Of a DNA stretch of 64,000 nt, positions 1 through 64,000 are shown piece by piece. The position numbers and the translations under genes were made by a program. Below the pieces are notes generated by a model. That model was given only the letters and a program-made list of their open reading frames with translations. It did not search any database and was not told the origin of the DNA. The stretch lies in assembly GCA_020724805.1 (NCBI GenBank), contig DYGI01000001.1, positions 8,934 to 72,933 on the forward strand, given 5' to 3'. The DNA is from Candidatus Microgenomatus sp. GTDB taxonomy: Bacteria > Patescibacteriota > Minisyncoccia > UBA6257 > GWB1-50-10. The number at the start of each line of letters is the position of its first letter. Position 1 is the stretch's first letter.

Positions 1-37
1 CTTTTTCACGAGAAGCGAAATTAAAAATTCTTACCCT

Positions 38-583
38 TTAGTACGAGTGGAAATGCGTGTTTCCGTTTGAAGCGGACATTTTTCGATAAAATTCCACGTC
101 GGGATTTAGTTCCTTTGGATCAAAAATGACAAGGTCCATCCCTTCCCAAAGAAGGAACCATGCTGCCGGTTCTAGAAATACGATTAAGAATGAGAGAAAA
201 ACACTTTGGGATGGGTCTTTAAAATAGATGATTGCGGCAGCAAGCATACATACTACTCCAATAATCGCCATGTTTGTTCCCTTTCTCTTCACCTTTCGTT
301 TTTCGTCGCTCAAAAGATGGAAATGCCGCTTGAAGTGCGCCGCGAGGCGTTCTTTAATGATCGCTTCGTGCGATTCGTCACGCATTTTTTTTGGCACGTA
401 AAGTGACAGTTCTATTCCGATATTTTTGTCCAAGGTTGCGCGCTTTATCTCGTCAAGGAAATCCATCGACAGGGCTCGTTTGGAATACGGCCGTATATCA
501 AAGTCAGAAAATATATCGTCATACTGCTCAAGCTTGATGCTTATTTCCGAAGTTTCTGAAGTCGCGGAGATTTCGCGTTTCAT
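38..583 (-). CDS. hypothetical membrane protein
   Basis: 181-aa ORF with two predicted C-terminal hydrophobic helices; no recognisable family. Confidence 0.35.
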   Translation of the reverse strand: MKREISATSETSEISIKLEQYDDIFSDFDIRPYSKRALSMDFLDEIKRATLDKNIGIELSLYVPKKMRDESHEAIIKERLAAHFKRHFHLLSDEKRKVKRKGTNMAIIGVVCMLAAAIIYFKDPSQSVFLSFLIVFLEPAAWFLLWEGMDLVIFDPKELNPDVEFYRKMSASNGNTHFHSY

Positions 584-609
584 ATTGATGGTTTTATTAT
601 ATCCAACTT

Positions 610-683
610 TGGTGGACCCAGGGAGAATCGAACTCCCGACTCGGCAATGCGAATGCCGCGTAATACCACTTTACTATGGGCCC
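610..683 (-). tRNA. tRNA-Ala (anticodon CGC), CCA encoded
   Basis: Hand-folded cloverleaf: acceptor GGGCCCA/TGGGTCC with G3:U70, anticodon loop UUCGCAU, T-loop TTCGATT, 3' CCA present. Confidence 0.75.
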
Positions 684-690
684 GCAGCGA

Positions 691-722
691 GAAGTAAAAA
701 GATGATAACATCTTTTTACTTC
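691..722. promoter_or_regulatory. conserved hairpin in 5' leader of tRNA-Ala(CGC)
   Basis: Perfect 14-bp hairpin gaagtaaaaagatg-ataa-catctttttacttc immediately upstream (tRNA sense) of the tRNA 5' end. A homologous hairpin and flanks occur upstream of tRNA-Ala(GGC) at 49435-49464. Confidence 0.4.
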
Positions 723-773
723 GAGCGAGGGTACACGTCGACGAAGTCGACATAGGCCCGGATTTAAAAATCC

Positions 774-922
774 TGTCGGGGCATTGGGAAGCGAACGTCG
801 CTTCGCTCCCTGAAACCCTTCGGTTTCAGTACTTCCGGCGCGGGAAACCTCTCCTTTGCGGTTTCCCGACCCCTTCCCTGTCCGATTCCCAGCACGACGG
901 GAAGAAACTCGTGCCGAATTTG
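774..922 (-). mobile_element. tRNA-flanking structured insert, family A (Pro copy)
   Basis: 774-790 is a 17-nt direct repeat of the tRNA-Pro 3' end (tgtcggggcattgggaa). A ~130-bp insert follows with hairpins 810-829 (ctgaaacc-CTTC-ggtttcag) and 841-868 (cgggaaacc...ggtttcccg). Homologous to inserts at 38346-38543 and 39501-39654. Confidence 0.5.
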
Positions 923-993
923 TCGGGGCATTGGGAATCGAACCCAAGCTACGGAGTCCCGAACCCCGCGTACTACCACTATACTATGCCCCG
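923..993 (-). tRNA. tRNA-Pro (anticodon CGG), no encoded CCA
   Basis: Acceptor CGGGGCA/TGCCCCG, anticodon loop UUCGGGA, T-loop TTCGATT; hand-folded. Confidence 0.7.
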
Positions 994-1934
994 TTCCGCT
1001 CTCCATTAAACCTTGGAGGCTCAAAAAAATCCACTATACCTTGGTAGGTGAGGTCTGCAAGTGCGGGAAAAAGCTGTGCGCGTGCATTCTTGTCCACAAA
1101 ATAGGGCTCGTATATGTACCCGTACTCAATGAGGAGCGAGGCGGGATAGAGCGAGCCGTATGCGCCCACCGCGATAAGCTCTTGGTCCTCCACCACCCCT
1201 TCTTTTTCCTGAGGATAGTTGCTCACGGTAAGCGCGGTATTGAGCCGCGCTTTCACCGTATTCGCAAGCGCGCGACTCGCACGCGCATTGGGGAATTGGG
1301 ATTCGGGAACATAGATGCTAAAGCCGGTGTACCGCCCCGGCCGGGACGCTCGCGCCCTTGGATAATCGTTGAAGTGGATATGAAGAAGCGCGTCTACTCC
1401 ATTCTCATTCGCCCACAAGTTGATGCCGTAGAGTCGCCGTACGATTTCACTCGCCGCAAACCCGTGGTAGTTTTCCGTGACCGGTACTACGTCACCACGC
1501 GCAACCGCGCTCGCAAAAACCGCACGCACATAATCACGAAACTCCCAAATGAGCGATGAAAAAGTCTCAAAATGGTCCGCAAATTCATCCTTATACTCCC
1601 CGCTCTCGCGCGTAATGGTAACCGCAAAGCGCGGGTCTCCGGCAAAGCGGTCGCGCACCATTTTCCCCAATTCCAGCGTAAGGTCCGCTTCTCGCGTCCC
1701 CTTATACTCAGTGCCCCAAAATTCATCATCGTGGCCTGGCACCACAAGTATCCGGATTGGCACGCGAGATTCGTATTTCGCCCGAAGCGTTTCGGGCGTT
1801 ATTCTCTCGGGCGCGACAAGCGCCGCCAGCGAATCCCTCGCGTCGGGTAAGGGAAGCGGATTCCACACAAACGCGAGAAAAACAAAAGCCGCTCCACCAA
1901 GTACGCCAAGAACCGTGCGCCACATGAAGGTCAT
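984..1934 (-). CDS. N-acetylmuramoyl-L-alanine amidase (Amidase_3 family)
   Basis: 316 aa, N-terminal TM/signal, motifs ILVVPGHDD and HIHFND typical of cell-wall amidase_3; 3' end abuts/overlaps tRNA-Pro by ~10 nt. Confidence 0.7.
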   Translation of the reverse strand: MTFMWRTVLGVLGGAAFVFLAFVWNPLPLPDARDSLAALVAPERITPETLRAKYESRVPIRILVVPGHDDEFWGTEYKGTREADLTLELGKMVRDRFAGDPRFAVTITRESGEYKDEFADHFETFSSLIWEFRDYVRAVFASAVARGDVVPVTENYHGFAASEIVRRLYGINLWANENGVDALLHIHFNDYPRARASRPGRYTGFSIYVPESQFPNARASRALANTVKARLNTALTVSNYPQEKEGVVEDQELIAVGAYGSLYPASLLIEYGYIYEPYFVDKNARAQLFPALADLTYQGIVDFFEPPRFNGERNGA

Positions 1935-3385
1935 TTCACGAAATACCGTTTTTTCATCTCTTCCTCCAATCCGCTTTCGAACTCCTCCTTTTTTTCTCGC
2001 GCCGCGCGCGCAAGCGATTCCAATTCCTCTTCTTTAAGACCCGCAAGTTCTTTCACGCGCGGCTCAAGATATTCCTTAGTATTTCGTTTAGGGTCATCAA
2101 GCACCTCTTCCAACAACACGCCGAGTATCTTTCCTATCTTCGGCCCGGGTTCCATCCCTAATATTTTCATCACCTCATCCCCTTTCACCGCGAGCATTTT
2201 CGGGTGTATCGGGTCTTTCTTCACCTTCTCCATCATAAAAAGGAGGTGGCGAAGCTTGTAGGGGAACGCTTTGGGCACTCCCGAACCTATGCGGTCTCCC
2301 TCGCGCACCTTCAAAAGGTCATCGATGTATTCCGGCCCCACGCGCGCGATAAAGCGCCGCACACCTGCTTCCGAAACCTCACCCACGTTGTAGTAAAAAA
2401 GGTGATGGCGCACGAGATGCACCACGCGCTCGGCCACATCCTTGCCAAACCTCAGCCTGTCCATAATGATGGCGGCCATCTTCGCACCCACCACTTCGTG
2501 GTTGTAAAAAGTGGAGTCCGGTCCGTCCCCGCGCTTTGTTTTGGGCTTGCCCACATCATGGAGGAGCGAGGCAAGACGCACCTCAAAGGAATATCCTTTC
2601 TCCGCCGCATAGTGGAGTGCCCGCACATTGTGGTCAAACACGGTGTAAATATGATGTTTGTTCTGGCCACACCCTATGCCTTCGCGCAGTTCGGGTACTA
2701 CGAATTTCAAAAGGCCTAAATCCTCCATTGCGACCACGCCTTCCGCCGCACGCGGACTCATTATCAATTTCACGAATTCGTCCCGAATGCGCTCCTTCGC
2801 TATTGCCTCAAGAAGACTTGCGTGATGTATGACTGCTTTTTTGGTATTTTCCTCAATTTCAAATCCGAGTTCCGTGGCGAGACGTACCGCGCGCATCAAA
2901 CGAAGCGCATCCTCTTCAAAGCGCGCTTTGGGATTGCCCACGGTGCGAATCGTTTTTTTCTTAAGATCCGCGACGCCTTCATGCGGGTCAACAATATCTC
3001 TGGAAATGTTCGCGGCGATGGCGTTCACGGTAAAATCGCGACGCGAGAGATCTTCCTCGATGGTCTTCGCAAACTTTACTTCGTCGGGATGCCGAAAATC
3101 GGTGTAGCGACCTTCGATACGGAACGTGGTAACCTCCACGATTTTCAGCGTTGGGTCATCCGATTCCGTCTTCACGCCGACCGTGCCGAACGTATTTTCA
3201 TACACGCTTTCGGGAAAAAGCTCCTGCACCTTGTCAGGCGTGGCGTCGGTTGCCACATCCCAGTCTTTGGGCGCGCGCTTCAAGAGAAGATCTCGGAGGC
3301 ACCCGCCCACCAGAAAGGCCTGGTGCCCATTTTTTTTAAGCGTCTCCGCGATATTCCTCACTTCTTGCGGAATAGCAAATTTCAT
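1931..3385 (-). CDS. cca: CCA-adding tRNA nucleotidyltransferase with HD domain
   Basis: Track ORF 1931..3556 overlaps tRNA-Arg. Start moved to the internal ATG (MKFAIPQ...); poly(A) polymerase head-domain motifs (GGCLRDLLL, DWDVAT) and C-terminal HD (HD...H) region. Confidence 0.8.
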   Translation of the reverse strand: MKFAIPQEVRNIAETLKKNGHQAFLVGGCLRDLLLKRAPKDWDVATDATPDKVQELFPESVYENTFGTVGVKTESDDPTLKIVEVTTFRIEGRYTDFRHPDEVKFAKTIEEDLSRRDFTVNAIAANISRDIVDPHEGVADLKKKTIRTVGNPKARFEEDALRLMRAVRLATELGFEIEENTKKAVIHHASLLEAIAKERIRDEFVKLIMSPRAAEGVVAMEDLGLLKFVVPELREGIGCGQNKHHIYTVFDHNVRALHYAAEKGYSFEVRLASLLHDVGKPKTKRGDGPDSTFYNHEVVGAKMAAIIMDRLRFGKDVAERVVHLVRHHLFYYNVGEVSEAGVRRFIARVGPEYIDDLLKVREGDRIGSGVPKAFPYKLRHLLFMMEKVKKDPIHPKMLAVKGDEVMKILGMEPGPKIGKILGVLLEEVLDDPKRNTKEYLEPRVKELAGLKEEELESLARAAREKKEEFESGLEEEMKKRYFVK

Positions 3386-3390
3386 ATATG

Positions 3391-3465
3391 TGGTGCCCTC
3401 GGAGGGATTCGAACCCCCAATAACTGCTTCGAAGGCAGTCGTGATATCCATTTCACTACGAGGGC
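3391..3465 (-). tRNA. tRNA-Arg (anticodon UCG), CCA encoded
   Basis: Acceptor GCCCTCG/CGAGGGC, anticodon loop CUUCGAA, T-loop TTCGAAT, 3' CCA present. Confidence 0.75.
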
Positions 3466-3539
3466 CTAAATCGATTGTATCCTCAAAAATCCCGGTTCGC
3501 AAAAGAAAAAGCCGCACCCCCTCGATGCGGCCGAAATCT

Positions 3540-3713
3540 TCAATATGTATCTCCACGATAGCGAAGGCCTCCTTCCTTCCGAATTTTTTCCATAAGGCGC
3601 TTGGTGATGCCAGATTTCACAACGCGACGGAAATTCTCGAATGCTTTTTGTTGGTCAAATCCGTCACCAGTTGGCTTACGCGATTTTTGCGCTTTGCGCT
3701 TTTTCTTCGCCAT
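3540..3713 (-). CDS. small basic protein (57 aa), possibly ribosome-associated
   Basis: ATG..TGA ORF MAKKKRKAQKSRKPTGDGF... shorter than the 60-aa track cutoff; compact spacing between tRNA-Arg and tRNA-Lys. Confidence 0.4.
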   Translation of the reverse strand: MAKKKRKAQKSRKPTGDGFDQQKAFENFRRVVKSGITKRLMEKIRKEGGLRYRGDTY

Positions 3714-3772
3714 AACACGGCTCCTTATGTGGTTGAACTAACATAAGTATATCGGATATACTTTTTTCGTTC

Positions 3773-3844
3773 CGCCCCTAGCTCAACTGGCAGAGCAGCT
3801 CCCTCTTAAGGAGAAGGTTCTGGGTTCGACCCCCAGGGGGCGGA
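3773..3844 (+). tRNA. tRNA-Lys (anticodon CUU), no encoded CCA
   Basis: Acceptor CCGCCCC/GGGGCGG, anticodon loop CUCUUAA (G27:A43 mismatch in stem), T-loop TTCGACC. Confidence 0.7.
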
Positions 3845-4008
3845 CAACAAAGTTGGACGACCGTAGCTCTGCGCCTGCGCGCCGAGCGACCTTGGGGTCG
3901 AACGTCGGAGCATATGCGGCGCAGCAGCGCTGCACGCGAGACGGTGCCCAGTCCGAAGGCGCGTGACGGCGCGCCGAGAGACGCGGGAGACCCCCAGGGG
4001 GCGGACAA
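3845..4008 (+). repeat. tRNA-flanking insert, family B (Lys copy), with direct repeat of tRNA 3' end
   Basis: A ~145-bp GC-rich insert follows tRNA-Lys. A 20-nt exact copy of the tRNA 3' end (gacccccagggggcggacaa) sits at 3989-4008. The tRNA-Leu insert at 45201-45326 has the same architecture and a similar start. Confidence 0.45.
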
Positions 4009-4202
4009 TTTGAAGAAAATCGTTTATAAAACCGGCCTACGGCACCGAGGCGGTTATGTCGGTAGAGTGCGCCCCACCGAGCGCATCTATTCTATCGCGG
4101 TCATTCGCTTTCAGCTCACGACCTGGGCCGATAATATGCCTCTTTTTGGTGATAAGTCGCGTTAGCGCCACAAAAAGATACGAGGTATAATATCCGCCAT
4201 TC

Positions 4203-6332
4203 ATGGCTTCCATCGCATTTGAAACGGCACTGGAAGACATTAGTGGTATTGCGCCGCGCTATCTTACGGCATTCAAACGTCTGAATATAAAAACTGTCCG
4301 CGATCTCCTCTATCATTTCCCCTCCCGATACGAGGACTATTCGCACGTGTATCGCATCGCAGAACTCGAGCCGGGACAAGATGCAACCATCCAAGGTGAG
4401 ATATATGAAGTAACGGGCCGAAAAACGTGGCGACGCACGTACTATGTGACCGAAGCAGTTATCACGGACGGTGAAGATTCCATTCGCGCGGTGTGGTGGA
4501 ATCAGCCCTATCTCAGAAATACCCTTCGCCACGGCGCACGCGTCAACATTTCGGGAAAAGTGTCCGTGAACGAGCGGGGCGAGTTATTTTTCTCGAACCC
4601 CGCGTTCGAATTCATCCATGCGCACGAAGAAGCGCACGATGCAACGCATACCGCCCGTATTGTCCCTATCTATCGCGAAACTCACGGCCTCACTTCAAAA
4701 GGCATTCGTTATATCCTTCGACCAATCCTTGAAAATGTTGATGTTGAAGAGTTCCTTCCCGAAGCGGTTTTGGAACGAGAGGGATTCCCGACGCTTCGAC
4801 CCGCGCTTCACGCGGTGCATTTCCCCGATGAACTCGCTGAAACGGAAGCGGCGAAGCGTCGGTTTGCATTTGAGGACCTTTTTCTCCTTGAGCTCACCAA
4901 TGCGCGTGAACGGGCGCGCCTTTCAAAAGAAAGTGCGCTTTCTGTTCCTTTTCCGGCTGCGCGTCGGAAAAAAATCATTTCATCACTCCCTTTTGCACTC
5001 ACCGATTCACAGGCGCATGCGCTCGATGAAATACTCGAAGACATCGCAAAGCCGCATCCGATGAACCGCCTTCTCCAAGGAGATGTGGGGTCCGGTAAAA
5101 CCATTGTAGCGGGTATCGCTGCTATGGCGGCGGGGGAAGCAAAATATCAAACCGCCATTATGGCGCCCACCGAAATACTCGCCTATCAGCATTACGAAAC
5201 TTTCAAGAAATTTTTTTCTGACTTCGCGGGAGGTATCGCGCTCCTCACGGGGAGCGCCGCGCGCATCTTTCTTGGCGAAGGACTCGAGCGCGAGACGAAA
5301 AAAGCTGAACTTCATAGCGCAATCCGTGCCGGCAGAATCTCTATCGTTATAGGCACCCATGCGCTCATCGAGAAAAAAGTAACGCTCCCTCACCTCGCCC
5401 TTGTGGTCATCGACGAACAACATCGATTCGGCGTGGAACAGAGAGCCGCGCTCATGCGCGAAGACGCAGTTCCACATTTTTTGAGCATGTCAGCAACGCC
5501 GATTCCTCGCACGCTCGCGCTCACCATTTTCGGCAACTTGAATGTCTCGCAAATCACCGAACTCCCCAAGGACCGCAAGGAAATAATTACGAAAGTAGTC
5601 GCGCCCGAAAACCGCTTAAAGGCCTATGCGTTCATCAAGGAATTTGTGGAAAAAGGGAGGCAGGCCTTCGTCATATGCCCGCGCATCATCCCTTCCAATA
5701 TCGAACCGGGGGGGATGCTCGATGCCGCCACGCTTGCGCGACTGGATATGAAGAACGTAACAGAGGAATATGAAAAACTTTCAAAAAAAATATTCCCCGA
5801 TCTTTCGGTCGCGATGCTCCATAGAAAGTTGAAGCCGAAGGAAAAAGCGAGCGTGATGAAGGCTTTCTCGGACGGAAAAATCGACATTTTGGTATCCACA
5901 TCCGTCATTGAGGTAGGCGTCGACGTGCCGAATGCGACCATAATGATGGTGGAAAGCGCCGAACGGTTCGGCCTTGCACAGCTCTATCAGTTCCGCGGAC
6001 GCGTCGGCCGCGGTGCCCATCAATCTTTTTGCCTTCTTTTCACGGAATCCACCTCGGAAGCGACGCAAAAACGCCTGGAAGCAGTAGCGCGCGCGAAAAA
6101 CGGTTTTGAGCTTGCCGAAGAGGATCTGAAACTCCGCGGACCAGGTGAATTTTTGGGCACCATCCAAACCGGCATGCCCGATATCGCGATGAAGGCGCTC
6201 CAACACCCCACACTTATTCCTAAAGCGCGTTCCGCCGCAGGGGAACTTTTAAAGAAGGGGGGCGATTACTGCCTCTCTCCACTCCTCCAAAATAAGCTTG
6301 TGGCGTTCAAAAAACAGATTCATTGGGAATAG
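4203..6332 (+). CDS. recG: ATP-dependent DNA helicase RecG
   Basis: 709 aa; wedge domain, Walker A GDVGSGKT, DEQH box, helicase C motifs; TATAAT-like box ~18 bp upstream. Confidence 0.9.
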   Translation: MASIAFETALEDISGIAPRYLTAFKRLNIKTVRDLLYHFPSRYEDYSHVYRIAELEPGQDATIQGEIYEVTGRKTWRRTYYVTEAVITDGEDSIRAVWWNQPYLRNTLRHGARVNISGKVSVNERGELFFSNPAFEFIHAHEEAHDATHTARIVPIYRETHGLTSKGIRYILRPILENVDVEEFLPEAVLEREGFPTLRPALHAVHFPDELAETEAAKRRFAFEDLFLLELTNARERARLSKESALSVPFPAARRKKIISSLPFALTDSQAHALDEILEDIAKPHPMNRLLQGDVGSGKTIVAGIAAMAAGEAKYQTAIMAPTEILAYQHYETFKKFFSDFAGGIALLTGSAARIFLGEGLERETKKAELHSAIRAGRISIVIGTHALIEKKVTLPHLALVVIDEQHRFGVEQRAALMREDAVPHFLSMSATPIPRTLALTIFGNLNVSQITELPKDRKEIITKVVAPENRLKAYAFIKEFVEKGRQAFVICPRIIPSNIEPGGMLDAATLARLDMKNVTEEYEKLSKKIFPDLSVAMLHRKLKPKEKASVMKAFSDGKIDILVSTSVIEVGVDVPNATIMMVESAERFGLAQLYQFRGRVGRGAHQSFCLLFTESTSEATQKRLEAVARAKNGFELAEEDLKLRGPGEFLGTIQTGMPDIAMKALQHPTLIPKARSAAGELLKKGGDYCLSPLLQNKLVAFKKQIHWE

Positions 6333-6398
6333 GATTGCGGGGATTACCCTTCGTGAGGTACGATACTCCCAGTTCATCACATCCTGAAAGGATCTCAT

Positions 6399-7049
6399 AT
6401 GAGGACGTTCTTTGCGGTATTGGCTCTCTACGCGCTTCTTGCGTGCACTGCGGCCTCCGTGGGGAACGCCCAGGAGGCACGCGAAGAAATTCTTGTCACG
6501 TCTTACGAGGCTGAGTGGGGAGGACCGTTCCATGTCGTTTTTTTCGGAAAGCTTTTTGGAAAACTTCCTTCCCGATTCACATTTCGAGAAGTGCGATGGA
6601 CTACGCCACAACAGGAAGAATTTTTCTTCGAGCTTTCCGATGATGGGAAAGTGTGGGCACGACTCCATTCCGATACCAACGTGACCCATTCATTCATCGA
6701 CCTCCCAGGAAAGCCGGCGCGTCGCTTAAATGCGGATGTAGTACGGTTTGTCCGCGGCATCAAGCGCCTTATGGCCGATACTTCGGTTTATTCATTCGAG
6801 GGAGAATTCTGCTTCGGTAAAACGCAAATCACCGCAACCGCAGCAAAAGCCTCTTCCGGCGCTTCACCGGAAATGCAATTCTCGCCCTTGATTTCGGTTG
6901 CTACGTACGACACGCTCGGCAATCCTTCCATAAACGGCTTTGTGGAGTTCAGGAAAAATCCCCACTTACTCCACTATCCACTCATATTTATCGCGATACC
7001 GGAAGACGAATTGACCGTCACGCTTCGCGAAATTCGCTCCACACCATAA
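6399..7049 (+). CDS. hypothetical secreted protein
   Basis: 216 aa with N-terminal signal peptide (MRTFFAVLALYALLACTAASVG). Confidence 0.45.
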   Translation: MRTFFAVLALYALLACTAASVGNAQEAREEILVTSYEAEWGGPFHVVFFGKLFGKLPSRFTFREVRWTTPQQEEFFFELSDDGKVWARLHSDTNVTHSFIDLPGKPARRLNADVVRFVRGIKRLMADTSVYSFEGEFCFGKTQITATAAKASSGASPEMQFSPLISVATYDTLGNPSINGFVEFRKNPHLLHYPLIFIAIPEDELTVTLREIRSTP

Positions 7050-7085
7050 CCCCGACGTTTTCTGTCGGGGTTATTTCTTTTTCAG
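7048..7085. terminator. bidirectional rho-independent terminator
   Basis: Hairpin ccccgac-gttttct-gtcgggg followed by ttatttcttttt, between convergent genes. Confidence 0.55.
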
Positions 7086-7445
7086 CTCTTCAAGTGAATT
7101 TTCTATCCTCTCCAGTTGATGTTTTATATTTTTGAGCGTCTCCGATTCTTCGCGAACTTCTTCTTCGGTACGCTCCACAATCTTCTTCTCGCGTTTCAGA
7201 CCGGTCACGATGAGTTGATCACTTATAAAGTGGAATACGAACGAGCCGGTCACTAACATAGTAAGCACGCTCAATACAAACGAAACCTCCCACGGCATTC
7301 CCATTTCATCCGCCACCATCCACACGCCGCGGAAAAACAACACGATGCCAAAGCCGGAAATAAGCGCATACACCACCGGATGACGCGAGAGCCGCGCCCG
7401 TACGCGGTCTTCGAGTTCATCAAAAAATTTTACAATCGATTTCAT
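7071..7445 (-). CDS. hypothetical membrane protein with C-terminal coiled coil
   Basis: 124 aa, two TM helices then a charged helical tail. Confidence 0.45.
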   Translation of the reverse strand: MKSIVKFFDELEDRVRARLSRHPVVYALISGFGIVLFFRGVWMVADEMGMPWEVSFVLSVLTMLVTGSFVFHFISDQLIVTGLKREKKIVERTEEEVREESETLKNIKHQLERIENSLEELKKK

Positions 7446-7447
7446 AT

Positions 7448-8587
7448 TTAACGCACTTCCGCACCAAACCTTTTCTTCGTTTCTTCCGTTATTTTTTCCT
7501 GAATCGGGGCTACTTCCTCCGTGGTGAGCGTCCGTTCGTTCGAGCGATACACCGTACGGTAGGTGTAACTTATCTTACCACTCCCGAACTTCCTTTCGTC
7601 CTCATACTTGTCGAGAAGAGCGACTTCTTCCACCAAATCGCCGCCAATATCACGGATGAGGTCAAAATAATCGTTCGGCACGAAGTTTCTATCTACCACG
7701 AACGAAATGTCGCGCGTGATAGGAGGAAATTTACTCACCTCTTTGAATTCGGTTCCCAATTTTAACTGGCGCGTAACGCGTGGGTCCTCGGACCACAAAA
7801 GCCGGATGTCGGGGAGATTCATGCTCGCAATTGCGAGACGCTCCAATCCGAATCCGAACGCCCACCCGGTGTAATTCGAAGAATCCACGCCAAGTTTTTC
7901 CAAAACGCTCCCCTTCACCACGCCGCACCCTACAACCTCCACCCATTTCCCTTTAATCTCCACCTCCATCTCGCGCGAAGGATCGGTGTAAGGGAACGTG
8001 TCGGGGTTCAAGCGGTATTTGACGTCAGGCCCGAACACCGCGGTTGCAATAGCGCCAAGCGATTCTTCAAGTTCCTTCACGCCGATGGTCTTTATCGCCT
8101 TCGGTGCAAGATACCACCCGTCAATCTGGTGGAACACGTTCATGTGGTTCCGATCTATCTCGTCCCGGCGATATACCTTCCCAAAACTGAAACACCCTAC
8201 CGGTTCATTCGCCGCAATGCGCCGCTTTATCTCCTCGTCCAAGAGATAGTAGTACCACATCACGGTGGTATGAGTCCGAAGAATATTCTTGTCATCCACG
8301 TAGTATGTGTCCGAGCGACTTCGCGCCGGGTGGTCCGCAGGAAAATCGAAAAGATCGAAACTTACCGACGCGGGCACTATTTCCGGCGTTTTGATGACAT
8401 CCAAATCCTTGAAATACGGGCTCGCGAGTATGCGCTTCACGATCTCCGCAATGGGGTTCCCTTCTTTTCGCGAAAGGTCCGGCATCGCAAGAAAACGTTG
8501 GAGGCGCAATCCGTCCGGATCCGTTCGTCTCTGAAGTTTCTCGCGCAATATTTTTTCTTCCGGAGAATCGATGTGTATTTCTTTCAT
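7448..8587 (-). CDS. pheS: phenylalanine--tRNA ligase alpha subunit
   Basis: 379 aa; class II aaRS motifs (FPADHPAR, DTFY) and PheS catalytic core; pheT is not adjacent. Confidence 0.85.
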   Translation of the reverse strand: MKEIHIDSPEEKILREKLQRRTDPDGLRLQRFLAMPDLSRKEGNPIAEIVKRILASPYFKDLDVIKTPEIVPASVSFDLFDFPADHPARSRSDTYYVDDKNILRTHTTVMWYYYLLDEEIKRRIAANEPVGCFSFGKVYRRDEIDRNHMNVFHQIDGWYLAPKAIKTIGVKELEESLGAIATAVFGPDVKYRLNPDTFPYTDPSREMEVEIKGKWVEVVGCGVVKGSVLEKLGVDSSNYTGWAFGFGLERLAIASMNLPDIRLLWSEDPRVTRQLKLGTEFKEVSKFPPITRDISFVVDRNFVPNDYFDLIRDIGGDLVEEVALLDKYEDERKFGSGKISYTYRTVYRSNERTLTTEEVAPIQEKITEETKKRFGAEVR

Positions 8588-8588
8588 G

Positions 8589-8660
8589 TACCGGGGGGGA
8601 GGATCGAACTCCCGACCTAGGGCTTATGAGTCCCTCGCTCTACCACTGAGCTACCCCGGC
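8589..8660 (-). tRNA. tRNA-Met family (anticodon CAU), no encoded CCA
   Basis: Acceptor GCCGGGG/CCCCGGU, anticodon loop CUCAUAA, GGG/CCC in anticodon stem, T-loop TTCGATC. Confidence 0.6.
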
Positions 8661-8747
8661 GAGTAATGAGCGAAATATGCAGGTATGCATATTTCCGAAT
8701 TACGATGCCGTGGAACGGCGCAAAGCGCAAGTACCCCGGCGAGTAAT
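8661..8747. repeat. direct repeat of tRNA 5' end/flank plus hairpin
   Basis: 16-nt taccccggcgagtaat at 8652-8667 and again at 8732-8747; intervening 9-bp hairpin aaatatgca-ggta-tgcatattt. Confidence 0.35.
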
Positions 8748-8815
8748 ATGGGTATGTTTGTTATAACTATTTATCGTTTTTTTGACAAATCGTTTCCTGA
8801 ATCTATAATGCTCAC

Positions 8816-8886
8816 GCGGGGAAGTGTACCGGTTGCACGCTTGGCTCATAACCAAGAGGTAGTGGGTTCAATTCCCGCCCCCGCAA
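8816..8886 (+). tRNA. tRNA(CAU), initiator-like C1:A72 (Met/fMet or Ile2)
   Basis: Acceptor CGCGGGG/CCCCGCA with C1:A72 mismatch, anticodon loop CUCAUAA, T-loop TTCAATT. Confidence 0.6.
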
Positions 8887-8890
8887 CAAT

Positions 8891-9334
8891 ATGACCGAGG
8901 CGCAAAAAGAACAGCTCGTTTCGCTTGCGCGAGAACTCGTAGGAAAGCCCTATCGATATGGCGCGACTCCCGAAGAGGCACCGAACGTTTTTGATTGCTC
9001 TTCATTCACGCAATATCTTTTCAAGCGAATAGGCATCGAAATTCCGCGTTCGAGCATACTCCAGGCTGCCGACACGAATGCAAAAGAGCTTTCGCTTCCC
9101 GCGACTGAAGCCGCGCTCGAACCCGGAGACCTCATTTTCATGAGAAGCGATCGCGGCCACTATCGTGATGAGCTTTTTGGCGGCAGACAAATGGATATAG
9201 GCCACGTCGCCGTATATCTGGGAGACGGGGAGGTAGTTCACGCACGGAGCGTCGCAGGCGGCGTGATAATCCAAAAACTTGCCCATCTCGTTTCGGAACC
9301 GCATTACACGATCGTACTCGCAAAACGCTTCTAA
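8891..9334 (+). CDS. NlpC/P60 family cell-wall peptidase
   Basis: 147 aa; catalytic Cys context FDCSSFTQYLF and His-containing C-terminal region typical of C40 peptidases. Confidence 0.7.
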   Translation: MTEAQKEQLVSLARELVGKPYRYGATPEEAPNVFDCSSFTQYLFKRIGIEIPRSSILQAADTNAKELSLPATEAALEPGDLIFMRSDRGHYRDELFGGRQMDIGHVAVYLGDGEVVHARSVAGGVIIQKLAHLVSEPHYTIVLAKRF

Positions 9335-9861
9335 TGCGCTGGGAAGTCCCGTTATACTCGCAACGCCTTGATATCAAAAGCCGCACCTGGCAGCATCGTG
9401 CCTGCGGCATCGTGGCGCTTAAAATGGTCATTGACCACTTTAAGCCACGCCATGCAACGCATCGCACATTCTCACGGCTCATCACGCAAGGTCAGCGCTC
9501 CGGTGCATATATCCGTAACGTGGGATGGTCCCATCGCGGACTTGCATATCTCTCGCAACGCTATGGATTCAGCGGAAGAAACTACGATTGGTGGAAAAAA
9601 ACACCGCACTTCGCTTTCAAGAAACTTGTTACTCATCTCAAGAAAGGGCCGGTACTTGCGTCAATCTACCAAAATCTTCGGCCGAATTCTCACGGCCACC
9701 TTGTGGCCGTCACGGGCTTCGAAAAAAATATTGTTTTCTATAACGACCCCGATTCACACACACGTCGCGGCATCACGCGGCGCGCGTCGGTCGCAAAGTT
9801 CTTGAGGGGGTGGAAGCGGCGTGTCGTGGTGGTTCGCCCACGTTTGCGAGGTAAAAAGTAG
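9334..9861 (+). CDS. C39-like (papain-fold) peptidase domain protein
   Basis: 175 aa; YSQ...ACGIVAL motif resembling peptidase_C39-like domains; start overlaps upstream stop (TAATG). Confidence 0.4.
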   Translation: MRWEVPLYSQRLDIKSRTWQHRACGIVALKMVIDHFKPRHATHRTFSRLITQGQRSGAYIRNVGWSHRGLAYLSQRYGFSGRNYDWWKKTPHFAFKKLVTHLKKGPVLASIYQNLRPNSHGHLVAVTGFEKNIVFYNDPDSHTRRGITRRASVAKFLRGWKRRVVVVRPRLRGKK

Positions 9862-9885
9862 GATGATAGAATGGGCACGCTCATT

Positions 9886-9960
9886 GCAGCCGTAGTGTAG
9901 CCTGGTTAACACGCCTCCCTGTCACGGAGGAGATCGCCGGTTCAAATCCGGTCGGCTGCG
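9886..9960 (+). tRNA. tRNA-Asp (anticodon GUC), no encoded CCA
   Basis: Acceptor GCAGCCG/CGGCTGC, anticodon loop CUGUCAC, T-loop TTCAAAT. Confidence 0.8.
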
Positions 9961-10000
9961 CAAGAGTTCTTTTACAATTAACCAACAACGGGAGATTCCT

Positions 10001-10378
10001 ATGGAACCAGTCGCGACGCAGCAAGAAGCATTGAGGATCATTCAGAGAATTCAGGAGAAAATCCAGGAAGCCACCGGGCAGCGCTTTCGATTCCAACTCT
10101 CCGTACATGAAGATGGGTCAATATTGCTTGGTGTCCCTCGTGGCTTCACTATGAAAAAAGTGGGCGCCACGCCACACGACTTCTCTTTCGTAGGCGCTTC
10201 AATTGAAGAAGCCGTTGGGCACATGAAAAAATTCTTCGAAGAGCGCCAATCACTGGAGATTTCCTTGGACGAAGACGGCTTTCAGTTTCATGCCTTTGTT
10301 TCTTATCAAATGAACACGTTCAAGGTGGCCGATGTGCACATCGGCACTTATGCGTACCATGACTCACTGGAAGACTGA
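10001..10378 (+). CDS. hypothetical protein
   Basis: 125-aa ORF followed by strong terminator. Confidence 0.4.
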   Translation: MEPVATQQEALRIIQRIQEKIQEATGQRFRFQLSVHEDGSILLGVPRGFTMKKVGATPHDFSFVGASIEEAVGHMKKFFEERQSLEISLDEDGFQFHAFVSYQMNTFKVADVHIGTYAYHDSLED

Positions 10379-10403
10379 GTTCTTCTTTGCTCCGAAGGAA
10401 AGT

Positions 10404-10436
10404 AAGAGCGCTCACAAAGAGCGCTCTTTTATTTTC
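10404..10436 (+). terminator. rho-independent terminator
   Basis: Hairpin aagagcgct-cacaa-agcgctctt followed by ttttattttcg; overlaps gatA stop on the other strand. Confidence 0.6.
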
Positions 10437-11859
10437 GATACGCCTCGTCGTATTTCTTCCCGAGCATGAAGAGGTCCGCTTCGCGAAAATGCGGCGCCAT
10501 AAGCTGAAACCCGATGGGTAATTTCCCCGAACCTACCTCGTATTTCTCGACCGGAATGGATATCGCGGGGATTCCGGCAAGGTTCGCAGGAATCGTGAAA
10601 ATATCCGAAAGATACATCTGCACAGGGTCCTGCGTTTTTTCTCCAAACTTGAACGCGGTGGTCGGGGTCGTGGGCGCGAGAAGCACGTCCACACTCTCGA
10701 ACGCGCCTTCAAAATCCCGCGCCATAAGCGTCCTCACTTTTTGCGCTTTCGCATAGTACGCATCGTAGTATCCAGCCGAAAGTACGAACGTACCGAGGAA
10801 AACGCGGCGGCGTACCTCAGCACCAAACCCTTTTCCACGCTGCAATGCATAGATATCCCGCAGCGTTTCCGCGTCTGCCGCCTCCGGAATGCGCCCATAG
10901 CGGATACCGTCGAAGCGCGCGAGGTTTGCTGAAACCTCCGCAGGCATCACGAGGTAGTAGACCGAGAGCGCATATTTCGTGTGCGGGAGCGATACCTCTT
11001 TTGTTTTAAATCCGAGCTTCTCAAACCGCGCGATAACTTCTTCCATCGCTTTTCCAATCTCCGGCGTGAGGCCTTCGCCAAAATATTCCTTTGGAATCCC
11101 CACAATAAATTCATTCTTTCCCTTAGTCTCCGGCACGCTTTTCACGCTCGTCGCATCGTAGTGATCGTTTCCGCGAATTACATCAAAAATGATTTCCGCG
11201 TCCTCAACAGTCTTCGTAAACGACCCTATCTGGTCCAAACTGGATGCCATGGCAATAAGCCCATGACGCGACACCGCACCGTAGGTTGGCTTCATCCCCA
11301 CCACGCCGCAGAATGCCGCAGGCTGGCGGATAGAACCTCCGGTATCGGATCCGAGCGCGGCAAGCGCCATGTCGCTTGCGACCGCGGCCGCTGAACCCCC
11401 GGATGAACCGCCCGGCACGCATAAAATATTGTGGGGATTTTTGGTGGGACCGAACGCGGAATTTTCCGTCGAAGAACCCATCGCGAATTCGTCCAAATTC
11501 GTTTTCCCGATAATGACGGCCCCCGCCGAACGTAATTTTTCGACGACGGTCGCATCGTAGCTCGCAATATAGTTCTCCAAAATTTTCGAGCCCGCGGTCA
11601 CACGGTGACCAGCCACGAGCATGTTATCTTTCAAGGCTACGGGTATGCCCGCAAGAGATTTATTTTTTACTTCCCCGACAGAATCTACGCGCGCTGCCTC
11701 CGCGAGCGCTTCTTCTCTGTAAGTCTCTAGGAACGCGTGAATATCGCCATCCTTATCTTTAATGTTTTCAAGGAAAGCTTCTATCGCTTCCGCGGCAGAA
11801 TATGCTCCCGCGCGAAGCCCCTTTACGAACGAATTTATTGAGACCGTCTTTGTGTCCAT
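10429..11859 (-). CDS. gatA: Glu-tRNA(Gln) amidotransferase subunit A
   Basis: 476 aa; amidase signature GGSSGGSAAAVA, Ser-cisSer-Lys triad context. Confidence 0.9.
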   Translation of the reverse strand: MDTKTVSINSFVKGLRAGAYSAAEAIEAFLENIKDKDGDIHAFLETYREEALAEAARVDSVGEVKNKSLAGIPVALKDNMLVAGHRVTAGSKILENYIASYDATVVEKLRSAGAVIIGKTNLDEFAMGSSTENSAFGPTKNPHNILCVPGGSSGGSAAAVASDMALAALGSDTGGSIRQPAAFCGVVGMKPTYGAVSRHGLIAMASSLDQIGSFTKTVEDAEIIFDVIRGNDHYDATSVKSVPETKGKNEFIVGIPKEYFGEGLTPEIGKAMEEVIARFEKLGFKTKEVSLPHTKYALSVYYLVMPAEVSANLARFDGIRYGRIPEAADAETLRDIYALQRGKGFGAEVRRRVFLGTFVLSAGYYDAYYAKAQKVRTLMARDFEGAFESVDVLLAPTTPTTAFKFGEKTQDPVQMYLSDIFTIPANLAGIPAISIPVEKYEVGSGKLPIGFQLMAPHFREADLFMLGKKYDEAYRK

Positions 11860-11861
11860 GG

Positions 11862-12149
11862 CTATTCTCCGAACACGGGAGGAACTTTAAGGAAGCCGCT
11901 CTTATTTTCCGGAAATGCTTTTCGTGCGCCTTCATTTCCAAGACGACCATTTTCTTCGTCCGCTCGCGCGGCGTTCGTGAGGAGAGTGCCTCCCGCCATT
12001 GGCGGAATGCCGTCCGTGGAAACCTCCTTCAGCTCCGCAACATATGCCAAAATTTTTTCGAGGTCATCGCGGAGCCTCTTCCCCTCGGTTTTTGTGAGAC
12101 GCACCCGTGAAAGTTCGGCGAGGTTTTCCAGTTCCTTTTCGCTCAGCAT
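11862..12149 (-). CDS. gatC: Glu-tRNA(Gln) amidotransferase subunit C
   Basis: 95 aa immediately upstream of gatA; typical GatC length and motifs. Confidence 0.8.
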   Translation of the reverse strand: MLSEKELENLAELSRVRLTKTEGKRLRDDLEKILAYVAELKEVSTDGIPPMAGGTLLTNAARADEENGRLGNEGARKAFPENKSGFLKVPPVFGE

Positions 12150-12170
12150 GTTCGTATAGTACCTTCTTCT

Positions 12171-14633
<2,463 letters not shown>

Positions 14634-14643
<10 letters not shown>

Positions 14644-15290
14644 ATTTCAATGATGGATTCCGGCACTCCAGGTGCTTCTACCGGCAATACGCGTGAACTT
14701 ACGGTGGTTTGAAGCCTCACTTCCTGCGCACTAAGCGCGGAGCCTCTCGGAACTACCCCCATAGTGATGGTGATGCGCCAAGGATTACACATATCCTCAG
14801 CCCCATCGCCATATTGCCGCACGAGAAAGGAAAGGTAGGAAACTTCCACCTCCGCCGCGGTAAGCGGTACCGCATCAACATTTCCCTCTTCCAGTCTGGT
14901 AATGGAACCGGATGCCTCATCGTATTCATACGTCACCAAGGCGCCACGATAGTTCGTGAATGTGAGAAAGTCATTTTCGAAATAGCACGGTCCGGACGGA
15001 TTCGAACCTCCCAGAAATTCTTCCTCACAAAAACGGTATCCCGTGCGCACCTCGCGCGCGATTTGCTCCAATACGTTCCCCGCGTTGTTGTTCACCGACA
15101 TAAGCATAGTGAGACGACGCTGATTCCTCACGGTATTCACGAACACGCCAACCGCGATGGTCACAAGAACAATGAAAACCCCCATCGCCACAATAAGCTC
15201 GGTAACGGTAAAACCGTCCTGCGGCACTATAGCGGTTTTGCCGGTAGGGCGCGCGCCACCGGGCGCATCAATTCTATCGCGGCCGTTCAT
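14634..15290 (-). CDS. type IV minor pilin (PilW-like)
   Basis: Prepilin motif G|FTVTELIVAMGVFIVLV; start moved to ATG (MNGRDRID...) inside track ORF 14634..15389. Confidence 0.5.
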
Positions 15291-15344
15291 CGGTGAATCC
15301 ACATTCACCGTGTCACGGCATGGACCGGTGAATCCTCCTTTTTT

Positions 15345-15368
15345 ATTGAAAATTGAAAATTGAAAATT
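15345..15368. repeat. ATTGAAA heptamer tandem repeat (3.4 copies)
   Basis: attgaaa-attgaaa-attgaaa-att in AT-rich spacer upstream of minor pilin gene. Confidence 0.4.
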
Positions 15369-15376
15369 AAACATTT

Positions 15377-15901
15377 TCATGGGCGCCAATTGAAAAAGTG
15401 GTCCTCGACCTCAAGTGAACGCGGCGTACCACGGTCGCTCCATCCCACCACCGAGCGGACTGAGATCTCGTATGGGGAAGGAAAAGAGATTGAAACGGTG
15501 CGTGAAAAATTCGAAGAAACCGTTCCTCCCGGGAGTGCCCGAAGATAAAGCCATCCATTTGCAGTTTCCATCATATGGAGGGGTGAGCTTGGGGGGGGGA
15601 GTGTCAACGCATCGTCCACCACGCTTTCGTAATCAAGACCGAACGAACCTTCTTCAAGGAACGCCCCCCACGCTGAATTCCCCCGCTCGGCAATTTGTAT
15701 ATCGATGATGTTTTTCACCACCTCTATTCCTTCCGCCGCAAGCCCCGCCGCGATGGTGCGGTTCACCACATCGCGATTCAGGGCGAGCGAGCGCGTGGAG
15801 AGCACCACAATACCGAGAAGTCCGACGACCACAAGTCCTAACGCCACCATTGACTCGGCAAGCGAGCTTCCGCGCCGGTCGATTGGAACTTTCATTTTCA
15901 T
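15377..15901 (-). CDS. type IV minor pilin (PilV-like)
   Basis: Prepilin leader MKMKVPIDRRG|SSLAESMVALGLVVV with E+5. Confidence 0.5.
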   Translation of the reverse strand: MKMKVPIDRRGSSLAESMVALGLVVVGLLGIVVLSTRSLALNRDVVNRTIAAGLAAEGIEVVKNIIDIQIAERGNSAWGAFLEEGSFGLDYESVVDDALTLPPPSSPLHMMETANGWLYLRALPGGTVSSNFSRTVSISFPSPYEISVRSVVGWSDRGTPRSLEVEDHFFNWRP

Positions 15902-16434
15902 GGCGTGCTTATATATCCTCCTTCTCCCACTACCACTTCCCGCTCGTCTCCGGTCCCCACGAGCCGAAGTGCAATTGTTCCTGTGTTATGTGTAACGAGA
16001 TAGGGAGATTCAAAAATAACATAACAGAGACGATTTTGATCGCACACCAAACGATTTTCATCAAAAAATTCCACGCGTCCATTCAACATAATCGTTTCCA
16101 AATCCTCATCACCTTCATCATATTCATAGTTTGCCGGACACACATCCTTAAAAAGGGTCATGGCCCGCGGTATTTCAAAGCGCACTCCGAATCCGCACGC
16201 GTCCGCTTCTCCATACCGCACATTCTTTTGCAGTGCGAACGATTTCGCACGGAACAAAATTCCCGCCACCCGCGCCTGCTCCGCGGCAAGCACTACTTGG
16301 TTATCGGTAGATCGGTTATAGGTGAATAGGAGACCGGAAAGAAAAAGGGTGATGGCAACCACGACGAGCGTCTCCACAAGCGTGAACCCCGCACTTTTGT
16401 GCAACTTTTGTATACTGGGTGCCTTGCGCCTCAT
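15898..16434 (-). CDS. type IV pilin-like protein
   Basis: Prepilin motif KSAG|FTLVETLVVVAITL; start moved to MRRKAPSIQ... (leader 16 aa). Confidence 0.5.
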   Translation of the reverse strand: MRRKAPSIQKLHKSAGFTLVETLVVVAITLFLSGLLFTYNRSTDNQVVLAAEQARVAGILFRAKSFALQKNVRYGEADACGFGVRFEIPRAMTLFKDVCPANYEYDEGDEDLETIMLNGRVEFFDENRLVCDQNRLCYVIFESPYLVTHNTGTIALRLVGTGDEREVVVGEGGYISTP

Positions 16435-16489
16435 CGCACAAAGGTGCGGGGTGAAACCATCTTTCATCCCCTTCAGTATAACCTCCGGG

Positions 16490-17392
16490 TTAGAAATTGA
16501 GGAGGCGGAAATACCAACTAAGAAGCGAAAATCCAAGTGTGATGGTGAGAAAAAAACCCGCGACAAGGAACGGCGCGAACGGGAGTTTGTCTCCCATTTT
16601 TTTTCTCCCCGTCATCATAAGGATACCTCCCCATAGCCCCCCGAGCACGAACGCGAGACCTGCAGCAACCGCAACGTCGGGGAACCCAAGCACAAACCCG
16701 GAAGCCGCCGCAAGTTTTACATCGCCAAACCCCATCGCCGCTCCCCGCTGAATGAGCGTGAAAAGCCAAAAAAACACACCCCCCACCAAGGCGCCCGCGA
16801 TATGAGAGAGCCAAACTCCTTCAAGAAAAGAGGGGGTGAAAAGGAGCGCAAAATGTTTGAGAAATGAAAAGCGAAACGCGGGAAGCGCATCTTGATGCAT
16901 CGCTACAAACGCAATGAGTCCAAACCCCAACACTACGAGCGAGATGTTGAGTTCATCCGGCACGATGTAGTGTTTAACGTCTATCGCCACAATCGCGAGC
17001 CATACAAGCGCAACCAAAAACCACAGCGCGAGATACCCGTAGTACCAAAGCGGCGCTTCAAGTGTGGGGACGCCGTGTATCCCATGCCACGAACTGAAAA
17101 AAAGTGGAATGCCGACCGCAAGCGCTCCAGCGAAAAGCTCCACCACCGGATATTGGCGCGAGAGGCGCGCGCCGCACGAACGACATTTCCCCGCTTGCAT
17201 CACGAACGAAATGAGCGGAATCAGCTCATGCCATCGTAGCGTGGTACCGCATGCCATACATCGGGAGCGCCCGCTCCATGCCGCGCGCGAAAAAAAGCTT
17301 CGCTCCGGTCGATACCGGAGCGTAAGCACGTTCACAAAGCTGCCTGCCGCAAGCCCGAACACGAAAAGTATCGCGTAGAACACGGGAACCAT
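16490..17392 (-). CDS. pilD: prepilin peptidase (A24 family)
   Basis: 300 aa; N-terminal CxxC...CxxC zinc ribbon, multiple TM helices, catalytic GFGDVKL motif. Confidence 0.85.
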   Translation of the reverse strand: MVPVFYAILFVFGLAAGSFVNVLTLRYRPERSFFSRAAWSGRSRCMACGTTLRWHELIPLISFVMQAGKCRSCGARLSRQYPVVELFAGALAVGIPLFFSSWHGIHGVPTLEAPLWYYGYLALWFLVALVWLAIVAIDVKHYIVPDELNISLVVLGFGLIAFVAMHQDALPAFRFSFLKHFALLFTPSFLEGVWLSHIAGALVGGVFFWLFTLIQRGAAMGFGDVKLAAASGFVLGFPDVAVAAGLAFVLGGLWGGILMMTGRKKMGDKLPFAPFLVAGFFLTITLGFSLLSWYFRLLNF

Positions 17393-17399
17393 TGCGGCA

Positions 17400-17840
17400 T
17401 TAACTCTTCACGCAATAGACCATATTGTCCACATCATCGCAATTACACCCATCGCCATAGTTTGTGATGCCGTTCCGAATATTCTCGTTCACATGACTTA
17501 CTCCTGTTTGCCTCTCCCCTTCAAGGCACGCCCCGAGAATGTAGCTGTTCGGCGAAAGCCGCTCATACCCATAAGGCATCACCGAACCGGTAAACGGATC
17601 AAGCACGGGGTCATATGGAGGCGCTTCGAGCGACTCATACATGTTCTGCGGGTAAGATTGGTTGCTTGAGTAGTAAATTTCGAGCGCATTTTGAAGCTGC
17701 CGGATGTCCGCGATGCGCCGCGTATCACGCGCATCTTTTCTCACATCCCCCAACCCCACCAAAATGATCGAGGAAAGCAGCCCGATGATGGCTACCACCA
17801 CGAGCATTTCTATCAAGGTAAATCCTGAACGAGATTTCAT
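17400..17840 (-). CDS. pilA: type IV pilin
   Basis: 146 aa; leader MKSRSG|FTLIEMLVVVAIIGLL; C-terminal Cys pair. Confidence 0.8.
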   Translation of the reverse strand: MKSRSGFTLIEMLVVVAIIGLLSSIILVGLGDVRKDARDTRRIADIRQLQNALEIYYSSNQSYPQNMYESLEAPPYDPVLDPFTGSVMPYGYERLSPNSYILGACLEGERQTGVSHVNENIRNGITNYGDGCNCDDVDNMVYCVKS

Positions 17841-17853
17841 TGTGGCTCACTAC

Positions 17854-18279
17854 CTAGTCGGACGTAATACAGTATGTGCGGCTCGTTGCAATGTTCGTGC
17901 AAGCACCCACGTCGGTGCTCCAAGTCCCCGAACTACAGTTTACGGTGCCCGCAAATCCTCCCTGTGGACGATTGCCCGCATCCTCGAGCAGCGTGCCCAC
18001 CGCATATCCCTGACCGGAATTTATTACGCAATATGCGTAGTCATCTCCCGAAGGATCAGTGGTAGGAACTGCAGCGCCCGCACCGGGCAGCTGGTATGCA
18101 GTAGTGTAATTCGATTCAAACCATGTTTGGATCTGCCGCACGTCGGAAACTCGCTTTGCATCACGAGCTTTTTGTCGCGCACCGCCTACTCCCACCACCA
18201 CGACCGAGGAAAGAAGCCCTACGATCGCGACCACCACGAGCATTTCGATGAGCGTGAAACCTTTTCGATTGTTTTTCAT
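17854..18279 (-). CDS. pilA: type IV pilin (second paralog)
   Basis: 141 aa; leader MKNNRKG|FTLIEMLVVVAIVGLL; divergent C-terminal globular part with Cys. Confidence 0.8.
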   Translation of the reverse strand: MKNNRKGFTLIEMLVVVAIVGLLSSVVVVGVGGARQKARDAKRVSDVRQIQTWFESNYTTAYQLPGAGAAVPTTDPSGDDYAYCVINSGQGYAVGTLLEDAGNRPQGGFAGTVNCSSGTWSTDVGACTNIATSRTYCITSD

Positions 18280-18327
18280 TGTTTCTGGAATCGTTTTTCC
18301 TCGACCTTTCCGAACGTTTCCATTATA

Positions 18328-19533
18328 TCAGAACGCTTTGGTGAGATTATAGAGCGGGAGAAGAATTGCCGCGAAAAGTCCCGCGATCATGAGACCGATG
18401 ACCACAAGGAGCGCGGGCTGAATGAGTTCCACCAGATTAGATACCGTGTCATCCACTTGACGATTGTAGAACGAGGATACTCTCTCAAGCATCGACTCCA
18501 GACGTCCGGTGGACTCCCCCACCGCTACGAGTTGATACACGAGCGGAGGAAAATACGGCGCGCCCTTCAGGGCCTGTGAAAGAAGAAGTCCTTTACGAAT
18601 TGATTGCGCCACTTCATGAAGAATGTCTTCATATACGTAGTTTCCGATGGTGTGCGAAGAGATCTCGATGGCTTGCGGAATGGTGAGTCCGCCCTTGATG
18701 AGTACCCGCGCCGATTCCGCAAACCTGGCAATGTAGACCTTCTGGAGCAACTTCCCGACGAACGGGATGCGCAAACTCACTTCGTTCACTACCGCTTTCC
18801 CCTCCGCGGTCTGCACATAATCAATAATAAGCGCGATGAGCACCGCAACCACGATAAGCAACACCCACCAGTAATTTGACATGAACACGCCCACCGCGAG
18901 GAGAATGCGCGTGAAAAGCGGGAGCTCCACCGCGACTTCGGTAAAAATAGGGGCGATTTGTGGAAGCACCATCGTAACCATAATGACCACCACGAGCACA
19001 AAAAGTCCGACCACGAACGCAGGGTACACCAGCGCGTTCCTCAATTTCCCGATGAGAATCGATTGCTTTTCTTGGTAATCCGCGAGGAAGTCCAAAACCT
19101 CCGAAAGACGCCCCGTGACTTCGGCGGACTTCACCATATTCACGTAGAACTCGTTGAACACGCCGGGGTGGCGCGCCAAAGCTTGGGAAAGCGAGAACCC
19201 CGATTCGATATCCGAAGCAACTTCCGACACCACCTCTTTCAAGACCGGCTTTGTCACCTGCTCGTAAAGCGAGCGGAGCGAGTCACCGATCGGAACCTGC
19301 GAAGCGATGAGCGTGGCAAACTGGCGCGTGAATATCATAAGGTCCGCGATCTTCACACGCTCGAAAAAATCGGTGATACGGTCCCACCATTGGTCCCCCT
19401 TCACCGGTTCGATGGTAAGCACATAAAGGCCGTGCGAGAGGAGTATGTTCACCGCCGCTTCACGCGACGATGACTCCACGTCCCCAACTTGGAGCTCGCC
19501 TTGTGCGGTTCTCGCTTTGTAGTTGAACTTCAT
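18328..19533 (-). CDS. pilC: type IV pilus inner-membrane platform protein PilC (GspF family)
   Basis: 401 aa; duplicated GspF domain, three TM helices. Confidence 0.85.
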   Translation of the reverse strand: MKFNYKARTAQGELQVGDVESSSREAAVNILLSHGLYVLTIEPVKGDQWWDRITDFFERVKIADLMIFTRQFATLIASQVPIGDSLRSLYEQVTKPVLKEVVSEVASDIESGFSLSQALARHPGVFNEFYVNMVKSAEVTGRLSEVLDFLADYQEKQSILIGKLRNALVYPAFVVGLFVLVVVIMVTMVLPQIAPIFTEVAVELPLFTRILLAVGVFMSNYWWVLLIVVAVLIALIIDYVQTAEGKAVVNEVSLRIPFVGKLLQKVYIARFAESARVLIKGGLTIPQAIEISSHTIGNYVYEDILHEVAQSIRKGLLLSQALKGAPYFPPLVYQLVAVGESTGRLESMLERVSSFYNRQVDDTVSNLVELIQPALLVVIGLMIAGLFAAILLPLYNLTKAF

Positions 19534-19814
19534 CCCGTTAGAGACAGGAAGCGCTTCAAGCGATTCTTGAGATAGCGCTTGCCCATGCCTGATTTGAGAT
19601 ATACCTCACGCGACCTTGCATCGGTGATATTTTTGCACATTTCATAGTAGACAAGCTCGAAAGGGCCACGGCCATTTGTCCACCCCACATGTTCGGTGTT
19701 GTGTTCTTTGAAGCGCTTCCGTAGGTCATCGGTAAGTCCAGTATACCAGCGTTTATCTTTAGTACTACGTAGGATGTAAACATAATAAACTTTGTTGTCT
19801 CTCACGGGATTCAT
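19530..19814 (-). CDS. GIY-YIG nuclease family protein
   Basis: 94 aa; VYYVYIL...GIY-YIG core (KVYYVYILRS...YTG...R..EH). Confidence 0.7.
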   Translation of the reverse strand: MNPVRDNKVYYVYILRSTKDKRWYTGLTDDLRKRFKEHNTEHVGWTNGRGPFELVYYEMCKNITDARSREVYLKSGMGKRYLKNRLKRFLSLTG

Positions 19815-19818
19815 GACC

Positions 19819-20889
19819 TCACGTCCTTTCGAGCAAAATCCTAAGTTCCGCGGGGTTCAGCGAGAACGCCTCGGCGACCTCAAGCGATATTTCTTTGCGT
19901 TTCAGAAGGTTCACGAGCGAGCGATTGAGCGAAATCATCCCTTCTTGCACGCTTGTTTCTATCACGAGATCGATTTGGTAGATTTTCCGCTCCCGGATGA
20001 GGTTTCTGATGGCGGGGTTTGTGAGCATTATTTCGGCCGCAGGGATACGCCCACCGCCGATGCGGGGCACGAGCCGCTCGGAAATGATGCCAACCAATGT
20101 GGAAGCGAGTTGGGAGACTACCTGCCCCTGTTGTTCGGGCGGGAACGAGTCGATGATGCGGTCGATGGTCTGTGACGCAGAGTTCGTGTGAAGCGTGGAG
20201 AACACGAGGTGGCCCGTTTCCGCCGCGGTCATCGCGGTCGCGATGGTTTCGGGGTCGCGCATTTCCCCTATCATGATGACGTCGGGGTCCTGACGGAGAA
20301 TGGCGCGAAGCGCCTCGTGAAACGAGAGCGCGTCACCGCCAACTTCGCGTTGAGAGATGATGCAACGGTCCTGCGAGAAAAGATATTCGATGGGGTCCTC
20401 TACGGTAATAATGTGCTCGGTGCGGGTGTGGTTTATCGCATCACACACCGCCGCAAGCGTGGTGGATTTCCCGTGCCCTGCGGGTCCCACCACCAACACG
20501 AATCCTTGGTGAAGTTTCGAGAAATCATGGAGAAGCGGCGGGAGATTGAGTTCGTCGATGGTGCGTATCTGCGCGGGAATGAGTCGGAGCGCTGCCGCGA
20601 GAAAACCGCGCTGATAATACACGTTCACGCGAAAACGGGCCTTGTCCTCATAGTTAAAGGAAAAGTCGAGCTGTTTTATTTTTGAAAATCTCTCCTTTTG
20701 CTCCGGCGTAAGAAGCGCGGACACGAGACCTTCCGCATCTTCTCGCGTGAGAATGGGCTCCTTCTCGAGAGGCACGAGAACGCTGTCCACGCGGAGCGTG
20801 GGCTTCCTCCCCACCGCGATGTGGAGATCTGAAGCTCCCTGCCGCGCGGTCACGAGAAGCAATTCATTCAGTTTACTGGGGTAGTCCAT
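19819..20889 (-). CDS. pilT: twitching-motility ATPase PilT
   Basis: 356 aa; Walker A GPAGHGKST, Asp box, His box of PilT/PilU family. Confidence 0.85.
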   Translation of the reverse strand: MDYPSKLNELLLVTARQGASDLHIAVGRKPTLRVDSVLVPLEKEPILTREDAEGLVSALLTPEQKERFSKIKQLDFSFNYEDKARFRVNVYYQRGFLAAALRLIPAQIRTIDELNLPPLLHDFSKLHQGFVLVVGPAGHGKSTTLAAVCDAINHTRTEHIITVEDPIEYLFSQDRCIISQREVGGDALSFHEALRAILRQDPDVIMIGEMRDPETIATAMTAAETGHLVFSTLHTNSASQTIDRIIDSFPPEQQGQVVSQLASTLVGIISERLVPRIGGGRIPAAEIMLTNPAIRNLIRERKIYQIDLVIETSVQEGMISLNRSLVNLLKRKEISLEVAEAFSLNPAELRILLERT

Positions 20890-20894
20890 ATTTG

Positions 20895-22625
20895 TTACGC
20901 GGTTTCTCTCATTACCTCTTCCATCGACACGAGACCTTTCAGCGCTTTCAATACACCATCCTGACGTAAGGTTACCATACCTTGACGCTTCGCTTCGTCC
21001 ACGAGCGCCCCTTCGGTGAACGACTTGGTTACGAGGTCGCTCACCTCACGCGTCATGCTGAAAAGTTCGAAGAGTGCCACGCGGCCTGCGGTTCCCTTGC
21101 CGCGACATACCGGACAATTTTCCCTTGGCGCTGCCGTCCAAATGGTATAGGGCGTTTTCATCTTTGCGGAGGTTTTAACCGCAGGAGGGAGCGCCGCGAG
21201 CGTTTCGTCGATAAGATCCGCCACCTCTTTTGGCGCTTTCGTTTCTTTTTTGCACTCCGGGCACAGCCGAAGTATGAGGCGCTGCGCCATCATAAGATTC
21301 AGCGATGAAGAGAGAAGAAAGGGCGGCACCTCGAGATCGATGAGGCGCGGGATAACGCCAATGGCGTTATTGGTATGAATGGTGGAAAGCATCACGTGAC
21401 CAGTTAAAGCGGCGTTCACCGCGAGGTTCGCGGTTTCCGTATCGCGTATCTCACCAACCATGATAACGTCGGGGTCTTGCCGAAGTATCTGACGGAGACC
21501 GGAAGCGAAAGTGTATCCTATTTCCGGATGCACCTGCGACTGGTTCATGCCTTCCACGAAATACTCGACGGGGTCTTCCAAAGACACCATGTTCACCGTT
21601 TCCTTGTTCAAGCGCTGCATCATTCCATAAAGCGTGGTGGTTTTCCCCGACCCAGTAGGACCAGAGATAAGTATCATCCCGAACGGACGTTCCATGGCTC
21701 GCTCCACGGCGGACAGGTGATACGGTTCAAGACCTATTTGGTCCAAACCTTTCATGCCGGTCGCGGGGTCGAGCACGCGAATGGCGACTTTTTCACCCGC
21801 AGGCGTGGGGAACGTGGATACTCGGTAATCGATGTCGCGCCCTCCGATGAGCGTTCGGAAACGACCGTCTTGAGGAATGCGTGTTTCGTCGAGTTTCAAA
21901 CGGGCGAGCACTTTCACGCGTGAGACCACCGGCTGCGCAAGCGAGGGAGGAAGCGAGCTCACCTCCTCGAGACGTCCATCGATGCGCATTCTGATGCGCA
22001 CCCGCGTACGCTGCGGCTCGATATGAATGTCCGAAGCTCCTCCTTCCACCGCGTGACGAAGCGTAGAAGCGACTATTTTAATGATGGGTGCATCTTCGCC
22101 CGCGGTTGCTTCTTCAAGGAGTACACGGTCTTCAGTGTCAGCACTAGCGCCACGACTAATTTCTTTCACCGCGGATTCCACTTCGGTGCGGTACGGCGCG
22201 TAGCGACGCCACGCGGCGTTCAAGGTAGACGGCGTTATAAGATAAACACCTAAACTCACTCCCTCACGTTTTGCAATGAACCGGAGCGCTTCCTGTGCGC
22301 GAGGATCGTCGGGCCGCAGCATGCCGACCACCAACATATTCTTCTCTCGCCCCACCGGCATCACCCGGTAAGTAAGCGAGGTTTCACGCGGAATAGCCTT
22401 GAAAAGATCATCGGGAATTGCCGCGACATCCACGGCACGATACGGTACCCCCAAAAGTTCCGACTTTACCGCCGCCACTTCCTCTTCCGAAACAGAACGG
22501 CGCGCATAGAGCGCGTCTTCAAGTGAGGTGCCGCCGAAACGGGTCGTCTTTTCAAGCTCGGCCTTCTCAGCGTCGCGAAGAACCCCCTTTGAAACGAGTG
22601 CTTGTACAAGTTCCTGATCGGTCAT
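20895..22625 (-). CDS. pilB: type IV pilus assembly ATPase PilB/GspE
   Basis: N-terminal GspII domain, Walker A GPTGSGKT, tetracysteine CPEC...CPVC; track ORF starts at TTG 22637, ATG at 22625 preferred. Confidence 0.85.
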   Translation of the reverse strand: MTDQELVQALVSKGVLRDAEKAELEKTTRFGGTSLEDALYARRSVSEEEVAAVKSELLGVPYRAVDVAAIPDDLFKAIPRETSLTYRVMPVGREKNMLVVGMLRPDDPRAQEALRFIAKREGVSLGVYLITPSTLNAAWRRYAPYRTEVESAVKEISRGASADTEDRVLLEEATAGEDAPIIKIVASTLRHAVEGGASDIHIEPQRTRVRIRMRIDGRLEEVSSLPPSLAQPVVSRVKVLARLKLDETRIPQDGRFRTLIGGRDIDYRVSTFPTPAGEKVAIRVLDPATGMKGLDQIGLEPYHLSAVERAMERPFGMILISGPTGSGKTTTLYGMMQRLNKETVNMVSLEDPVEYFVEGMNQSQVHPEIGYTFASGLRQILRQDPDVIMVGEIRDTETANLAVNAALTGHVMLSTIHTNNAIGVIPRLIDLEVPPFLLSSSLNLMMAQRLILRLCPECKKETKAPKEVADLIDETLAALPPAVKTSAKMKTPYTIWTAAPRENCPVCRGKGTAGRVALFELFSMTREVSDLVTKSFTEGALVDEAKRQGMVTLRQDGVLKALKGLVSMEEVMRETA

Positions 22626-22649
22626 TGTAATAGACAAATAACTGATGGT

Positions 22650-22721
22650 TGGTGACGAGCGACATATATTCCAACGCTAATCTTTGAGTCACTCGTCATT
22701 AGTTACTAGTCACTAGTTGTT
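22650..22721 (-). promoter_or_regulatory. putative operator/promoter upstream of pil operon
   Basis: Inverted repeat gtgacgag...ctcgtca plus TAGTnnnTAGTnnnTAGT periodic motif upstream of pilB. Confidence 0.3.
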
Positions 22722-23009
22722 TTAGAGCGCGAACGGGTTTGCCTTGCCGGTACGAGGCGAGGGTGCCGTGCCCGCAAAATCGCGAAGCCCTTGGAATATT
22801 GGGGAATCCACTACCTCGCGGGGATTGAACCGCACTGAAGAAATGGCGCGGAGTCTTTCGAGTTCTGCGGGCGCCACCACATCGATGAGCTCGGGCTGTT
22901 TGAAAAAGAGGTAATACCCACCGAAAAACACGACGGCGAGAAATACCACAACCGAAAGTATGGTAATCCAATTTGCCTTCTTCTTTTCCTGTTCGACAAC
23001 AATAGCCAT
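22722..23009 (-). CDS. hypothetical single-pass membrane protein (pilus cluster)
   Basis: 95 aa with one TM helix, sits between pilO and pilB where pilP/pilQ would lie in diderms. Confidence 0.35.
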   Translation of the reverse strand: MAIVVEQEKKKANWITILSVVVFLAVVFFGGYYLFFKQPELIDVVAPAELERLRAISSVRFNPREVVDSPIFQGLRDFAGTAPSPRTGKANPFAL

Positions 23010-23073
23010 AAATTAAATCAAAGTGTAAAAATCAAAATGAAAAACTTTCATATTTCCATTCTTCATTTTCCAT

Positions 23074-23643
23074 TTACTCTTGGTAGTACATCTCGACCTC
23101 AAGTAAGAGCGTATCACCAAAATTGCCGGCGCCGCGCGGAGAGTAACTCATATCCGTTACATTTGCCACGCGCACGCTTGTTTCTAAAAGTTTCACAAAT
23201 TGTTTCAGATTTGCGTACGGTCCCTCCGCGCGCACTTTTACCTCAAGCGTACGGAGCCTCTGTACCACCGAGGTTGCGCCCGGCGCATTGCGCGAGCTTG
23301 GAGTTGGCGTAGAAAAATCGAGTCCGGTAATTATCACTCCCGCGGTCCTGCCAATCGCTTCTATCTGGCGAAGCGCGGAAATGGAAGAAGCTCCATCGGG
23401 AATTGCGCGGTTTACGGTTCCTTGGAGTTGTGAGAAGTTTTTGAACTCGTTCAGAAGATCTTTTACTTGGTTCACTGCTTGCTCCTGGTTCGCAAAAAGG
23501 GCCTCTTTCGACGCGAGAATGCTTCTCACCTCTCCCACGGCGGTCATTTCTCCCCTGATGAGCCCGAGATAGACAAAAAACGCGCCCAAAAGGAATATGA
23601 GACCGACGAGAATGGAAAGAACTCTTTTTGTGGATACTCGCAT
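23074..23643 (-). CDS. pilO: PilO-like pilus assembly protein
   Basis: 189 aa, N-terminal TM, coiled coil, position after pilN. Confidence 0.5.
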   Translation of the reverse strand: MRVSTKRVLSILVGLIFLLGAFFVYLGLIRGEMTAVGEVRSILASKEALFANQEQAVNQVKDLLNEFKNFSQLQGTVNRAIPDGASSISALRQIEAIGRTAGVIITGLDFSTPTPSSRNAPGATSVVQRLRTLEVKVRAEGPYANLKQFVKLLETSVRVANVTDMSYSPRGAGNFGDTLLLEVEMYYQE

Positions 23644-23651
23644 AGTTTGAA

Positions 23652-24227
23652 TTACAGTGTGGGTCGCTCGAAAAATGAATCGCGAAATATAATGGTGAAT
23701 GAAAATGTGGTTCTCGCCGCGGCATTGGTATCACGGAGAAGCACTTTATTCACCTCGGGCGCCGCTTCGAACGCGGCAAGCTGTTCACCTACGGCCGCAA
23801 GAGACGGCGCGTCACCGCGAAGCGAAAGTATTAACTCTTCTGCATTCAAGCCCGCCTCGGTGAACTGCACCTCGGGAAGGGTGTACTTCTCGAGAAATGA
23901 GAACGTGTTCCCGGCATATCCGTGGCGGTCAAGGACGGATTTTAAATTCACGATCTGCGAGTAAAATCCTACAAATTGGTCCTGCTCGGTTGCGGTCACT
24001 TCGCTCGTAAGCGCTGCAATCGCCGCATCCACGTCCGCAATGCGGTCCTCAAGGTACGATGAATACCCAAGTCGAATGCCAAAATATACAAGAATGGAAA
24101 ATGCGAAGAGCGCAATGGAAAACACGAGAAGCCTCCACGGCCACCCGACCGGGAGCCGCTCGGATACGAATTGTTCCGCCACCGTGTTCTCGGGAGCGCC
24201 GCCCATTTGGTTGATACCGTTCGTCAT
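23652..24227 (-). CDS. pilN: PilN-like pilus assembly protein
   Basis: 191 aa, N-terminal TM, position after pilM. Confidence 0.5.
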   Translation of the reverse strand: MTNGINQMGGAPENTVAEQFVSERLPVGWPWRLLVFSIALFAFSILVYFGIRLGYSSYLEDRIADVDAAIAALTSEVTATEQDQFVGFYSQIVNLKSVLDRHGYAGNTFSFLEKYTLPEVQFTEAGLNAEELILSLRGDAPSLAAVGEQLAAFEAAPEVNKVLLRDTNAAARTTFSFTIIFRDSFFERPTL

Positions 24228-25336
24228 GATATGGGTAATGAATAAGGTTTGAGCGCAAGGCCAGCGGCAACGGCAAGTTCGTGGCTTAGGGTACGCATTG
24301 CGGGCTCCAATCCTTCGCTATACCGCACCTTCGCAAATGGCCTCGCCGCTTCGTGAGGAATTTTAAGCGCTTCGGCGCAGTATCGCTCGATGCCGAGGAG
24401 ATTTGCTCCTCCCCCCACCAACGTGAAACGTTCCACCGGATGCCCGAACGTGCGCTCATAACTTGCGCGCACGCGCTCACACTCACGTATTATAACATCC
24501 AAAAAAGGCAGAAGTGAGGTGGATAACTCAAATTCTCCCTCACTCACCATGAGTCCGCGACGACGTTTCAATTCCTCCGCGCGCCACGATGACACCCCAA
24601 GATTCCGCGCGATTGCCTGCGTTAAAGTTACCGCACCGTAATCAGCTTGGCCTACCGTACGCACCGTAGTGCCTTCGGTAACCACAATCGAGGTTGATTC
24701 GGCGCCAATGTCCACAATCATCATGTGACGGCTCGCGGGCGTGGTAATCGCACGCGCAAGAGCCGTATGCTCCACCTCCAATGCCTCGAGTGTGAGGCCT
24801 GCAGCGTGAAAGAGCTCACGATAGGTTTTTACAAGCTCATTCGGTACCGCAACAAGAAGAATGCGTTGGAATTTCCTTCCTTGTTCGTTCTCATACTCTC
24901 CGACTTTTTCCCACTCAAAGGTCACTTCTTTGACGGGCATCGGAATGAATCGTTGCGCTTGAAACCCGATGGATTTTTCGGTCTCCTCGCGCGTCATGAA
25001 TGGCATCTCAATAGGCACCGCGAATGAGGCAAACGCGGGCACGGACGCGATAACGCGCTTTGCTTTTGGCTTCACTTCGTTCAAAAGCGTTTCGAGGAGC
25101 GGCGCGGCGTCGCGTGCCGAGAGTTTTAATGAGCTCGATTGAACAACCGCGTTCGGACGCCGGAGATATTCCTTCGTAGAAAGAAGTCCATAGTTCTCAA
25201 GCGAAACAACGTCCCCCTTTCGCGAGAGCTCCACAAGCTTCAGCGACACCGTGCCGACATCCACTCCGAGCACGCGCCCAAAAGAAAAGAAATTCCTGAT
25301 ATCGGTGAAAAAATCCTTAACAAAACCAAGGTTCAT
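24224..25336 (-). CDS. pilM: type IV pilus assembly protein PilM (actin-like ATPase fold)
   Basis: 370 aa; LGVDVGTVSLKLVEL N-terminal actin-fold motif. Confidence 0.8.
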   Translation of the reverse strand: MNLGFVKDFFTDIRNFFSFGRVLGVDVGTVSLKLVELSRKGDVVSLENYGLLSTKEYLRRPNAVVQSSSLKLSARDAAPLLETLLNEVKPKAKRVIASVPAFASFAVPIEMPFMTREETEKSIGFQAQRFIPMPVKEVTFEWEKVGEYENEQGRKFQRILLVAVPNELVKTYRELFHAAGLTLEALEVEHTALARAITTPASRHMMIVDIGAESTSIVVTEGTTVRTVGQADYGAVTLTQAIARNLGVSSWRAEELKRRRGLMVSEGEFELSTSLLPFLDVIIRECERVRASYERTFGHPVERFTLVGGGANLLGIERYCAEALKIPHEAARPFAKVRYSEGLEPAMRTLSHELAVAAGLALKPYSLPIS

Positions 25337-25375
25337 CCCGCTTATTCTAACACGGTCGCGGTACTATATATATGT

Positions 25376-26053
25376 ATGTATGCGCTCATCCGCTTCGTAC
25401 AAAGTATCCTCTTTCCTCCGCGCTGCCTTTCTTGCGCGTTCCTCATTCCTCCCGAACCAAACGCCGCGATCTGCGCCAAGTGTCTTTCCCATATCCCAAT
25501 CCATGGAATACGCGTAGCGGCACCCCACGCGAAATATACGCTGATCGCCGCTACTTCATATGCGTCGAAGGAGGCTCAAACGCTGGTGAAAGCGTTGAAA
25601 TATGAGGGAATTTCCGCCGCCGCATCCGCAATGGCACTCGTTATTATGGCCGCCGCGCGCGAAACGCTGGAACAGGAACTTCTCACGAGAAATGGGTGGG
25701 TTATGGTCCCTATACCGCTTCACAAAAAGCGGGAATGGAAACGCGGATTTAACCAAAGTATGCTAATCGCTGAAGCCCTTTCTCATCACGACCCCCTGCG
25801 CCCCATTCCGATTGTGTCCGCACTTACGCGGGCGCGGCATACCGACACGCAGACCGAGAAACCAGATTACAAAACGCGGCGCGCGAATGTGGAAAACTGT
25901 TTTGAGGCGGCTTCCTTAAATGCCATATCCGGGAAAAAAATTCTTCTTATAGACGATGTCGCTACGTCCGGCGCAACCCTCGAGGAGGCTGCACGCGCCT
26001 TAAAATGCGCCGGCGCCCACCACATTACCGCCCTCGTTTTCGCAAAAGCATGA
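25376..26053 (+). CDS. comFC: ComF family phosphoribosyltransferase (competence protein ComFC)
   Basis: N-terminal FPPRCLSC...C zinc finger, C-terminal PRTase motif ILLIDDVATSGATL; start moved to ATG after pilM. Confidence 0.75.
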   Translation: MYALIRFVQSILFPPRCLSCAFLIPPEPNAAICAKCLSHIPIHGIRVAAPHAKYTLIAATSYASKEAQTLVKALKYEGISAAASAMALVIMAAARETLEQELLTRNGWVMVPIPLHKKREWKRGFNQSMLIAEALSHHDPLRPIPIVSALTRARHTDTQTEKPDYKTRRANVENCFEAASLNAISGKKILLIDDVATSGATLEEAARALKCAGAHHITALVFAKA

Positions 26054-26216
26054 ATGGAAGCGGGCCAGATATGTGCCTCCCTTCTTTCATCACTCGCGGA
26101 TTGTTATATTTCTATAACAATAGCAGACCACCATTCTTGGACTAGCCAATAATCCGCACATTTCTTAGGAAAAGATTACGGCTCTTTCCCTTTTGTTTTT
26201 TGGGTATACTTTTAAT

Positions 26217-26726
26217 ATGAAAAATACTCGCCTCGCAAAATCAATCGCGCAAATGGCGAAAATTGAGCAACGGGCGCGGCGACTTGCAACTCCCCACAAA
26301 AAAGGATTGGAGAGTCTTCTGGTGTACACTATCGATGGAATTCATAACCGTTATATCCATCAGATAATTGACGAGTATGGATACCCAACAGAAAAAAGCG
26401 TCGGGAAGGAGGGGATGAAAAAGTTCTGGCTCTTGGTGCAACACCAAGATTCCGACGTGACGCTTCAAAAAGCCTGTTTGAGAAAATGCGACTTTGCACC
26501 AAAGGAGAAGGCATATCTCATCGACCGGGTTCTTGTGAACACGGGTAAGAAACAGAGATATGGAACCCAGATGAGGCGGACGATAAATGGGTCTCTTGCC
26601 CCTCGCACAATCACGCAAAAGAAAGGGGTTGATGCGCGACGAAAAAGTGTGGGACTTGGAACACTTGAAAAGTATATACGTCTCGCAAACAAGCGATTTG
26701 GTAAGAAAATCAGAAAGAAAAATTAA
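26217..26726 (+). CDS. hypothetical protein
   Basis: ~170-aa ORF, no family recognised. Confidence 0.4.
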   Translation: MKNTRLAKSIAQMAKIEQRARRLATPHKKGLESLLVYTIDGIHNRYIHQIIDEYGYPTEKSVGKEGMKKFWLLVQHQDSDVTLQKACLRKCDFAPKEKAYLIDRVLVNTGKKQRYGTQMRRTINGSLAPRTITQKKGVDARRKSVGLGTLEKYIRLANKRFGKKIRKKN

Positions 26727-26755
26727 AGAGCCAATTGCGCGCGCAATTGGCTCTT
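26727..26755. terminator. palindromic hairpin terminator between convergent genes
   Basis: Perfect palindrome aagagccaattgcgc|gcgcaattggctctt. Confidence 0.5.
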
Positions 26756-26758
26756 CGA

Positions 26759-28036
26759 TTACTTCATGAGCACCATCTTCTTCGTCGCTACGAAGTTTTT
26801 GGCTTCGAGGCGGGCAAAGTAGATGCCGGAGGGAAGGTTCGTCGCGTCCCACGTTGTTTTGTGGGTGCCGGCGGCAACCTCTTCCGCGGCCAAGGTCGCG
26901 ACTTCCTGACCGAGGACATTCACCACCGTGACGGTAATGAACGCTCGTTCGGGAATCGTGAACTGGATGGTCGTGGTCGGATTGAAGGGGTTCGGGTAGT
27001 TTTGATACAACTGGTAACTCGTCACCTGCGACGCGTCACCAATTTGTTCCACCCCGGTCGTGCCCGAGAACTTCAGGAGCCAAAGTCCGTCGCTCGTGCC
27101 GACATACACCTCATCCGAATCGGCTACGAAAATAGACCAGACACTATAATTCGAGAGACCGCAGTACTCCCACGTCGTCCCACGATCGCTCGAACGATAC
27201 ACTCCCCCGGGAGAAAACCCCGCGTAGAGATTTCCATCTTGATTCGCGGTGAGATCACCGACGTAGCGCGGAAGAACTCTTTCTCCAACGCGCTCCCAGC
27301 TTTCTCCTCCGTTTGTTGAACGGTGGATGCCGGTACCGGCGTAGTCGTCGCCGGTGTAGAGCGTGCCGTCGAAAGTGACGATCTCCGAAACTTTCCGCGT
27401 CGCGGGGAAACCGTTGTTCTTATAAACCCAGGTCTTCCCTGAGTCGGAAGAAAAAAGGACTCCCTGACCCATTGCCGCCACGAAAAGATTTCCATTCTTT
27501 TCCTTCACCACACCGGAGATGTAAGGGGTAGGGGTATGAAGCCCTTCCCACGTCGCACCTCCGTTGTAGGAGCGGAAAAGATCGTCGCCGTACGCGTTCG
27601 CGTAGAGCGTATCTCCAAACACCAAGATATCGCCCACCCACGCATCGCTCGGCAACCCGTTCGGCAACCGCGTCCATGTATCGCCGTTATCGCTCGAAAC
27701 CGCTACGCCTTGAGTGTGAAAACCGGCGTAAAGCTTCTGGGAAGAACAAAGCGACAGCTCGTACACCCGCTTTTCGGGTGTTATAAGCTGGGACCACGTT
27801 GTTCCGCGGTCAACAGAACGGTAGATCGCGGAATCGGTCGTCCCTGTGAAGAGATGGCCGCTCGCGTTCTTTGCGATGGACGTCACCGTCACATTCTTGC
27901 CGGTCACTTCGAAAGAAAGTGAACGCGGCCAGGGACGTTCGATCGTCACTTTCGCGTCCCTCAACTCCTGCGCCCGCACCGAAAAGGCGGGCACGATGCT
28001 CACAACTGCGAGCAAGAACATCATGAGCCTTTTCAT
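26759..28036 (-). CDS. BNR-repeat beta-propeller protein with T9SS-type (Por_Secre_tail-like) C-terminal sorting domain
   Basis: Signal peptide; six S-x-D-x-G-x-T-W BNR repeats; C-terminal ~80 aa (YQNYPNPFNPTTTIQFTIP...GIYFARLEAKNFVATKKMVLMK) matches the T9SS type A CTD pattern. Confidence 0.65.
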   Translation of the reverse strand: MKRLMMFLLAVVSIVPAFSVRAQELRDAKVTIERPWPRSLSFEVTGKNVTVTSIAKNASGHLFTGTTDSAIYRSVDRGTTWSQLITPEKRVYELSLCSSQKLYAGFHTQGVAVSSDNGDTWTRLPNGLPSDAWVGDILVFGDTLYANAYGDDLFRSYNGGATWEGLHTPTPYISGVVKEKNGNLFVAAMGQGVLFSSDSGKTWVYKNNGFPATRKVSEIVTFDGTLYTGDDYAGTGIHRSTNGGESWERVGERVLPRYVGDLTANQDGNLYAGFSPGGVYRSSDRGTTWEYCGLSNYSVWSIFVADSDEVYVGTSDGLWLLKFSGTTGVEQIGDASQVTSYQLYQNYPNPFNPTTTIQFTIPERAFITVTVVNVLGQEVATLAAEEVAAGTHKTTWDATNLPSGIYFARLEAKNFVATKKMVLMK

Positions 28037-28161
28037 ACATCCTCCAATCAGTTATATAGTTGGTAAATCAGTCAGTGGTTTATTCTGAGAGTATTATACC
28101 ACGAAAAATGCTCAGAAGTCAAATTACATCAGTGTATGACCCGCGTGTCAAGCATTACATA

Positions 28162-28192
28162 TGAAAAGCCGCTCAGTGAGCGGCCTTTTGCG
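28162..28192 (-). terminator. rho-independent terminator after giant surface-protein gene
   Basis: Hairpin aaaagccgctca-gtgagcggcctttt with T-runs. Confidence 0.55.
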
Positions 28193-28203
28193 ACCTATCT
28201 ATC

Positions 28204-31200
28204 TCACCGTTCTTCGAAGAACTGGCGAGAGGTGTGTGTGTCGCGGCAATCGTTGTTGTTCCGACATTGGCCATATCCTTCGAACCTTGCACCGTCTTTC
28301 ACCTGGCGAGGGTCATAGGTATTGTTCGGACCACCGGGCGGAACTACGACACGCGTGCCGCTCACGCTGTCGCAGAAGCTGTTTCTGGTACAGATACGGA
28401 GACCACTGAAAGAGGTTGGGGTTCCTCCGCTCGGGAGCGTCTTCCCCGCGCCCTCAAGCGCATAGGCGGTTTCTCCTCCAGTATAGACCGCCTTCACACG
28501 GTACACGTACACAGTGTTCGGCTCGAGCCCGGTGTCGCGGAGAACGGACGGGTACTGCGCGGGGCTCAAGGGAGGGCGTACATGCCTCGCAAAATATGCA
28601 TCAATATCGATGGGACCTCCGCCCGGCACGTTCGCAATCTCGATCCTTGCAAATACGGTGGCCACCTTTGTCGCTATGTCTTGAAACTTTGTGAATGCAC
28701 TACGGAAGACGTCGGCTATTTTCTCCGCCATATAGGTCACGCCGGTAATTCCACCGTGTATTTTTGCGTAGAAGTTATCAAGTGGAGATTTTTGGGCAGA
28801 TGAAGTGACAAACGCTACCGTGTAAGAAAGTGATCCTTCTGGAGGCAAGATGCCGCTTGAAATGCTCATGTTCCCCGGCGATCCACCGCCACTGTTTCCG
28901 GCCGAGTTTGACCATGAAATTTGGGAGAAGCTTCCTCCAGGAGGAGCGCCGGAGTTATAGTAAAAGAAATACCTCCCTTCTTCGGCTCCCGTAATGCTCC
29001 AAGGAACATTCTTGGTGCCCGGTCCAACCAGAATGGATTCGGAGAAGAAGCTCTCGATTGCGAAATTGAAGCTTGTTTCGACCGGACTTCCGTTCAAGGT
29101 TGCGGCCACGTTCACTGTGCCTCCTCCACCGCCTCCCACCGTCGCAAAGTTTGCGGTAACCGTGGCGTCCGCGCCGATGGTAAAGGCACAGGTTGCATTC
29201 GCCGGATTGGCACATTGGCCGCCGGTCCAACTTGAGAACGTGTACCCGGTCGCGGGCGCCGCAGTCAACGATACGGGGTCACCACTTGCCAATTCCGCCG
29301 CACACGTCGTGCCGCAGTTTATCCCATTGCCCGTGATGGTCCCTCCGGCACTCGGGGATTTTACGACCGAAAGCGTCACGTTAGTAGTTACGCTCACGCT
29401 ATTCGAGTTTGCGGAATATATTCTCGTAGTGGGGACGTTCGGATCAAAACGATACGCGCGCACTTCGTATGAATACGTAGTGCCGCTTGAGAGCCCGGAG
29501 TCGGCGTAGGTGACGGTCCTTCCCTTGCCTGCCGAAGGATTGGTGAAATCGTGGGCCAACGTACCGTTACGGAGAAGTTCAAATCCGTTTTCACCGCCGG
29601 AATTATCTCTAAACGAGAGGGATACCGATCCCGTTTCTATACTTGTCCATTGGAGATTTGAAGGTGTGGCTGGTTTTGTTGAAGCTCTCGCAGTCGTGGA
29701 ATACCCGCCGCACACCGTTGTCTCAGGATCGCCGCTCTCGACGCGCGGGTCGCTCCCCTTGAGGAGATTCACGCGAATGAAGGAGCATGCACGGGTACGG
29801 ACTGTGTACGTCGTGCCCTCTTCAAGCCCTCCCATACTCCATGCGTACGTATTAATGTCGCTCTCAGGATCCGTATCCTCGGGGAATGCCTGATTTACCT
29901 CCGAGAACGAAGGGTCATAGTCGTGCGTCCGGGGCTCGTAAACGCCATCGCCATCGACGTCCGCGAAGGGAGTGCTTGAGGTGCTCCGCTCGAACGAGTG
30001 ATAGAAGGGACCCATTTCGTTCTCGCGGTTCGAGTCGTTCCGCCAAGTGAGTCTCAAGGATGAGTCGCTTTCGGTTGCCACCCGCGGGTCGAGGAGGGAC
30101 GAGTCGCGTGGCGTCACCTTAATACGCTCGACAACGAAGGAGTGTTCCCTTATGGCGTTGTCTTTCCAGTTCACGTAGAGTTCACGGTCGCTCACGGGCC
30201 ACACATTGAGAAGGGATGGCGCATCGGAAGACTCGACGGCGGTGGAACACCTCTGAGCATTGCTCTGGACGCTTCCCGAGGTCATTAGGTAATAGTACGT
30301 GCCGGGCACAAGATTTATGTTTTGGTAGAAGCCGCTTCCGTTTGCGAGCTCCGGAGACGACGCTACCAGCGTCCGGCTCCCGCCAAGCACTCCCGATTCG
30401 GTGTTGCTGCGGTAAAGAGAAAGCGTGTGCGCTCCGGAAATATTCTCCCACCAACCTACGGTGATGGCGGAAGTGGTGCGACTGGAACAATTGAGAATGA
30501 TTCGTGGAAGGTCTTCCGGTTGCGTTTGCCCAGCTTTAATCACGGACTCCGCCACTTCACTTGATTTGGTCGCGCGGAGGAAAAATCCATATGTGGAATT
30601 CGAGGCAAGATTTGGTACCACAACATTATCTACAACTCCTTGTGTTTTTGCGGACGGAACAATAACTCCACTGTTTAACTCAAAGTTGACCCTTTCTACG
30701 CCTTCAGGGTTCGTGCTTTTTGTTTGCCAAAGTTCTACCTCGTCATAATCGACCGGGTTCTTGAATTCTAAGGTGAGCGACGTTCCCGTGGGATTGATAT
30801 TTGCGCTCCTAAGATCCGGCGCCGGAAGCCCAGAGAACATGATCCATCCTACACCGTCACCGCCCCACGCCTCTCCTGTGAGCACTTTATTGGTTGGGCT
30901 CCACTGAGCAGTTTCGTATTTCAATCCGTATGTAGGCTCCCCCGGTCTGGTTGATAAACTCACCCACGTTCCCGTACCGAGCTTTGCCCACCCCGAAACC
31001 GCGCCATCCGCAGTATTGAAACGCGCTTCACACGGAGCCGCGGGGCATCCCGTCAAATCTCCCGCGTTAAACGAAAGCCAGCCGGCATACGGATTCCATG
31101 CGGAACCGGAAAGCTGACCGGAGTCCTCGTCCGCCAAAATACCGTAGCCGATGGAGTCCGCCGACCGCGTGGCGTCTCCCCACGCGGACGCGATGGCATC

Positions 31201-39688: not shown

Positions 39689-39775
39689 CGGAGGCGGAAG
39701 GATTCGAACCTTCGAGGGGATTGCTCCCCTAACATCTTAGCAGGATGCTGCCTTAAGCCACTCGGCCACGCCTCC
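39689..39775 (-). tRNA. tRNA-Ser (anticodon GCU), long variable arm
   Basis: Acceptor GGAGGCG/CGCCTCC, anticodon loop CUGCUAA, 17-nt variable arm, T-loop TTCGAAT. Confidence 0.8.
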
Positions 39776-39910
39776 TTAATTTCCGCCCAATCCTATCATT
39801 CTAAAATCGATTTTACAAACTAGATTGACAAAAATAAGAAAAAATGAGAAACTGAACCAGTTTCAGAAACCGCAACTCATTGAAAACTGCACATCGGAGA
39901 AAGGAGTTCC

Positions 39911-40375
39911 ATGCCACAGTTCCTTTTTTTACGAGAGGATCTTGAGGTTCTCGAGAAGAGGATCGCGGAGGCAAGCGAGAACGTTCAGAGCGCGCTGAGA
40001 CTCATTGGAGAAGGCGCGGAAAGCGATTCCAATACGTGGCACGACAATGCCGCATATGACGAAGGGCAACGGCAAAATTCCATGTGGTCCAGTCGCGTAC
40101 AGGAATTGGTGAACGTGCGAAGCAATGCCAAAATCGTGGAAATTCCTCGGGACAATAGCGTGGTGAAAGTGGGTAAGACCGTCACTATACGCGATGAGTC
40201 CACCGGCGAAAGCCAGACGTTTCAGATCGGAAGCTACCTTATCCTCTCGGAACGAAATGCAGTTTCCTACCACGCACCCCTTGGACGCTTGCTTATGGGA
40301 GCACACGTGGGGGAGGTACGAGAAGGTATTGTGGGGCCTCTAAAGAGGAAGTTCACCGTTCTCTCCATCGAGTGA
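39911..40375 (+). CDS. greA: transcription elongation factor GreA
   Basis: 154 aa; N-terminal coiled coil with acidic tip, C-terminal FKBP-like domain. Confidence 0.7.
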   Translation: MPQFLFLREDLEVLEKRIAEASENVQSALRLIGEGAESDSNTWHDNAAYDEGQRQNSMWSSRVQELVNVRSNAKIVEIPRDNSVVKVGKTVTIRDESTGESQTFQIGSYLILSERNAVSYHAPLGRLLMGAHVGEVREGIVGPLKRKFTVLSIE

Positions 40376-40411
40376 GAGCCGGTAAAGAGCGCAGAGAAAA
40401 TCCTGCGCTCT

Positions 40412-41614
40412 TTACATTTTTTCCTCCGCAACCGCAACCATATAATTACCTTTTAATGTGGCTATGTTTCTGAACTGCACTTTCCGTTCGGGGAAAAAAT
40501 TCCGCACGATCTCAACAAATCGAGCTCGGGTAAGGAAATACCCCCCTTGATCCCCTAAAAATGTCCGATAGTACCAATTCCATACACGCGCACGAACGCT
40601 GGAACGATGAGGATCCTCGATATCCATAAGGATCAGTCTCCTTGAGATTTTTTTCATGGAACCGAGAAGTGCTCTAATCTCTTCCTCTGAGTGCATGTGA
40701 TGGAGAGTGTTTTTACAAAGAACCACGTCAAATTTTGTTTTAAATGGAAGGTCAAGGGCGTTGTGGTTGGTAAAAATGATATCTTCTCCACTTCTTACCA
40801 ATACTTGGAGCGCTCGAGTTGCCGCAGCAGTTATGTCATTCGCCACACAAAGGAACGGCTGGCATTTCCGATACAGTTTTATAACGAGATTATCATCGCC
40901 GACCGCGGTATCCAGAAACGATCGCGGGTTTCCAATTGCCTCAAGCAACGAGGAATCTATGAGTGCAGAACTTAAGGGGTGTATAAGCGGACTTATCACG
41001 TGTTCGTGAACCCAAATCGCGATTTTGAACTTCTGAGCAGAATGTATTTCCTCAGTTGGCACAATCCCTATTTTGCGCTCAATCTGCTTTTTTGCGAGCG
41101 CGAGAACAGCACGATCCGAAGCAAGCATTCTCGGGGGAATGCGTGAAGAAAAATCTCCCGCAATGCTTTCGATGAACGAAAGGCTTCCTTCGCACTCGGC
41201 ACTGTATGCCAGTCCGGTATGCACTACTCTCTCTTTTCCGCATACAAACACATTTTTTACCACCGCAATCGGCGTCATTTCGAGCACCTCGAGGGCACTT
41301 TCTCTCTTCACTACTCTCACCACCGCCCCTTCGGGTCGTTCAAGTCCGTTCATTTCTATAAAACCTCCAAGAAGTTCCCAGCCGGAACCGCGACTGAAAT
41401 TTCTCACCACCAAAAATTCTCGCGCGCGGTTGTAAGCCGCCACTACCACAAATATCGCGCCCCGGCGTGCTTGGAGAAAAAACCGATAATCTACGGTTTC
41501 CGCGTGTTCGATGGTGGGAAGACCGTAGAGTAATTGATATTTTTCGATGGTGTGCGCCGCAGTTTCAACTACTGCATCAAAACGTCTTGGAGAGCCTTCT
41601 TCCTTTTGGGACAT
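40412..41614 (-). CDS. NUDIX hydrolase - SAM-dependent methyltransferase fusion protein
   Basis: N-terminal NUDIX-like region, C-terminal class I MTase fold (VLCKNTLHHM, LILMDIEDP); start moved to ATG 41614 to avoid 59-nt overlap with tmk. Confidence 0.5.
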   Translation of the reverse strand: MSQKEEGSPRRFDAVVETAAHTIEKYQLLYGLPTIEHAETVDYRFFLQARRGAIFVVVAAYNRAREFLVVRNFSRGSGWELLGGFIEMNGLERPEGAVVRVVKRESALEVLEMTPIAVVKNVFVCGKERVVHTGLAYSAECEGSLSFIESIAGDFSSRIPPRMLASDRAVLALAKKQIERKIGIVPTEEIHSAQKFKIAIWVHEHVISPLIHPLSSALIDSSLLEAIGNPRSFLDTAVGDDNLVIKLYRKCQPFLCVANDITAAATRALQVLVRSGEDIIFTNHNALDLPFKTKFDVVLCKNTLHHMHSEEEIRALLGSMKKISRRLILMDIEDPHRSSVRARVWNWYYRTFLGDQGGYFLTRARFVEIVRNFFPERKVQFRNIATLKGNYMVAVAEEKM

Positions 41615-41630
41615 ACTCGATATTTTTATA

Positions 41631-42191
41631 TTACCTCTTTTCCAAAATTCCAACGATTTTTTCCACTGTAGTTTTTGGATCGAGGTCATTACTTATTTCG
41701 ATCGGGCGGAAACGGCGATATTCCTTTAGAAAGCTTTTTTCGACGTGAAGTGATCGTTCGCGCTTATCGTTAAAACTCAGTCCGCGCTTTCGAAGGCGAG
41801 TGAGGCGATTTCTTTCCTTGCATGTGATAAGAAATGTGAAATCGGGCTTCGTAAGCGGTAGAGAATTGGGTGACGGCAAGGCGTGCGTAGTCAATATTTT
41901 GTGATAACAAAAAGTGGTGAGGACATAACGATCACAGATTACGTGCGATTTCAAAAGAGCGCCCTTGATTTCTTCCGATGCCTGCATAATACCCGCCAGA
42001 TAAAAATAGAATCGCGCGAGCGTCGAAGGGTTCGAGAGGTCAACTGCTTCCCTTACTTTTCCAAACGCGCCTGAGGGGGTTTTATAAAGTTTCGCGTGGA
42101 GTTTCTTTGCAAGTAATTTCGCGACCGTGCTTTTGCCGCTTCCGCTCAGACCCTCAAGAACGATGAAAAGATTTCTACCTCTCTTTTTCAT
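41631..42191 (-). CDS. tmk: thymidylate kinase
   Basis: 186 aa; P-loop LEGLSGSGKST and DRY-like lid. Confidence 0.8.
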   Translation of the reverse strand: MKKRGRNLFIVLEGLSGSGKSTVAKLLAKKLHAKLYKTPSGAFGKVREAVDLSNPSTLARFYFYLAGIMQASEEIKGALLKSHVICDRYVLTTFCYHKILTTHALPSPNSLPLTKPDFTFLITCKERNRLTRLRKRGLSFNDKRERSLHVEKSFLKEYRRFRPIEISNDLDPKTTVEKIVGILEKR

Positions 42192-42678
42192 CGCTTGTTT
42201 TTATACGCACGACGGTTAGGCTCAAAGCTTTGCCATTTACCGTATAGGTACGTTCGTCTCCCTCCTTTGCTCCAAGAAGTGCCTGGCCAAGGGGACTGAG
42301 ATATGACACAACCCCTCCCGCAGGGTCGGACTCGGCTCCTCCACCCAAACGTACCGTACGCGCAGTTCCGCTCCCCAGCTTTATCTCTGCAACGGAACCA
42401 ACTTCCATATACTTCCCTCCTCCTACGCGCGTATGAGCGCTCACCACTTCCGCATTCTTGAGTGTTTCCTGTGTTTCCGCGATCATACGAGCCAACATAA
42501 TCTGCCGCTGTTCCACTTCCTCGAACGCCGGATTGTCGTGCCAGAGATTCCCCCCCTGTTCCGCCGCTTCCATCTTTCCTCGGCTCACTTCTGCATATTC
42601 TCTCTCGAGCTTCTCCAGTTTTTCTTGGAGCGCTTGCACGCCCTTATCGGTGAGGAGAATTTTTTTCTTTGAAGACAT
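42175..42678 (-). CDS. GreA-like transcription elongation factor (second paralog)
   Basis: 167 aa; N-terminal coiled coil, C-terminal GreA/GreB domain. Confidence 0.65.
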   Translation of the reverse strand: MSSKKKILLTDKGVQALQEKLEKLEREYAEVSRGKMEAAEQGGNLWHDNPAFEEVEQRQIMLARMIAETQETLKNAEVVSAHTRVGGGKYMEVGSVAEIKLGSGTARTVRLGGGAESDPAGGVVSYLSPLGQALLGAKEGDERTYTVNGKALSLTVVRIKTSDEKER

Positions 42679-42685
42679 GTGGATT

Positions 42686-43243
42686 TTATGCTCTCGCGTG
42701 AGATCTGACCCACGAAATCACCCTCGAATAATAGCCCATGCCATGGGGTACATAGCAAGTGCGGCTCTTCTTTTCCATAAGCTCGTGCCGTAACTCCGCC
42801 ACCGGAATGAATTTCAATGAGCGTACTTCATAATGGTTCATGACAAAAGTAAGCGTGTTTTGTTCCGATATTTTATAGAAGAACAAGTAATAGAATTCCT
42901 TGTTTGGCCAATGAAGTTTTTTCAACACTTCGTTGACTTTTCCTCGTCCCGCGAACTGCAAATGCCTGGAACCAAGCGACACTCCGAGTTCCTCTCGGGT
43001 TTCACGGATTGCAGCTTCACGCGGATCCTCTCCCGGCAATACATGGCCTGCCGCAGAAATGTCGAGCAGTCCTGGGTATACGATTTTCGAAAGTGCACGT
43101 TTTTGGAAAAGCACTTCACCTTTCGCGGTATAAATCCATACGTGCGCCGACGCATGCCACAAGCCCATGCGGTGGGCTTCCTTTTCGTTCTGCGCTCCGA
43201 TCACTTTTCCTGCACCGTTCAATACTGCAATGGAACGTTTCAT
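42686..43243 (-). CDS. NUDIX hydrolase
   Basis: 185 aa; Nudix box GHVLPGEDPREAAIRETREELGV. Confidence 0.75.
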   Translation of the reverse strand: MKRSIAVLNGAGKVIGAQNEKEAHRMGLWHASAHVWIYTAKGEVLFQKRALSKIVYPGLLDISAAGHVLPGEDPREAAIRETREELGVSLGSRHLQFAGRGKVNEVLKKLHWPNKEFYYLFFYKISEQNTLTFVMNHYEVRSLKFIPVAELRHELMEKKSRTCYVPHGMGYYSRVISWVRSHARA

Positions 43244-43317
43244 GGAGCATCTTCATGATATCAGAATTTTCTTGTATAAATGCCGATATTCTGGTATTTT
43301 ACGGATACCATAACCCC

Positions 43318-44733
43318 ATGACGGAAAAGCGACCTCCCGTCGTGGCGATACTTGGACACGTAGACCATGGGAAAACCACTCTCCTCGACTTCATCCGCAA
43401 GGCGACCGTAGCCGCGCGTGAAGCGGGCGGCATCACTCAGTCGGTCGGCGCGTACGAAATCGCCCACAACGGCAAAAAAATAACTTTTATCGACACGCCC
43501 GGACACGAGGCGTTTTCCGCTATGCGTTCGCACGGCGCGAAGGTAGCTGACCTCGCAATTCTCCTTGTGGCGGCGGACGACGGCGTGAAACCACAGACAA
43601 AGGACGCGCTCTCCGCGATTATGAAAGCGGAAACTCCCTATATTGTGGCGATGAATAAGATAGACAAGCCGAGCGCGAATGTGGAAAAGGTGAAACAGGA
43701 ACTCGCGACACACGGAGTGCTCCTTGAAGGATATGGTGGTTCTATAACGTGGCACGCGGTTTCGGCGAAGACCGGCGAGGGCGTCCCCGAGCTTTTAGAC
43801 CTTATTCTCCTTGCGACAGATCTCCAAGAGCTCGGCTGGGACAAAAACGTTCCCGCATCCGGCGTAGTACTGTCGAGCCGACTCGATCCGCGCCGCGGCG
43901 TTCTCGCGGGCGTGGTGGTAAAGCAAGGCGTTTTGAGGCAGGGAGATTTTATCGCGACCCAAACCGCGAAAGGGAAAGTGAAGGCGCTCGAAGATTTTAC
44001 CGGCGCGCGCGCGAAAGAACTTACACCGTCCTCGCCCGCGCTCATCGGCGGGTTTGAGGTGCCTCCGCAGGTGGGGGAAATATTCATTGCCGGCAGCGAA
44101 AAAGAAGTGGCCACAAACTATAAGGGCGCGCAGAGCGAACTATCGGGAGTGTATGAGGGAGAAGGCGTGCCACTTATATTGAAAGCCGACGAATTAGGAT
44201 CGCTCGCCGCGCTTGAAGCGGTCGTCGCAAAGGTGTCCGCCGAAATCCCTTGTCGCGTGGTGGAAAAAGGTATTGGAAATATTTATGAAGGTGACGTAAA
44301 GCATGCGGAATCGACCGGTGCGCTTATACTTGGTTTTCGTGTGAAAAGCGACCGCGCCGCGGAAAATCTTGCGGAAGGGAAAAAGGTAATCATACGGACC
44401 GACTCCATTATTTATGAGCTCGAGAAATTTATCCGCGAACGTTTTGGCGCTGGTGCAAAAGAAGAAATTGCGACGCTCGAGATACTCGCGGTTTTCGGCG
44501 AAGGGAAAGGGGAAGAAAAAGTGGTGGGTGGCCGTATCACCGAGGGGACGGTAAAAAATCGCACAAACTTCACAGTGCTTCGCGGCGGGCGCGAAGTAGG
44601 AGAAGGTCAGCTTGTGAATCTCCAATCGAAAAAGAAAAATGTGAGTGAGGCGGGAACCGGCCTTGAAGTGGGGCTCCTTGTGGAAAGTACCGCGCGGATA
44701 GAAAAGGGTGACACACTCCGCTTCGTTTCGTAG
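43318..44733 (+). CDS. infB: translation initiation factor IF-2 (short form)
   Basis: Start moved to [21 protein letters not shown] (G1 motif); G2-G4 motifs (DTPGH, NKID) and C-terminal beta-barrels; track ORF N-terminal extension lacks coding character. Confidence 0.85.
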
Positions 44734-44743
44734 TATTCATTCC

Positions 44744-45037
44744 ATGAGGCCATATCGGAATCTCAAGATGGCGGATTTGATTGAGGAGGAGTTGGGTAAA
44801 TTGATTGAGCGGGAGGTTTATGTGGAGGGAGCGCTCATCACCATTACCGATGTGCTTCTCACGCCCGATTTATTGCAGGCGAACGTTCGGCTTGGTATCA
44901 TCCCTAAAGCGAAAGAGCTTGAGGCATTCCTTGCGGTGGAGAAGCAGCTCCCTGCCCTTCGCCACGCACTTCTTCGAAAGATGAATGTGAAACCTATGCC
45001 GAAGCTCAAAATAGAGCTTGATAAGAGAAAGGACTAA
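44744..45037 (+). CDS. rbfA: ribosome-binding factor A
   Basis: ~97 aa KH-like fold directly downstream of infB. Confidence 0.7.
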   Translation: MRPYRNLKMADLIEEELGKLIEREVYVEGALITITDVLLTPDLLQANVRLGIIPKAKELEAFLAVEKQLPALRHALLRKMNVKPMPKLKIELDKRKD

Positions 45038-45038
45038 C

Positions 45039-45110
45039 GGCCAGGTGGCGAAGAGGTAACGCGGCGGTCTGCAAAACCGCTATGCAGGGGTTCGAATCCC
45101 CTCCTGGCCT
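45039..45110 (+). tRNA. tRNA-Cys (anticodon GCA)
   Basis: Acceptor GGCCAGG/CCTGGCC, anticodon loop CUGCAAA, T-loop TTCGAAT. Confidence 0.8.
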
Positions 45111-45117
45111 CCGAGAC

Positions 45118-45200
45118 GTCCGGGTGGCGGAATGGTATACGCAGGGGACTTAAAATCCCCGGCTCGAAAGGGCTTGTGGGTTCGACTCCCACCCCGGACA
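45118..45200 (+). tRNA. tRNA-Leu (anticodon UAA), long variable arm
   Basis: Acceptor GTCCGGG/CCCGGAC, anticodon loop CUUAAAA, 15-nt variable arm, T-loop TTCGACT. Confidence 0.8.
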
Positions 45201-45326
45201 CAAAGTGTCGGTACAATAAAGAAGTTGAAGCCAACTCGCACGCTCGCGAGCGAGGAAAAGCGCGAGTGGCCGGCGACGGAGGAGGCGCGTATGCGCTGGG
45301 GGAGGAGGACTCCCACCCCGGACACA
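45201..45326 (+). repeat. tRNA-flanking insert, family B (Leu copy), with direct repeat of tRNA 3' end
   Basis: A ~105-bp GC-rich insert, then a 19-nt exact copy of the tRNA-Leu 3' end (gactcccaccccggacaca) at 45308-45326. Confidence 0.45.
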
Positions 45327-45364
45327 GATTGAAGATTTTTTTTGCGTACGGTAGCATACCATCT

Positions 45365-45529
45365 ATGCAATGGAAGGTGATTGCGATATTGGTAGGACTG
45401 CTCGTTATTGCGGTGCTTGCATACGCGTTCCTTTCTTCCATTGCGCCGGAAGGAACGGAGTTGCCCCGCGGCCCCGTTGGCGCTCCGTATGTGGAAGGGC
45501 CAAGTGGTCCCCCGCCAGGGAATAACTGA
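45365..45529 (+). CDS. small hydrophobic protein (54 aa)
   Basis: ATG ORF MQWKVIAILVGLLVIAVLAYAFL... with one TM helix, between tRNA genes. Confidence 0.3.
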   Translation: MQWKVIAILVGLLVIAVLAYAFLSSIAPEGTELPRGPVGAPYVEGPSGPPPGNN

Positions 45530-45534
45530 GAATT

Positions 45535-45608
45535 GCGGCCATGGTTTAGTGGCAGAATACGTCCTTGCCAAGGATGAGACTCGGGTTCGATTCCCGATGG
45601 CCGCACCA
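45535..45608 (+). tRNA. tRNA-Gly (anticodon GCC), CCA encoded
   Basis: Acceptor GCGGCCA/TGGCCGC, anticodon loop UUGCCAA, T-loop TTCGATT, 3' CCA. Confidence 0.8.
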
Positions 45609-45619
45609 AAAATAGAACG

Positions 45620-46663
45620 ATGGATATTCTCGCACACGGACTCTGGGGCGCGGTAGGCGCAAAAGCGCTCAATAAAGTCCTCGAACGCCGCGGCGCGACC
45701 GCGCGTCTCAACCCATGGTGGACAGGATTTTGGGCGGCATTCCCCGATCTTCTTGCATTCACGCTTCTTGGTATTTCCATCGCATGGACCGCGGTTTTCG
45801 GCACAAACCCGTTTGATGGTCTTAGAACCCTCCTCCCGATATCTCTCTACCCCTTAGGCCACAGCCTTGTGCCGTGGGCGGTAGCGTTCGGCGTGGTATG
45901 GCTTATTCAAAAAAGACCGACGTGGGAACTTTTAGGATGGCTCTCCCATATTCTCATAGATATCGGCACGCACCCTGCGGAGTTCTACCCCACTCCATTC
46001 CTTTGGCCGGTTTCAGAACTTCGATTGAACGGAACCGCGTGGGCAACGCCCGGATTCCTCGCGGTCAACTATATACTCCTCCTTTCGCTTCTCTACCGCC
46101 TTCGCGAGCATCGTGATATAAAGGAGGGGTTCAAGGCGATGACCAACACGAAAAAAATATTCCTTGGCCTTCTCGCAATCGTAGCGATTGCGGGAGCGTG
46201 GCGCACATTCGATCGCCACGCCGCCAACAACATACCGCCACCCGAAGCGAATGAATCGGCCTCGACCGCGGAAACTATGGCGGTGCAGGTTTTCTTTTCC
46301 AACAACGTATTCGACCCGAATGTTATGGAATGCAACCGCACATACCCGGTATTCCGCATAATACCGAGAACTTCCGCAGTGGGCCGCGCTTCACTGGAGG
46401 AACTTCTTAAAGGACCCACCGCGGAAGAAAATGCGCAGGGCTATCTCACGAGCCTGAACGATGGCGCGCGCGTGAATTCGCTCTCCATTCGCGACGGCGT
46501 GGCATATGTGGACTTCGACGCTCGATTGGAAGAGGGCGCCGGTGGCTCGTGCCGCGTGGCGGCTATTCGTTCGCAAATCACGAACACTCTGAAACAATTC
46601 TCCACCGTGAAAGAGGTGGTAATCAGCGTGGAGGGACGCGTGGAGGATGCGCTCCAACCTTAA
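45620..46663 (+). CDS. membrane-bound metal-dependent hydrolase-like N-domain fused to GerMN-like C-domain
   Basis: N-terminal ~165 aa polytopic region (HxxxD, YdjM-like); internal ATG (MTNTKK) begins a signal/TM plus GerMN-like domain; could be two genes in one frame. Confidence 0.45.
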   Translation: MDILAHGLWGAVGAKALNKVLERRGATARLNPWWTGFWAAFPDLLAFTLLGISIAWTAVFGTNPFDGLRTLLPISLYPLGHSLVPWAVAFGVVWLIQKRPTWELLGWLSHILIDIGTHPAEFYPTPFLWPVSELRLNGTAWATPGFLAVNYILLLSLLYRLREHRDIKEGFKAMTNTKKIFLGLLAIVAIAGAWRTFDRHAANNIPPPEANESASTAETMAVQVFFSNNVFDPNVMECNRTYPVFRIIPRTSAVGRASLEELLKGPTAEENAQGYLTSLNDGARVNSLSIRDGVAYVDFDARLEEGAGGSCRVAAIRSQITNTLKQFSTVKEVVISVEGRVEDALQP

Positions 46664-47441
46664 ATCTCTCGAAAAATTCCGCACGCGCGTGTGGAACCAC
46701 TATCGCCACAAAGGGCGTCATTCTCTTCCGTGGAGAAAAACGCGCGACCCTTACGCGATAGTTGTTTCTGAGATCATGCTCCAGCAAACGCAGGTGGCGC
46801 GCGTTCTTTCGTTCTATCCGAAATTTCTTGCAAAGTTCCCTTCGTTCGGCGCGCTCGCAAAAGCGCCACGACGTGAAGTGGTAAAGCAATGGCAGGGGCT
46901 CGGTTACAATCGCCGCGCAGTCGCGCTTCACCGCCTCGCTGATGAAATAAGTAGGAAATATAAGAGGAAATTGCCCCATACCCGTGAGGAACTCGAAGAA
47001 ATCTCCGGCATCGGACCGGCGACCGCAGGTTCCATCCTTGCGTTTGCATTCAACGCTCCCGTTCCCTTTATAGAAACAAATATCAGACGCGCGATACTCC
47101 ACCATTTCTTTCCCCGCGCACGCAAAGTAAGTGAAAAAGAAGTTATGGAACTCGTTGTTCAAACACTCCCGAAGAAAAATCCGCGGGAGTGGTACTACGC
47201 GCTTATGGACTACGGGAGCATGCTTTCAACGCGCGTCAAAAACCCAAACCGCCGACACGCAGCATATCGCCCACAGCCGAAATTCAAGGGTTCATCGCGC
47301 GAACTTCGCGGCACAATACTCCGCGAGCGTCTCTCTCATCCACGCTTGTCTCTCCGCATGCTTTCGAAAAAACTCAACGAAAAATATTCGCGAGTTTCAA
47401 AAATCGTTGCCGCGCTTGAACGAGAGGGGCTCCTCACCTAG
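46647..47441 (+). CDS. HhH-GPD DNA glycosylase (MutY/Nth-like)
   Basis: 264 aa; helix-hairpin-helix GIGPATA + catalytic Asp region; no 4Fe-4S Cys cluster seen. Confidence 0.65.
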   Translation: MRSNLKSLEKFRTRVWNHYRHKGRHSLPWRKTRDPYAIVVSEIMLQQTQVARVLSFYPKFLAKFPSFGALAKAPRREVVKQWQGLGYNRRAVALHRLADEISRKYKRKLPHTREELEEISGIGPATAGSILAFAFNAPVPFIETNIRRAILHHFFPRARKVSEKEVMELVVQTLPKKNPREWYYALMDYGSMLSTRVKNPNRRHAAYRPQPKFKGSSRELRGTILRERLSHPRLSLRMLSKKLNEKYSRVSKIVAALEREGLLT

Positions 47442-48270
47442 CAAGCCCGTTTAAAATCTCCACGTTTTTTTTGTCCGGACCGCCACCGTCAAAACCCGGC
47501 GTTTCAAGAACGAACGGGATTTCTTTCATTGCGGAATGATTCACAAGTATACGGAATGGCTCTTTCCCGAGCGCGCCTTCGCCAATATTTTCGTGTCTAT
47601 CGCGATATGAACCGAACGGATCGCGGCTGTCGTTCACGTGCCAAAGCTCCAATCGTTCCATCCCCACAATTTCTTCGAACTTTTTGATGAACGCGTCGAG
47701 CGCGTCTTTCGTGCGGATATCGTAGCCGGCCGTGAAAAGATGGCACGTATCGAGGCATACTTTGAATCGCGGACTCTTCACGCGCGCCGCGAGCGCACCG
47801 ATATCCTCAAGTGTCACCCCGATCTTTCGCGTGCCAGAATTTTCCATGATGAACATGGCTTCTTCCGGGGTTTTTTTTAAAATATCGCGCACCACGTCTG
47901 CGAGACGATCGAAATCCGGCTCAGCCCCTTTCCATGAACCCACATGCACCACACTTCCTCGCACGCCGAGTTTGGGAGCGAGTACAAGCTCATTAACAAG
48001 CGTGGTTGCGGACGCTTTCCCGATACGACCTTCATCGGCAAGGTTTAGAAGATATGAAGCGTGAAAATATCGCGGCCCAATGTGATAGGCATCGACGTAC
48101 CGCACAAACTTAGCGACATCTTCCGGATCTTCCTTGGCGCTCCCCCATTGATGGGGGCTTTTCGAAAACATTTGGAGCGCGACGGCACCAATCGCGTGTG
48201 CGCGCGCCGCGGCCCCAGAAAACCCTCTCGCAATGGACACGTGTGCGCCGATGATAGGGAAGGATGTCAT
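47434..48270 (-). CDS. nfo: deoxyribonuclease IV (AP endonuclease family 2)
   Basis: 278 aa; TIM-barrel Nfo motifs (HASYLLNL, metal-binding H/E/D). Confidence 0.85.
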   Translation of the reverse strand: MTSFPIIGAHVSIARGFSGAAARAHAIGAVALQMFSKSPHQWGSAKEDPEDVAKFVRYVDAYHIGPRYFHASYLLNLADEGRIGKASATTLVNELVLAPKLGVRGSVVHVGSWKGAEPDFDRLADVVRDILKKTPEEAMFIMENSGTRKIGVTLEDIGALAARVKSPRFKVCLDTCHLFTAGYDIRTKDALDAFIKKFEEIVGMERLELWHVNDSRDPFGSYRDRHENIGEGALGKEPFRILVNHSAMKEIPFVLETPGFDGGGPDKKNVEILNGLAR

Positions 48271-48397
48271 TTTCTCGCTCTTATTCTAACTGAAACTCAT
48301 TCGTGTGGATAAATATGCTCGCTTAAAACGAAAAAGCGGGTATAATAGGGGAGAACTGAATATTCCAAAGGTCGAGCGCAACACGTTACCTATTACC

Positions 48398-48610
48398 ATG
48401 AAACAAGTAAGCTGGATTGCAACGCTCCTCATGGTCGTCGGCGCCATTAACTGGGGGCTCGTGGGTGTCTTCGACTGGAATCTCGTCTCTGCTATCTTCG
48501 GTTCGTGGCCGACCGTTGAGATGATTGTGTACCTCCTTGTGGGACTCTCGGGTATTTGGGGCATTTCGCTCCTTGTTCCGAAAAAATCCTCGATGGGAGG
48601 CGGAATGTAG
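48398..48610 (+). CDS. DUF378-like small membrane protein
   Basis: Start moved to MKQVSWIATLLMVVGAINWGLVG; two TM helices, ~70 aa. Confidence 0.5.
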   Translation: MKQVSWIATLLMVVGAINWGLVGVFDWNLVSAIFGSWPTVEMIVYLLVGLSGIWGISLLVPKKSSMGGGM

Positions 48611-48635
48611 CCAAAAAAACCAGGGAATGGCTCAT

Positions 48636-48670
48636 GAAAACATCCGCCAATTGGCGGATGTTTTCATTTC
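48636..48670 (+). terminator. rho-independent terminator
   Basis: 13-bp hairpin gaaaacatccgcc-aatt-ggcggatgttttc followed by atttc. Confidence 0.55.
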
Positions 48671-48676
48671 AAAAGT

Positions 48677-48700
48677 AAACCGCCCTCACTGCGGGCGGTT
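48677..48700 (-). terminator. terminator-like hairpin for minus-strand gene
   Basis: Hairpin aaccgccc-tcactgc-gggcggtt with T-rich tail on minus strand; overlaps last codons of the minus-strand ORF. Confidence 0.3.
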
Positions 48701-48961
48701 ATGTTCCTTAAGATCATCGATCGCGTACACCCCGTAGGCGGAAAGGCATCCTTGCACAAATCCAATCCAACGATTTACCTTCCCTCTTCGCGCAGTTCGG
48801 AGAAATTCCGGGATTGAGTCCAGCATCCAATGACAGTGCGCGAGAAGTTCGTCGCGAGCGGGCGAAACCTGTGCAGTGGACATCTGCGTCTTCGGTATTC
48901 CAAGTTCCACAAACTTTTCGCGATATTTCGAAATTGCGGCAAGTATCTCGGGATCTTCCAT
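48686..48961 (-). CDS. hypothetical protein
   Basis: 91-aa ORF, no family recognised. Confidence 0.35.
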   Translation of the reverse strand: MEDPEILAAISKYREKFVELGIPKTQMSTAQVSPARDELLAHCHWMLDSIPEFLRTARRGKVNRWIGFVQGCLSAYGVYAIDDLKEHNRPQ

Positions 48962-48992
48962 GCTATCTCCTTGAGTTATGAATGTGCTGTTG

Positions 48993-49079
48993 CGGAGAGG
49001 GTGGGATTCGAACCCACGAAGGGATTGCTCCCTTACTGCATTTCGAGTGCAGCGCCTTCGGCCACTCAGCCACCTCTCC
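48993..49079 (-). tRNA. tRNA-Ser (anticodon CGA), long variable arm
   Basis: Acceptor GGAGAGG/CCTCTCC, anticodon loop CUCGAAA, T-loop TTCGAAT. Confidence 0.8.
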
Positions 49080-49080
49080 G

Positions 49081-49152
49081 TGCCCCCAGGAGGAATCGAA
49101 CTTCCATCTTCTCCTTAGGACGGAGCCGCTCTATCCGTTGAGCTATGGGGGC
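49081..49152 (-). tRNA. tRNA-Arg (anticodon CCU)
   Basis: Acceptor GCCCCCA/TGGGGGC, anticodon loop GUCCUAA with G27:A43 mismatch, T-loop TTCGATT; 1 nt after tRNA-Ser. Confidence 0.6.
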
Positions 49153-49314
49153 ATTACTTATATATAAAGTAAATTTCCGCTATTTACAAAATCGTCCTGC
49201 AATATGCGCCGTTACTTATAGCAATTATCATGGAGTTTGTAGTATCGGGCGTGGGAATGTTGCAATTAAAAGGAAACTTGTTAATCTAGGTACGCTGTTT
49301 TGTAAAAGAGTGCT

Positions 49315-49386
49315 GCGCGCATAGCTCAGTGGTAGAGCGCGTCGTTGACATCGACGAGGTCCCAAGTTCGATCCTTGGTGCGCGCA
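49315..49386 (+). tRNA. tRNA-Val (anticodon GAC)
   Basis: Acceptor GCGCGCA/TGCGCGC, anticodon loop UUGACAU, T-loop TTCGATC. Confidence 0.8.
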
Positions 49387-49434
49387 CTGAAATTTTTGGG
49401 CCATATCAACGACGTCGATATGAACCCTCGCTCG

Positions 49435-49464
49435 GAACAAAAAGATGGTATCATCTTTTTGTTC
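49435..49464. promoter_or_regulatory. conserved hairpin in 5' leader of tRNA-Ala(GGC)
   Basis: 13-bp hairpin gaacaaaaagatg-gtat-catctttttgttc with ccctcgctcg / ctcgctacg flanks; homologous to 691-722 with a compensatory g-c/c-g swap. Confidence 0.4.
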
Positions 49465-49472
49465 CTCGCTAC

Positions 49473-49546
49473 GGGCCTATAGTAAAACGGCATTACGCTT
49501 CCATGGCATGGAAGAGGTCGGGGTTCAATTCCCCGTAGGTCCACCA
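49473..49546 (+). tRNA. tRNA-Ala (anticodon GGC), CCA encoded
   Basis: Acceptor GGGCCTA/TAGGTCC with G3:U70, anticodon loop AUGGCAU, T-loop TTCAATT, 3' CCA. Confidence 0.8.
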
Positions 49547-49568
49547 CTTAAACCTATATAATTGAGAA

Positions 49569-50504
49569 GTGGAAAAGATACTCCGTGATTTTGCGCGGCA
49601 ACTTACGTGGCAGCCAAAGATAGAGAATGAAGCTCATCTCGTACGAGCACCACGCGTCATTCTTTGTGGCATGGGCGGTTCGCGGCTTGCGGGAGATTTG
49701 ATCCGGAGCGCGCTTCCTACGCGTGATATTCGCATTCACGCGGATTTCGGATTCCCGCCGCTCGTCGGGAACGACACGCTTTTTGTGGTAAGTTCATACT
49801 CGGGAAATACCGAGGAAACGCTCGATGCGTTCCGGTCAATACGCGAACGAGGCATGCATGTGGCCGTGGTCACAAGCGGCGGCATCCTTCTCGGCGAGGC
49901 GCGCGAAACCAATGTTCCCACCATCGAGATCCCCGAGAAGCACATTCCTCCCCGTCTCGCGGTGGGATTTTCGGTTCGCGCACTCCTCGCACTCATAGGC
50001 GATGATTCGTCGCTTGCGAAAGTGGCGACAGCATCGCTTCCTCCCGAATTGTCCAATGAAGGAAGGGGGCTCGCTGCGCGCCTTACCGGGACAACACCGC
50101 TTATCTATGCTTCACGCCGGATGGGCGGCCTCGCATACTATTGGAAAGTGGTCTTGAACGAAACCGCAAAAATAGCATCGTTTGCGAATGTATTTCCCGA
50201 GGCGGGGCACAACGAGATAGAGGAGCTCGAGGTCGCAGACGCGCGTATGGCATGCGTAGTACTCACCGACCCAGAAGATGACGAGCGTGTAAGGAGGAGA
50301 CTCGCTACGTTCTCGCGTATTTCTCGCGAAAAAGATATGGAAAGTATTCCGCTTGCGCTGTCGGGGGCGCATGTATGGGAACGTATGTTCCGATCGATAT
50401 TACTCGCAAACTGGACCGCGTACCATCTCGCGCGCGTGCGCGGCATGGACCCATCTCCCACGCCGCTCATCGAGGAATGGAAGCGAGAGCTTCGCGGGAC
50501 TTGA
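49569..50504 (+). CDS. SIS-domain sugar-phosphate isomerase (bifunctional PGI/PMI-like)
   Basis: 311 aa; SIS motif CGMGGSRLAGD and second SIS-like half. Confidence 0.6.
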   Translation: MEKILRDFARQLTWQPKIENEAHLVRAPRVILCGMGGSRLAGDLIRSALPTRDIRIHADFGFPPLVGNDTLFVVSSYSGNTEETLDAFRSIRERGMHVAVVTSGGILLGEARETNVPTIEIPEKHIPPRLAVGFSVRALLALIGDDSSLAKVATASLPPELSNEGRGLAARLTGTTPLIYASRRMGGLAYYWKVVLNETAKIASFANVFPEAGHNEIEELEVADARMACVVLTDPEDDERVRRRLATFSRISREKDMESIPLALSGAHVWERMFRSILLANWTAYHLARVRGMDPSPTPLIEEWKRELRGT

Positions 50505-50538
50505 ACCTCGTTCGATTTCCCGTACACTCACCAAGTGA

Positions 50539-50625
50539 GGAGGGGTGGCAGAGTGGCCGAATGCGCCGCACTTGAAATGCGGTAGATCCGAAAGGGTCTC
50601 GTGAGTTCGAATCTCACCCCCTCCG
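50539..50625 (+). tRNA. tRNA-Ser (anticodon UGA), long variable arm
   Basis: Acceptor GGAGGGG/CCCCTCC, anticodon loop CUUGAAA, T-loop TTCGAAT. Confidence 0.8.
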
Positions 50626-50643
50626 CAAAGCAAAACCTTCCAC

Positions 50644-50672
50644 GCAAACATCCGCCTTCGGCGGGTGTTTGC
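50644..50672 (+). terminator. terminator-like hairpin with UUCG tetraloop after tRNA-Ser
   Basis: gcaaacatccgcc-TTCG-gcgggtgtttgc (one G:U); same stem motif as hairpin at 48636-48665. Confidence 0.4.
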
Positions 50673-50743
50673 GCTCGTCGGATACTCTCTGGTATAAGGA
50701 ACTCAGATCATCACCAATAAAAATCACCGGAATAGGAGAAGCT

Positions 50744-51454
50744 ATGAGAGAGTTCTCGATAATCATACCGGCGCACAACGAGGAAAAATTTGTAGCGCAT
50801 GCTGTTCGTACCGCCACCACGCAAAATGTCTTGCGTTCGTCATATGAAGTAATAGTGGTCGATAATAACTCGACCGACAAAACTGCCAACGTTGCCTGGA
50901 GTGCCGGCGCCGACAAGGTTGTTTTTGAGCCGCGCATCGGCACGAACATCGCTCGCCAAGCAGGAGTTGCGGCGAGCGAAGGGTTGGTGGTTGCGTTTCT
51001 TGACGCTGACTGCGAAGCGCCGCCGGAGTGGCTTCGGCAAATACGAAGTTTTCTTCGTGATGACGGAGTTTCCGCGGTTTCGGGGCCTTATGACTACGGG
51101 TTCTGCGGCGTCGCTAAGCTTTTGGACCGTGCGTTCGCTTGGCATTTCTTTTCCTTAGCTGGACGAATCGTTTCCCGGATTCCGTTCCGCCCGACCGGCG
51201 TCCTCCGTGCGGGAAATTTCGCCGCCTACCGCTCCGTCATTGAGGGTATAGGCGGCCTTCCGCCTCTGACCTTCTGGGGAGACGATACCGCCATCGCAAC
51301 CGCCATCGCGCAACGCGCCGGGAGAGTCCGCTACACGCGCGGACTCGTGGTAAAAAGTTCTCCGCGTCGTTTTGAGCGGGAAGGGCTTGTATTTCTTGCG
51401 TTGAAGTATGTTTTTTATTTTTTCCGAGCATATTTTCGCTCGGCTCCGCAGTGA
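50744..51454 (+). CDS. family 2 glycosyltransferase
   Basis: Start moved to MREFSIIIPAHNEE with GGAGA RBS; DxD (FLDAD) motif. Confidence 0.75.
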   Translation: MREFSIIIPAHNEEKFVAHAVRTATTQNVLRSSYEVIVVDNNSTDKTANVAWSAGADKVVFEPRIGTNIARQAGVAASEGLVVAFLDADCEAPPEWLRQIRSFLRDDGVSAVSGPYDYGFCGVAKLLDRAFAWHFFSLAGRIVSRIPFRPTGVLRAGNFAAYRSVIEGIGGLPPLTFWGDDTAIATAIAQRAGRVRYTRGLVVKSSPRRFEREGLVFLALKYVFYFFRAYFRSAPQ

Positions 51455-51478
51455 ACCCACTGCGGAGTTTTTATTTTG
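51444..51478 (+). terminator. rho-independent terminator
   Basis: Hairpin ctccgcagtg-aaccc-cactgcggag + tttttatttt overlapping the GT2 stop. Confidence 0.6.
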
Positions 51479-51543
51479 TTCGAAGTTATCCACAGTTTTT
51501 GAAAATTTTTTCGTTTATAATAGGAACAGGAGGAGTCAGACGA

Positions 51544-51693
51544 ATGAGCGAGGTTGACGGTCGACAGCCCAACACTCATTTTGCGAACAAAGTAACTATT
51601 GCAACAATGGCAAAAAAGAGAAAAGCGGCGAAGAAGGGCAAGAAGCCCGCAAAGAAGGCGAAAAAGGCGAAGAAAGTTCGCCGTCGCCGATAA
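51544..51693 (+). CDS. small lysine-rich basic protein (49 aa)
   Basis: AGGAGG RBS 7 nt upstream of ATG; C-terminal KKRKAAKKGKKPAKKAKKAKKVRRRR tail; followed by strong terminator. Confidence 0.4.
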   Translation: MSEVDGRQPNTHFANKVTIATMAKKRKAAKKGKKPAKKAKKAKKVRRRR

Positions 51694-51707
51694 ACCAGAT
51701 ATGGTTA

Positions 51708-51737
51708 CCACTCCCCCACGCGGGGAGTGGTTTTTTG
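51708..51737 (+). terminator. rho-independent terminator
   Basis: Hairpin ccactcccc-acgc-ggggagtgg + ttttttg. Confidence 0.65.
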
Positions 51738-51813
51738 TCCTGATTTCTCACTTGAAAAATCGGGGATGCACGATGCTAAAAGCATCGGCAATACTTTGCT
51801 AGAATGAAACCAA

Positions 51814-52866
51814 ATGCTGAACCCAGACAAACGAGTGGTTCGTATCGTGAGGCGAGTGATGCCGGCGGTCGTTTCCATTGCGGTCACTAAATCTGCAAAT
51901 GAAGTAGCCTTGGATCTTGCGAAATTAAGTGAAGGAAAACGAGGGAAAAAAACCCACACCCCTGCGATACCGCCCGAAAAAATAGATGCGCACGGTATGG
52001 TACAAATCGGTGGCGGCTCAGGATTCGTTGTGGACTCACACGGCTTCATTCTTACCAATAAACACGTAATCGCGGAATCGGGCGTGCGATATTCTGTCAC
52101 TCTGAGCGAGGGAAATTCGTACGACGCGAACGTAGTGGCGCGCGATCCGGTAAATGACCTCGCAATTTTGAAGATCGACCCGCGCGTGGAACTTCCCGTC
52201 GTACCGCTTGGAAATTCCGCCACACTGAAACTCGGGGAATCGGTGCTCGCGTTTGGAAACGTGCTGGGCATCCTTAAAAATACCGTGTCGAAGGGAATAA
52301 TTTCCGGACTTTCACGCGCAGTGACCGCGCAAGCCGACCCTGAAGCGCCGCCGCAGGAAATGCGCGGACTCATACAAACGGACGCCGCTATTAATGTGGG
52401 AAACTCGGGAGGACCATTGGTCGACATGAGAGGATATGCGGTAGGGGTAAACGCCGCAACCATTCAAGGAACGGAAAATATCGGTTTTGCGGTTCCGGTA
52501 AACAGCGCAAAGCGTGATTTGGACGACCTCCGAAAATTCGGCCGTATCCGACGTCCACTCCTCGGACTTCGTTACCTCACGATAAGCGAGGATCTGCGCC
52601 AAAAACTTGGCCTCACAGTTCCTTATGGAGCGCTGGTGACGCGCGAACATTCATTCGATGTCGCCGTGGTAGAAGGTACGCCGGCTGCCAAAGCGGGCAT
52701 TAAGGAACACGACATTATCCTCGCCTGGAACGGCGAGAAAATAACGCAGGATAAGAGCATTCAAGACTACCTGGAAACCGCAAATGTGAACGAGGAAGTG
52801 GCGCTTACAGTGCTCCGGAAGGGCAAAGAGCTCATTGTGCGGGTTACGCTCACCGAAAGAAAATAG
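51814..52866 (+). CDS. htrA: HtrA/DegP-family serine protease with PDZ domain
   Basis: 350 aa; trypsin-like His/Asp/Ser (GNSGGP) and C-terminal PDZ. Confidence 0.85.
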   Translation: MLNPDKRVVRIVRRVMPAVVSIAVTKSANEVALDLAKLSEGKRGKKTHTPAIPPEKIDAHGMVQIGGGSGFVVDSHGFILTNKHVIAESGVRYSVTLSEGNSYDANVVARDPVNDLAILKIDPRVELPVVPLGNSATLKLGESVLAFGNVLGILKNTVSKGIISGLSRAVTAQADPEAPPQEMRGLIQTDAAINVGNSGGPLVDMRGYAVGVNAATIQGTENIGFAVPVNSAKRDLDDLRKFGRIRRPLLGLRYLTISEDLRQKLGLTVPYGALVTREHSFDVAVVEGTPAAKAGIKEHDIILAWNGEKITQDKSIQDYLETANVNEEVALTVLRKGKELIVRVTLTERK

Positions 52867-52900
52867 GCCTTAGGCGCTCGCCGGTAGATACTAAAGCCGC

Positions 52901-53794
52901 CTAATATACGTATTCGTCCACAAGCTTTCCGGCAGCATCAAAGAGAATAAGGCGATCGTGATACGGATCGAATTTGAGCTCCGCGCCAAGCCACACGCGC
53001 CATCCGTACGAATAAAAGTTGGGAAGATCACGGTAACGGCTCACACATGGGCCGTAATTTAGTGAATTCAAATATGCACGACACGCCACATCACGCGATC
53101 CGGTAAAACGATTCACATCCTCCGCATCGGGAACCTCACATGAACCTAACGAGTTGATAAAATTTTGGCACTCACCGGAAAATGTCACGAGATCGCTTCG
53201 TGAAGGACGGGGGCAGTTATTGGGAAATTTCGGAGTAATCACATAAAGATCGTTCAGATATCCGGTGCACGCGTTAAGTTCTATGTTCTTCACGAACGTA
53301 CCTCCCGCGGCGTAGAATATCGCCGACGTGTTTGGCCGGACGATCACTCTTGCCTGGTTCACCGGCCCTGAAGTTCCTCCCGCGCCAAAAATAATCACAT
53401 TCCCTCCCCGATTGCCGCGTACGCTCCACCCCGTTACATCAACGCTTGTGCCCGCCGACGCGTCAACGCGTAATGTAAATTCCCCACCCACCCCATATTG
53501 ATTCGGACGTCGCACCGAAGCGATACGAACTTTATCGAAATATGGGGAAAGATCGGACACACTGAAGCCGTCGGGCGGCACCGGCACTTCGGGCGCGCGC
53601 ACGGTGGGCGCGGTGGTGCGCGTAGTTCTCGAAGTACGCGATGTGGTCTGTGCGGGAGGCACAGAAGTGGCAAAGGGATCGAATACGCGCGGAATGGAAA
53701 GTAAGCGGAAAAAATCCGCCTGAGTCACCAAAAAATAGACCCCATAAATAACGAGGAGGACGAGAACTATCACAAAAAAACCTTTCCAGTTCAT
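52901..53794 (-). CDS. hypothetical membrane-anchored Cys-containing extracellular protein
   Basis: 297 aa; N-terminal TM, Thr/Arg-rich linker, Cys-rich C-terminal domain. Confidence 0.4.
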   Translation of the reverse strand: MNWKGFFVIVLVLLVIYGVYFLVTQADFFRLLSIPRVFDPFATSVPPAQTTSRTSRTTRTTAPTVRAPEVPVPPDGFSVSDLSPYFDKVRIASVRRPNQYGVGGEFTLRVDASAGTSVDVTGWSVRGNRGGNVIIFGAGGTSGPVNQARVIVRPNTSAIFYAAGGTFVKNIELNACTGYLNDLYVITPKFPNNCPRPSRSDLVTFSGECQNFINSLGSCEVPDAEDVNRFTGSRDVACRAYLNSLNYGPCVSRYRDLPNFYSYGWRVWLGAELKFDPYHDRLILFDAAGKLVDEYVY

Positions 53795-56151
53795 ATCGAT
53801 TTCATTACAAAATTGATGAGCCTATCTTTGACGTACACCACAGTTTTTACTTCGCCCTCCGCGAGCGCACGCCCCACTTTTTCGTCTGCGCGCGCAAGCT
53901 CTTCCGCTTCATGCTTCATGATACCGCGCGTCGCCTCAATCGTCGCGCGGCGCCTCCCATTTACCTGCACCACAAGCGGGAAAGTGTCTTCATGCACCAA
54001 TGCCTCGTCATAGAGAGGCCATTTCTCCCGGTGTATGGATGTGGTATGACCCATACGCTCCCAAAGTTCTTCCGCAAGATGCGGGGCGAACGGGGCGAGC
54101 AGCTTTAAGAACGCTTCACGAACGTCTTCCGAACTTCCCGCCGTTTCCATTTCGTTCGCCAGTATCATAAGGGCCGAAATCGCCGTGTTGTATTGGAACG
54201 CTTCAATATCGCTCGTCACTTTCTTGATCGTCCGATGAAGCGTCCGCATAAGCGGATCGCGTTCCCCCACCGAACCGTTCTGGAATATGCGCCACACACG
54301 TTCGAGAAAACGGACGATGCCTTGAATGCTCGCGTCGCGAAAATCTCCGCCCTGCTCAAAGGGCGCAAGGAACATGAGGTACATTCGAAGCACATCCGCG
54401 CCGTATTTTGAGATGTATTCATCCGGATTCACCACGTTCCCTTTCGATTTTGACATCTTTGCGCCTTCGCTTATCAAAAGTCCGTGCGCGCGAAATTTCG
54501 GAAACGGCTCTTCGAAATGGAGAAATCCGAGATCGTGGAACACCATCGCGATGAAACGCACGTAGAGAAGATGGAGCACGGAATGTTCCGCGCCGCCGGT
54601 ATAGAGATTCACCGGAAACCACTTTTTCGTGATCGCGGGGTCCCATGGGATTTGCTCCCCGCGCACCGAACGCGTCGAAGGATAACGGAGATAGTACCAC
54701 GCCGAATCAAGAAACGTGTCAGACACGTCCGTCTCACGCCTCGCGTCGGCCCCACACCCCGGACATTTTGCGCGATAGAACTCGGGTGCCGATGCAAGCG
54801 GAGATTCTCCTTTCCCTTTGGGGCGAAAATCCTCCACATACGGAAGTTCTACCGGAAGTTCCTCTTCCGGTACTGCGTACCACCCGGGCATTCCTTTTTG
54901 CTCCCCTTTCCCCGCGGCAGCGCACGCCTCGCAAAATATCATGGGAATAGGCACGCCCCAATAACGCTGACGCGAGATGAGCCAATCACGGAGGCGGAAG
55001 TTCGTTTCCCACTTTCCTCCCACTTCCTTCACTACTTTTCTGCCATCCACGAGCGGCGCATCGCTCACCGGCAAATCGAACGCGCGTGCAAAATCTCGGT
55101 CGCGCTCGTCGTGCGCGGGTACGGCCATAATAGCGCCCGTGCCGTAGGTCGCGAGCACATAGTCCGCAATGAAAATGGGGATTTCTTCCTTATTCGCGGG
55201 GTTTATCGCCTTTACCCCCTTGAGCTCTGCGCCGGTTTTTTCACGGCCCTCGGCAATGCGATCGGCTTCGGATTTCCTTGCTGCAGCTTTTACGTATTGT
55301 TCCACCTCAGCGCGATTCTTTATGGGAAGCGTCGCCACGAGGGGATGTTCGGGTGCGAGCACCACGTAGGTCGCGCCATAGAGCGTGTCGGGGCGCGTAG
55401 TAAATACATCAATGGAAAATGGGGAATTGAAAATTGAAAATTTGATAAGCGCGCCTTCACTTTTTCCTATCCAATTCCTCTGGGCTATTTTCACGCGCTC
55501 CGACCAATCTATCTTCTCCAAATTCGCAAGCAACCGGTCCACATATTTCGTGATACGGAAAAACCACTGTTCAAGGTTCTTCATTTCCGCTTCGCTCCCG
55601 CATCTTTCGCACTTTCCCGCAATCACCTGCTCGTCCGCCAGCACCGTCTTACACGAAGGGCACCAGTTCACTGCTTGTTTTTTCCGGTATGCGAGCCCGT
55701 GTTTCCATAATTGGACAAACACCCATTGCGTCCATCGGTAGTATTTCGGATCATAGGTCTCAAGTTTCTCTTCCCATGCGAATCCGTTTCCTATCGCCGA
55801 AAGCTGCTCGTAAAAGCGCGTCTCGGAAATCTTGGCCTGCTTCATCGGATGCGCGCCGATTTTCAGCGCGTAATTCTCGGAATGGATACCAAACCCGTCG
55901 AGACCGATGGGCTCAAACACGTCATATCCTTCCATGCGTTTCTTCCGGCCATAGATGTCGGCGCCGGTGAACGCATACATGTTCCCCACATGAAGCCCTT
56001 CCGCAGAAGGGTATGGGAACATCATGAGGTTGTAGAAAGGCTTTTCCGCGCCGGTGAGATCAGGTTCGTACGTGCGGTCTGCAAACCATCGCTTTTGCCA
56101 TTTCTTCTCTATCGCGCTGAAATCATATCGCTCCGAAGACATATTGTTCAC
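53791..56151 (-). CDS. leuS: leucine--tRNA ligase
   Basis: 786 aa; HVGN (HIGH-type) and KMSKS motifs, CP1 editing domain, Zn-binding Cys. Confidence 0.9.
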   Translation of the reverse strand: MNNMSSERYDFSAIEKKWQKRWFADRTYEPDLTGAEKPFYNLMMFPYPSAEGLHVGNMYAFTGADIYGRKKRMEGYDVFEPIGLDGFGIHSENYALKIGAHPMKQAKISETRFYEQLSAIGNGFAWEEKLETYDPKYYRWTQWVFVQLWKHGLAYRKKQAVNWCPSCKTVLADEQVIAGKCERCGSEAEMKNLEQWFFRITKYVDRLLANLEKIDWSERVKIAQRNWIGKSEGALIKFSIFNSPFSIDVFTTRPDTLYGATYVVLAPEHPLVATLPIKNRAEVEQYVKAAARKSEADRIAEGREKTGAELKGVKAINPANKEEIPIFIADYVLATYGTGAIMAVPAHDERDRDFARAFDLPVSDAPLVDGRKVVKEVGGKWETNFRLRDWLISRQRYWGVPIPMIFCEACAAAGKGEQKGMPGWYAVPEEELPVELPYVEDFRPKGKGESPLASAPEFYRAKCPGCGADARRETDVSDTFLDSAWYYLRYPSTRSVRGEQIPWDPAITKKWFPVNLYTGGAEHSVLHLLYVRFIAMVFHDLGFLHFEEPFPKFRAHGLLISEGAKMSKSKGNVVNPDEYISKYGADVLRMYLMFLAPFEQGGDFRDASIQGIVRFLERVWRIFQNGSVGERDPLMRTLHRTIKKVTSDIEAFQYNTAISALMILANEMETAGSSEDVREAFLKLLAPFAPHLAEELWERMGHTTSIHREKWPLYDEALVHEDTFPLVVQVNGRRRATIEATRGIMKHEAEELARADEKVGRALAEGEVKTVVYVKDRLINFVMKSI

Positions 56152-56175
56152 ATTGTAGCCGACATTCCTAAGCTT

Positions 56176-56219
56176 TGGAAAGAAATTAAAAGCCCCCTGC
56201 CTCCAAAAAGCGCAGGGGG
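56176..56219 (-). terminator. intrinsic terminator / attenuator immediately upstream of leuS start
   Basis: Minus-strand hairpin ccccctgc-gctttttggag-gcaggggg followed by cttttaatttctttcc, ~35 nt before the leuS ATG. Confidence 0.5.
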
Positions 56220-56550
56220 TGATTCGTGCCGCAGGTCCATTTCTCGGCTTTCCGTATAACCGCGCGTGCTGGCACGGAAATTGGGCACCGACGATTCCCG
56301 CAAGAGGGAGTTTAGCTCAACTCTTTTAGCACTCTTTCGCACACGCTACTCAAGCGCAACAACGGGAAGCAGTTTACGACGCGAGGTATCTAATCTTGCG
56401 CCTTCTTCCTGCTACGGTCTCATCCCAGGAATACGTCCTTTGAATGACTTTATATGGGGCTTCTGGCTCAACCGCGACCTGCGTTTCCGCCTTCAGGACG
56501 GATGCACGCTCGTGGAACTGAGTTTAGTTAAGCGCCATGCGGTGGATCCG
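56220..56550 (-). ncRNA. candidate structured leader RNA or small ncRNA upstream of leuS
   Basis: ~330-bp non-coding stretch between tatD stop and the leuS terminator hairpin, with several predicted helices (gacggat...atccgtc, GNRA-capped gcg-GAAA-cgc); no ORF of coding quality. Confidence 0.3.
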
Positions 56551-57420
56551 TCAAGAGATACCAAAGATACGCGCAGCGTTTTCGTTGACCTGCGCCGCCA
56601 TCTTTTCCGTTGACACCTCTTTGAGCTCCGCGAGTTTGCGCACCACTTCCACCACGTACGCCGGCTCGTTACGTTTCCCGCGGTACGGCGCAGGCGTCAC
56701 ATAAGGCGCGTCCGTTTCGGAAAGTATGCGGTCGGGCGGGAGCATTTTTATCACTTCGTCGTAATCGCGGACAAACGTGACGACTCCTCCGAATGTGAAT
56801 GAAAATCCGAGCGCGAGGAGATCGCGTGCTTCCTCTTCCGTGCCGGTAAAAAAGTGGATGATGCCAGGGTTTCCTTCGGTAAGCAACTGGTAGTGCAAAG
56901 TGAGTAGTTTCAGGAGGTCGGGAAATGCGGCGCGGCAATGTATCATGAGCGGCTTTTTGACATCGTGCGCGAATTTTAGATGCGCGATAAAAAGGTCGCG
57001 CTGTTTCTGCTTCGTTGCCTCGTCATTTACGCGGAAGTAATCGAGACCGCATTCTCCGATTGCGACCACGCTTTTCTCGACAGCCAACTTCCCATAAAAA
57101 ACCTCGTCGAACGTCTCCGCCTCACCTCCCACCCCTCGGGCCTGAAGGCCACTCGGCGGGGCCTGAACGGCCTGTTCGCTTGGGTCCACGTATTCAGAAA
57201 CGGAGGCGTGGCTCGGATGCACTCCGATTGCGGCGTAGCAAAGCTCCGGGTAGCTCCGCGCAAGCGCCACAGCCGCTTTGGAGGTCTTTGCGGTGGTCCC
57301 CACATTCACCATGCGTACTCCTGCGTCGCGCGCCCGCACAAGTACCGCATCGCGATCGTCGTCGTACGCGGGAAACTGCGCATGCGTGTGTGCGTCCCAA
57401 TATTGGAACATTGAATCCAT
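56551..57420 (-). CDS. tatD: TatD family metal-dependent hydrolase
   Basis: HxH (DAHTHAQF) and downstream His/Glu/Asp ligands; start at internal ATG (MDSMFQYWD); contains an unusual ~30-aa insertion. Confidence 0.75.
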   Translation of the reverse strand: MDSMFQYWDAHTHAQFPAYDDDRDAVLVRARDAGVRMVNVGTTAKTSKAAVALARSYPELCYAAIGVHPSHASVSEYVDPSEQAVQAPPSGLQARGVGGEAETFDEVFYGKLAVEKSVVAIGECGLDYFRVNDEATKQKQRDLFIAHLKFAHDVKKPLMIHCRAAFPDLLKLLTLHYQLLTEGNPGIIHFFTGTEEEARDLLALGFSFTFGGVVTFVRDYDEVIKMLPPDRILSETDAPYVTPAPYRGKRNEPAYVVEVVRKLAELKEVSTEKMAAQVNENAARIFGIS

Positions 57421-57467
57421 TACACCATAGAAAAGCGCCTTGCCGCAAAAGCCGGCAAGGCGCCCTA

Positions 57468-58157
57468 TCACTGCTCATATTCCTCCAGCCAATCCAAGAA
57501 GAAACGCATGGAGGGAATGATGTTGTTGCTTTTGAACGCGGGGATCGTGCGCTGCACTTCCTCCGCAGAATGGGGGCCATTGACCACAATGACGGTCTCC
57601 ACCCCGGCCTCCAGTCCGCACCTCGCGTCCACGGTGGTATCTCCCACATACACGCATTCATCGGGACCGATACCGTGCTTTCCGGAAAGATAGCCGAATG
57701 TCCTCTCAAACACGCGCGGATCCGGTTTTTGGAACACTGAATGCTCCCGTCCGTGAACGAAGTCGAAAAGAGGCTGCATGTGATGTGTTTCGAGAAGCGC
57801 GTGTGTAGACTGGTAATCGCGCCCCGTGAGAATGGTAAGTACCTTTTTCTCCCTTCTCGCATGCGTATTCACCGCCCGAATACCATCGCTTAACGGGGCG
57901 GGCTTCCGCACACTCATTTCCTCCCATTCCTTCGTAACGATTACGGAACGAGGGGGCTGGATACCTAGTCCATGCTCGACAATGGCTTGGGAAGAATGAC
58001 CCCAATAAGCAACCACTTTCTTCGCGATCCTGTCGTCAAAGGGAAGCTCATGCCGGACCGCAACAACCTCCAAGTTGGCTATCCCTGATTCAAAAGAATT
58101 CACCACAGGACCATCGAAATCTTCGATAATCGCCCTCACTTTTCTTCGTTTAGGCAT
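57468..58157 (-). CDS. HAD superfamily hydrolase
   Basis: 229 aa; motif I DFDGPV, motif III/IV (GDTTVD). Confidence 0.65.
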   Translation of the reverse strand: MPKRRKVRAIIEDFDGPVVNSFESGIANLEVVAVRHELPFDDRIAKKVVAYWGHSSQAIVEHGLGIQPPRSVIVTKEWEEMSVRKPAPLSDGIRAVNTHARREKKVLTILTGRDYQSTHALLETHHMQPLFDFVHGREHSVFQKPDPRVFERTFGYLSGKHGIGPDECVYVGDTTVDARCGLEAGVETVIVVNGPHSAEEVQRTIPAFKSNNIIPSMRFFLDWLEEYEQ

Positions 58158-58239
58158 GCGTGTCTCCTTTTCATGAATGTGTATGGATAAAAAGCGCTAC
58201 CTCGAAGGTAACGCGAAACGGAATGCGCCGTCAACGGAG

Positions 58240-59670
58240 TCAAGCGATACGCGGGAAAAGCGTTTCGGGCTTTTTATTCGCTTGTATTGCCGTCGACATT
58301 TTCTCGCTCGTCGTTGGAAGAAAGGGAGCAAGGCTCCTTACGATGCTCGCGAGCTCGGAAACAAGCTCCGCGATGAGGGCTTTGCCTTTTTCGACGTCGG
58401 TTTTCACCAACTTGAACGGCTCTTCGTCGTTAATCTTTTTGTCGAGTTTTTGAATACGTACCCAAAGCACGTCCATCGCTTTTTTAATTTCAAATCCGTG
58501 GATTACGTGAAGAGTCGGCTCAAATTCGGGTATTGGCTCTGAAAGATTATCTTCCGCAAGTTTCATCACGCGCGCCGCCAAATTTCCCAACCCATTCGCA
58601 AGATTCGCATTGTATGCCTCCTTAAAACCTTCCCAGGTAAAATCCCCGTCTTCAAATGTCGGCATCTCGCGGAGAAGCCAATAACGGAGTGCATCCACCC
58701 CGTACTTTTCAACAACTTCGAAAGGATCTATGACGTTCCCGCGGCTTTTCGACATTTTCTCGCCACCCGAAGTAATGAACCCATGGATAAGGATGTGGCG
58801 CGAGGGAGGGAGCCCCGCAGACATGAGCATTGCCTGCCACATCGCGGACTGCTGCCTCAAATTATCCTTGCCCGCAAGCTGAATGGCCTTCGGCTCTTCT
58901 TTGGTCCCCCAAAATTCCGAGAATTTCTTTTCATCGGCAGGCCATCCGAGCGTAGATACATAGTTCACGAGCGCGTCGAACCATACATACATCACATGGC
59001 TTCCGTCGCCCGGCACCGGCACGCCCCACGGCATCTTTTCTTTCAGGCGCGAAATACTGAAATCTTTGAGCCCGTCCGCCACAAAATTCCGTATCTCGGT
59101 TTGCCGATGCGCAGGCACCACAAAATCCGGGTACCGCTCATAGAGTTCAAGGAGTGGTTGTTGGTATTTGGAAAAACGGAAAAAATAATTCTCTTCCTCG
59201 CGCTCCTCAATTTTGAGATTGGGGTGAATGGGACACTTCCCGCCCTCAAGTTCGGAGTCGGTCTTTTCGAGCTCGCATCCCACGCAATATTTCGTCGCAT
59301 ACTTTGCTTTATAAATATCCCCCGCCGCATCACATCGGCGCCAAAATTCCTGCGCCGCCGCCATATGATCTTCGTCCGTGGTGCGGATGAAACGCCCCGC
59401 CTGAAGATCCGCACCAAGTGATTCGACGAGCCTTAGAAAATGCGCGGTATTTTCATTCACATACGCCTGCGGTTCTTTGCCTTCGGCGCGCGCGTTCTCA
59501 TATATCTTGGTACCGTGCTCGTCCGTGCCGGTATTAAAAAACACTTCATGCCCCTGCGCACGGAGGTCTCGTGCGATGGCATCCGCTTGCACGAGCTCAA
59601 GCGCAAACCCGATGTGGGGCGCCGCGTTCACATAAGGAAGCGTGGTAGTGAGGTAAGCCTTTTTCGCCAT
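58240..59670 (-). CDS. metG: methionine--tRNA ligase
   Basis: 476 aa; HIGH-type (PYVNAAPHIGF), KMSKS (KMSKSRGNV), Zn knuckle CxxC...CPxH. Confidence 0.9.
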   Translation of the reverse strand: MAKKAYLTTTLPYVNAAPHIGFALELVQADAIARDLRAQGHEVFFNTGTDEHGTKIYENARAEGKEPQAYVNENTAHFLRLVESLGADLQAGRFIRTTDEDHMAAAQEFWRRCDAAGDIYKAKYATKYCVGCELEKTDSELEGGKCPIHPNLKIEEREEENYFFRFSKYQQPLLELYERYPDFVVPAHRQTEIRNFVADGLKDFSISRLKEKMPWGVPVPGDGSHVMYVWFDALVNYVSTLGWPADEKKFSEFWGTKEEPKAIQLAGKDNLRQQSAMWQAMLMSAGLPPSRHILIHGFITSGGEKMSKSRGNVIDPFEVVEKYGVDALRYWLLREMPTFEDGDFTWEGFKEAYNANLANGLGNLAARVMKLAEDNLSEPIPEFEPTLHVIHGFEIKKAMDVLWVRIQKLDKKINDEEPFKLVKTDVEKGKALIAELVSELASIVRSLAPFLPTTSEKMSTAIQANKKPETLFPRIA

Positions 59671-60689
59671 TATACCAACCCTCTCCGATCACGTTTTTGT
59701 TCGGCGAGGTAATTGAACATCTCTTGCGCCAATACCGCGATAGGAACCGAAAGGAGGATGCCGGGGAACCCTGCCACCGTGCCTCCCACCAAAAGCGCCA
59801 TCACTACCATTACCGGGTGCACTTTGACCGCACGTCCCATTACCACAGGAGTAAGCACATGATTCTCAAGTTGTTGCACAAGGAAAAAGAAGATGAGCGT
59901 GTAGAACCCAAGCGTCCATGAACTTCCCGCCGCGACGAGAAATCCGATAGCGCCCGTCACAATGGGCCCGATGATCGGCACGATCTCGAAAACCGCAGCG
60001 AGGAGACCGAGCGCAAGATAATACCGAACCCCAAGGAGCCAGAGCCCGAGCGCTACAACCACGCCAACCGCAAGCGAAAGTCCCAACTGCGCCGAAAACC
60101 AGTTCCTTATCTTTTCCTTGAATCGCGTAAAGATAGTGAGAAAACCGCGCTCGTATGCGTCGGGGAGAATGACCTTCAAAAATCGCTCCGTTCCTTTTTC
60201 TTCCACGGTGAGATAGAAGGAAATCACGATAGTCGCGATGACGAAGAGCAATCGTTCGAATGCGGACCCTATGGCGCCGGTCACCGAAAAATCTGACGAG
60301 GAAAGGAATGCGAATGCCTGTTCCAGATTCCCGCTTACATTTTCTATAACGCGCTCAGGAACTCCGATGTTGAAAAGCGTGCGGAGCGAATCGCTGAAGT
60401 GCGCCACAAAACTCCCGAGTTCGGAGATGACGATGGGAAGCACGAGATACACTACCGCCGCAAGCACGATGAGCGCCGCCACGAACACGAACGAGGTTCC
60501 GAGCAGGCGGGGAATGCGATGACGCTCGAGAAAACTCACAAAAGGGTCGAGACCGAGCGCCACCACGATCGCGATGATAAACATCCCGATAATCTCTCGA
60601 GCAAGCACAATAAGGAGAAGGGCGCCCGCAAAAACCGCGATACGCCACAACGAACTCCAGCTTATTTCGAAACGGGACTCGGGATTCAC
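59670..60689 (-). CDS. AI-2E family transporter (UPF0118/PerM-like)
   Basis: 339 aa; 7-8 TM helices, typical AI-2E topology. Confidence 0.7.
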   Translation of the reverse strand: MNPESRFEISWSSLWRIAVFAGALLLIVLAREIIGMFIIAIVVALGLDPFVSFLERHRIPRLLGTSFVFVAALIVLAAVVYLVLPIVISELGSFVAHFSDSLRTLFNIGVPERVIENVSGNLEQAFAFLSSSDFSVTGAIGSAFERLLFVIATIVISFYLTVEEKGTERFLKVILPDAYERGFLTIFTRFKEKIRNWFSAQLGLSLAVGVVVALGLWLLGVRYYLALGLLAAVFEIVPIIGPIVTGAIGFLVAAGSSWTLGFYTLIFFFLVQQLENHVLTPVVMGRAVKVHPVMVVMALLVGGTVAGFPGILLSVPIAVLAQEMFNYLAEQKRDRRGLV

Positions 60690-61960
60690 ACCTTCAATAT
60701 ATCAAGAAATGAGGCGTCCTTATAGGGGCCTATAAGCGCAAGGTTGAGCGCGTCGTTTTTGAAAAGATTCCGCGCCACCCCTTGAATCTCCTCCGCGGTG
60801 ACCGCCTGCAGCTTTGCCACGTATTCTTCGGGCGATTGGAGAGGCATACCCATCACCTCCTGCCCCCCATAGTAGTACCCTTGGGTGTCCGAGGTTTCGA
60901 GTGAAAGCACGAACTGGCCCGTAACATGGCGTTTCGCACGGTCAAGGTCTTCCTCGCTCACTTTTTCTTTCGTGAACCGTAAAAATTCTTCGAGACCCGC
61001 ACCGACCACATCCCTCAGCTTGTCGTGGGTAACGCCCGCGGACATCTCGATGAGGCCGTGGTCGGAAAAGAGGTCGGCGCCCGCGCGCACGTAGTACGCG
61101 GCGCCAAGTTCCTCGCGTACCCGCTGGAAAAGCCGGGAACCCATGCCGCCGCCCAAAATGTCCGCGAGAAGCTCAAGCGCGTACCGCCGCTCGTCGCGAA
61201 GGTCGAACGCGCGGAATCCCATCACCAAATGTGTCTGGTCGGATTCTTTGAATTTTACGAGCTCGCGTGGCCGGTCCTGGGTTTCAACAACCTTCGGCTT
61301 CGTTCCTTTTTCCCCACGTGCAAGCATTCCAAAATGGGCCTCAACGGCGCGCTTCGCATGCGCCGCATCGAATCCTCCCGCGATGACCACGGTGGTTGCT
61401 TGTGGCAAGTAGTGTGCGGCGCGGTATTTCAGAAAATCTTCGCGCGTGAATTTTTTCACGGTTTCCTTTTCGCCCGCGATGTTCCATCCTGCGGGCTGGT
61501 CACCATACACCAATTCAAAGAAAAGATCGTTTACCCTTCTTTGAGGGAGATCTTCATACATATTGATCTCCTCAATGATTACGCCTTTTTCTTTCTCGAT
61601 TTCCCCGGAGTCAAAGGTAGGGTGAAGATAGAGGTCCGTCACAATATCAAGCGCCTGGTGGAATGACTCGTTTTTCACCTTTGCGTAATAGGTGGTGTAT
61701 TCGTGACCGGTAGAAGCGTTGTACTCGGCACCAAGTCCATCCAATTCGCCCGCAATGTCTATGGGACGCGGGCGCTTCGTGGTTCCTTTAAAGCACATAT
61801 GCTCCAAAAAGTGCGAGATGCCGTTTATTTCCTTCGTTTCGTACTTACTCCCGGCCTCCACAAGAACCGCCACGGTCGTTGCCAAACTCTGCGCGTTCGG
61901 CACGAGAATGACACGCACGCCGTTTGGAAGAATGACACGTTCAAAGTTTTTCATATTCAC
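60686..61960 (-). CDS. M16 family (pitrilysin-like) zinc peptidase
   Basis: 424 aa; HFLEH inverted zinc motif. Confidence 0.8.
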   Translation of the reverse strand: MNMKNFERVILPNGVRVILVPNAQSLATTVAVLVEAGSKYETKEINGISHFLEHMCFKGTTKRPRPIDIAGELDGLGAEYNASTGHEYTTYYAKVKNESFHQALDIVTDLYLHPTFDSGEIEKEKGVIIEEINMYEDLPQRRVNDLFFELVYGDQPAGWNIAGEKETVKKFTREDFLKYRAAHYLPQATTVVIAGGFDAAHAKRAVEAHFGMLARGEKGTKPKVVETQDRPRELVKFKESDQTHLVMGFRAFDLRDERRYALELLADILGGGMGSRLFQRVREELGAAYYVRAGADLFSDHGLIEMSAGVTHDKLRDVVGAGLEEFLRFTKEKVSEEDLDRAKRHVTGQFVLSLETSDTQGYYYGGQEVMGMPLQSPEEYVAKLQAVTAEEIQGVARNLFKNDALNLALIGPYKDASFLDILKV

Positions 61961-62002
61961 AGATGATACGGGAGAAGACGAAGATGCGCAAACAAAAACA
62001 CC

Positions 62003-63289
62003 CTATGCAAGGTGTTTTTTAAAATATTCTGCGAGTTCCTTCATCTTCACTCTCTCCTGTTTTGCGGTGTCGCGGTCGCGGACGGTGACGTCGTCATTTT
62101 CCAAAGAGTCAAAATCTACCGTGATGCAGTAGGGCGTTCCCGCTTCATCTTGTGAAAGGTAGCGCTTTCCGATGTTGCCGCGGTCGTCCCATGCCACCGT
62201 AAACTCCTTCTGAAGGTCCTCATAAATTTTTCGCGCTTTTTTCACAAGATCCGGTTTGTTCGCAAGGAGCGGAAACACCGCTGCTTTTATAGGCGCGATG
62301 CGTGGGTGGAATTTCATCACCACGCGATCGCCATCCTCCGTATATGCCTCGCAGAGAGCCGCGAGCGCGATGCGCTCCACGCCCGCCGACGGCTCGATGA
62401 CGTACGGGAGATAACGCTCTTTTTTCTCCTCATCGAAATAGGTGAGGTCCTGCTTGGATGCTTTTTGGTGCGCCGAGAGATCAAAATCTCCGCGGTTCGC
62501 GATACCTTCTATCTCCTGCCACCCGAACGGGAATTCGTACTCAATATCAGTGGTCGCTTTGGAATAGTGGGCGCGTTCTTCTTTTTCCTGCTCGCGCTTC
62601 CGTACATTTTTCAAACCAATGGACTTGTACCACGTAAAACGCTCCTTTACCCACTCACTAAATTGTTCTTCGTCCTCACCAGGCTTCACGAAATATTCGA
62701 GCTCCATCTGCTCGAACTCGCGTGTGCGGAACACGAAGTCGCGCGGGTTTATTTCATTCCGAAACGCTTTCCCTATTTGCGCGATACCGAATGGGAGCTT
62801 CACGCGGGTGGATGAAAGTACGTTCTTGAAATTCACGAAAATCCCGCCCGCCGTTTCGGGGCGAAGGTAGGCGATAGATTCCGAACCTTCCGCCGCACCT
62901 ACATGTGTTTGGAACATAAGGTTGAACTGGCGGGCATCCCCAAGGACACCGTCGCAATCGGGGCATTTCTTCTCAACTTGATCCGCACGAAAACGATGGT
63001 GACACTTCTTACACTCCACCATCGCGTCAGCAAAACCAGAAACATGCCCCGACGCTTCCCACGCCTTCGGGTTCATGATGATGGCTGCCGAGAGACCCAC
63101 CACATCGTCGCGACGACGCACCACATCATGCCACCACGCCTGCTTGATATTGAACTTGAGTTCAACACCCAAAGGGCCCCAGTCATAAAATCCCGCAAAC
63201 CCGCCGTAAATCTCGCTCCCGGGATAAACGAAACCGCGCCGCTTCGCGAGCGCCACGATCTTTTCCATCAATTTCCCTTCTTTCTTCAT
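62003..63289 (-). CDS. glyQS: glycine--tRNA ligase, dimeric (alpha2) type
   Basis: 428 aa single-chain class II GlyRS with anticodon-binding domain. Confidence 0.9.
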   Translation of the reverse strand: MKKEGKLMEKIVALAKRRGFVYPGSEIYGGFAGFYDWGPLGVELKFNIKQAWWHDVVRRRDDVVGLSAAIIMNPKAWEASGHVSGFADAMVECKKCHHRFRADQVEKKCPDCDGVLGDARQFNLMFQTHVGAAEGSESIAYLRPETAGGIFVNFKNVLSSTRVKLPFGIAQIGKAFRNEINPRDFVFRTREFEQMELEYFVKPGEDEEQFSEWVKERFTWYKSIGLKNVRKREQEKEERAHYSKATTDIEYEFPFGWQEIEGIANRGDFDLSAHQKASKQDLTYFDEEKKERYLPYVIEPSAGVERIALAALCEAYTEDGDRVVMKFHPRIAPIKAAVFPLLANKPDLVKKARKIYEDLQKEFTVAWDDRGNIGKRYLSQDEAGTPYCITVDFDSLENDDVTVRDRDTAKQERVKMKELAEYFKKHLA

Positions 63290-63293
63290 ATCG

Positions 63294-64000
63294 TTACGGT
63301 ATCACACGCCCTTGGTCTCCCGCTACCGTAAGATCGTCCTCCAATCTGGTAGTTTCGGGACCGGTGCGCGAGGAAAGCGAAAGGCCTGTCCACGCATCGG
63401 TTCCGGTAAATGTCGTATCGAGAAGAATGGTCTGGTAATTCCCCGCGTCGGTCTGCGCGGGAGTCGCACGCACTTGGAACACCGCTTCCAGAGGCGCATT
63501 TACCACCCCCTTCGCCGCCGGAATCTTATCGATAGTCCATACCACTTCCCGCGTCGCGCTCTCATAGAGTGGTACTGAATCTCCGCTCGTTACCTTCACG
63601 AGTCCCGTCCATTCCACCCCCGCGGGGAGCGTCGCACGCGTCTCTCCTTTCTCCACGTCAGTGGAATAATTCGTGATAAGCCAATGTACGGTATATTCCG
63701 TCGATACGCCTACCCGAGGAGGAAAAGCTCCTCCATTTACGATTGCGGAAGCAGCGTCACGATGGAACGACTTCGTTTGAACGGTCGCGAGGCCGGCGAG
63801 CTTTGTTTCGTGCACCGCAAGTGCGGTGGTTTTTTCCGCGGCAAGATAGGACGGCACGGTGGGAGATTCTGCCGCCACAGTGAGACGCAATGAAAAATTC
63901 TTGTCGGAGAGCCTGCGGATGGGGAACGTAGTAGCGAGCGGCACCGCAAGCGCAACTTCGCCGGACGCGTTTGCGTCGAGAAGGCGAAATGCGGGGATAT
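63294..64000 (-). CDS. hypothetical protein (5' end probably beyond window)
   Basis: Minus-strand ORF continues to window edge; no family recognised. Confidence 0.3.
   Translation of the reverse strand, partial: IPAFRLLDANASGEVALAVPLATTFPIRRLSDKNFSLRLTVAAESPTVPSYLAAEKTTALAVHETKLAGLATVQTKSFHRDAASAIVNGGAFPPRVGVSTEYTVHWLITNYSTDVEKGETRATLPAGVEWTGLVKVTSGDSVPLYESATREVVWTIDKIPAAKGVVNAPLEAVFQVRATPAQTDAGNYQTILLDTTFTGTDAWTGLSLSSRTGPETTRLEDDLTVAGDQGRVIP

What the first reader, a model, noticed from the sequence alone, without database searches (positions are those of the whole stretch)
45118..45326. Family B copy after tRNA-Leu (19-nt repeat of the tRNA 3' end)
gactcccaccccggacaca at 45184-45202 (within and just past the tRNA) recurs at 45308-45326 after a 105-bp GC-rich insert. 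Taken together, six of 18 tRNAs in this window (Pro, Arg, Glu, Ser, Lys, Leu) carry a distal 3'-end repeat. None of the four tRNAs with an encoded CCA do.
Basis: seen in the sequence. Interest (0 to 1): 0.6.

Follow-up and report, generated by a model that had tools for sequence, protein, structure and literature searches.

The report
Guide-bearing mini-insertions at gene ends
The 19-base repeat after tRNA-Leu marks a tiny gene-less insertion; it belongs to a large, apparently undescribed group of elements in ultra-small (CPR) bacteria that carry a short antisense "address" matching the gene they sit in, plus a spare copy of that gene's end, so the gene stays intact.

Summary
GACTCCCACCCCGGACACA occurs exactly twice (45184-45202, 45308-45326), and six of 18 tRNAs carry a 16-20 nt distal copy of their 3' end. 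A relative (L137) has the empty tRNA-Leu site, so the window holds a 124-bp insertion.

All six inserts share one plan: tRNA end copy, often a terminator hairpin, an antisense segment complementary to the tRNA T-arm, a structured core, then the displaced original tRNA end. They fall into three sequence families. The Leu copy groups with a tRNA-Asp insert in another genome, not with the Lys and Glu copies.

One family yielded 86 copies in metagenomes. They sit after at least 17 tRNA types and at the ends of protein genes (fusA, lepA, rplK, rnhA, trxB, rpsI, clpP). The antisense segment matches the intact local target across the junction, at a fixed distance from the core. The core hairpins covary. 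Duplicated protein-gene ends differ mostly synonymously, so the element brings a foreign gene end.

No ORF, Rfam family, phage or plasmid match, or paper accounts for these. The best reading is an ORF-less, base-pair-addressed, gene-end-restoring insertion element. The enzyme is unknown.

The proposed link to CCA-less tRNAs is not supported (p about 0.23-0.25; eight CCA-encoding tRNAs carry elements).

The parts
45118..45201 (+). tRNA-Leu(taa), intact. Its last 18 nt are the left repeat copy. It follows tRNA-Cys after 5 nt.
   Evidence: ARAGORN; Rfam tRNA 58.1 bits
45184..45202 (+). DR1: left copy of the 19-nt repeat, running from T-loop position 57 to one base past C74
45205..45230 (+). Decayed antisense ('guide') segment. 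Block GTGTCGG (45205-45211) is complementary to CCGGACAC. Block GAAGTTGAAG (45221-45230) is complementary to the T-loop/T-stem GTTCGACTC. The middle has degenerated.
   Evidence: Duplex with the native tRNA 3' region is -19.0 kcal/mol, versus -12.0 +/- 2.8 for shuffles and -11.4 with the DR2 context. The relative L004 Asp has a perfect GATGGGATTTGAA at the same place.
45231..45307 (+). GC-rich structured core of 'family C': nested hairpin ACTCGC..GCTCGCGAGC..GCGAGT, a second hairpin GGCGCGTATGCGCT, and a purine-rich 3' tail CTGGGGGAGGAG
   Evidence: Fold; homology only to L004 7257-7364, E 2e-7 to 9e-6; no Rfam hit
45308..45326 (+). DR2: the displaced original tRNA-Leu 3' end, contiguous with the ancestral flank
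   Evidence: The flank 45327 onward (GATTGAAGATTTTTTTTGCGTACGGTAGCATACCATCTATGCA) is orthologous to the sequence that directly follows tRNA-Leu at the empty site in L137.
774..937 (-). Family A element at tRNA-Pro(cgg): DR1 937-921, hairpin 914-892, guide 891-880, core 879-797, imperfect target-left copy GTTCGC 796-791, DR2 790-774
   Evidence: (covariance model 90 bits)
3828..4008 (+). Family B element at tRNA-Lys(ctt): DR1 3828-3847, guide 3890-3903, core 3904-3988, DR2 3989-4008
   Evidence: empty site in L006 and a decayed 55-nt remnant in L004
38347..38558 (-). Family A element at tRNA-Arg(gcg): DR1 38558-38543, terminator-like hairpin 38541-38506, guide 38497-38486, core 38485-38369, GTTCGC 38368-38363, DR2 38362-38347
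   Evidence: (65.6 bits); orthologous copy in L135
39220..39429 (-). Family B element at tRNA-Glu(ttc): DR1 39429-39412, terminator-like hairpin 39407-39371, guide 39337-39324, core 39323-39238, DR2 39237-39220, which abuts the ATG of the next gene
   Evidence: orthologous copy in L135; empty site in L137
39501..39701 (-). Family A element at tRNA-Ser(gct): DR1 39701-39686, hairpin 39685-39647, guide 39636-39618, core 39617-39526, GTTCGACTA 39525-39517, DR2 39516-39501
   Evidence: (99 bits); empty site in L137, where Ser and Glu lie 12 nt apart

Best explanation
The repeat marks a miniature, ORF-less insertion element. It is one of six in this window (three sequence families) and belongs to a class that is widespread in metagenomes; the window genome is a CPR/Patescibacteria bacterium, and the hosts of the metagenomic copies were not identified.

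Read on the element strand, each copy has this layout:
- gene body up to the target left half (L);
- R', a replacement copy of the gene end (= DR1);
- x, often an A-tract/hairpin/T-tract terminator;
- a 10-20 nt antisense 'guide' that is Watson-Crick complementary to the intact target L|R and ends 3-5 nt before the core;
- a roughly 80-120 nt structured core;
- pL, an imperfect copy of L;
- R, the displaced original gene end (= DR2), followed by the native flank.

This order is what results when a circular or circularly permuted element, whose own junction pL|R' mimics the target, recombines with the chromosomal site L|R (Campbell-type integration). The host gene is rebuilt from L + R', so the insertion does no harm.

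Shown: the insertion itself, the layout, guide-target complementarity, the structured core, the foreign origin of R', the multiple targets, tandem reinsertion, and decay.

Inferred: the antisense segment, as RNA or single-stranded DNA, specifies the target by base pairing, and an unidentified trans-acting enzyme (or the core itself) performs strand exchange.

The Leu copy is an older member with a partly decayed guide.
For: Real insertion:
- L137 has tRNA-Leu followed directly by the sequence that follows DR2 in the window.
- Empty sites also exist for Pro, Lys and Asp (L006) and for Ser and Glu (L137).

Shared plan, different targets:
- Near-identical cores sit at Pro, Ser and Arg.
- 86 family-A copies lie after at least 17 tRNA species and at protein-gene ends.

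Guide:
- It binds the native target at a mean of -25.0 kcal/mol, versus -18.0 for the DR2 context and -13.9 for non-cognate targets. The native target is the better partner in 41 of 44 cases.
- Paired spans hold 542 matches and 21 mismatches. The guide ends 3-5 nt from the AAGGGG of the core in 39 of 44 copies, with a median of about 6 nt paired to the left of the repeat boundary and about 7.5 nt to the right.
- For protein-gene targets, cognate pairing is -18.8 versus -9.1 for non-cognate, p = 0.003.
- All six window copies show the segment.

Structured core:
- P2 and P3 show 72 double-change cells versus 21 in shuffles (0 of 500 reach it); 94.8% of cells are paired versus at most 69% when the partner is slid.
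- P2 loops are GNRA in 44 of 84 copies.
- A circularly permuted variant keeps the junction motifs.

Foreign gene end:
- The functional and displaced copies of protein-gene ends differ at 46 synonymous versus 14 non-synonymous codons. Both keep the start codon.
- Stop codon plus terminator modules are orthologous but diverged.

Reinsertion and decay:
- L061 has three tandem units, and the distal one has a decayed guide.
- L004 Lys is a 55-nt remnant.

No alternative identity:
- No ORFs inside the inserts.
- No Rfam family.
- No phage, plasmid or viral-contig match.
- No paper found.
Against: - No trans-acting protein was found. The window encodes only housekeeping genes plus a 94-aa GIY-YIG protein. 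No cargo-bearing or autonomous copy appeared among the 86.
- No excised form was seen, and no filled/empty polymorphism within one population. L002 and L003 are the same strain as the window.
- Nothing shows that the active strand is RNA. Guide pairing shows no G.U versus A.C bias, and no promoter was recognised.
- Retargeting needs the guide and the carried gene end to change together, and I have no demonstrated route for that.
- Orthologous Glu and Arg elements in a genome about 70-77% identical at protein level keep the core at about 85-93% identity while DR2 decays. That looks like in-place constraint, which a purely selfish element does not obviously predict.
- The Leu guide is weak (z about -2.5).
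Confidence: 0.68

Rival explanations
1. The element is mobile, but the antisense segment is a by-product rather than an address. It would be an inverted duplication of the target made during insertion, or kept perfect by quasi-palindrome template switching against the nearby gene end. Targeting would then be done some other way.
For: The guide, x and the gene end form one long imperfect palindrome. In some copies the complementarity extends over the whole repeat (8 of 35 with z > 2; Leu block GTGTCGG). In L135 the guide matches its own tRNA-Glu variant even though DR2 has decayed, as templated correction against the live gene would predict. This reading would also explain how guide and gene end change together.
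Against: Distal complementarity is weak overall (mean z 0.8). The perfectly paired part has a fixed register relative to the core and spans the junction, including L, which the element does not carry exactly. In L021 the guide pairs with L plus the element-borne R', not with the displaced copy.
Confidence: 0.15
2. The core is a self-acting RNA, a new small ribozyme. In this model it cuts at L|R' and at pL|R using the same guide, circularises, and reintegrates through an RNA intermediate plus reverse transcription, in the manner of a viroid or retrozyme.
For: The unit is bounded by two near-identical guide-complementary sites. GNRA loops, covariation and a natural circular permutation are typical of small ribozymes. 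A terminator is followed almost at once by the guide, as expected if an RNA 3' end were joined to its 5' end.
Against: No known ribozyme class matches. No reverse transcriptase is present in the window. A published survey reports no group II introns in Patescibacteria (PMC13011429). In L061, units 1 and 2 share the same x, rather than unit 1 carrying the downstream terminator as a read-through RNA copy would. For opposite-strand protein targets the guide has mRNA sense, so the target must be DNA or the antisense strand.
Confidence: 0.12
3. The region is a host cis-acting RNA of the tRNA 3' trailer, for example one aiding 3' processing or CCA addition of CCA-less tRNAs.
For: In the window all six copies follow CCA-less tRNAs. 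The core is conserved at orthologous loci.
Against: There is no significant CCA association, and eight CCA-encoding tRNAs carry elements. Related genomes lack the elements at the same tRNAs. In 17 of 30 tRNA cases a terminator separates the tRNA from the core. The same elements lie at protein-gene N- and C-termini on either strand. Tandem copies exist.
Confidence: 0.04
4. The repeats are scars (attL/attR remnants) of ordinary integrase-mediated prophages or islands that inserted in tRNA genes and were later deleted.
For: The repeat starts in the T-loop and runs to the tRNA end, as at T-loop-type att sites (established knowledge). A foreign gene end is carried.
Against: Inserts are uniformly 90-253 bp (median 150) with a conserved, covarying core. 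The same core serves many different targets. There is no integrase or cargo and no phage or plasmid similarity. Target-specific antisense segments are not a feature of att scars.
Confidence: 0.03

Closest known systems
tRNA-targeting integrative elements (tyrosine-integrase prophages and genomic islands whose attP carries the tRNA 3' end)
   Same: The direct repeat starts in the T-loop and runs to the tRNA end. The element supplies a replacement gene end so the tRNA stays functional. The product has Campbell-type topology, and tandem insertions occur.
   Different: The inserts are 90-250 bp with no integrase or cargo. One core family serves dozens of different targets, including protein genes. 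A target-specific antisense segment sits next to a structured core.
IS110/IS1111 elements with bridge RNA / seekRNA (PMC11208160)
   Same: The target is specified by base pairing to a structured non-coding RNA encoded in the element. The logic is circular-intermediate, donor-junction versus target. The specificity is programmable.
   Different: There is no DEDD recombinase ORF. There is one guide that fits both the target and (imperfectly) the donor junction, instead of separate target and donor loops. Gene-end duplications are 14 to at least 60 nt rather than a 2-nt core. There is no sequence or Rfam similarity.
Group I intron internal guide sequence (P1/P10); group II intron EBS/IBS
   Same: A contiguous antisense segment next to the catalytic or structured core pairs with the intact target on both sides of the insertion point. 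Targets are conserved sites of housekeeping genes. Such introns are abundant in Patescibacteria (PMC13011429).
   Different: The core is only about 100 nt with no group I or II model match. The element does not interrupt the gene and need not be spliced, because the gene is restored by a duplicated end. It occurs antisense to protein genes.
IS200/IS605 and their ORF-less derivatives (PATEs)
   Same: Small non-autonomous hairpin-bearing units. The target is read by pairing with a short internal guide beside a hairpin. Insertion is strand- and orientation-specific.
   Different: The guide is 10-20 nt Watson-Crick rather than 4-5 nt. There is a long target/gene-end duplication. There is no obvious replication-strand bias: both orientations occur within 3 kb.
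Retrozymes and viroid-like circular RNAs
   Same: ORF-less units of 100-250 nt bounded by two identical processing sites, with a structured core and a possible circular form.
   Different: No hammerhead, hairpin or HDV motif. Integrated site-specifically at guide-matched gene ends in bacteria. No RNA evidence.

Membership tests
tRNA-targeting integrase islands/prophages | Direct repeat of the tRNA 3' part at both ends of the insert | tested here: met
   16-20 nt exact repeats at six tRNAs
tRNA-targeting integrase islands/prophages | Integrase gene and kilobase-scale cargo between the repeats | tested here: not met
   Inserts are 105-180 bp in the window and 90-253 bp in 44 metagenomic copies. 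No ORF and no distant repeat.
tRNA-targeting integrase islands/prophages | One att specificity per element lineage | tested here: not met
   Near-identical cores at Pro, Ser and Arg, and at at least 17 tRNA types plus protein genes
IS110/IS1111 (bridge RNA) | DEDD/RuvC-like recombinase ORF in the element | tested here: not met
   No ORF in the inserts. No transposase in the window annotation or among ORFs recurrent near 86 copies.
IS110/IS1111 (bridge RNA) | ncRNA with separate target-binding and donor-binding loops | tested here: not met
   A single contiguous guide 5' of the core; no Rfam match
Group I intron | Guide sequence pairing with both sides of the insertion site | tested here: met
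   The guide spans the repeat boundary, about 6 nt to the left and about 7.5 nt to the right
Group I intron | P3-P9 catalytic core (Rfam Intron_gpI) | tested here: not met
   No hit at gathering threshold or at E <= 10; the core is only about 100 nt
Group II intron | Six-domain RNA / domain V (Rfam) | tested here: not met
   No hit
MITE (cut-and-paste derived) | Element-specific terminal inverted repeats and a short fixed-length target-site duplication | tested here: not met
   The inverted repeat is target-derived and differs at every locus. Duplications range from 14 to at least 60 nt and carry synonymous divergence.
IS200/IS605 PATE | 4-5 nt target with no duplication; Y1 TnpA in the genome | tested here: not met
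   Long duplication and a 10-20 nt guide. Presence of TnpA elsewhere in the genome is not testable here.
Known small self-cleaving ribozymes (hammerhead, hairpin, twister, pistol, hatchet, HDV) | Match to the family covariance model | tested here: not met
   cmscan at E <= 10 over three elements found nothing inside the inserts
Diversity-generating retroelement (TR/VR) | Repeat pair differing at adenines, with an adjacent reverse transcriptase | tested here: not met
   Repeats are exact or differ synonymously. No reverse transcriptase nearby.

The most novel reading that the evidence does not exclude
The roughly 100-nt core plus its roughly 14-nt antisense segment would be a complete natural programmable insertion device. 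Either the RNA is itself the catalyst (a new ribozyme class acting on DNA or RNA), or it is the only specific cofactor of a common host enzyme. An ORF-less 150-bp unit could then insert at any sequence its guide matches, carrying a spare gene end. As a side effect it would keep overwriting the 3' halves of tRNAs and the ends of housekeeping genes with alleles from other lineages.
Probability: 0.2. Interest if true: 0.95.

Novelty: categorically new. Interest (0 to 1): 0.82.

Why it matters

These elements find conserved gene ends by base pairing and neutralise their own damage by bringing a replacement end. That would be a new way for mobile DNA to be both site-specific and reprogrammable.

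It would also be a previously unnoticed route by which tRNA 3' halves and the first or last codons of essential genes are horizontally replaced.

It offers a compact lead for programmable insertion tools, with a single guide and a scaffold of about 100 nt.

In practice, these elements cause gene callers to over-extend ORFs, and they leave orphan tRNA 3' fragments that could be mistaken for att sites.

Tried and rejected
- Rfam at gathering threshold over the whole window, and at E <= 10 over three elements: only tRNAs.
- Viral-contig scans with family A and family C patterns: 0 hits. blastn against phages and plasmids: no match.
- The genome-contig scan, spent on a family C pattern, gave one chance hit in Microbacteriaceae coding DNA. 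As a result there is no named host range for any family.
- Search for autonomous copies: no repeat partner within 9 kb and no recurrent recombinase or reverse-transcriptase ORF near 86 copies. The recurrent neighbours are the target genes themselves: EF-G, S9, RNase H.
- Strand or RNA test by G.U versus A.C counts: uninformative, 6 versus 6.
- Fold-back origin of the guide, tested as complementarity over the whole repeat: weak, mean z 0.8.
- A fresh target-site duplication as the source of the repeat: rejected, because protein-gene end copies differ 46 synonymous to 14 non-synonymous, and trailers and terminators are diverged orthologues.
- The family A covariance model does not detect the B or C copies, so common ancestry of the three cores is unproven.
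- The simple promoter/terminator scan did not flag the AT-rich hairpins. A custom scan found them in 17 of 30 copies.
- Exact-protein look-ups for taxon names of metagenomic loci returned unnamed entries.
- Five literature searches found nothing describing these elements.

Full report
**1. The observation**

tRNA-Leu(taa) lies at 45118-45201 (Rfam). The 19-mer GACTCCCACCCCGGACACA occurs at 45184-45202 and again at 45308-45326. It occurs nowhere else in the window, even with 2 mismatches, and 0 matches appeared in 100 shuffles.

A scan of all 18 tRNAs shows that exactly six have an exact 16-20 nt copy of their 3' end 105-180 nt downstream. These are Pro-cgg, Lys-ctt, Arg-gcg, Glu-ttc, Ser-gct and Leu-taa.

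**2. Host and insertion status**

The window carries bacterial housekeeping genes: CCA-adding enzyme, RecG, PheS, GatA, LigA, IF-2 and type IV pilus genes. Its RecG is closest to Candidatus Brennerbacteria and Jorgensenbacteria proteins at 71-73% identity. The source is a 570,864-bp JGI metagenome contig. The host is therefore a CPR/Patescibacteria genome.

At the orthologous locus in a relative (L137; neighbouring protein 69% identical) the gene order is RbfA, tRNA-Cys, tRNA-Leu. tRNA-Leu there is followed directly by TGAAGTTTGAAGATTTTTTTTCGGTACGGTAGCATATCATCCATGCA. This is the orthologue of the window sequence that follows the second repeat copy. The window therefore carries a 124-bp insertion, made of one repeat plus 105 bp. 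The distal repeat is the original tRNA end, still attached to its native flank.

Empty sites also exist:
- for Pro, Lys and Asp in L006;
- for Ser-gct and Glu in L137.

L128, L130 and L132 have no elements at these tRNAs.

Conversely, L004 (RecG 77% identical) has an element after tRNA-Asp where the window has none.

**3. Anatomy**

All six inserts share one plan on the tRNA strand:
- the tRNA end (DR1);
- in Arg, Glu and Ser, an A-tract/hairpin/T-tract module;
- a segment antisense to the tRNA T-loop, the T-stem 3' strand and part of the acceptor strand;
- a GC-rich multi-hairpin core;
- the displaced tRNA end (DR2).

By sequence there are three families:
- family A: Pro, Ser-gct, Arg-gcg;
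- family B: Lys, Glu, plus L095 Arg;
- family C: Leu, whose only detectable relative is the L004 tRNA-Asp insert.

A covariance model of family A finds only the three A copies in the window.

In the L004 Asp copy the antisense segment GATGGGATTTGAA is a perfect complement of that tRNA's T-arm. In the Leu copy it survives as two blocks, GTGTCGG and GAAGTTGAAG. Its duplex with the native tRNA 3' region is -19.0 kcal/mol, against -12.0 +/- 2.8 for shuffles. I read the Leu copy as an older, partly decayed member.

**4. The wider family**

Of those hits, 86 have the diagnostic hairpin.

About half lie 18-92 nt downstream of a tRNA of at least 17 different specificities. Each has a 14-32 nt repeat of that tRNA's end.

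The others lie at the ends of protein genes:
- N-termini, with the gene on the opposite strand: EF-G (L021, L075), LepA (L081), another GTPase (L119), L11 (L114), RNase HI (L118, L125), TrxB (L013);
- C-termini, on the same strand: S9 (L090, L092, L104, L124), ClpP (L042).

In every case the gene body lies on the guide side of the element and is completed by the proximal repeat copy. Inserts measure 90-253 bp with a median of 150.

**5. The antisense segment behaves like an address**

- Across 44 copies it pairs with the intact local target at a mean of -25.0 kcal/mol. The displaced-copy context gives -18.0 and non-cognate targets -13.9. The intact target is the better partner in 41 of 44.
- Within the paired spans there are 542 matches and 21 mismatches.
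- Pairing ends 3-5 nt before the core's AAGGGG in 39 of 44 copies.
- The repeat boundary sits inside the duplex, with a median of about 6 nt to the left and about 7.5 nt to the right.
- For protein-gene targets alone, cognate pairing averages -18.8 and non-cognate -9.1, p = 0.003.
- The element's own right end carries only an imperfect copy of the left half of the target, for example GTGAGAT against GTTCGAT. Sometimes a GCGAAGC mini-hairpin sits at the junction.

**6. The core is a conserved folded nucleic acid**

- For hairpins P2 and P3, 94.8% of cells are paired, against at most 69% when the partner column is slid.
- There are 72 double-change cells against 21 in shuffles; 0 of 500 shuffles reach the observed value.
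- P2 loops are GNRA in 44 of 84 copies. The junction strands AAGGGGUC and GUGGCGGA are nearly invariant.
- Two copies (L054, L012) have the same junction motifs and P3 but with P2 opened and reconnected, a circular permutation with its own covarying stem.
- Which strand is active, and whether it acts as RNA, is not shown. G.U and A.C counts are equal.

**7. The proximal gene-end copy is foreign, not a fresh duplication**

For seven protein targets, the functional and displaced copies both keep the start codon and reading frame. They differ at 46 synonymous against 14 non-synonymous codons, and several of the non-synonymous differences lie at the junction.

At S9 and at tRNAs, the stop codon or trailer plus terminator modules look like diverged orthologues.

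This fits integration of an element that already carries a gene end from another lineage (Campbell topology). It does not fit staggered-cut duplication.

Other observations bear on turnover:
- Tandem arrays occur. L061 has three units after tRNA-Gly, and the unit farthest from the tRNA has a decayed guide.
- Decay by deletion is seen at L004 Lys.

**8. Persistence**

L135 comes from the same sample as L004. Its neighbouring protein is 70% identical to the window's. It has orthologous Glu (family B) and Arg (family A) elements.

- The cores are about 85-93% identical to the window's, and one hairpin matches at 25 of 25 positions.
- The guide matches L135's own tRNA-Glu variant.
- DR2 has decayed to 13 of 18 matches at Glu, and is truncated to 10 nt at Arg.

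So the guide tracks the live gene, not the displaced copy, and the core is more conserved than its surroundings. Two explanations remain open: ongoing turnover by active copies, or some constraint acting in place. I could not separate them.

**9. What it is not**

- No ORF lies inside the inserts.
- No recombinase or reverse transcriptase is encoded in the window.
- No cargo-bearing copies were found.
- No Rfam family matches.
- No viral, phage or plasmid similarity was found.
- Five literature searches found nothing. The nearest paper, on group I introns in Patescibacteria tRNAs (PMC13011429), concerns anticodon-loop introns.

**10. The CCA idea**

In the window the split is 0 of 6 against 4 of 12, p = 0.245. 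Among 103 tRNAs on metagenomic loci it is 8 of 52 against 13 of 51, odds ratio 0.53, p = 0.23. CCA-encoding tRNAs do carry elements, and their repeats include the CCA. The association is not supported. The protein-gene targets rule out a tRNA-maturation role.

**11. Mechanism**

Shown:
- the insertion and its layout;
- guide complementarity in a fixed register;
- a structured, permutable core;
- a foreign gene end;
- multiple targets;
- tandem reinsertion and decay.

Inferred: the element's joined ends (pL|R') mimic the target. The antisense segment aligns the target and this mimic. Strand exchange at the junction then yields L-R'-x-guide-core-pL-R.

Unknown:
- the catalyst (a trans protein or the core itself);
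- whether RNA or single-stranded DNA is the active form;
- how guide and gene end are changed together when a new target is adopted.

Pro and Ser copies in this genome share unique core features, so such retargeting has happened within this lineage.

**12. Verdict**

The finding is real and is the visible edge of something larger. It is an ORF-less, base-pair-addressed, gene-end-restoring insertion element class, with no match in Rfam, phage, plasmid or viral collections and no description in the searchable literature.

Noticed in passing
L054 4532-4633 (-), L012 9769-9883 (+): A circularly permuted form of the family A core. Hairpin P2 is opened (AAATTACC...GGTAATTT in L054; GCATCACCCC...GGGGTGATGC in L012) and encloses GUGNNGGA, P3 and GGGGGUCG. 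Natural permutation is typical of small functional RNAs.
   Followed up: partly
L061 1047-1700: Three tandem family A units follow one tRNA-Gly(tcc). Units 1 and 2 share the same spacer. Unit 3 has a larger P2 insert and a decayed guide. The guide matches this tRNA's unusual T-loop (TCCGA).
   Followed up: partly
L135 1-230 and 826-1020 versus window 39220-39429 and 38347-38558: Orthologous Glu and Arg elements in a genome only about 70-77% identical at protein level keep the core at 85-93% identity while the displaced tRNA end decays. This suggests constraint or repeated replacement.
   Followed up: partly
window 45266-45529: The gene called here in the source record (87 aa) starts inside the Leu element. 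The conserved small membrane protein more likely starts at the ATG near 45367, as in L137 and L139. The element has probably caused ORF over-extension.
   Followed up: no
window tRNA 3' ends (all 14 CCA-less genes): Almost all CCA-less tRNA genes still encode C at position 74, followed by a non-C base (ACA, ACAA, GCAG and so on). The CCA-adding enzyme gene (1931-3385) sits among the tRNAs. Its longest ORF overlaps tRNA-Arg(tcg).
   Followed up: no
window 19530-19814 (-): A stand-alone 94-aa GIY-YIG nuclease-domain gene lies between the pilT-like and pilC-like genes. It is the only nuclease-like candidate in the window. There is no evidence linking it to the elements.
   Followed up: no
L001 252-644; L006 1292-1657: A free-standing PF05635 (23S rRNA intervening-sequence protein, Avd-like four-helix bundle) gene lies just outside the window next to dnaB, with no reverse transcriptase beside it.
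   Followed up: no
L139 778-950: In another relative, tRNA-Leu(taa) encodes CCA and is followed by an unrelated stretch of about 170 nt with no repeat of the tRNA end. This is a different occupant of the same site.
   Followed up: no
L084 693-765; L103 1302-1375: These loci show larger partial tRNA duplications (22 and 32 nt, starting in the T-stem 5' strand) separated by only 65 and 33 nt, with no recognisable core. They may be remnants or a different process.
   Followed up: no
L074 6109-6237; L093 3360-3477: These are 'orphan' family A copies. Their guide is of tRNA type (..GGATTCGAAC), but no tRNA lies upstream and the downstream tRNA-end fragment does not match the guide. Rearranged or hybrid copies are possible.
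   Followed up: no
L128 7198-7434 (-): Between tRNA-Pro and tRNA-Ala in this relative there is a 237-nt spacer. It begins like a tRNA (GACCCTATAGTAAGGTGGTATTATGCGG...) but ARAGORN does not call it. It may be an intron-containing or degraded tRNA.
   Followed up: no

What the first reader, a model, noticed from the sequence alone, without database searches (positions are those of the whole stretch)
56152..56560. 400-bp structured untranslated region between tatD and leuS, ending in a terminator 35 nt before the leuS start
No plausible ORF. A strong minus-strand terminator hairpin plus U-tract (56176-56219) sits immediately upstream of the leuS start codon, the classic position of an attenuator. 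The upstream ~330 nt contains several helices, including a long-range gacggat/atccgtc pairing and a GNRA-capped stem. Candidates are a T-box-like or other aminoacyl-tRNA-synthetase leader riboswitch, or an independent small RNA gene (e.g. 6S/SRP-like) terminating before leuS. By eye I could not match the T-box consensus, RNase P, tmRNA or SRP motifs.
Basis: partly seen in the sequence, partly recalled or inferred. Interest (0 to 1): 0.55.

Follow-up and report, generated by a model that had tools for sequence, protein, structure and literature searches.

The report
Small RNA mimicking 16S rRNA domain
The spacer before leuS is not a leuS leader but a separate gene for a ~330-nt RNA that copies the fold of part of 16S ribosomal RNA (helices 16-18 with the 530 loop, set in a five-helix junction), the site where ribosomal protein S4 starts ribosome assembly, so it probably acts as a decoy for ribosome-building proteins.

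Summary
The 408-nt non-coding gap between tatD and leuS is real, and so is the terminator. The attenuator/T-box reading fails. Rfam finds nothing at E<=10. A conserved promoter-like motif lies between the terminator and the leuS ATG, and relatives that lack the element keep that motif.

The gap holds a ~330-nt structured RNA with its own promoter-like signal and terminator. It occurs in 6 of 14 sampled related Parcubacteria lineages, always just upstream of leuS. The structure has 88 pairs, 27 of them with compensatory changes. Sequence identity is 68-79%, against 37-55% at four-fold degenerate sites, and there is no codon periodicity.

A covariance model built only from these six RNAs matches E. 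coli 16S rRNA 405-546 (helices 16-18) end to end, at 42.6 bits and E=5e-13. The 530-loop pseudoknot is kept and covaries. Five helices meet at one junction in the 16S order, and the equivalents of A509/A510 are invariant. This resembles the engineered 5WJ/deltaH5-14 RNAs that bind protein S4 as tightly as 16S does.

Best reading: a free-standing rRNA-domain mimic that binds uS4 and perhaps other proteins that recognise the 530 loop. The binding itself is inferred, not shown. The presence/absence pattern points to repeated loss, so the RNA is dispensable.

The parts
56526..56554 (-). Promoter-like signal of the RNA: -35 TTGACG (56554-56549, overlapping the tatD stop TGA), a 17-nt spacer, then -10-like TTAACT (56531-56526)
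   Evidence: TTGAC(G/A/C) lies at the same distance from the RNA in all six homologs. This includes L161, where the upstream gene is divergent, so read-through from tatD is impossible there. The -10 is non-canonical (3 of 6) and the scan did not list it. Its function is inferred.
56186..56519 (-). The ~330-nt structured RNA; the 5' end is inferred at about 56519 +/- 3 and the 3' end lies in the U-tract
   Evidence: nhmmer and the covariance model find homologs in L161/162, L165/166, L168, L172 and L173. Covariation is, the selection test, and the lack of coding periodicity.
56504..56508 (-). Outer closing stem, 5' strand CGUGC; it pairs with GCACG at 56229-56225
   Evidence: helix 1. The stem is invariant, so it carries no covariation evidence.
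56476..56484 (-). h3-like long-range helix, 5' strand ACGCAGGUC; it pairs with GACCUGCG at 56237-56230
   Evidence: helix 3: 9 pairs, 2 with changes on both sides, 98% paired. The h3 label rests on topology only.
56414..56475 (-). h4-like helix (GCGGUU 56475-56470 with GACCGU 56419-56414). It encloses a variable linker and a conserved h15-like hairpin (56447-56420).
   Evidence: helices 4-6. Sequence similarity to 16S here is weak, so the labels rest on topology.
56368..56413 (-). h16-like hairpin. It has the 16S internal loop GAAGAA/GUAAA, an extended stem and a 9-nt tip loop AUUAGAUAC.
   Evidence: Model R1 aligns this hairpin to 16S 405-436. Helices 7 and 8 covary.
56296..56367 (-). h17-like domain: base helix UCCCGU/GCGGGA enclosing two hairpins
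   Evidence: helices 9-11 (9 pairs with double changes). R1 skips the interior when aligned to E. coli h17.
56243..56292 (-). h18-like hairpin with a 530-loop mimic and its 3-bp pseudoknot (bulge GCC with loop CGC) and an invariant AA that matches A509/A510
   Evidence: Local alignment to 16S 511-540 scores 41, against shuffles of 21 +/- 2.4 with a maximum of 31. nhmmer gives E=1.9e-4 and R1 gives 42.6 bits. Pseudoknot pair 250-270 covaries between C-G and U-A (helix 13).
56186..56219 (-). Intrinsic terminator: CCCCCUGC...GCAGGGGG followed by UUUUAAUUU
   Evidence: helix 16 (3 pairs with double changes); U-rich tails are present in all six homologs.
56152..56181 (-). leuS's own promoter-like motif, TTTCCA-18-TACAAT. 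The -10 ends 9 nt before the ATG at 56142, so the leuS mRNA would be nearly leaderless.
   Evidence: The motif is conserved in relatives with and without the element.

Best explanation
The spacer encodes a separately transcribed RNA of about 330 nt that ends at its own intrinsic terminator. leuS then starts from its own promoter.

The RNA is a miniature of the 16S rRNA 5' domain. A closing stem leads into a junction of five helices, arranged in the same order as 16S h3, h4, h16, h17 and h18. The h16 internal loop and the h18/530-loop pseudoknot are reproduced almost base for base. The region that corresponds to h5-h14 is missing.

Most likely mechanism (inferred): the RNA acts in trans as a protein-binding decoy for factors that recognise this part of nascent 16S rRNA. 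The first candidate is the primary assembly protein uS4, which binds this five-way junction. Factors that read the 530 loop may bind as well (uS12, RsuA, RsmG, IF1). Such a decoy would buffer free protein or tune S4-dependent feedback and early 30S assembly.

Shown: the RNA-level conservation, the fold, the match to 16S h16-h18, and the separation from leuS control. Inferred: transcription, the exact 5' end, and any protein partner.
For: 1. Six diverged homologs lie at the same site.
2. The structure has 88 pairs with 96% of cells paired, against 33-51% for slid controls. 27 pairs carry changes on both sides, against 2-7, and 0 of 500 shuffles reach this.
3. Purifying selection: the element is 68-79% identical between homologs, while four-fold degenerate sites of leuS and tatD are 37-55% identical. 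There is no codon periodicity.
4. Covariance model R1, built only from the six RNAs, aligns over its full length to E. coli 16S 405-546 at 42.6 bits, E=4.7e-13. It finds nothing else in 1.26 Mb of loci. The nhmmer profile hits 16S 419-540 at E=1.9e-4.
5. The equivalent of the 505-507/524-526 pseudoknot is kept, with C-G to U-A covariation. The A509/A510 equivalents are invariant, the G406 equivalent is invariant, and the U437 equivalent is kept in 5 of 6 (with 16S numbering).
6. Published work (PMC2665224): engineered 16S fragments deltaH6-14, deltaH5-14 and 5WJ bind S4 as well as or better than 16S. H3, H4, H16 and the junction residues are required, and an A509C/A510C double mutation abolishes binding. 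A review (PMC10931766) states that uS4 nucleates assembly at this five-way junction.
7. Independence from leuS: the -35 box is conserved even in L161, where the upstream gene is divergent. The terminator is conserved. The leuS promoter motif is kept in relatives that lack the element.
Against: - No expression or binding data exist.
- The equivalents of G404/U405, single substitutions of which abolish Bst S4 binding to E. coli RNA (PMC2665224), read UA here. They are invariant within the family, and the organism's own 16S is unknown.
- That paper found the 530 pseudoknot dispensable for S4 binding. Its strict conservation here therefore points to another or an additional partner.
- The h3, h4 and h15 labels rest on topology. 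Sequence similarity outside h16-h18 is not significant.
- No rpsD gene and no S4-domain protein lie nearby.
- The element is absent from 8 of the 14 related lineages sampled, interleaved with carriers on the tatD tree, so it is dispensable.
- The -10 box is poor.
- Only six sequences are available, so the covariation statistics are limited.
Confidence: 0.5

Rival explanations
1. The RNA is a decoy or substrate mimic for something other than S4 that targets the 16S 530 loop/h18 region. Candidates are a modification enzyme (RsuA for pseudouridine 516, RsmG for m7G527), uS12, IF1, a hibernation factor, an rRNA-directed toxin, or an antibiotic that binds the 530 loop.
For: The 530-loop residues are the most conserved part of the RNA (GUGCCAG..GCGGU.AUAC invariant), although the pseudoknot is dispensable for S4 binding (PMC2665224). 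The tip of the h16-like hairpin is identical to the 16S 790 loop, AUUAGAUAC (second hit, 13.9 bits). The patchy distribution fits an accessory role.
Against: No candidate partner gene is linked to the element. The whole five-helix junction is conserved, not only h18. The 790-loop match is short and only marginally significant.
Confidence: 0.22
2. The element is a cis-acting leader or attenuator of leuS, either T-box-like or sensing a ribosomal protein. Transcription would start upstream of the element, and the terminator would be read through conditionally.
For: The element is always directly upstream of leuS and ends in a terminator about 45 nt before the ATG.
Against: No T-box or other Rfam hit appears at E<=10. 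No conserved alternative pairing with the terminator was seen when reading A7 by eye. A conserved promoter-like motif lies between the terminator and the ATG and is kept where the element is absent. Close relatives do without the element.
Confidence: 0.07
3. The element is a non-functional remnant of a partial 16S rRNA gene duplication, that is, a pseudogene.
For: The clear similarity to 16S h16-h18 suggests descent from an rRNA gene. The element has been lost repeatedly.
Against: Its identity of 68-79% contrasts with near-saturated four-fold sites at 37-55%. Compensatory changes maintain the helices and the pseudoknot. It has its own conserved terminator and -35 box.
Confidence: 0.05
4. The RNA is made as the 3' UTR of the tatD mRNA and possibly processed from it, rather than from its own promoter. 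Its function would be as in the best explanation.
For: In five of the six homologs the element directly follows tatD on the same strand. The -35 box overlaps the tatD stop codon, so part of its conservation could reflect coding constraint. The -10 box is weak.
Against: In L161/L162 an opposite-strand gene separates tatD from the element, yet a TTGAAG box sits at the same distance from the RNA.
Confidence: 0.12
5. The spacer encodes a small protein, either on the antisense strand (115-aa ORF at 56266-56613, plus strand) or on the sense strand (64 aa).
For: Open frames exist. A public gene caller placed an 83-aa ORF on the homolog in L173.
Against: There is no third-position bias (3.66/3.66/3.85). 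The frames are broken by stops and by indels that are not multiples of three in other homologs. Changes are compensatory at the RNA level.
Confidence: 0.02

Closest known systems
16S rRNA 5' domain, helices 16-18, with the h3/h4/h16/h17/h18 five-way junction (the uS4 site)
   Same: The h16 internal loop GAAGAA/GUAAA matches. So do the h18 stems, the 530-loop sequence, the 505-507/524-526 pseudoknot and the A509/A510 pair. Five helices meet at one junction in the same order. The covariance-model match is full length.
   Different: The RNA is about 330 nt and lies outside any rRNA operon. The h5-h14 region is missing, h16 is extended, and h17 is remodelled into two hairpins. There is an extra closing stem, and the 404-405 equivalents read UA instead of GU. 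The Rfam SSU model does not match even at E<=10.
Engineered minimal S4-binding RNAs (deltaH6-14, deltaH5-14, 5WJ; Bellur and Woodson 2009, PMC2665224)
   Same: [quoted passage not shown] Those RNAs bind S4 with nanomolar affinity.
   Different: Those are laboratory constructs made from E. coli sequence. This is a natural gene under selection, and its binding is untested.
Ribosomal-protein autoregulatory leaders that mimic rRNA (B. subtilis rpsD leader, E. coli alpha-operon pseudoknot, the S4 leader motifs of Eckert and Weinberg 2020, PMC7247131)
   Same: The principle is the same: an RNA outside the ribosome imitates an r-protein binding site.
   Different: Those leaders are short, lie in the 5' UTR of the operon that encodes the bound protein, and act in cis. 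This RNA is domain-sized, has its own terminator, lies next to leuS with no rpsD in the 64-kb window, and matches no Rfam leader.
6S RNA and the CsrB/RsmZ protein-sponge RNAs
   Same: As a working analogy (from my own knowledge), these are free-standing RNAs that sequester a protein by imitating its natural nucleic-acid ligand.
   Different: There is no sequence or structural relation (no Rfam hit), and the ligand imitated is different.
T-box leaders of aminoacyl-tRNA synthetase genes
   Same: The position upstream of an aaRS gene and the terminator hairpin.
   Different: There is no T-box or specifier features, a promoter-like motif lies downstream of the terminator, and the element is dispensable in close relatives.

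Membership tests
T-box leader (RF00230) | Matches the T-box covariance model (stem I/specifier, T-box sequence) | tested here: not met
   No hit at gathering score or at E<=10 in the window; none at E<=1 in five homologs.
T-box leader (RF00230) | The terminator is the last element of the 5' UTR, with mutually exclusive antiterminator pairing | tested here: not met
   A conserved promoter-like motif lies between the terminator and the ATG, and it is kept where the element is absent. No conserved alternative pairing was seen when reading A7 by eye.
rRNA-mimic ribosomal-protein leader | Imitates the rRNA binding site of an r-protein | tested here: met
   R1 matches 16S 405-546 at 42.6 bits, E=4.7e-13. 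The pseudoknot and the A509/A510 equivalents are kept.
rRNA-mimic ribosomal-protein leader | Lies in the 5' UTR of the operon that encodes the bound r-protein | tested here: not met
   The element lies between tatD and leuS and ends in its own terminator. tblastn finds no rpsD in the window, and no S4-domain neighbour is present.
rRNA-mimic ribosomal-protein leader | Is bound by the r-protein | not testable with these tools
   This needs EMSA or filter binding with uS4 from the same lineage.
uS4 binding site (determinants from PMC2665224) | H3, H4, H16 and the junction are present; A509/A510; nt 404, 405, 406 and 437 | tested here: inconclusive
   There are five helices in the right order. AA is invariant, the G406 equivalent is invariant, and the U437 equivalent is kept in 5 of 6. 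The 404-405 equivalents read UA rather than GU. The h3 and h4 labels rest on topology only.
Bona fide SSU rRNA gene or neutral pseudogene | Matches the SSU model, or evolves at the neutral rate | tested here: not met
   No SSU hit at E<=10. The element is 68-79% identical against 37-55% at four-fold sites.
Housekeeping RNAs (6S, SRP, tmRNA, RNase P) | Matches the family model | tested here: not met
   Rfam; ARAGORN.

The most novel reading that the evidence does not exclude
This is a new class of bacterial small RNA: a free-standing, domain-scale copy of the 16S rRNA S4-nucleation site. It would have arisen from an rRNA gene fragment and been retained as a trans-acting decoy that titrates early 30S assembly proteins in ultra-small CPR bacteria. 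If so, it would also be a natural example of an rRNA mimic born by duplication and internal deletion of rRNA rather than by convergence.
Probability: 0.4. Interest if true: 0.85.

Novelty: new variant of a known kind. Interest (0 to 1): 0.75.

Why it matters
RNAs that imitate rRNA to bind ribosomal proteins are known only as short cis-acting leaders of ribosomal-protein operons. A separately encoded copy of the multi-helix S4 nucleation site, kept under selection, would be different in three ways.

- It would show a new way to control ribosomal-protein homeostasis or 30S assembly.
- It would provide a natural minimal S4-binding RNA to set beside the engineered 5WJ constructs.
- It would document rRNA-gene fragments as a source of regulatory RNAs.

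It also warns annotators. Public gene calls have placed a spurious ORF on this RNA (L173).

The limits are real: only six metagenomic sequences, a narrow clade, repeated loss, and no expression or binding data.

Tried and rejected
- Rfam at gathering score and at E<=10 on the spacer, and at E<=1 on five homologs: nothing. ARAGORN: nothing.
- Single-sequence nhmmer and blastn of the spacer against 160 leuS loci from GTDB genomes and JGI metagenomes: nothing. Homologs appeared only after closer LeuS and TatD relatives were fetched.
- Remnant of a neighbouring gene: blastx against the 220-aa ORF of L081, the 283-aa ORF of L161/L164 and the 186-aa ORF of L001 found no similarity.
- My first idea was a mimic of the decoding centre (530 + 790 + 1400 regions). 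I dropped it. The co-linear match is to h16-h18, and the 790-like sequence is only the tip loop of the h16-like hairpin.
- An antiterminator formed by the h3-like 5' strand and the terminator 5' arm is possible in the window sequence. By my reading of A7 it is not conserved in the other homologs.
- Adding an E. coli 'mini-16S' to the alignment with MAFFT gave a poor alignment and was uninformative.
- Sequence similarity of the 5' part and of the h3-like 3' strand to 16S is not significant.
- Viral contigs hold no copy of the element-specific h18 motif.
- Literature searches found no described free-standing 16S 5'-domain mimic. The library is incomplete, so this is not proof of absence.

Full report
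**Layout.** All features lie on the minus strand. tatD ends with TGA at 56553-56551, and leuS starts with ATG at 56142 (783 aa). The gap is 408 nt. The named best hits of LeuS and TatD are Candidatus Jorgensenbacteria and Brennerbacteria, which are Parcubacteria in the candidate phyla radiation (CPR). Upstream lie a MetRS-like gene and a HAD hydrolase gene. Downstream of leuS lies a 297-aa protein with no Pfam family above the curated cut-off.

**The observation.**
- The terminator-like hairpin and U-tract at about 56219-56186 are real.
- Rfam gives no match in the gap at gathering score or at E<=10. ARAGORN finds nothing.

**Finding homologs.** tatD-leuS synteny is widespread, but the spacer varies from about 26 to about 1090 nt. 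Distant relatives share no DNA similarity with the spacer. Among close relatives (LeuS 74-83% identical, TatD 72-81%), homologs are present in L161/L162, L165/L166, L168, L172 and L173. With the window that makes six distinct sequences. Each copy lies just upstream of leuS.

The element is absent from L163, L164, L167, L170, L171, L174, L176/L177 and L081. On a TatD neighbour-joining tree, carriers and non-carriers interleave. For example, L161 carries it and its sister L164 does not; L172 carries it and its sister L171 does not. Because the position is fixed, repeated loss is the simplest reading, so the element is dispensable.

**It is an RNA under selection.**
- RNAalifold on the six sequences gives 87 pairs, 26 of them with compensatory changes.
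- My curated structure has 88 pairs, including a 3-bp pseudoknot. It has 96% of cells paired, against 33-51% when the partners are slid. It has 27 pairs with changes on both sides, against 2-7, and 0 of 500 shuffles reach this.
- Element identity is 68-79%, while four-fold degenerate sites of leuS and tatD are 37-55% identical in the same genome pairs.
- Differences show no codon periodicity (3.66/3.66/3.85), and the open frames are not conserved.
- With refined ends, the MFE fold recovers most of the comparative architecture (z = -1.9).

**It is a separate unit from leuS.**
- A promoter-like motif, TTTCCA-18-TACAAT (56181-56152), lies between the terminator and the ATG. Its -10 box ends 9 nt before the ATG.
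- The motif is conserved in all homologs. It is also kept in L163, L164 and L167, which lack the element.
- Upstream of the RNA, a TTGAC box sits at a fixed distance in all six sequences. In the window this reads TTGACG at 56554-56549, a 17-nt spacer, then TTAACT.
- The box is present in L161 too. There an opposite-strand gene precedes the element, so transcription from tatD cannot supply the RNA. The -10 is poor, and the promoter is inferred.
- I saw no conserved antiterminator when reading the alignment.

The attenuator and T-box reading is therefore rejected.

**What the RNA resembles.**
- A profile of the family hits E. coli 16S rRNA co-linearly at 419-540 (E=1.9e-4).
- The h18-like hairpin aligns to 16S 511-540 with score 41, against shuffles of 21 +/- 2.4 with a maximum of 31.
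- Covariance model R1 was built only from the six RNAs and covers 171 positions and 45 pairs. It aligns over its full length to 16S 405-546, which is helices 16, 17 and 18, at 42.6 bits and E=4.7e-13. It finds nothing else in 1.26 Mb of loci.

I took the 16S numbering and structure from the Rfam alignment of E. coli 16S. On that basis:
- The h16 internal loop GAAGAA/GUAAA is reproduced.
- The h18 stems and the 530-loop sequence are nearly identical to 16S.
- The equivalent of the 505-507/524-526 pseudoknot is kept, and one of its pairs switches between C-G and U-A.
- The AA that corresponds to A509/A510 is invariant.

Around these helices, a long-range helix (ACGCAGGUC/GACCUGCG, with two covarying pairs) and a second helix (GCGGUU/GACCGU) close a five-helix junction. 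They occupy the positions of h3 and h4. A conserved hairpin sits where h15 would be, and the h5-h14 region is missing. Outside h16-h18 the sequence similarity to E. coli 16S is not significant, so those labels are topological inference.

**Link to function.** uS4 nucleates 30S assembly by binding exactly this five-way junction (PMC10931766). Bellur and Woodson (PMC2665224) built 16S fragments lacking H6-14 or H5-14, and a minimal 5WJ RNA. They found that S4 binds these as well as or better than 16S. H3, H4, H16 and the junction residues are needed, and an A509C/A510C double mutation abolishes binding. The natural RNA has the same design.

Two points count against a simple S4 story. First, the equivalents of G404/U405 read UA, although they are invariant within the family. 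Second, that paper found the 530 pseudoknot dispensable for S4 binding, yet it is the best-conserved part of this RNA. This suggests an additional or different partner, such as uS12, RsuA, RsmG or IF1. No rpsD gene or S4-domain gene is nearby.

**Verdict.** A functional structured small RNA that imitates 16S h16-h18 within a five-way junction is well supported; I put it at about 0.85. That it works as a decoy or sponge for uS4 and related 5'-domain binders is the most likely mechanism, but it is inferred; I put that at about 0.4-0.5.

The rivals are another 530-loop partner, a leuS attenuator, a dead rRNA fragment, biogenesis from the tatD 3' UTR, and a small protein. They are weighed in the rival list.

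I found no description of such an RNA in Rfam 15 or in the searchable literature.

Noticed in passing
window 56142-56181 (minus strand); the same motif in L161-L173: The leuS promoter-like -10 box (TACAAT/TAGAAT) ends only 9 nt before the ATG in every relative. The leuS mRNA would therefore be nearly leaderless, with no room for a Shine-Dalgarno sequence.
   Followed up: partly
window 56386-56394 (tip of the h16-like hairpin): The 9-nt loop AUUAGAUAC with G-C closing pairs is identical to the 16S 790 loop (h24). It is kept in 4 of 6 homologs (L161 and L168 differ by one base, L165 by more). Model R1 gives a second hit on 16S 770-872 (13.9 bits). Whether this is chance or a second mimicry is unexplained.
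   Followed up: partly
L161 2791-2816: In L161 the h17-like domain is replaced by different sequence. Part of it matches the universal 16S 1378-1403 region in 23 of 26 aligned columns, with one 2-nt gap (score 36, shuffle maximum 29). It may be a second rRNA-derived piece. Unexplained.
   Followed up: no
L161 1713-2564, L164 2053-2904, L167 1592-2443 (opposite strand): A 283-aa gene with a hydrophobic, signal-peptide-like N-terminus and no Pfam family is inserted between tatD and leuS in three lineages. It occurs both with and without the RNA element.
   Followed up: no
L173 3533-3784: A public gene call places an 83-aa opposite-strand ORF directly on the RNA. This is probably a spurious annotation. 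LeuS calls of about 850 aa in L170 and L176/L177 look like N-terminal over-extensions.
   Followed up: partly
L172 2790-2921: After the conserved leuS ATG, L172 has about 125 nt that diverge from the other LeuS N-termini and contain inverted repeats. The gene caller starts leuS only at 2919. This may be an insertion, a frameshift or an assembly error.
   Followed up: no
window 613-50625: The first 51 kb of the window hold 18 tRNA genes, singly or in small groups on both strands, and no rRNA gene.
   Followed up: no
L081 1920-3006: In the JGI relative L081 the tatD-leuS gap is about 1090 nt. It holds a 220-aa ORF unrelated to the element or to the 283-aa gene. This spacer seems to be a hotspot for insertions.
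   Followed up: no
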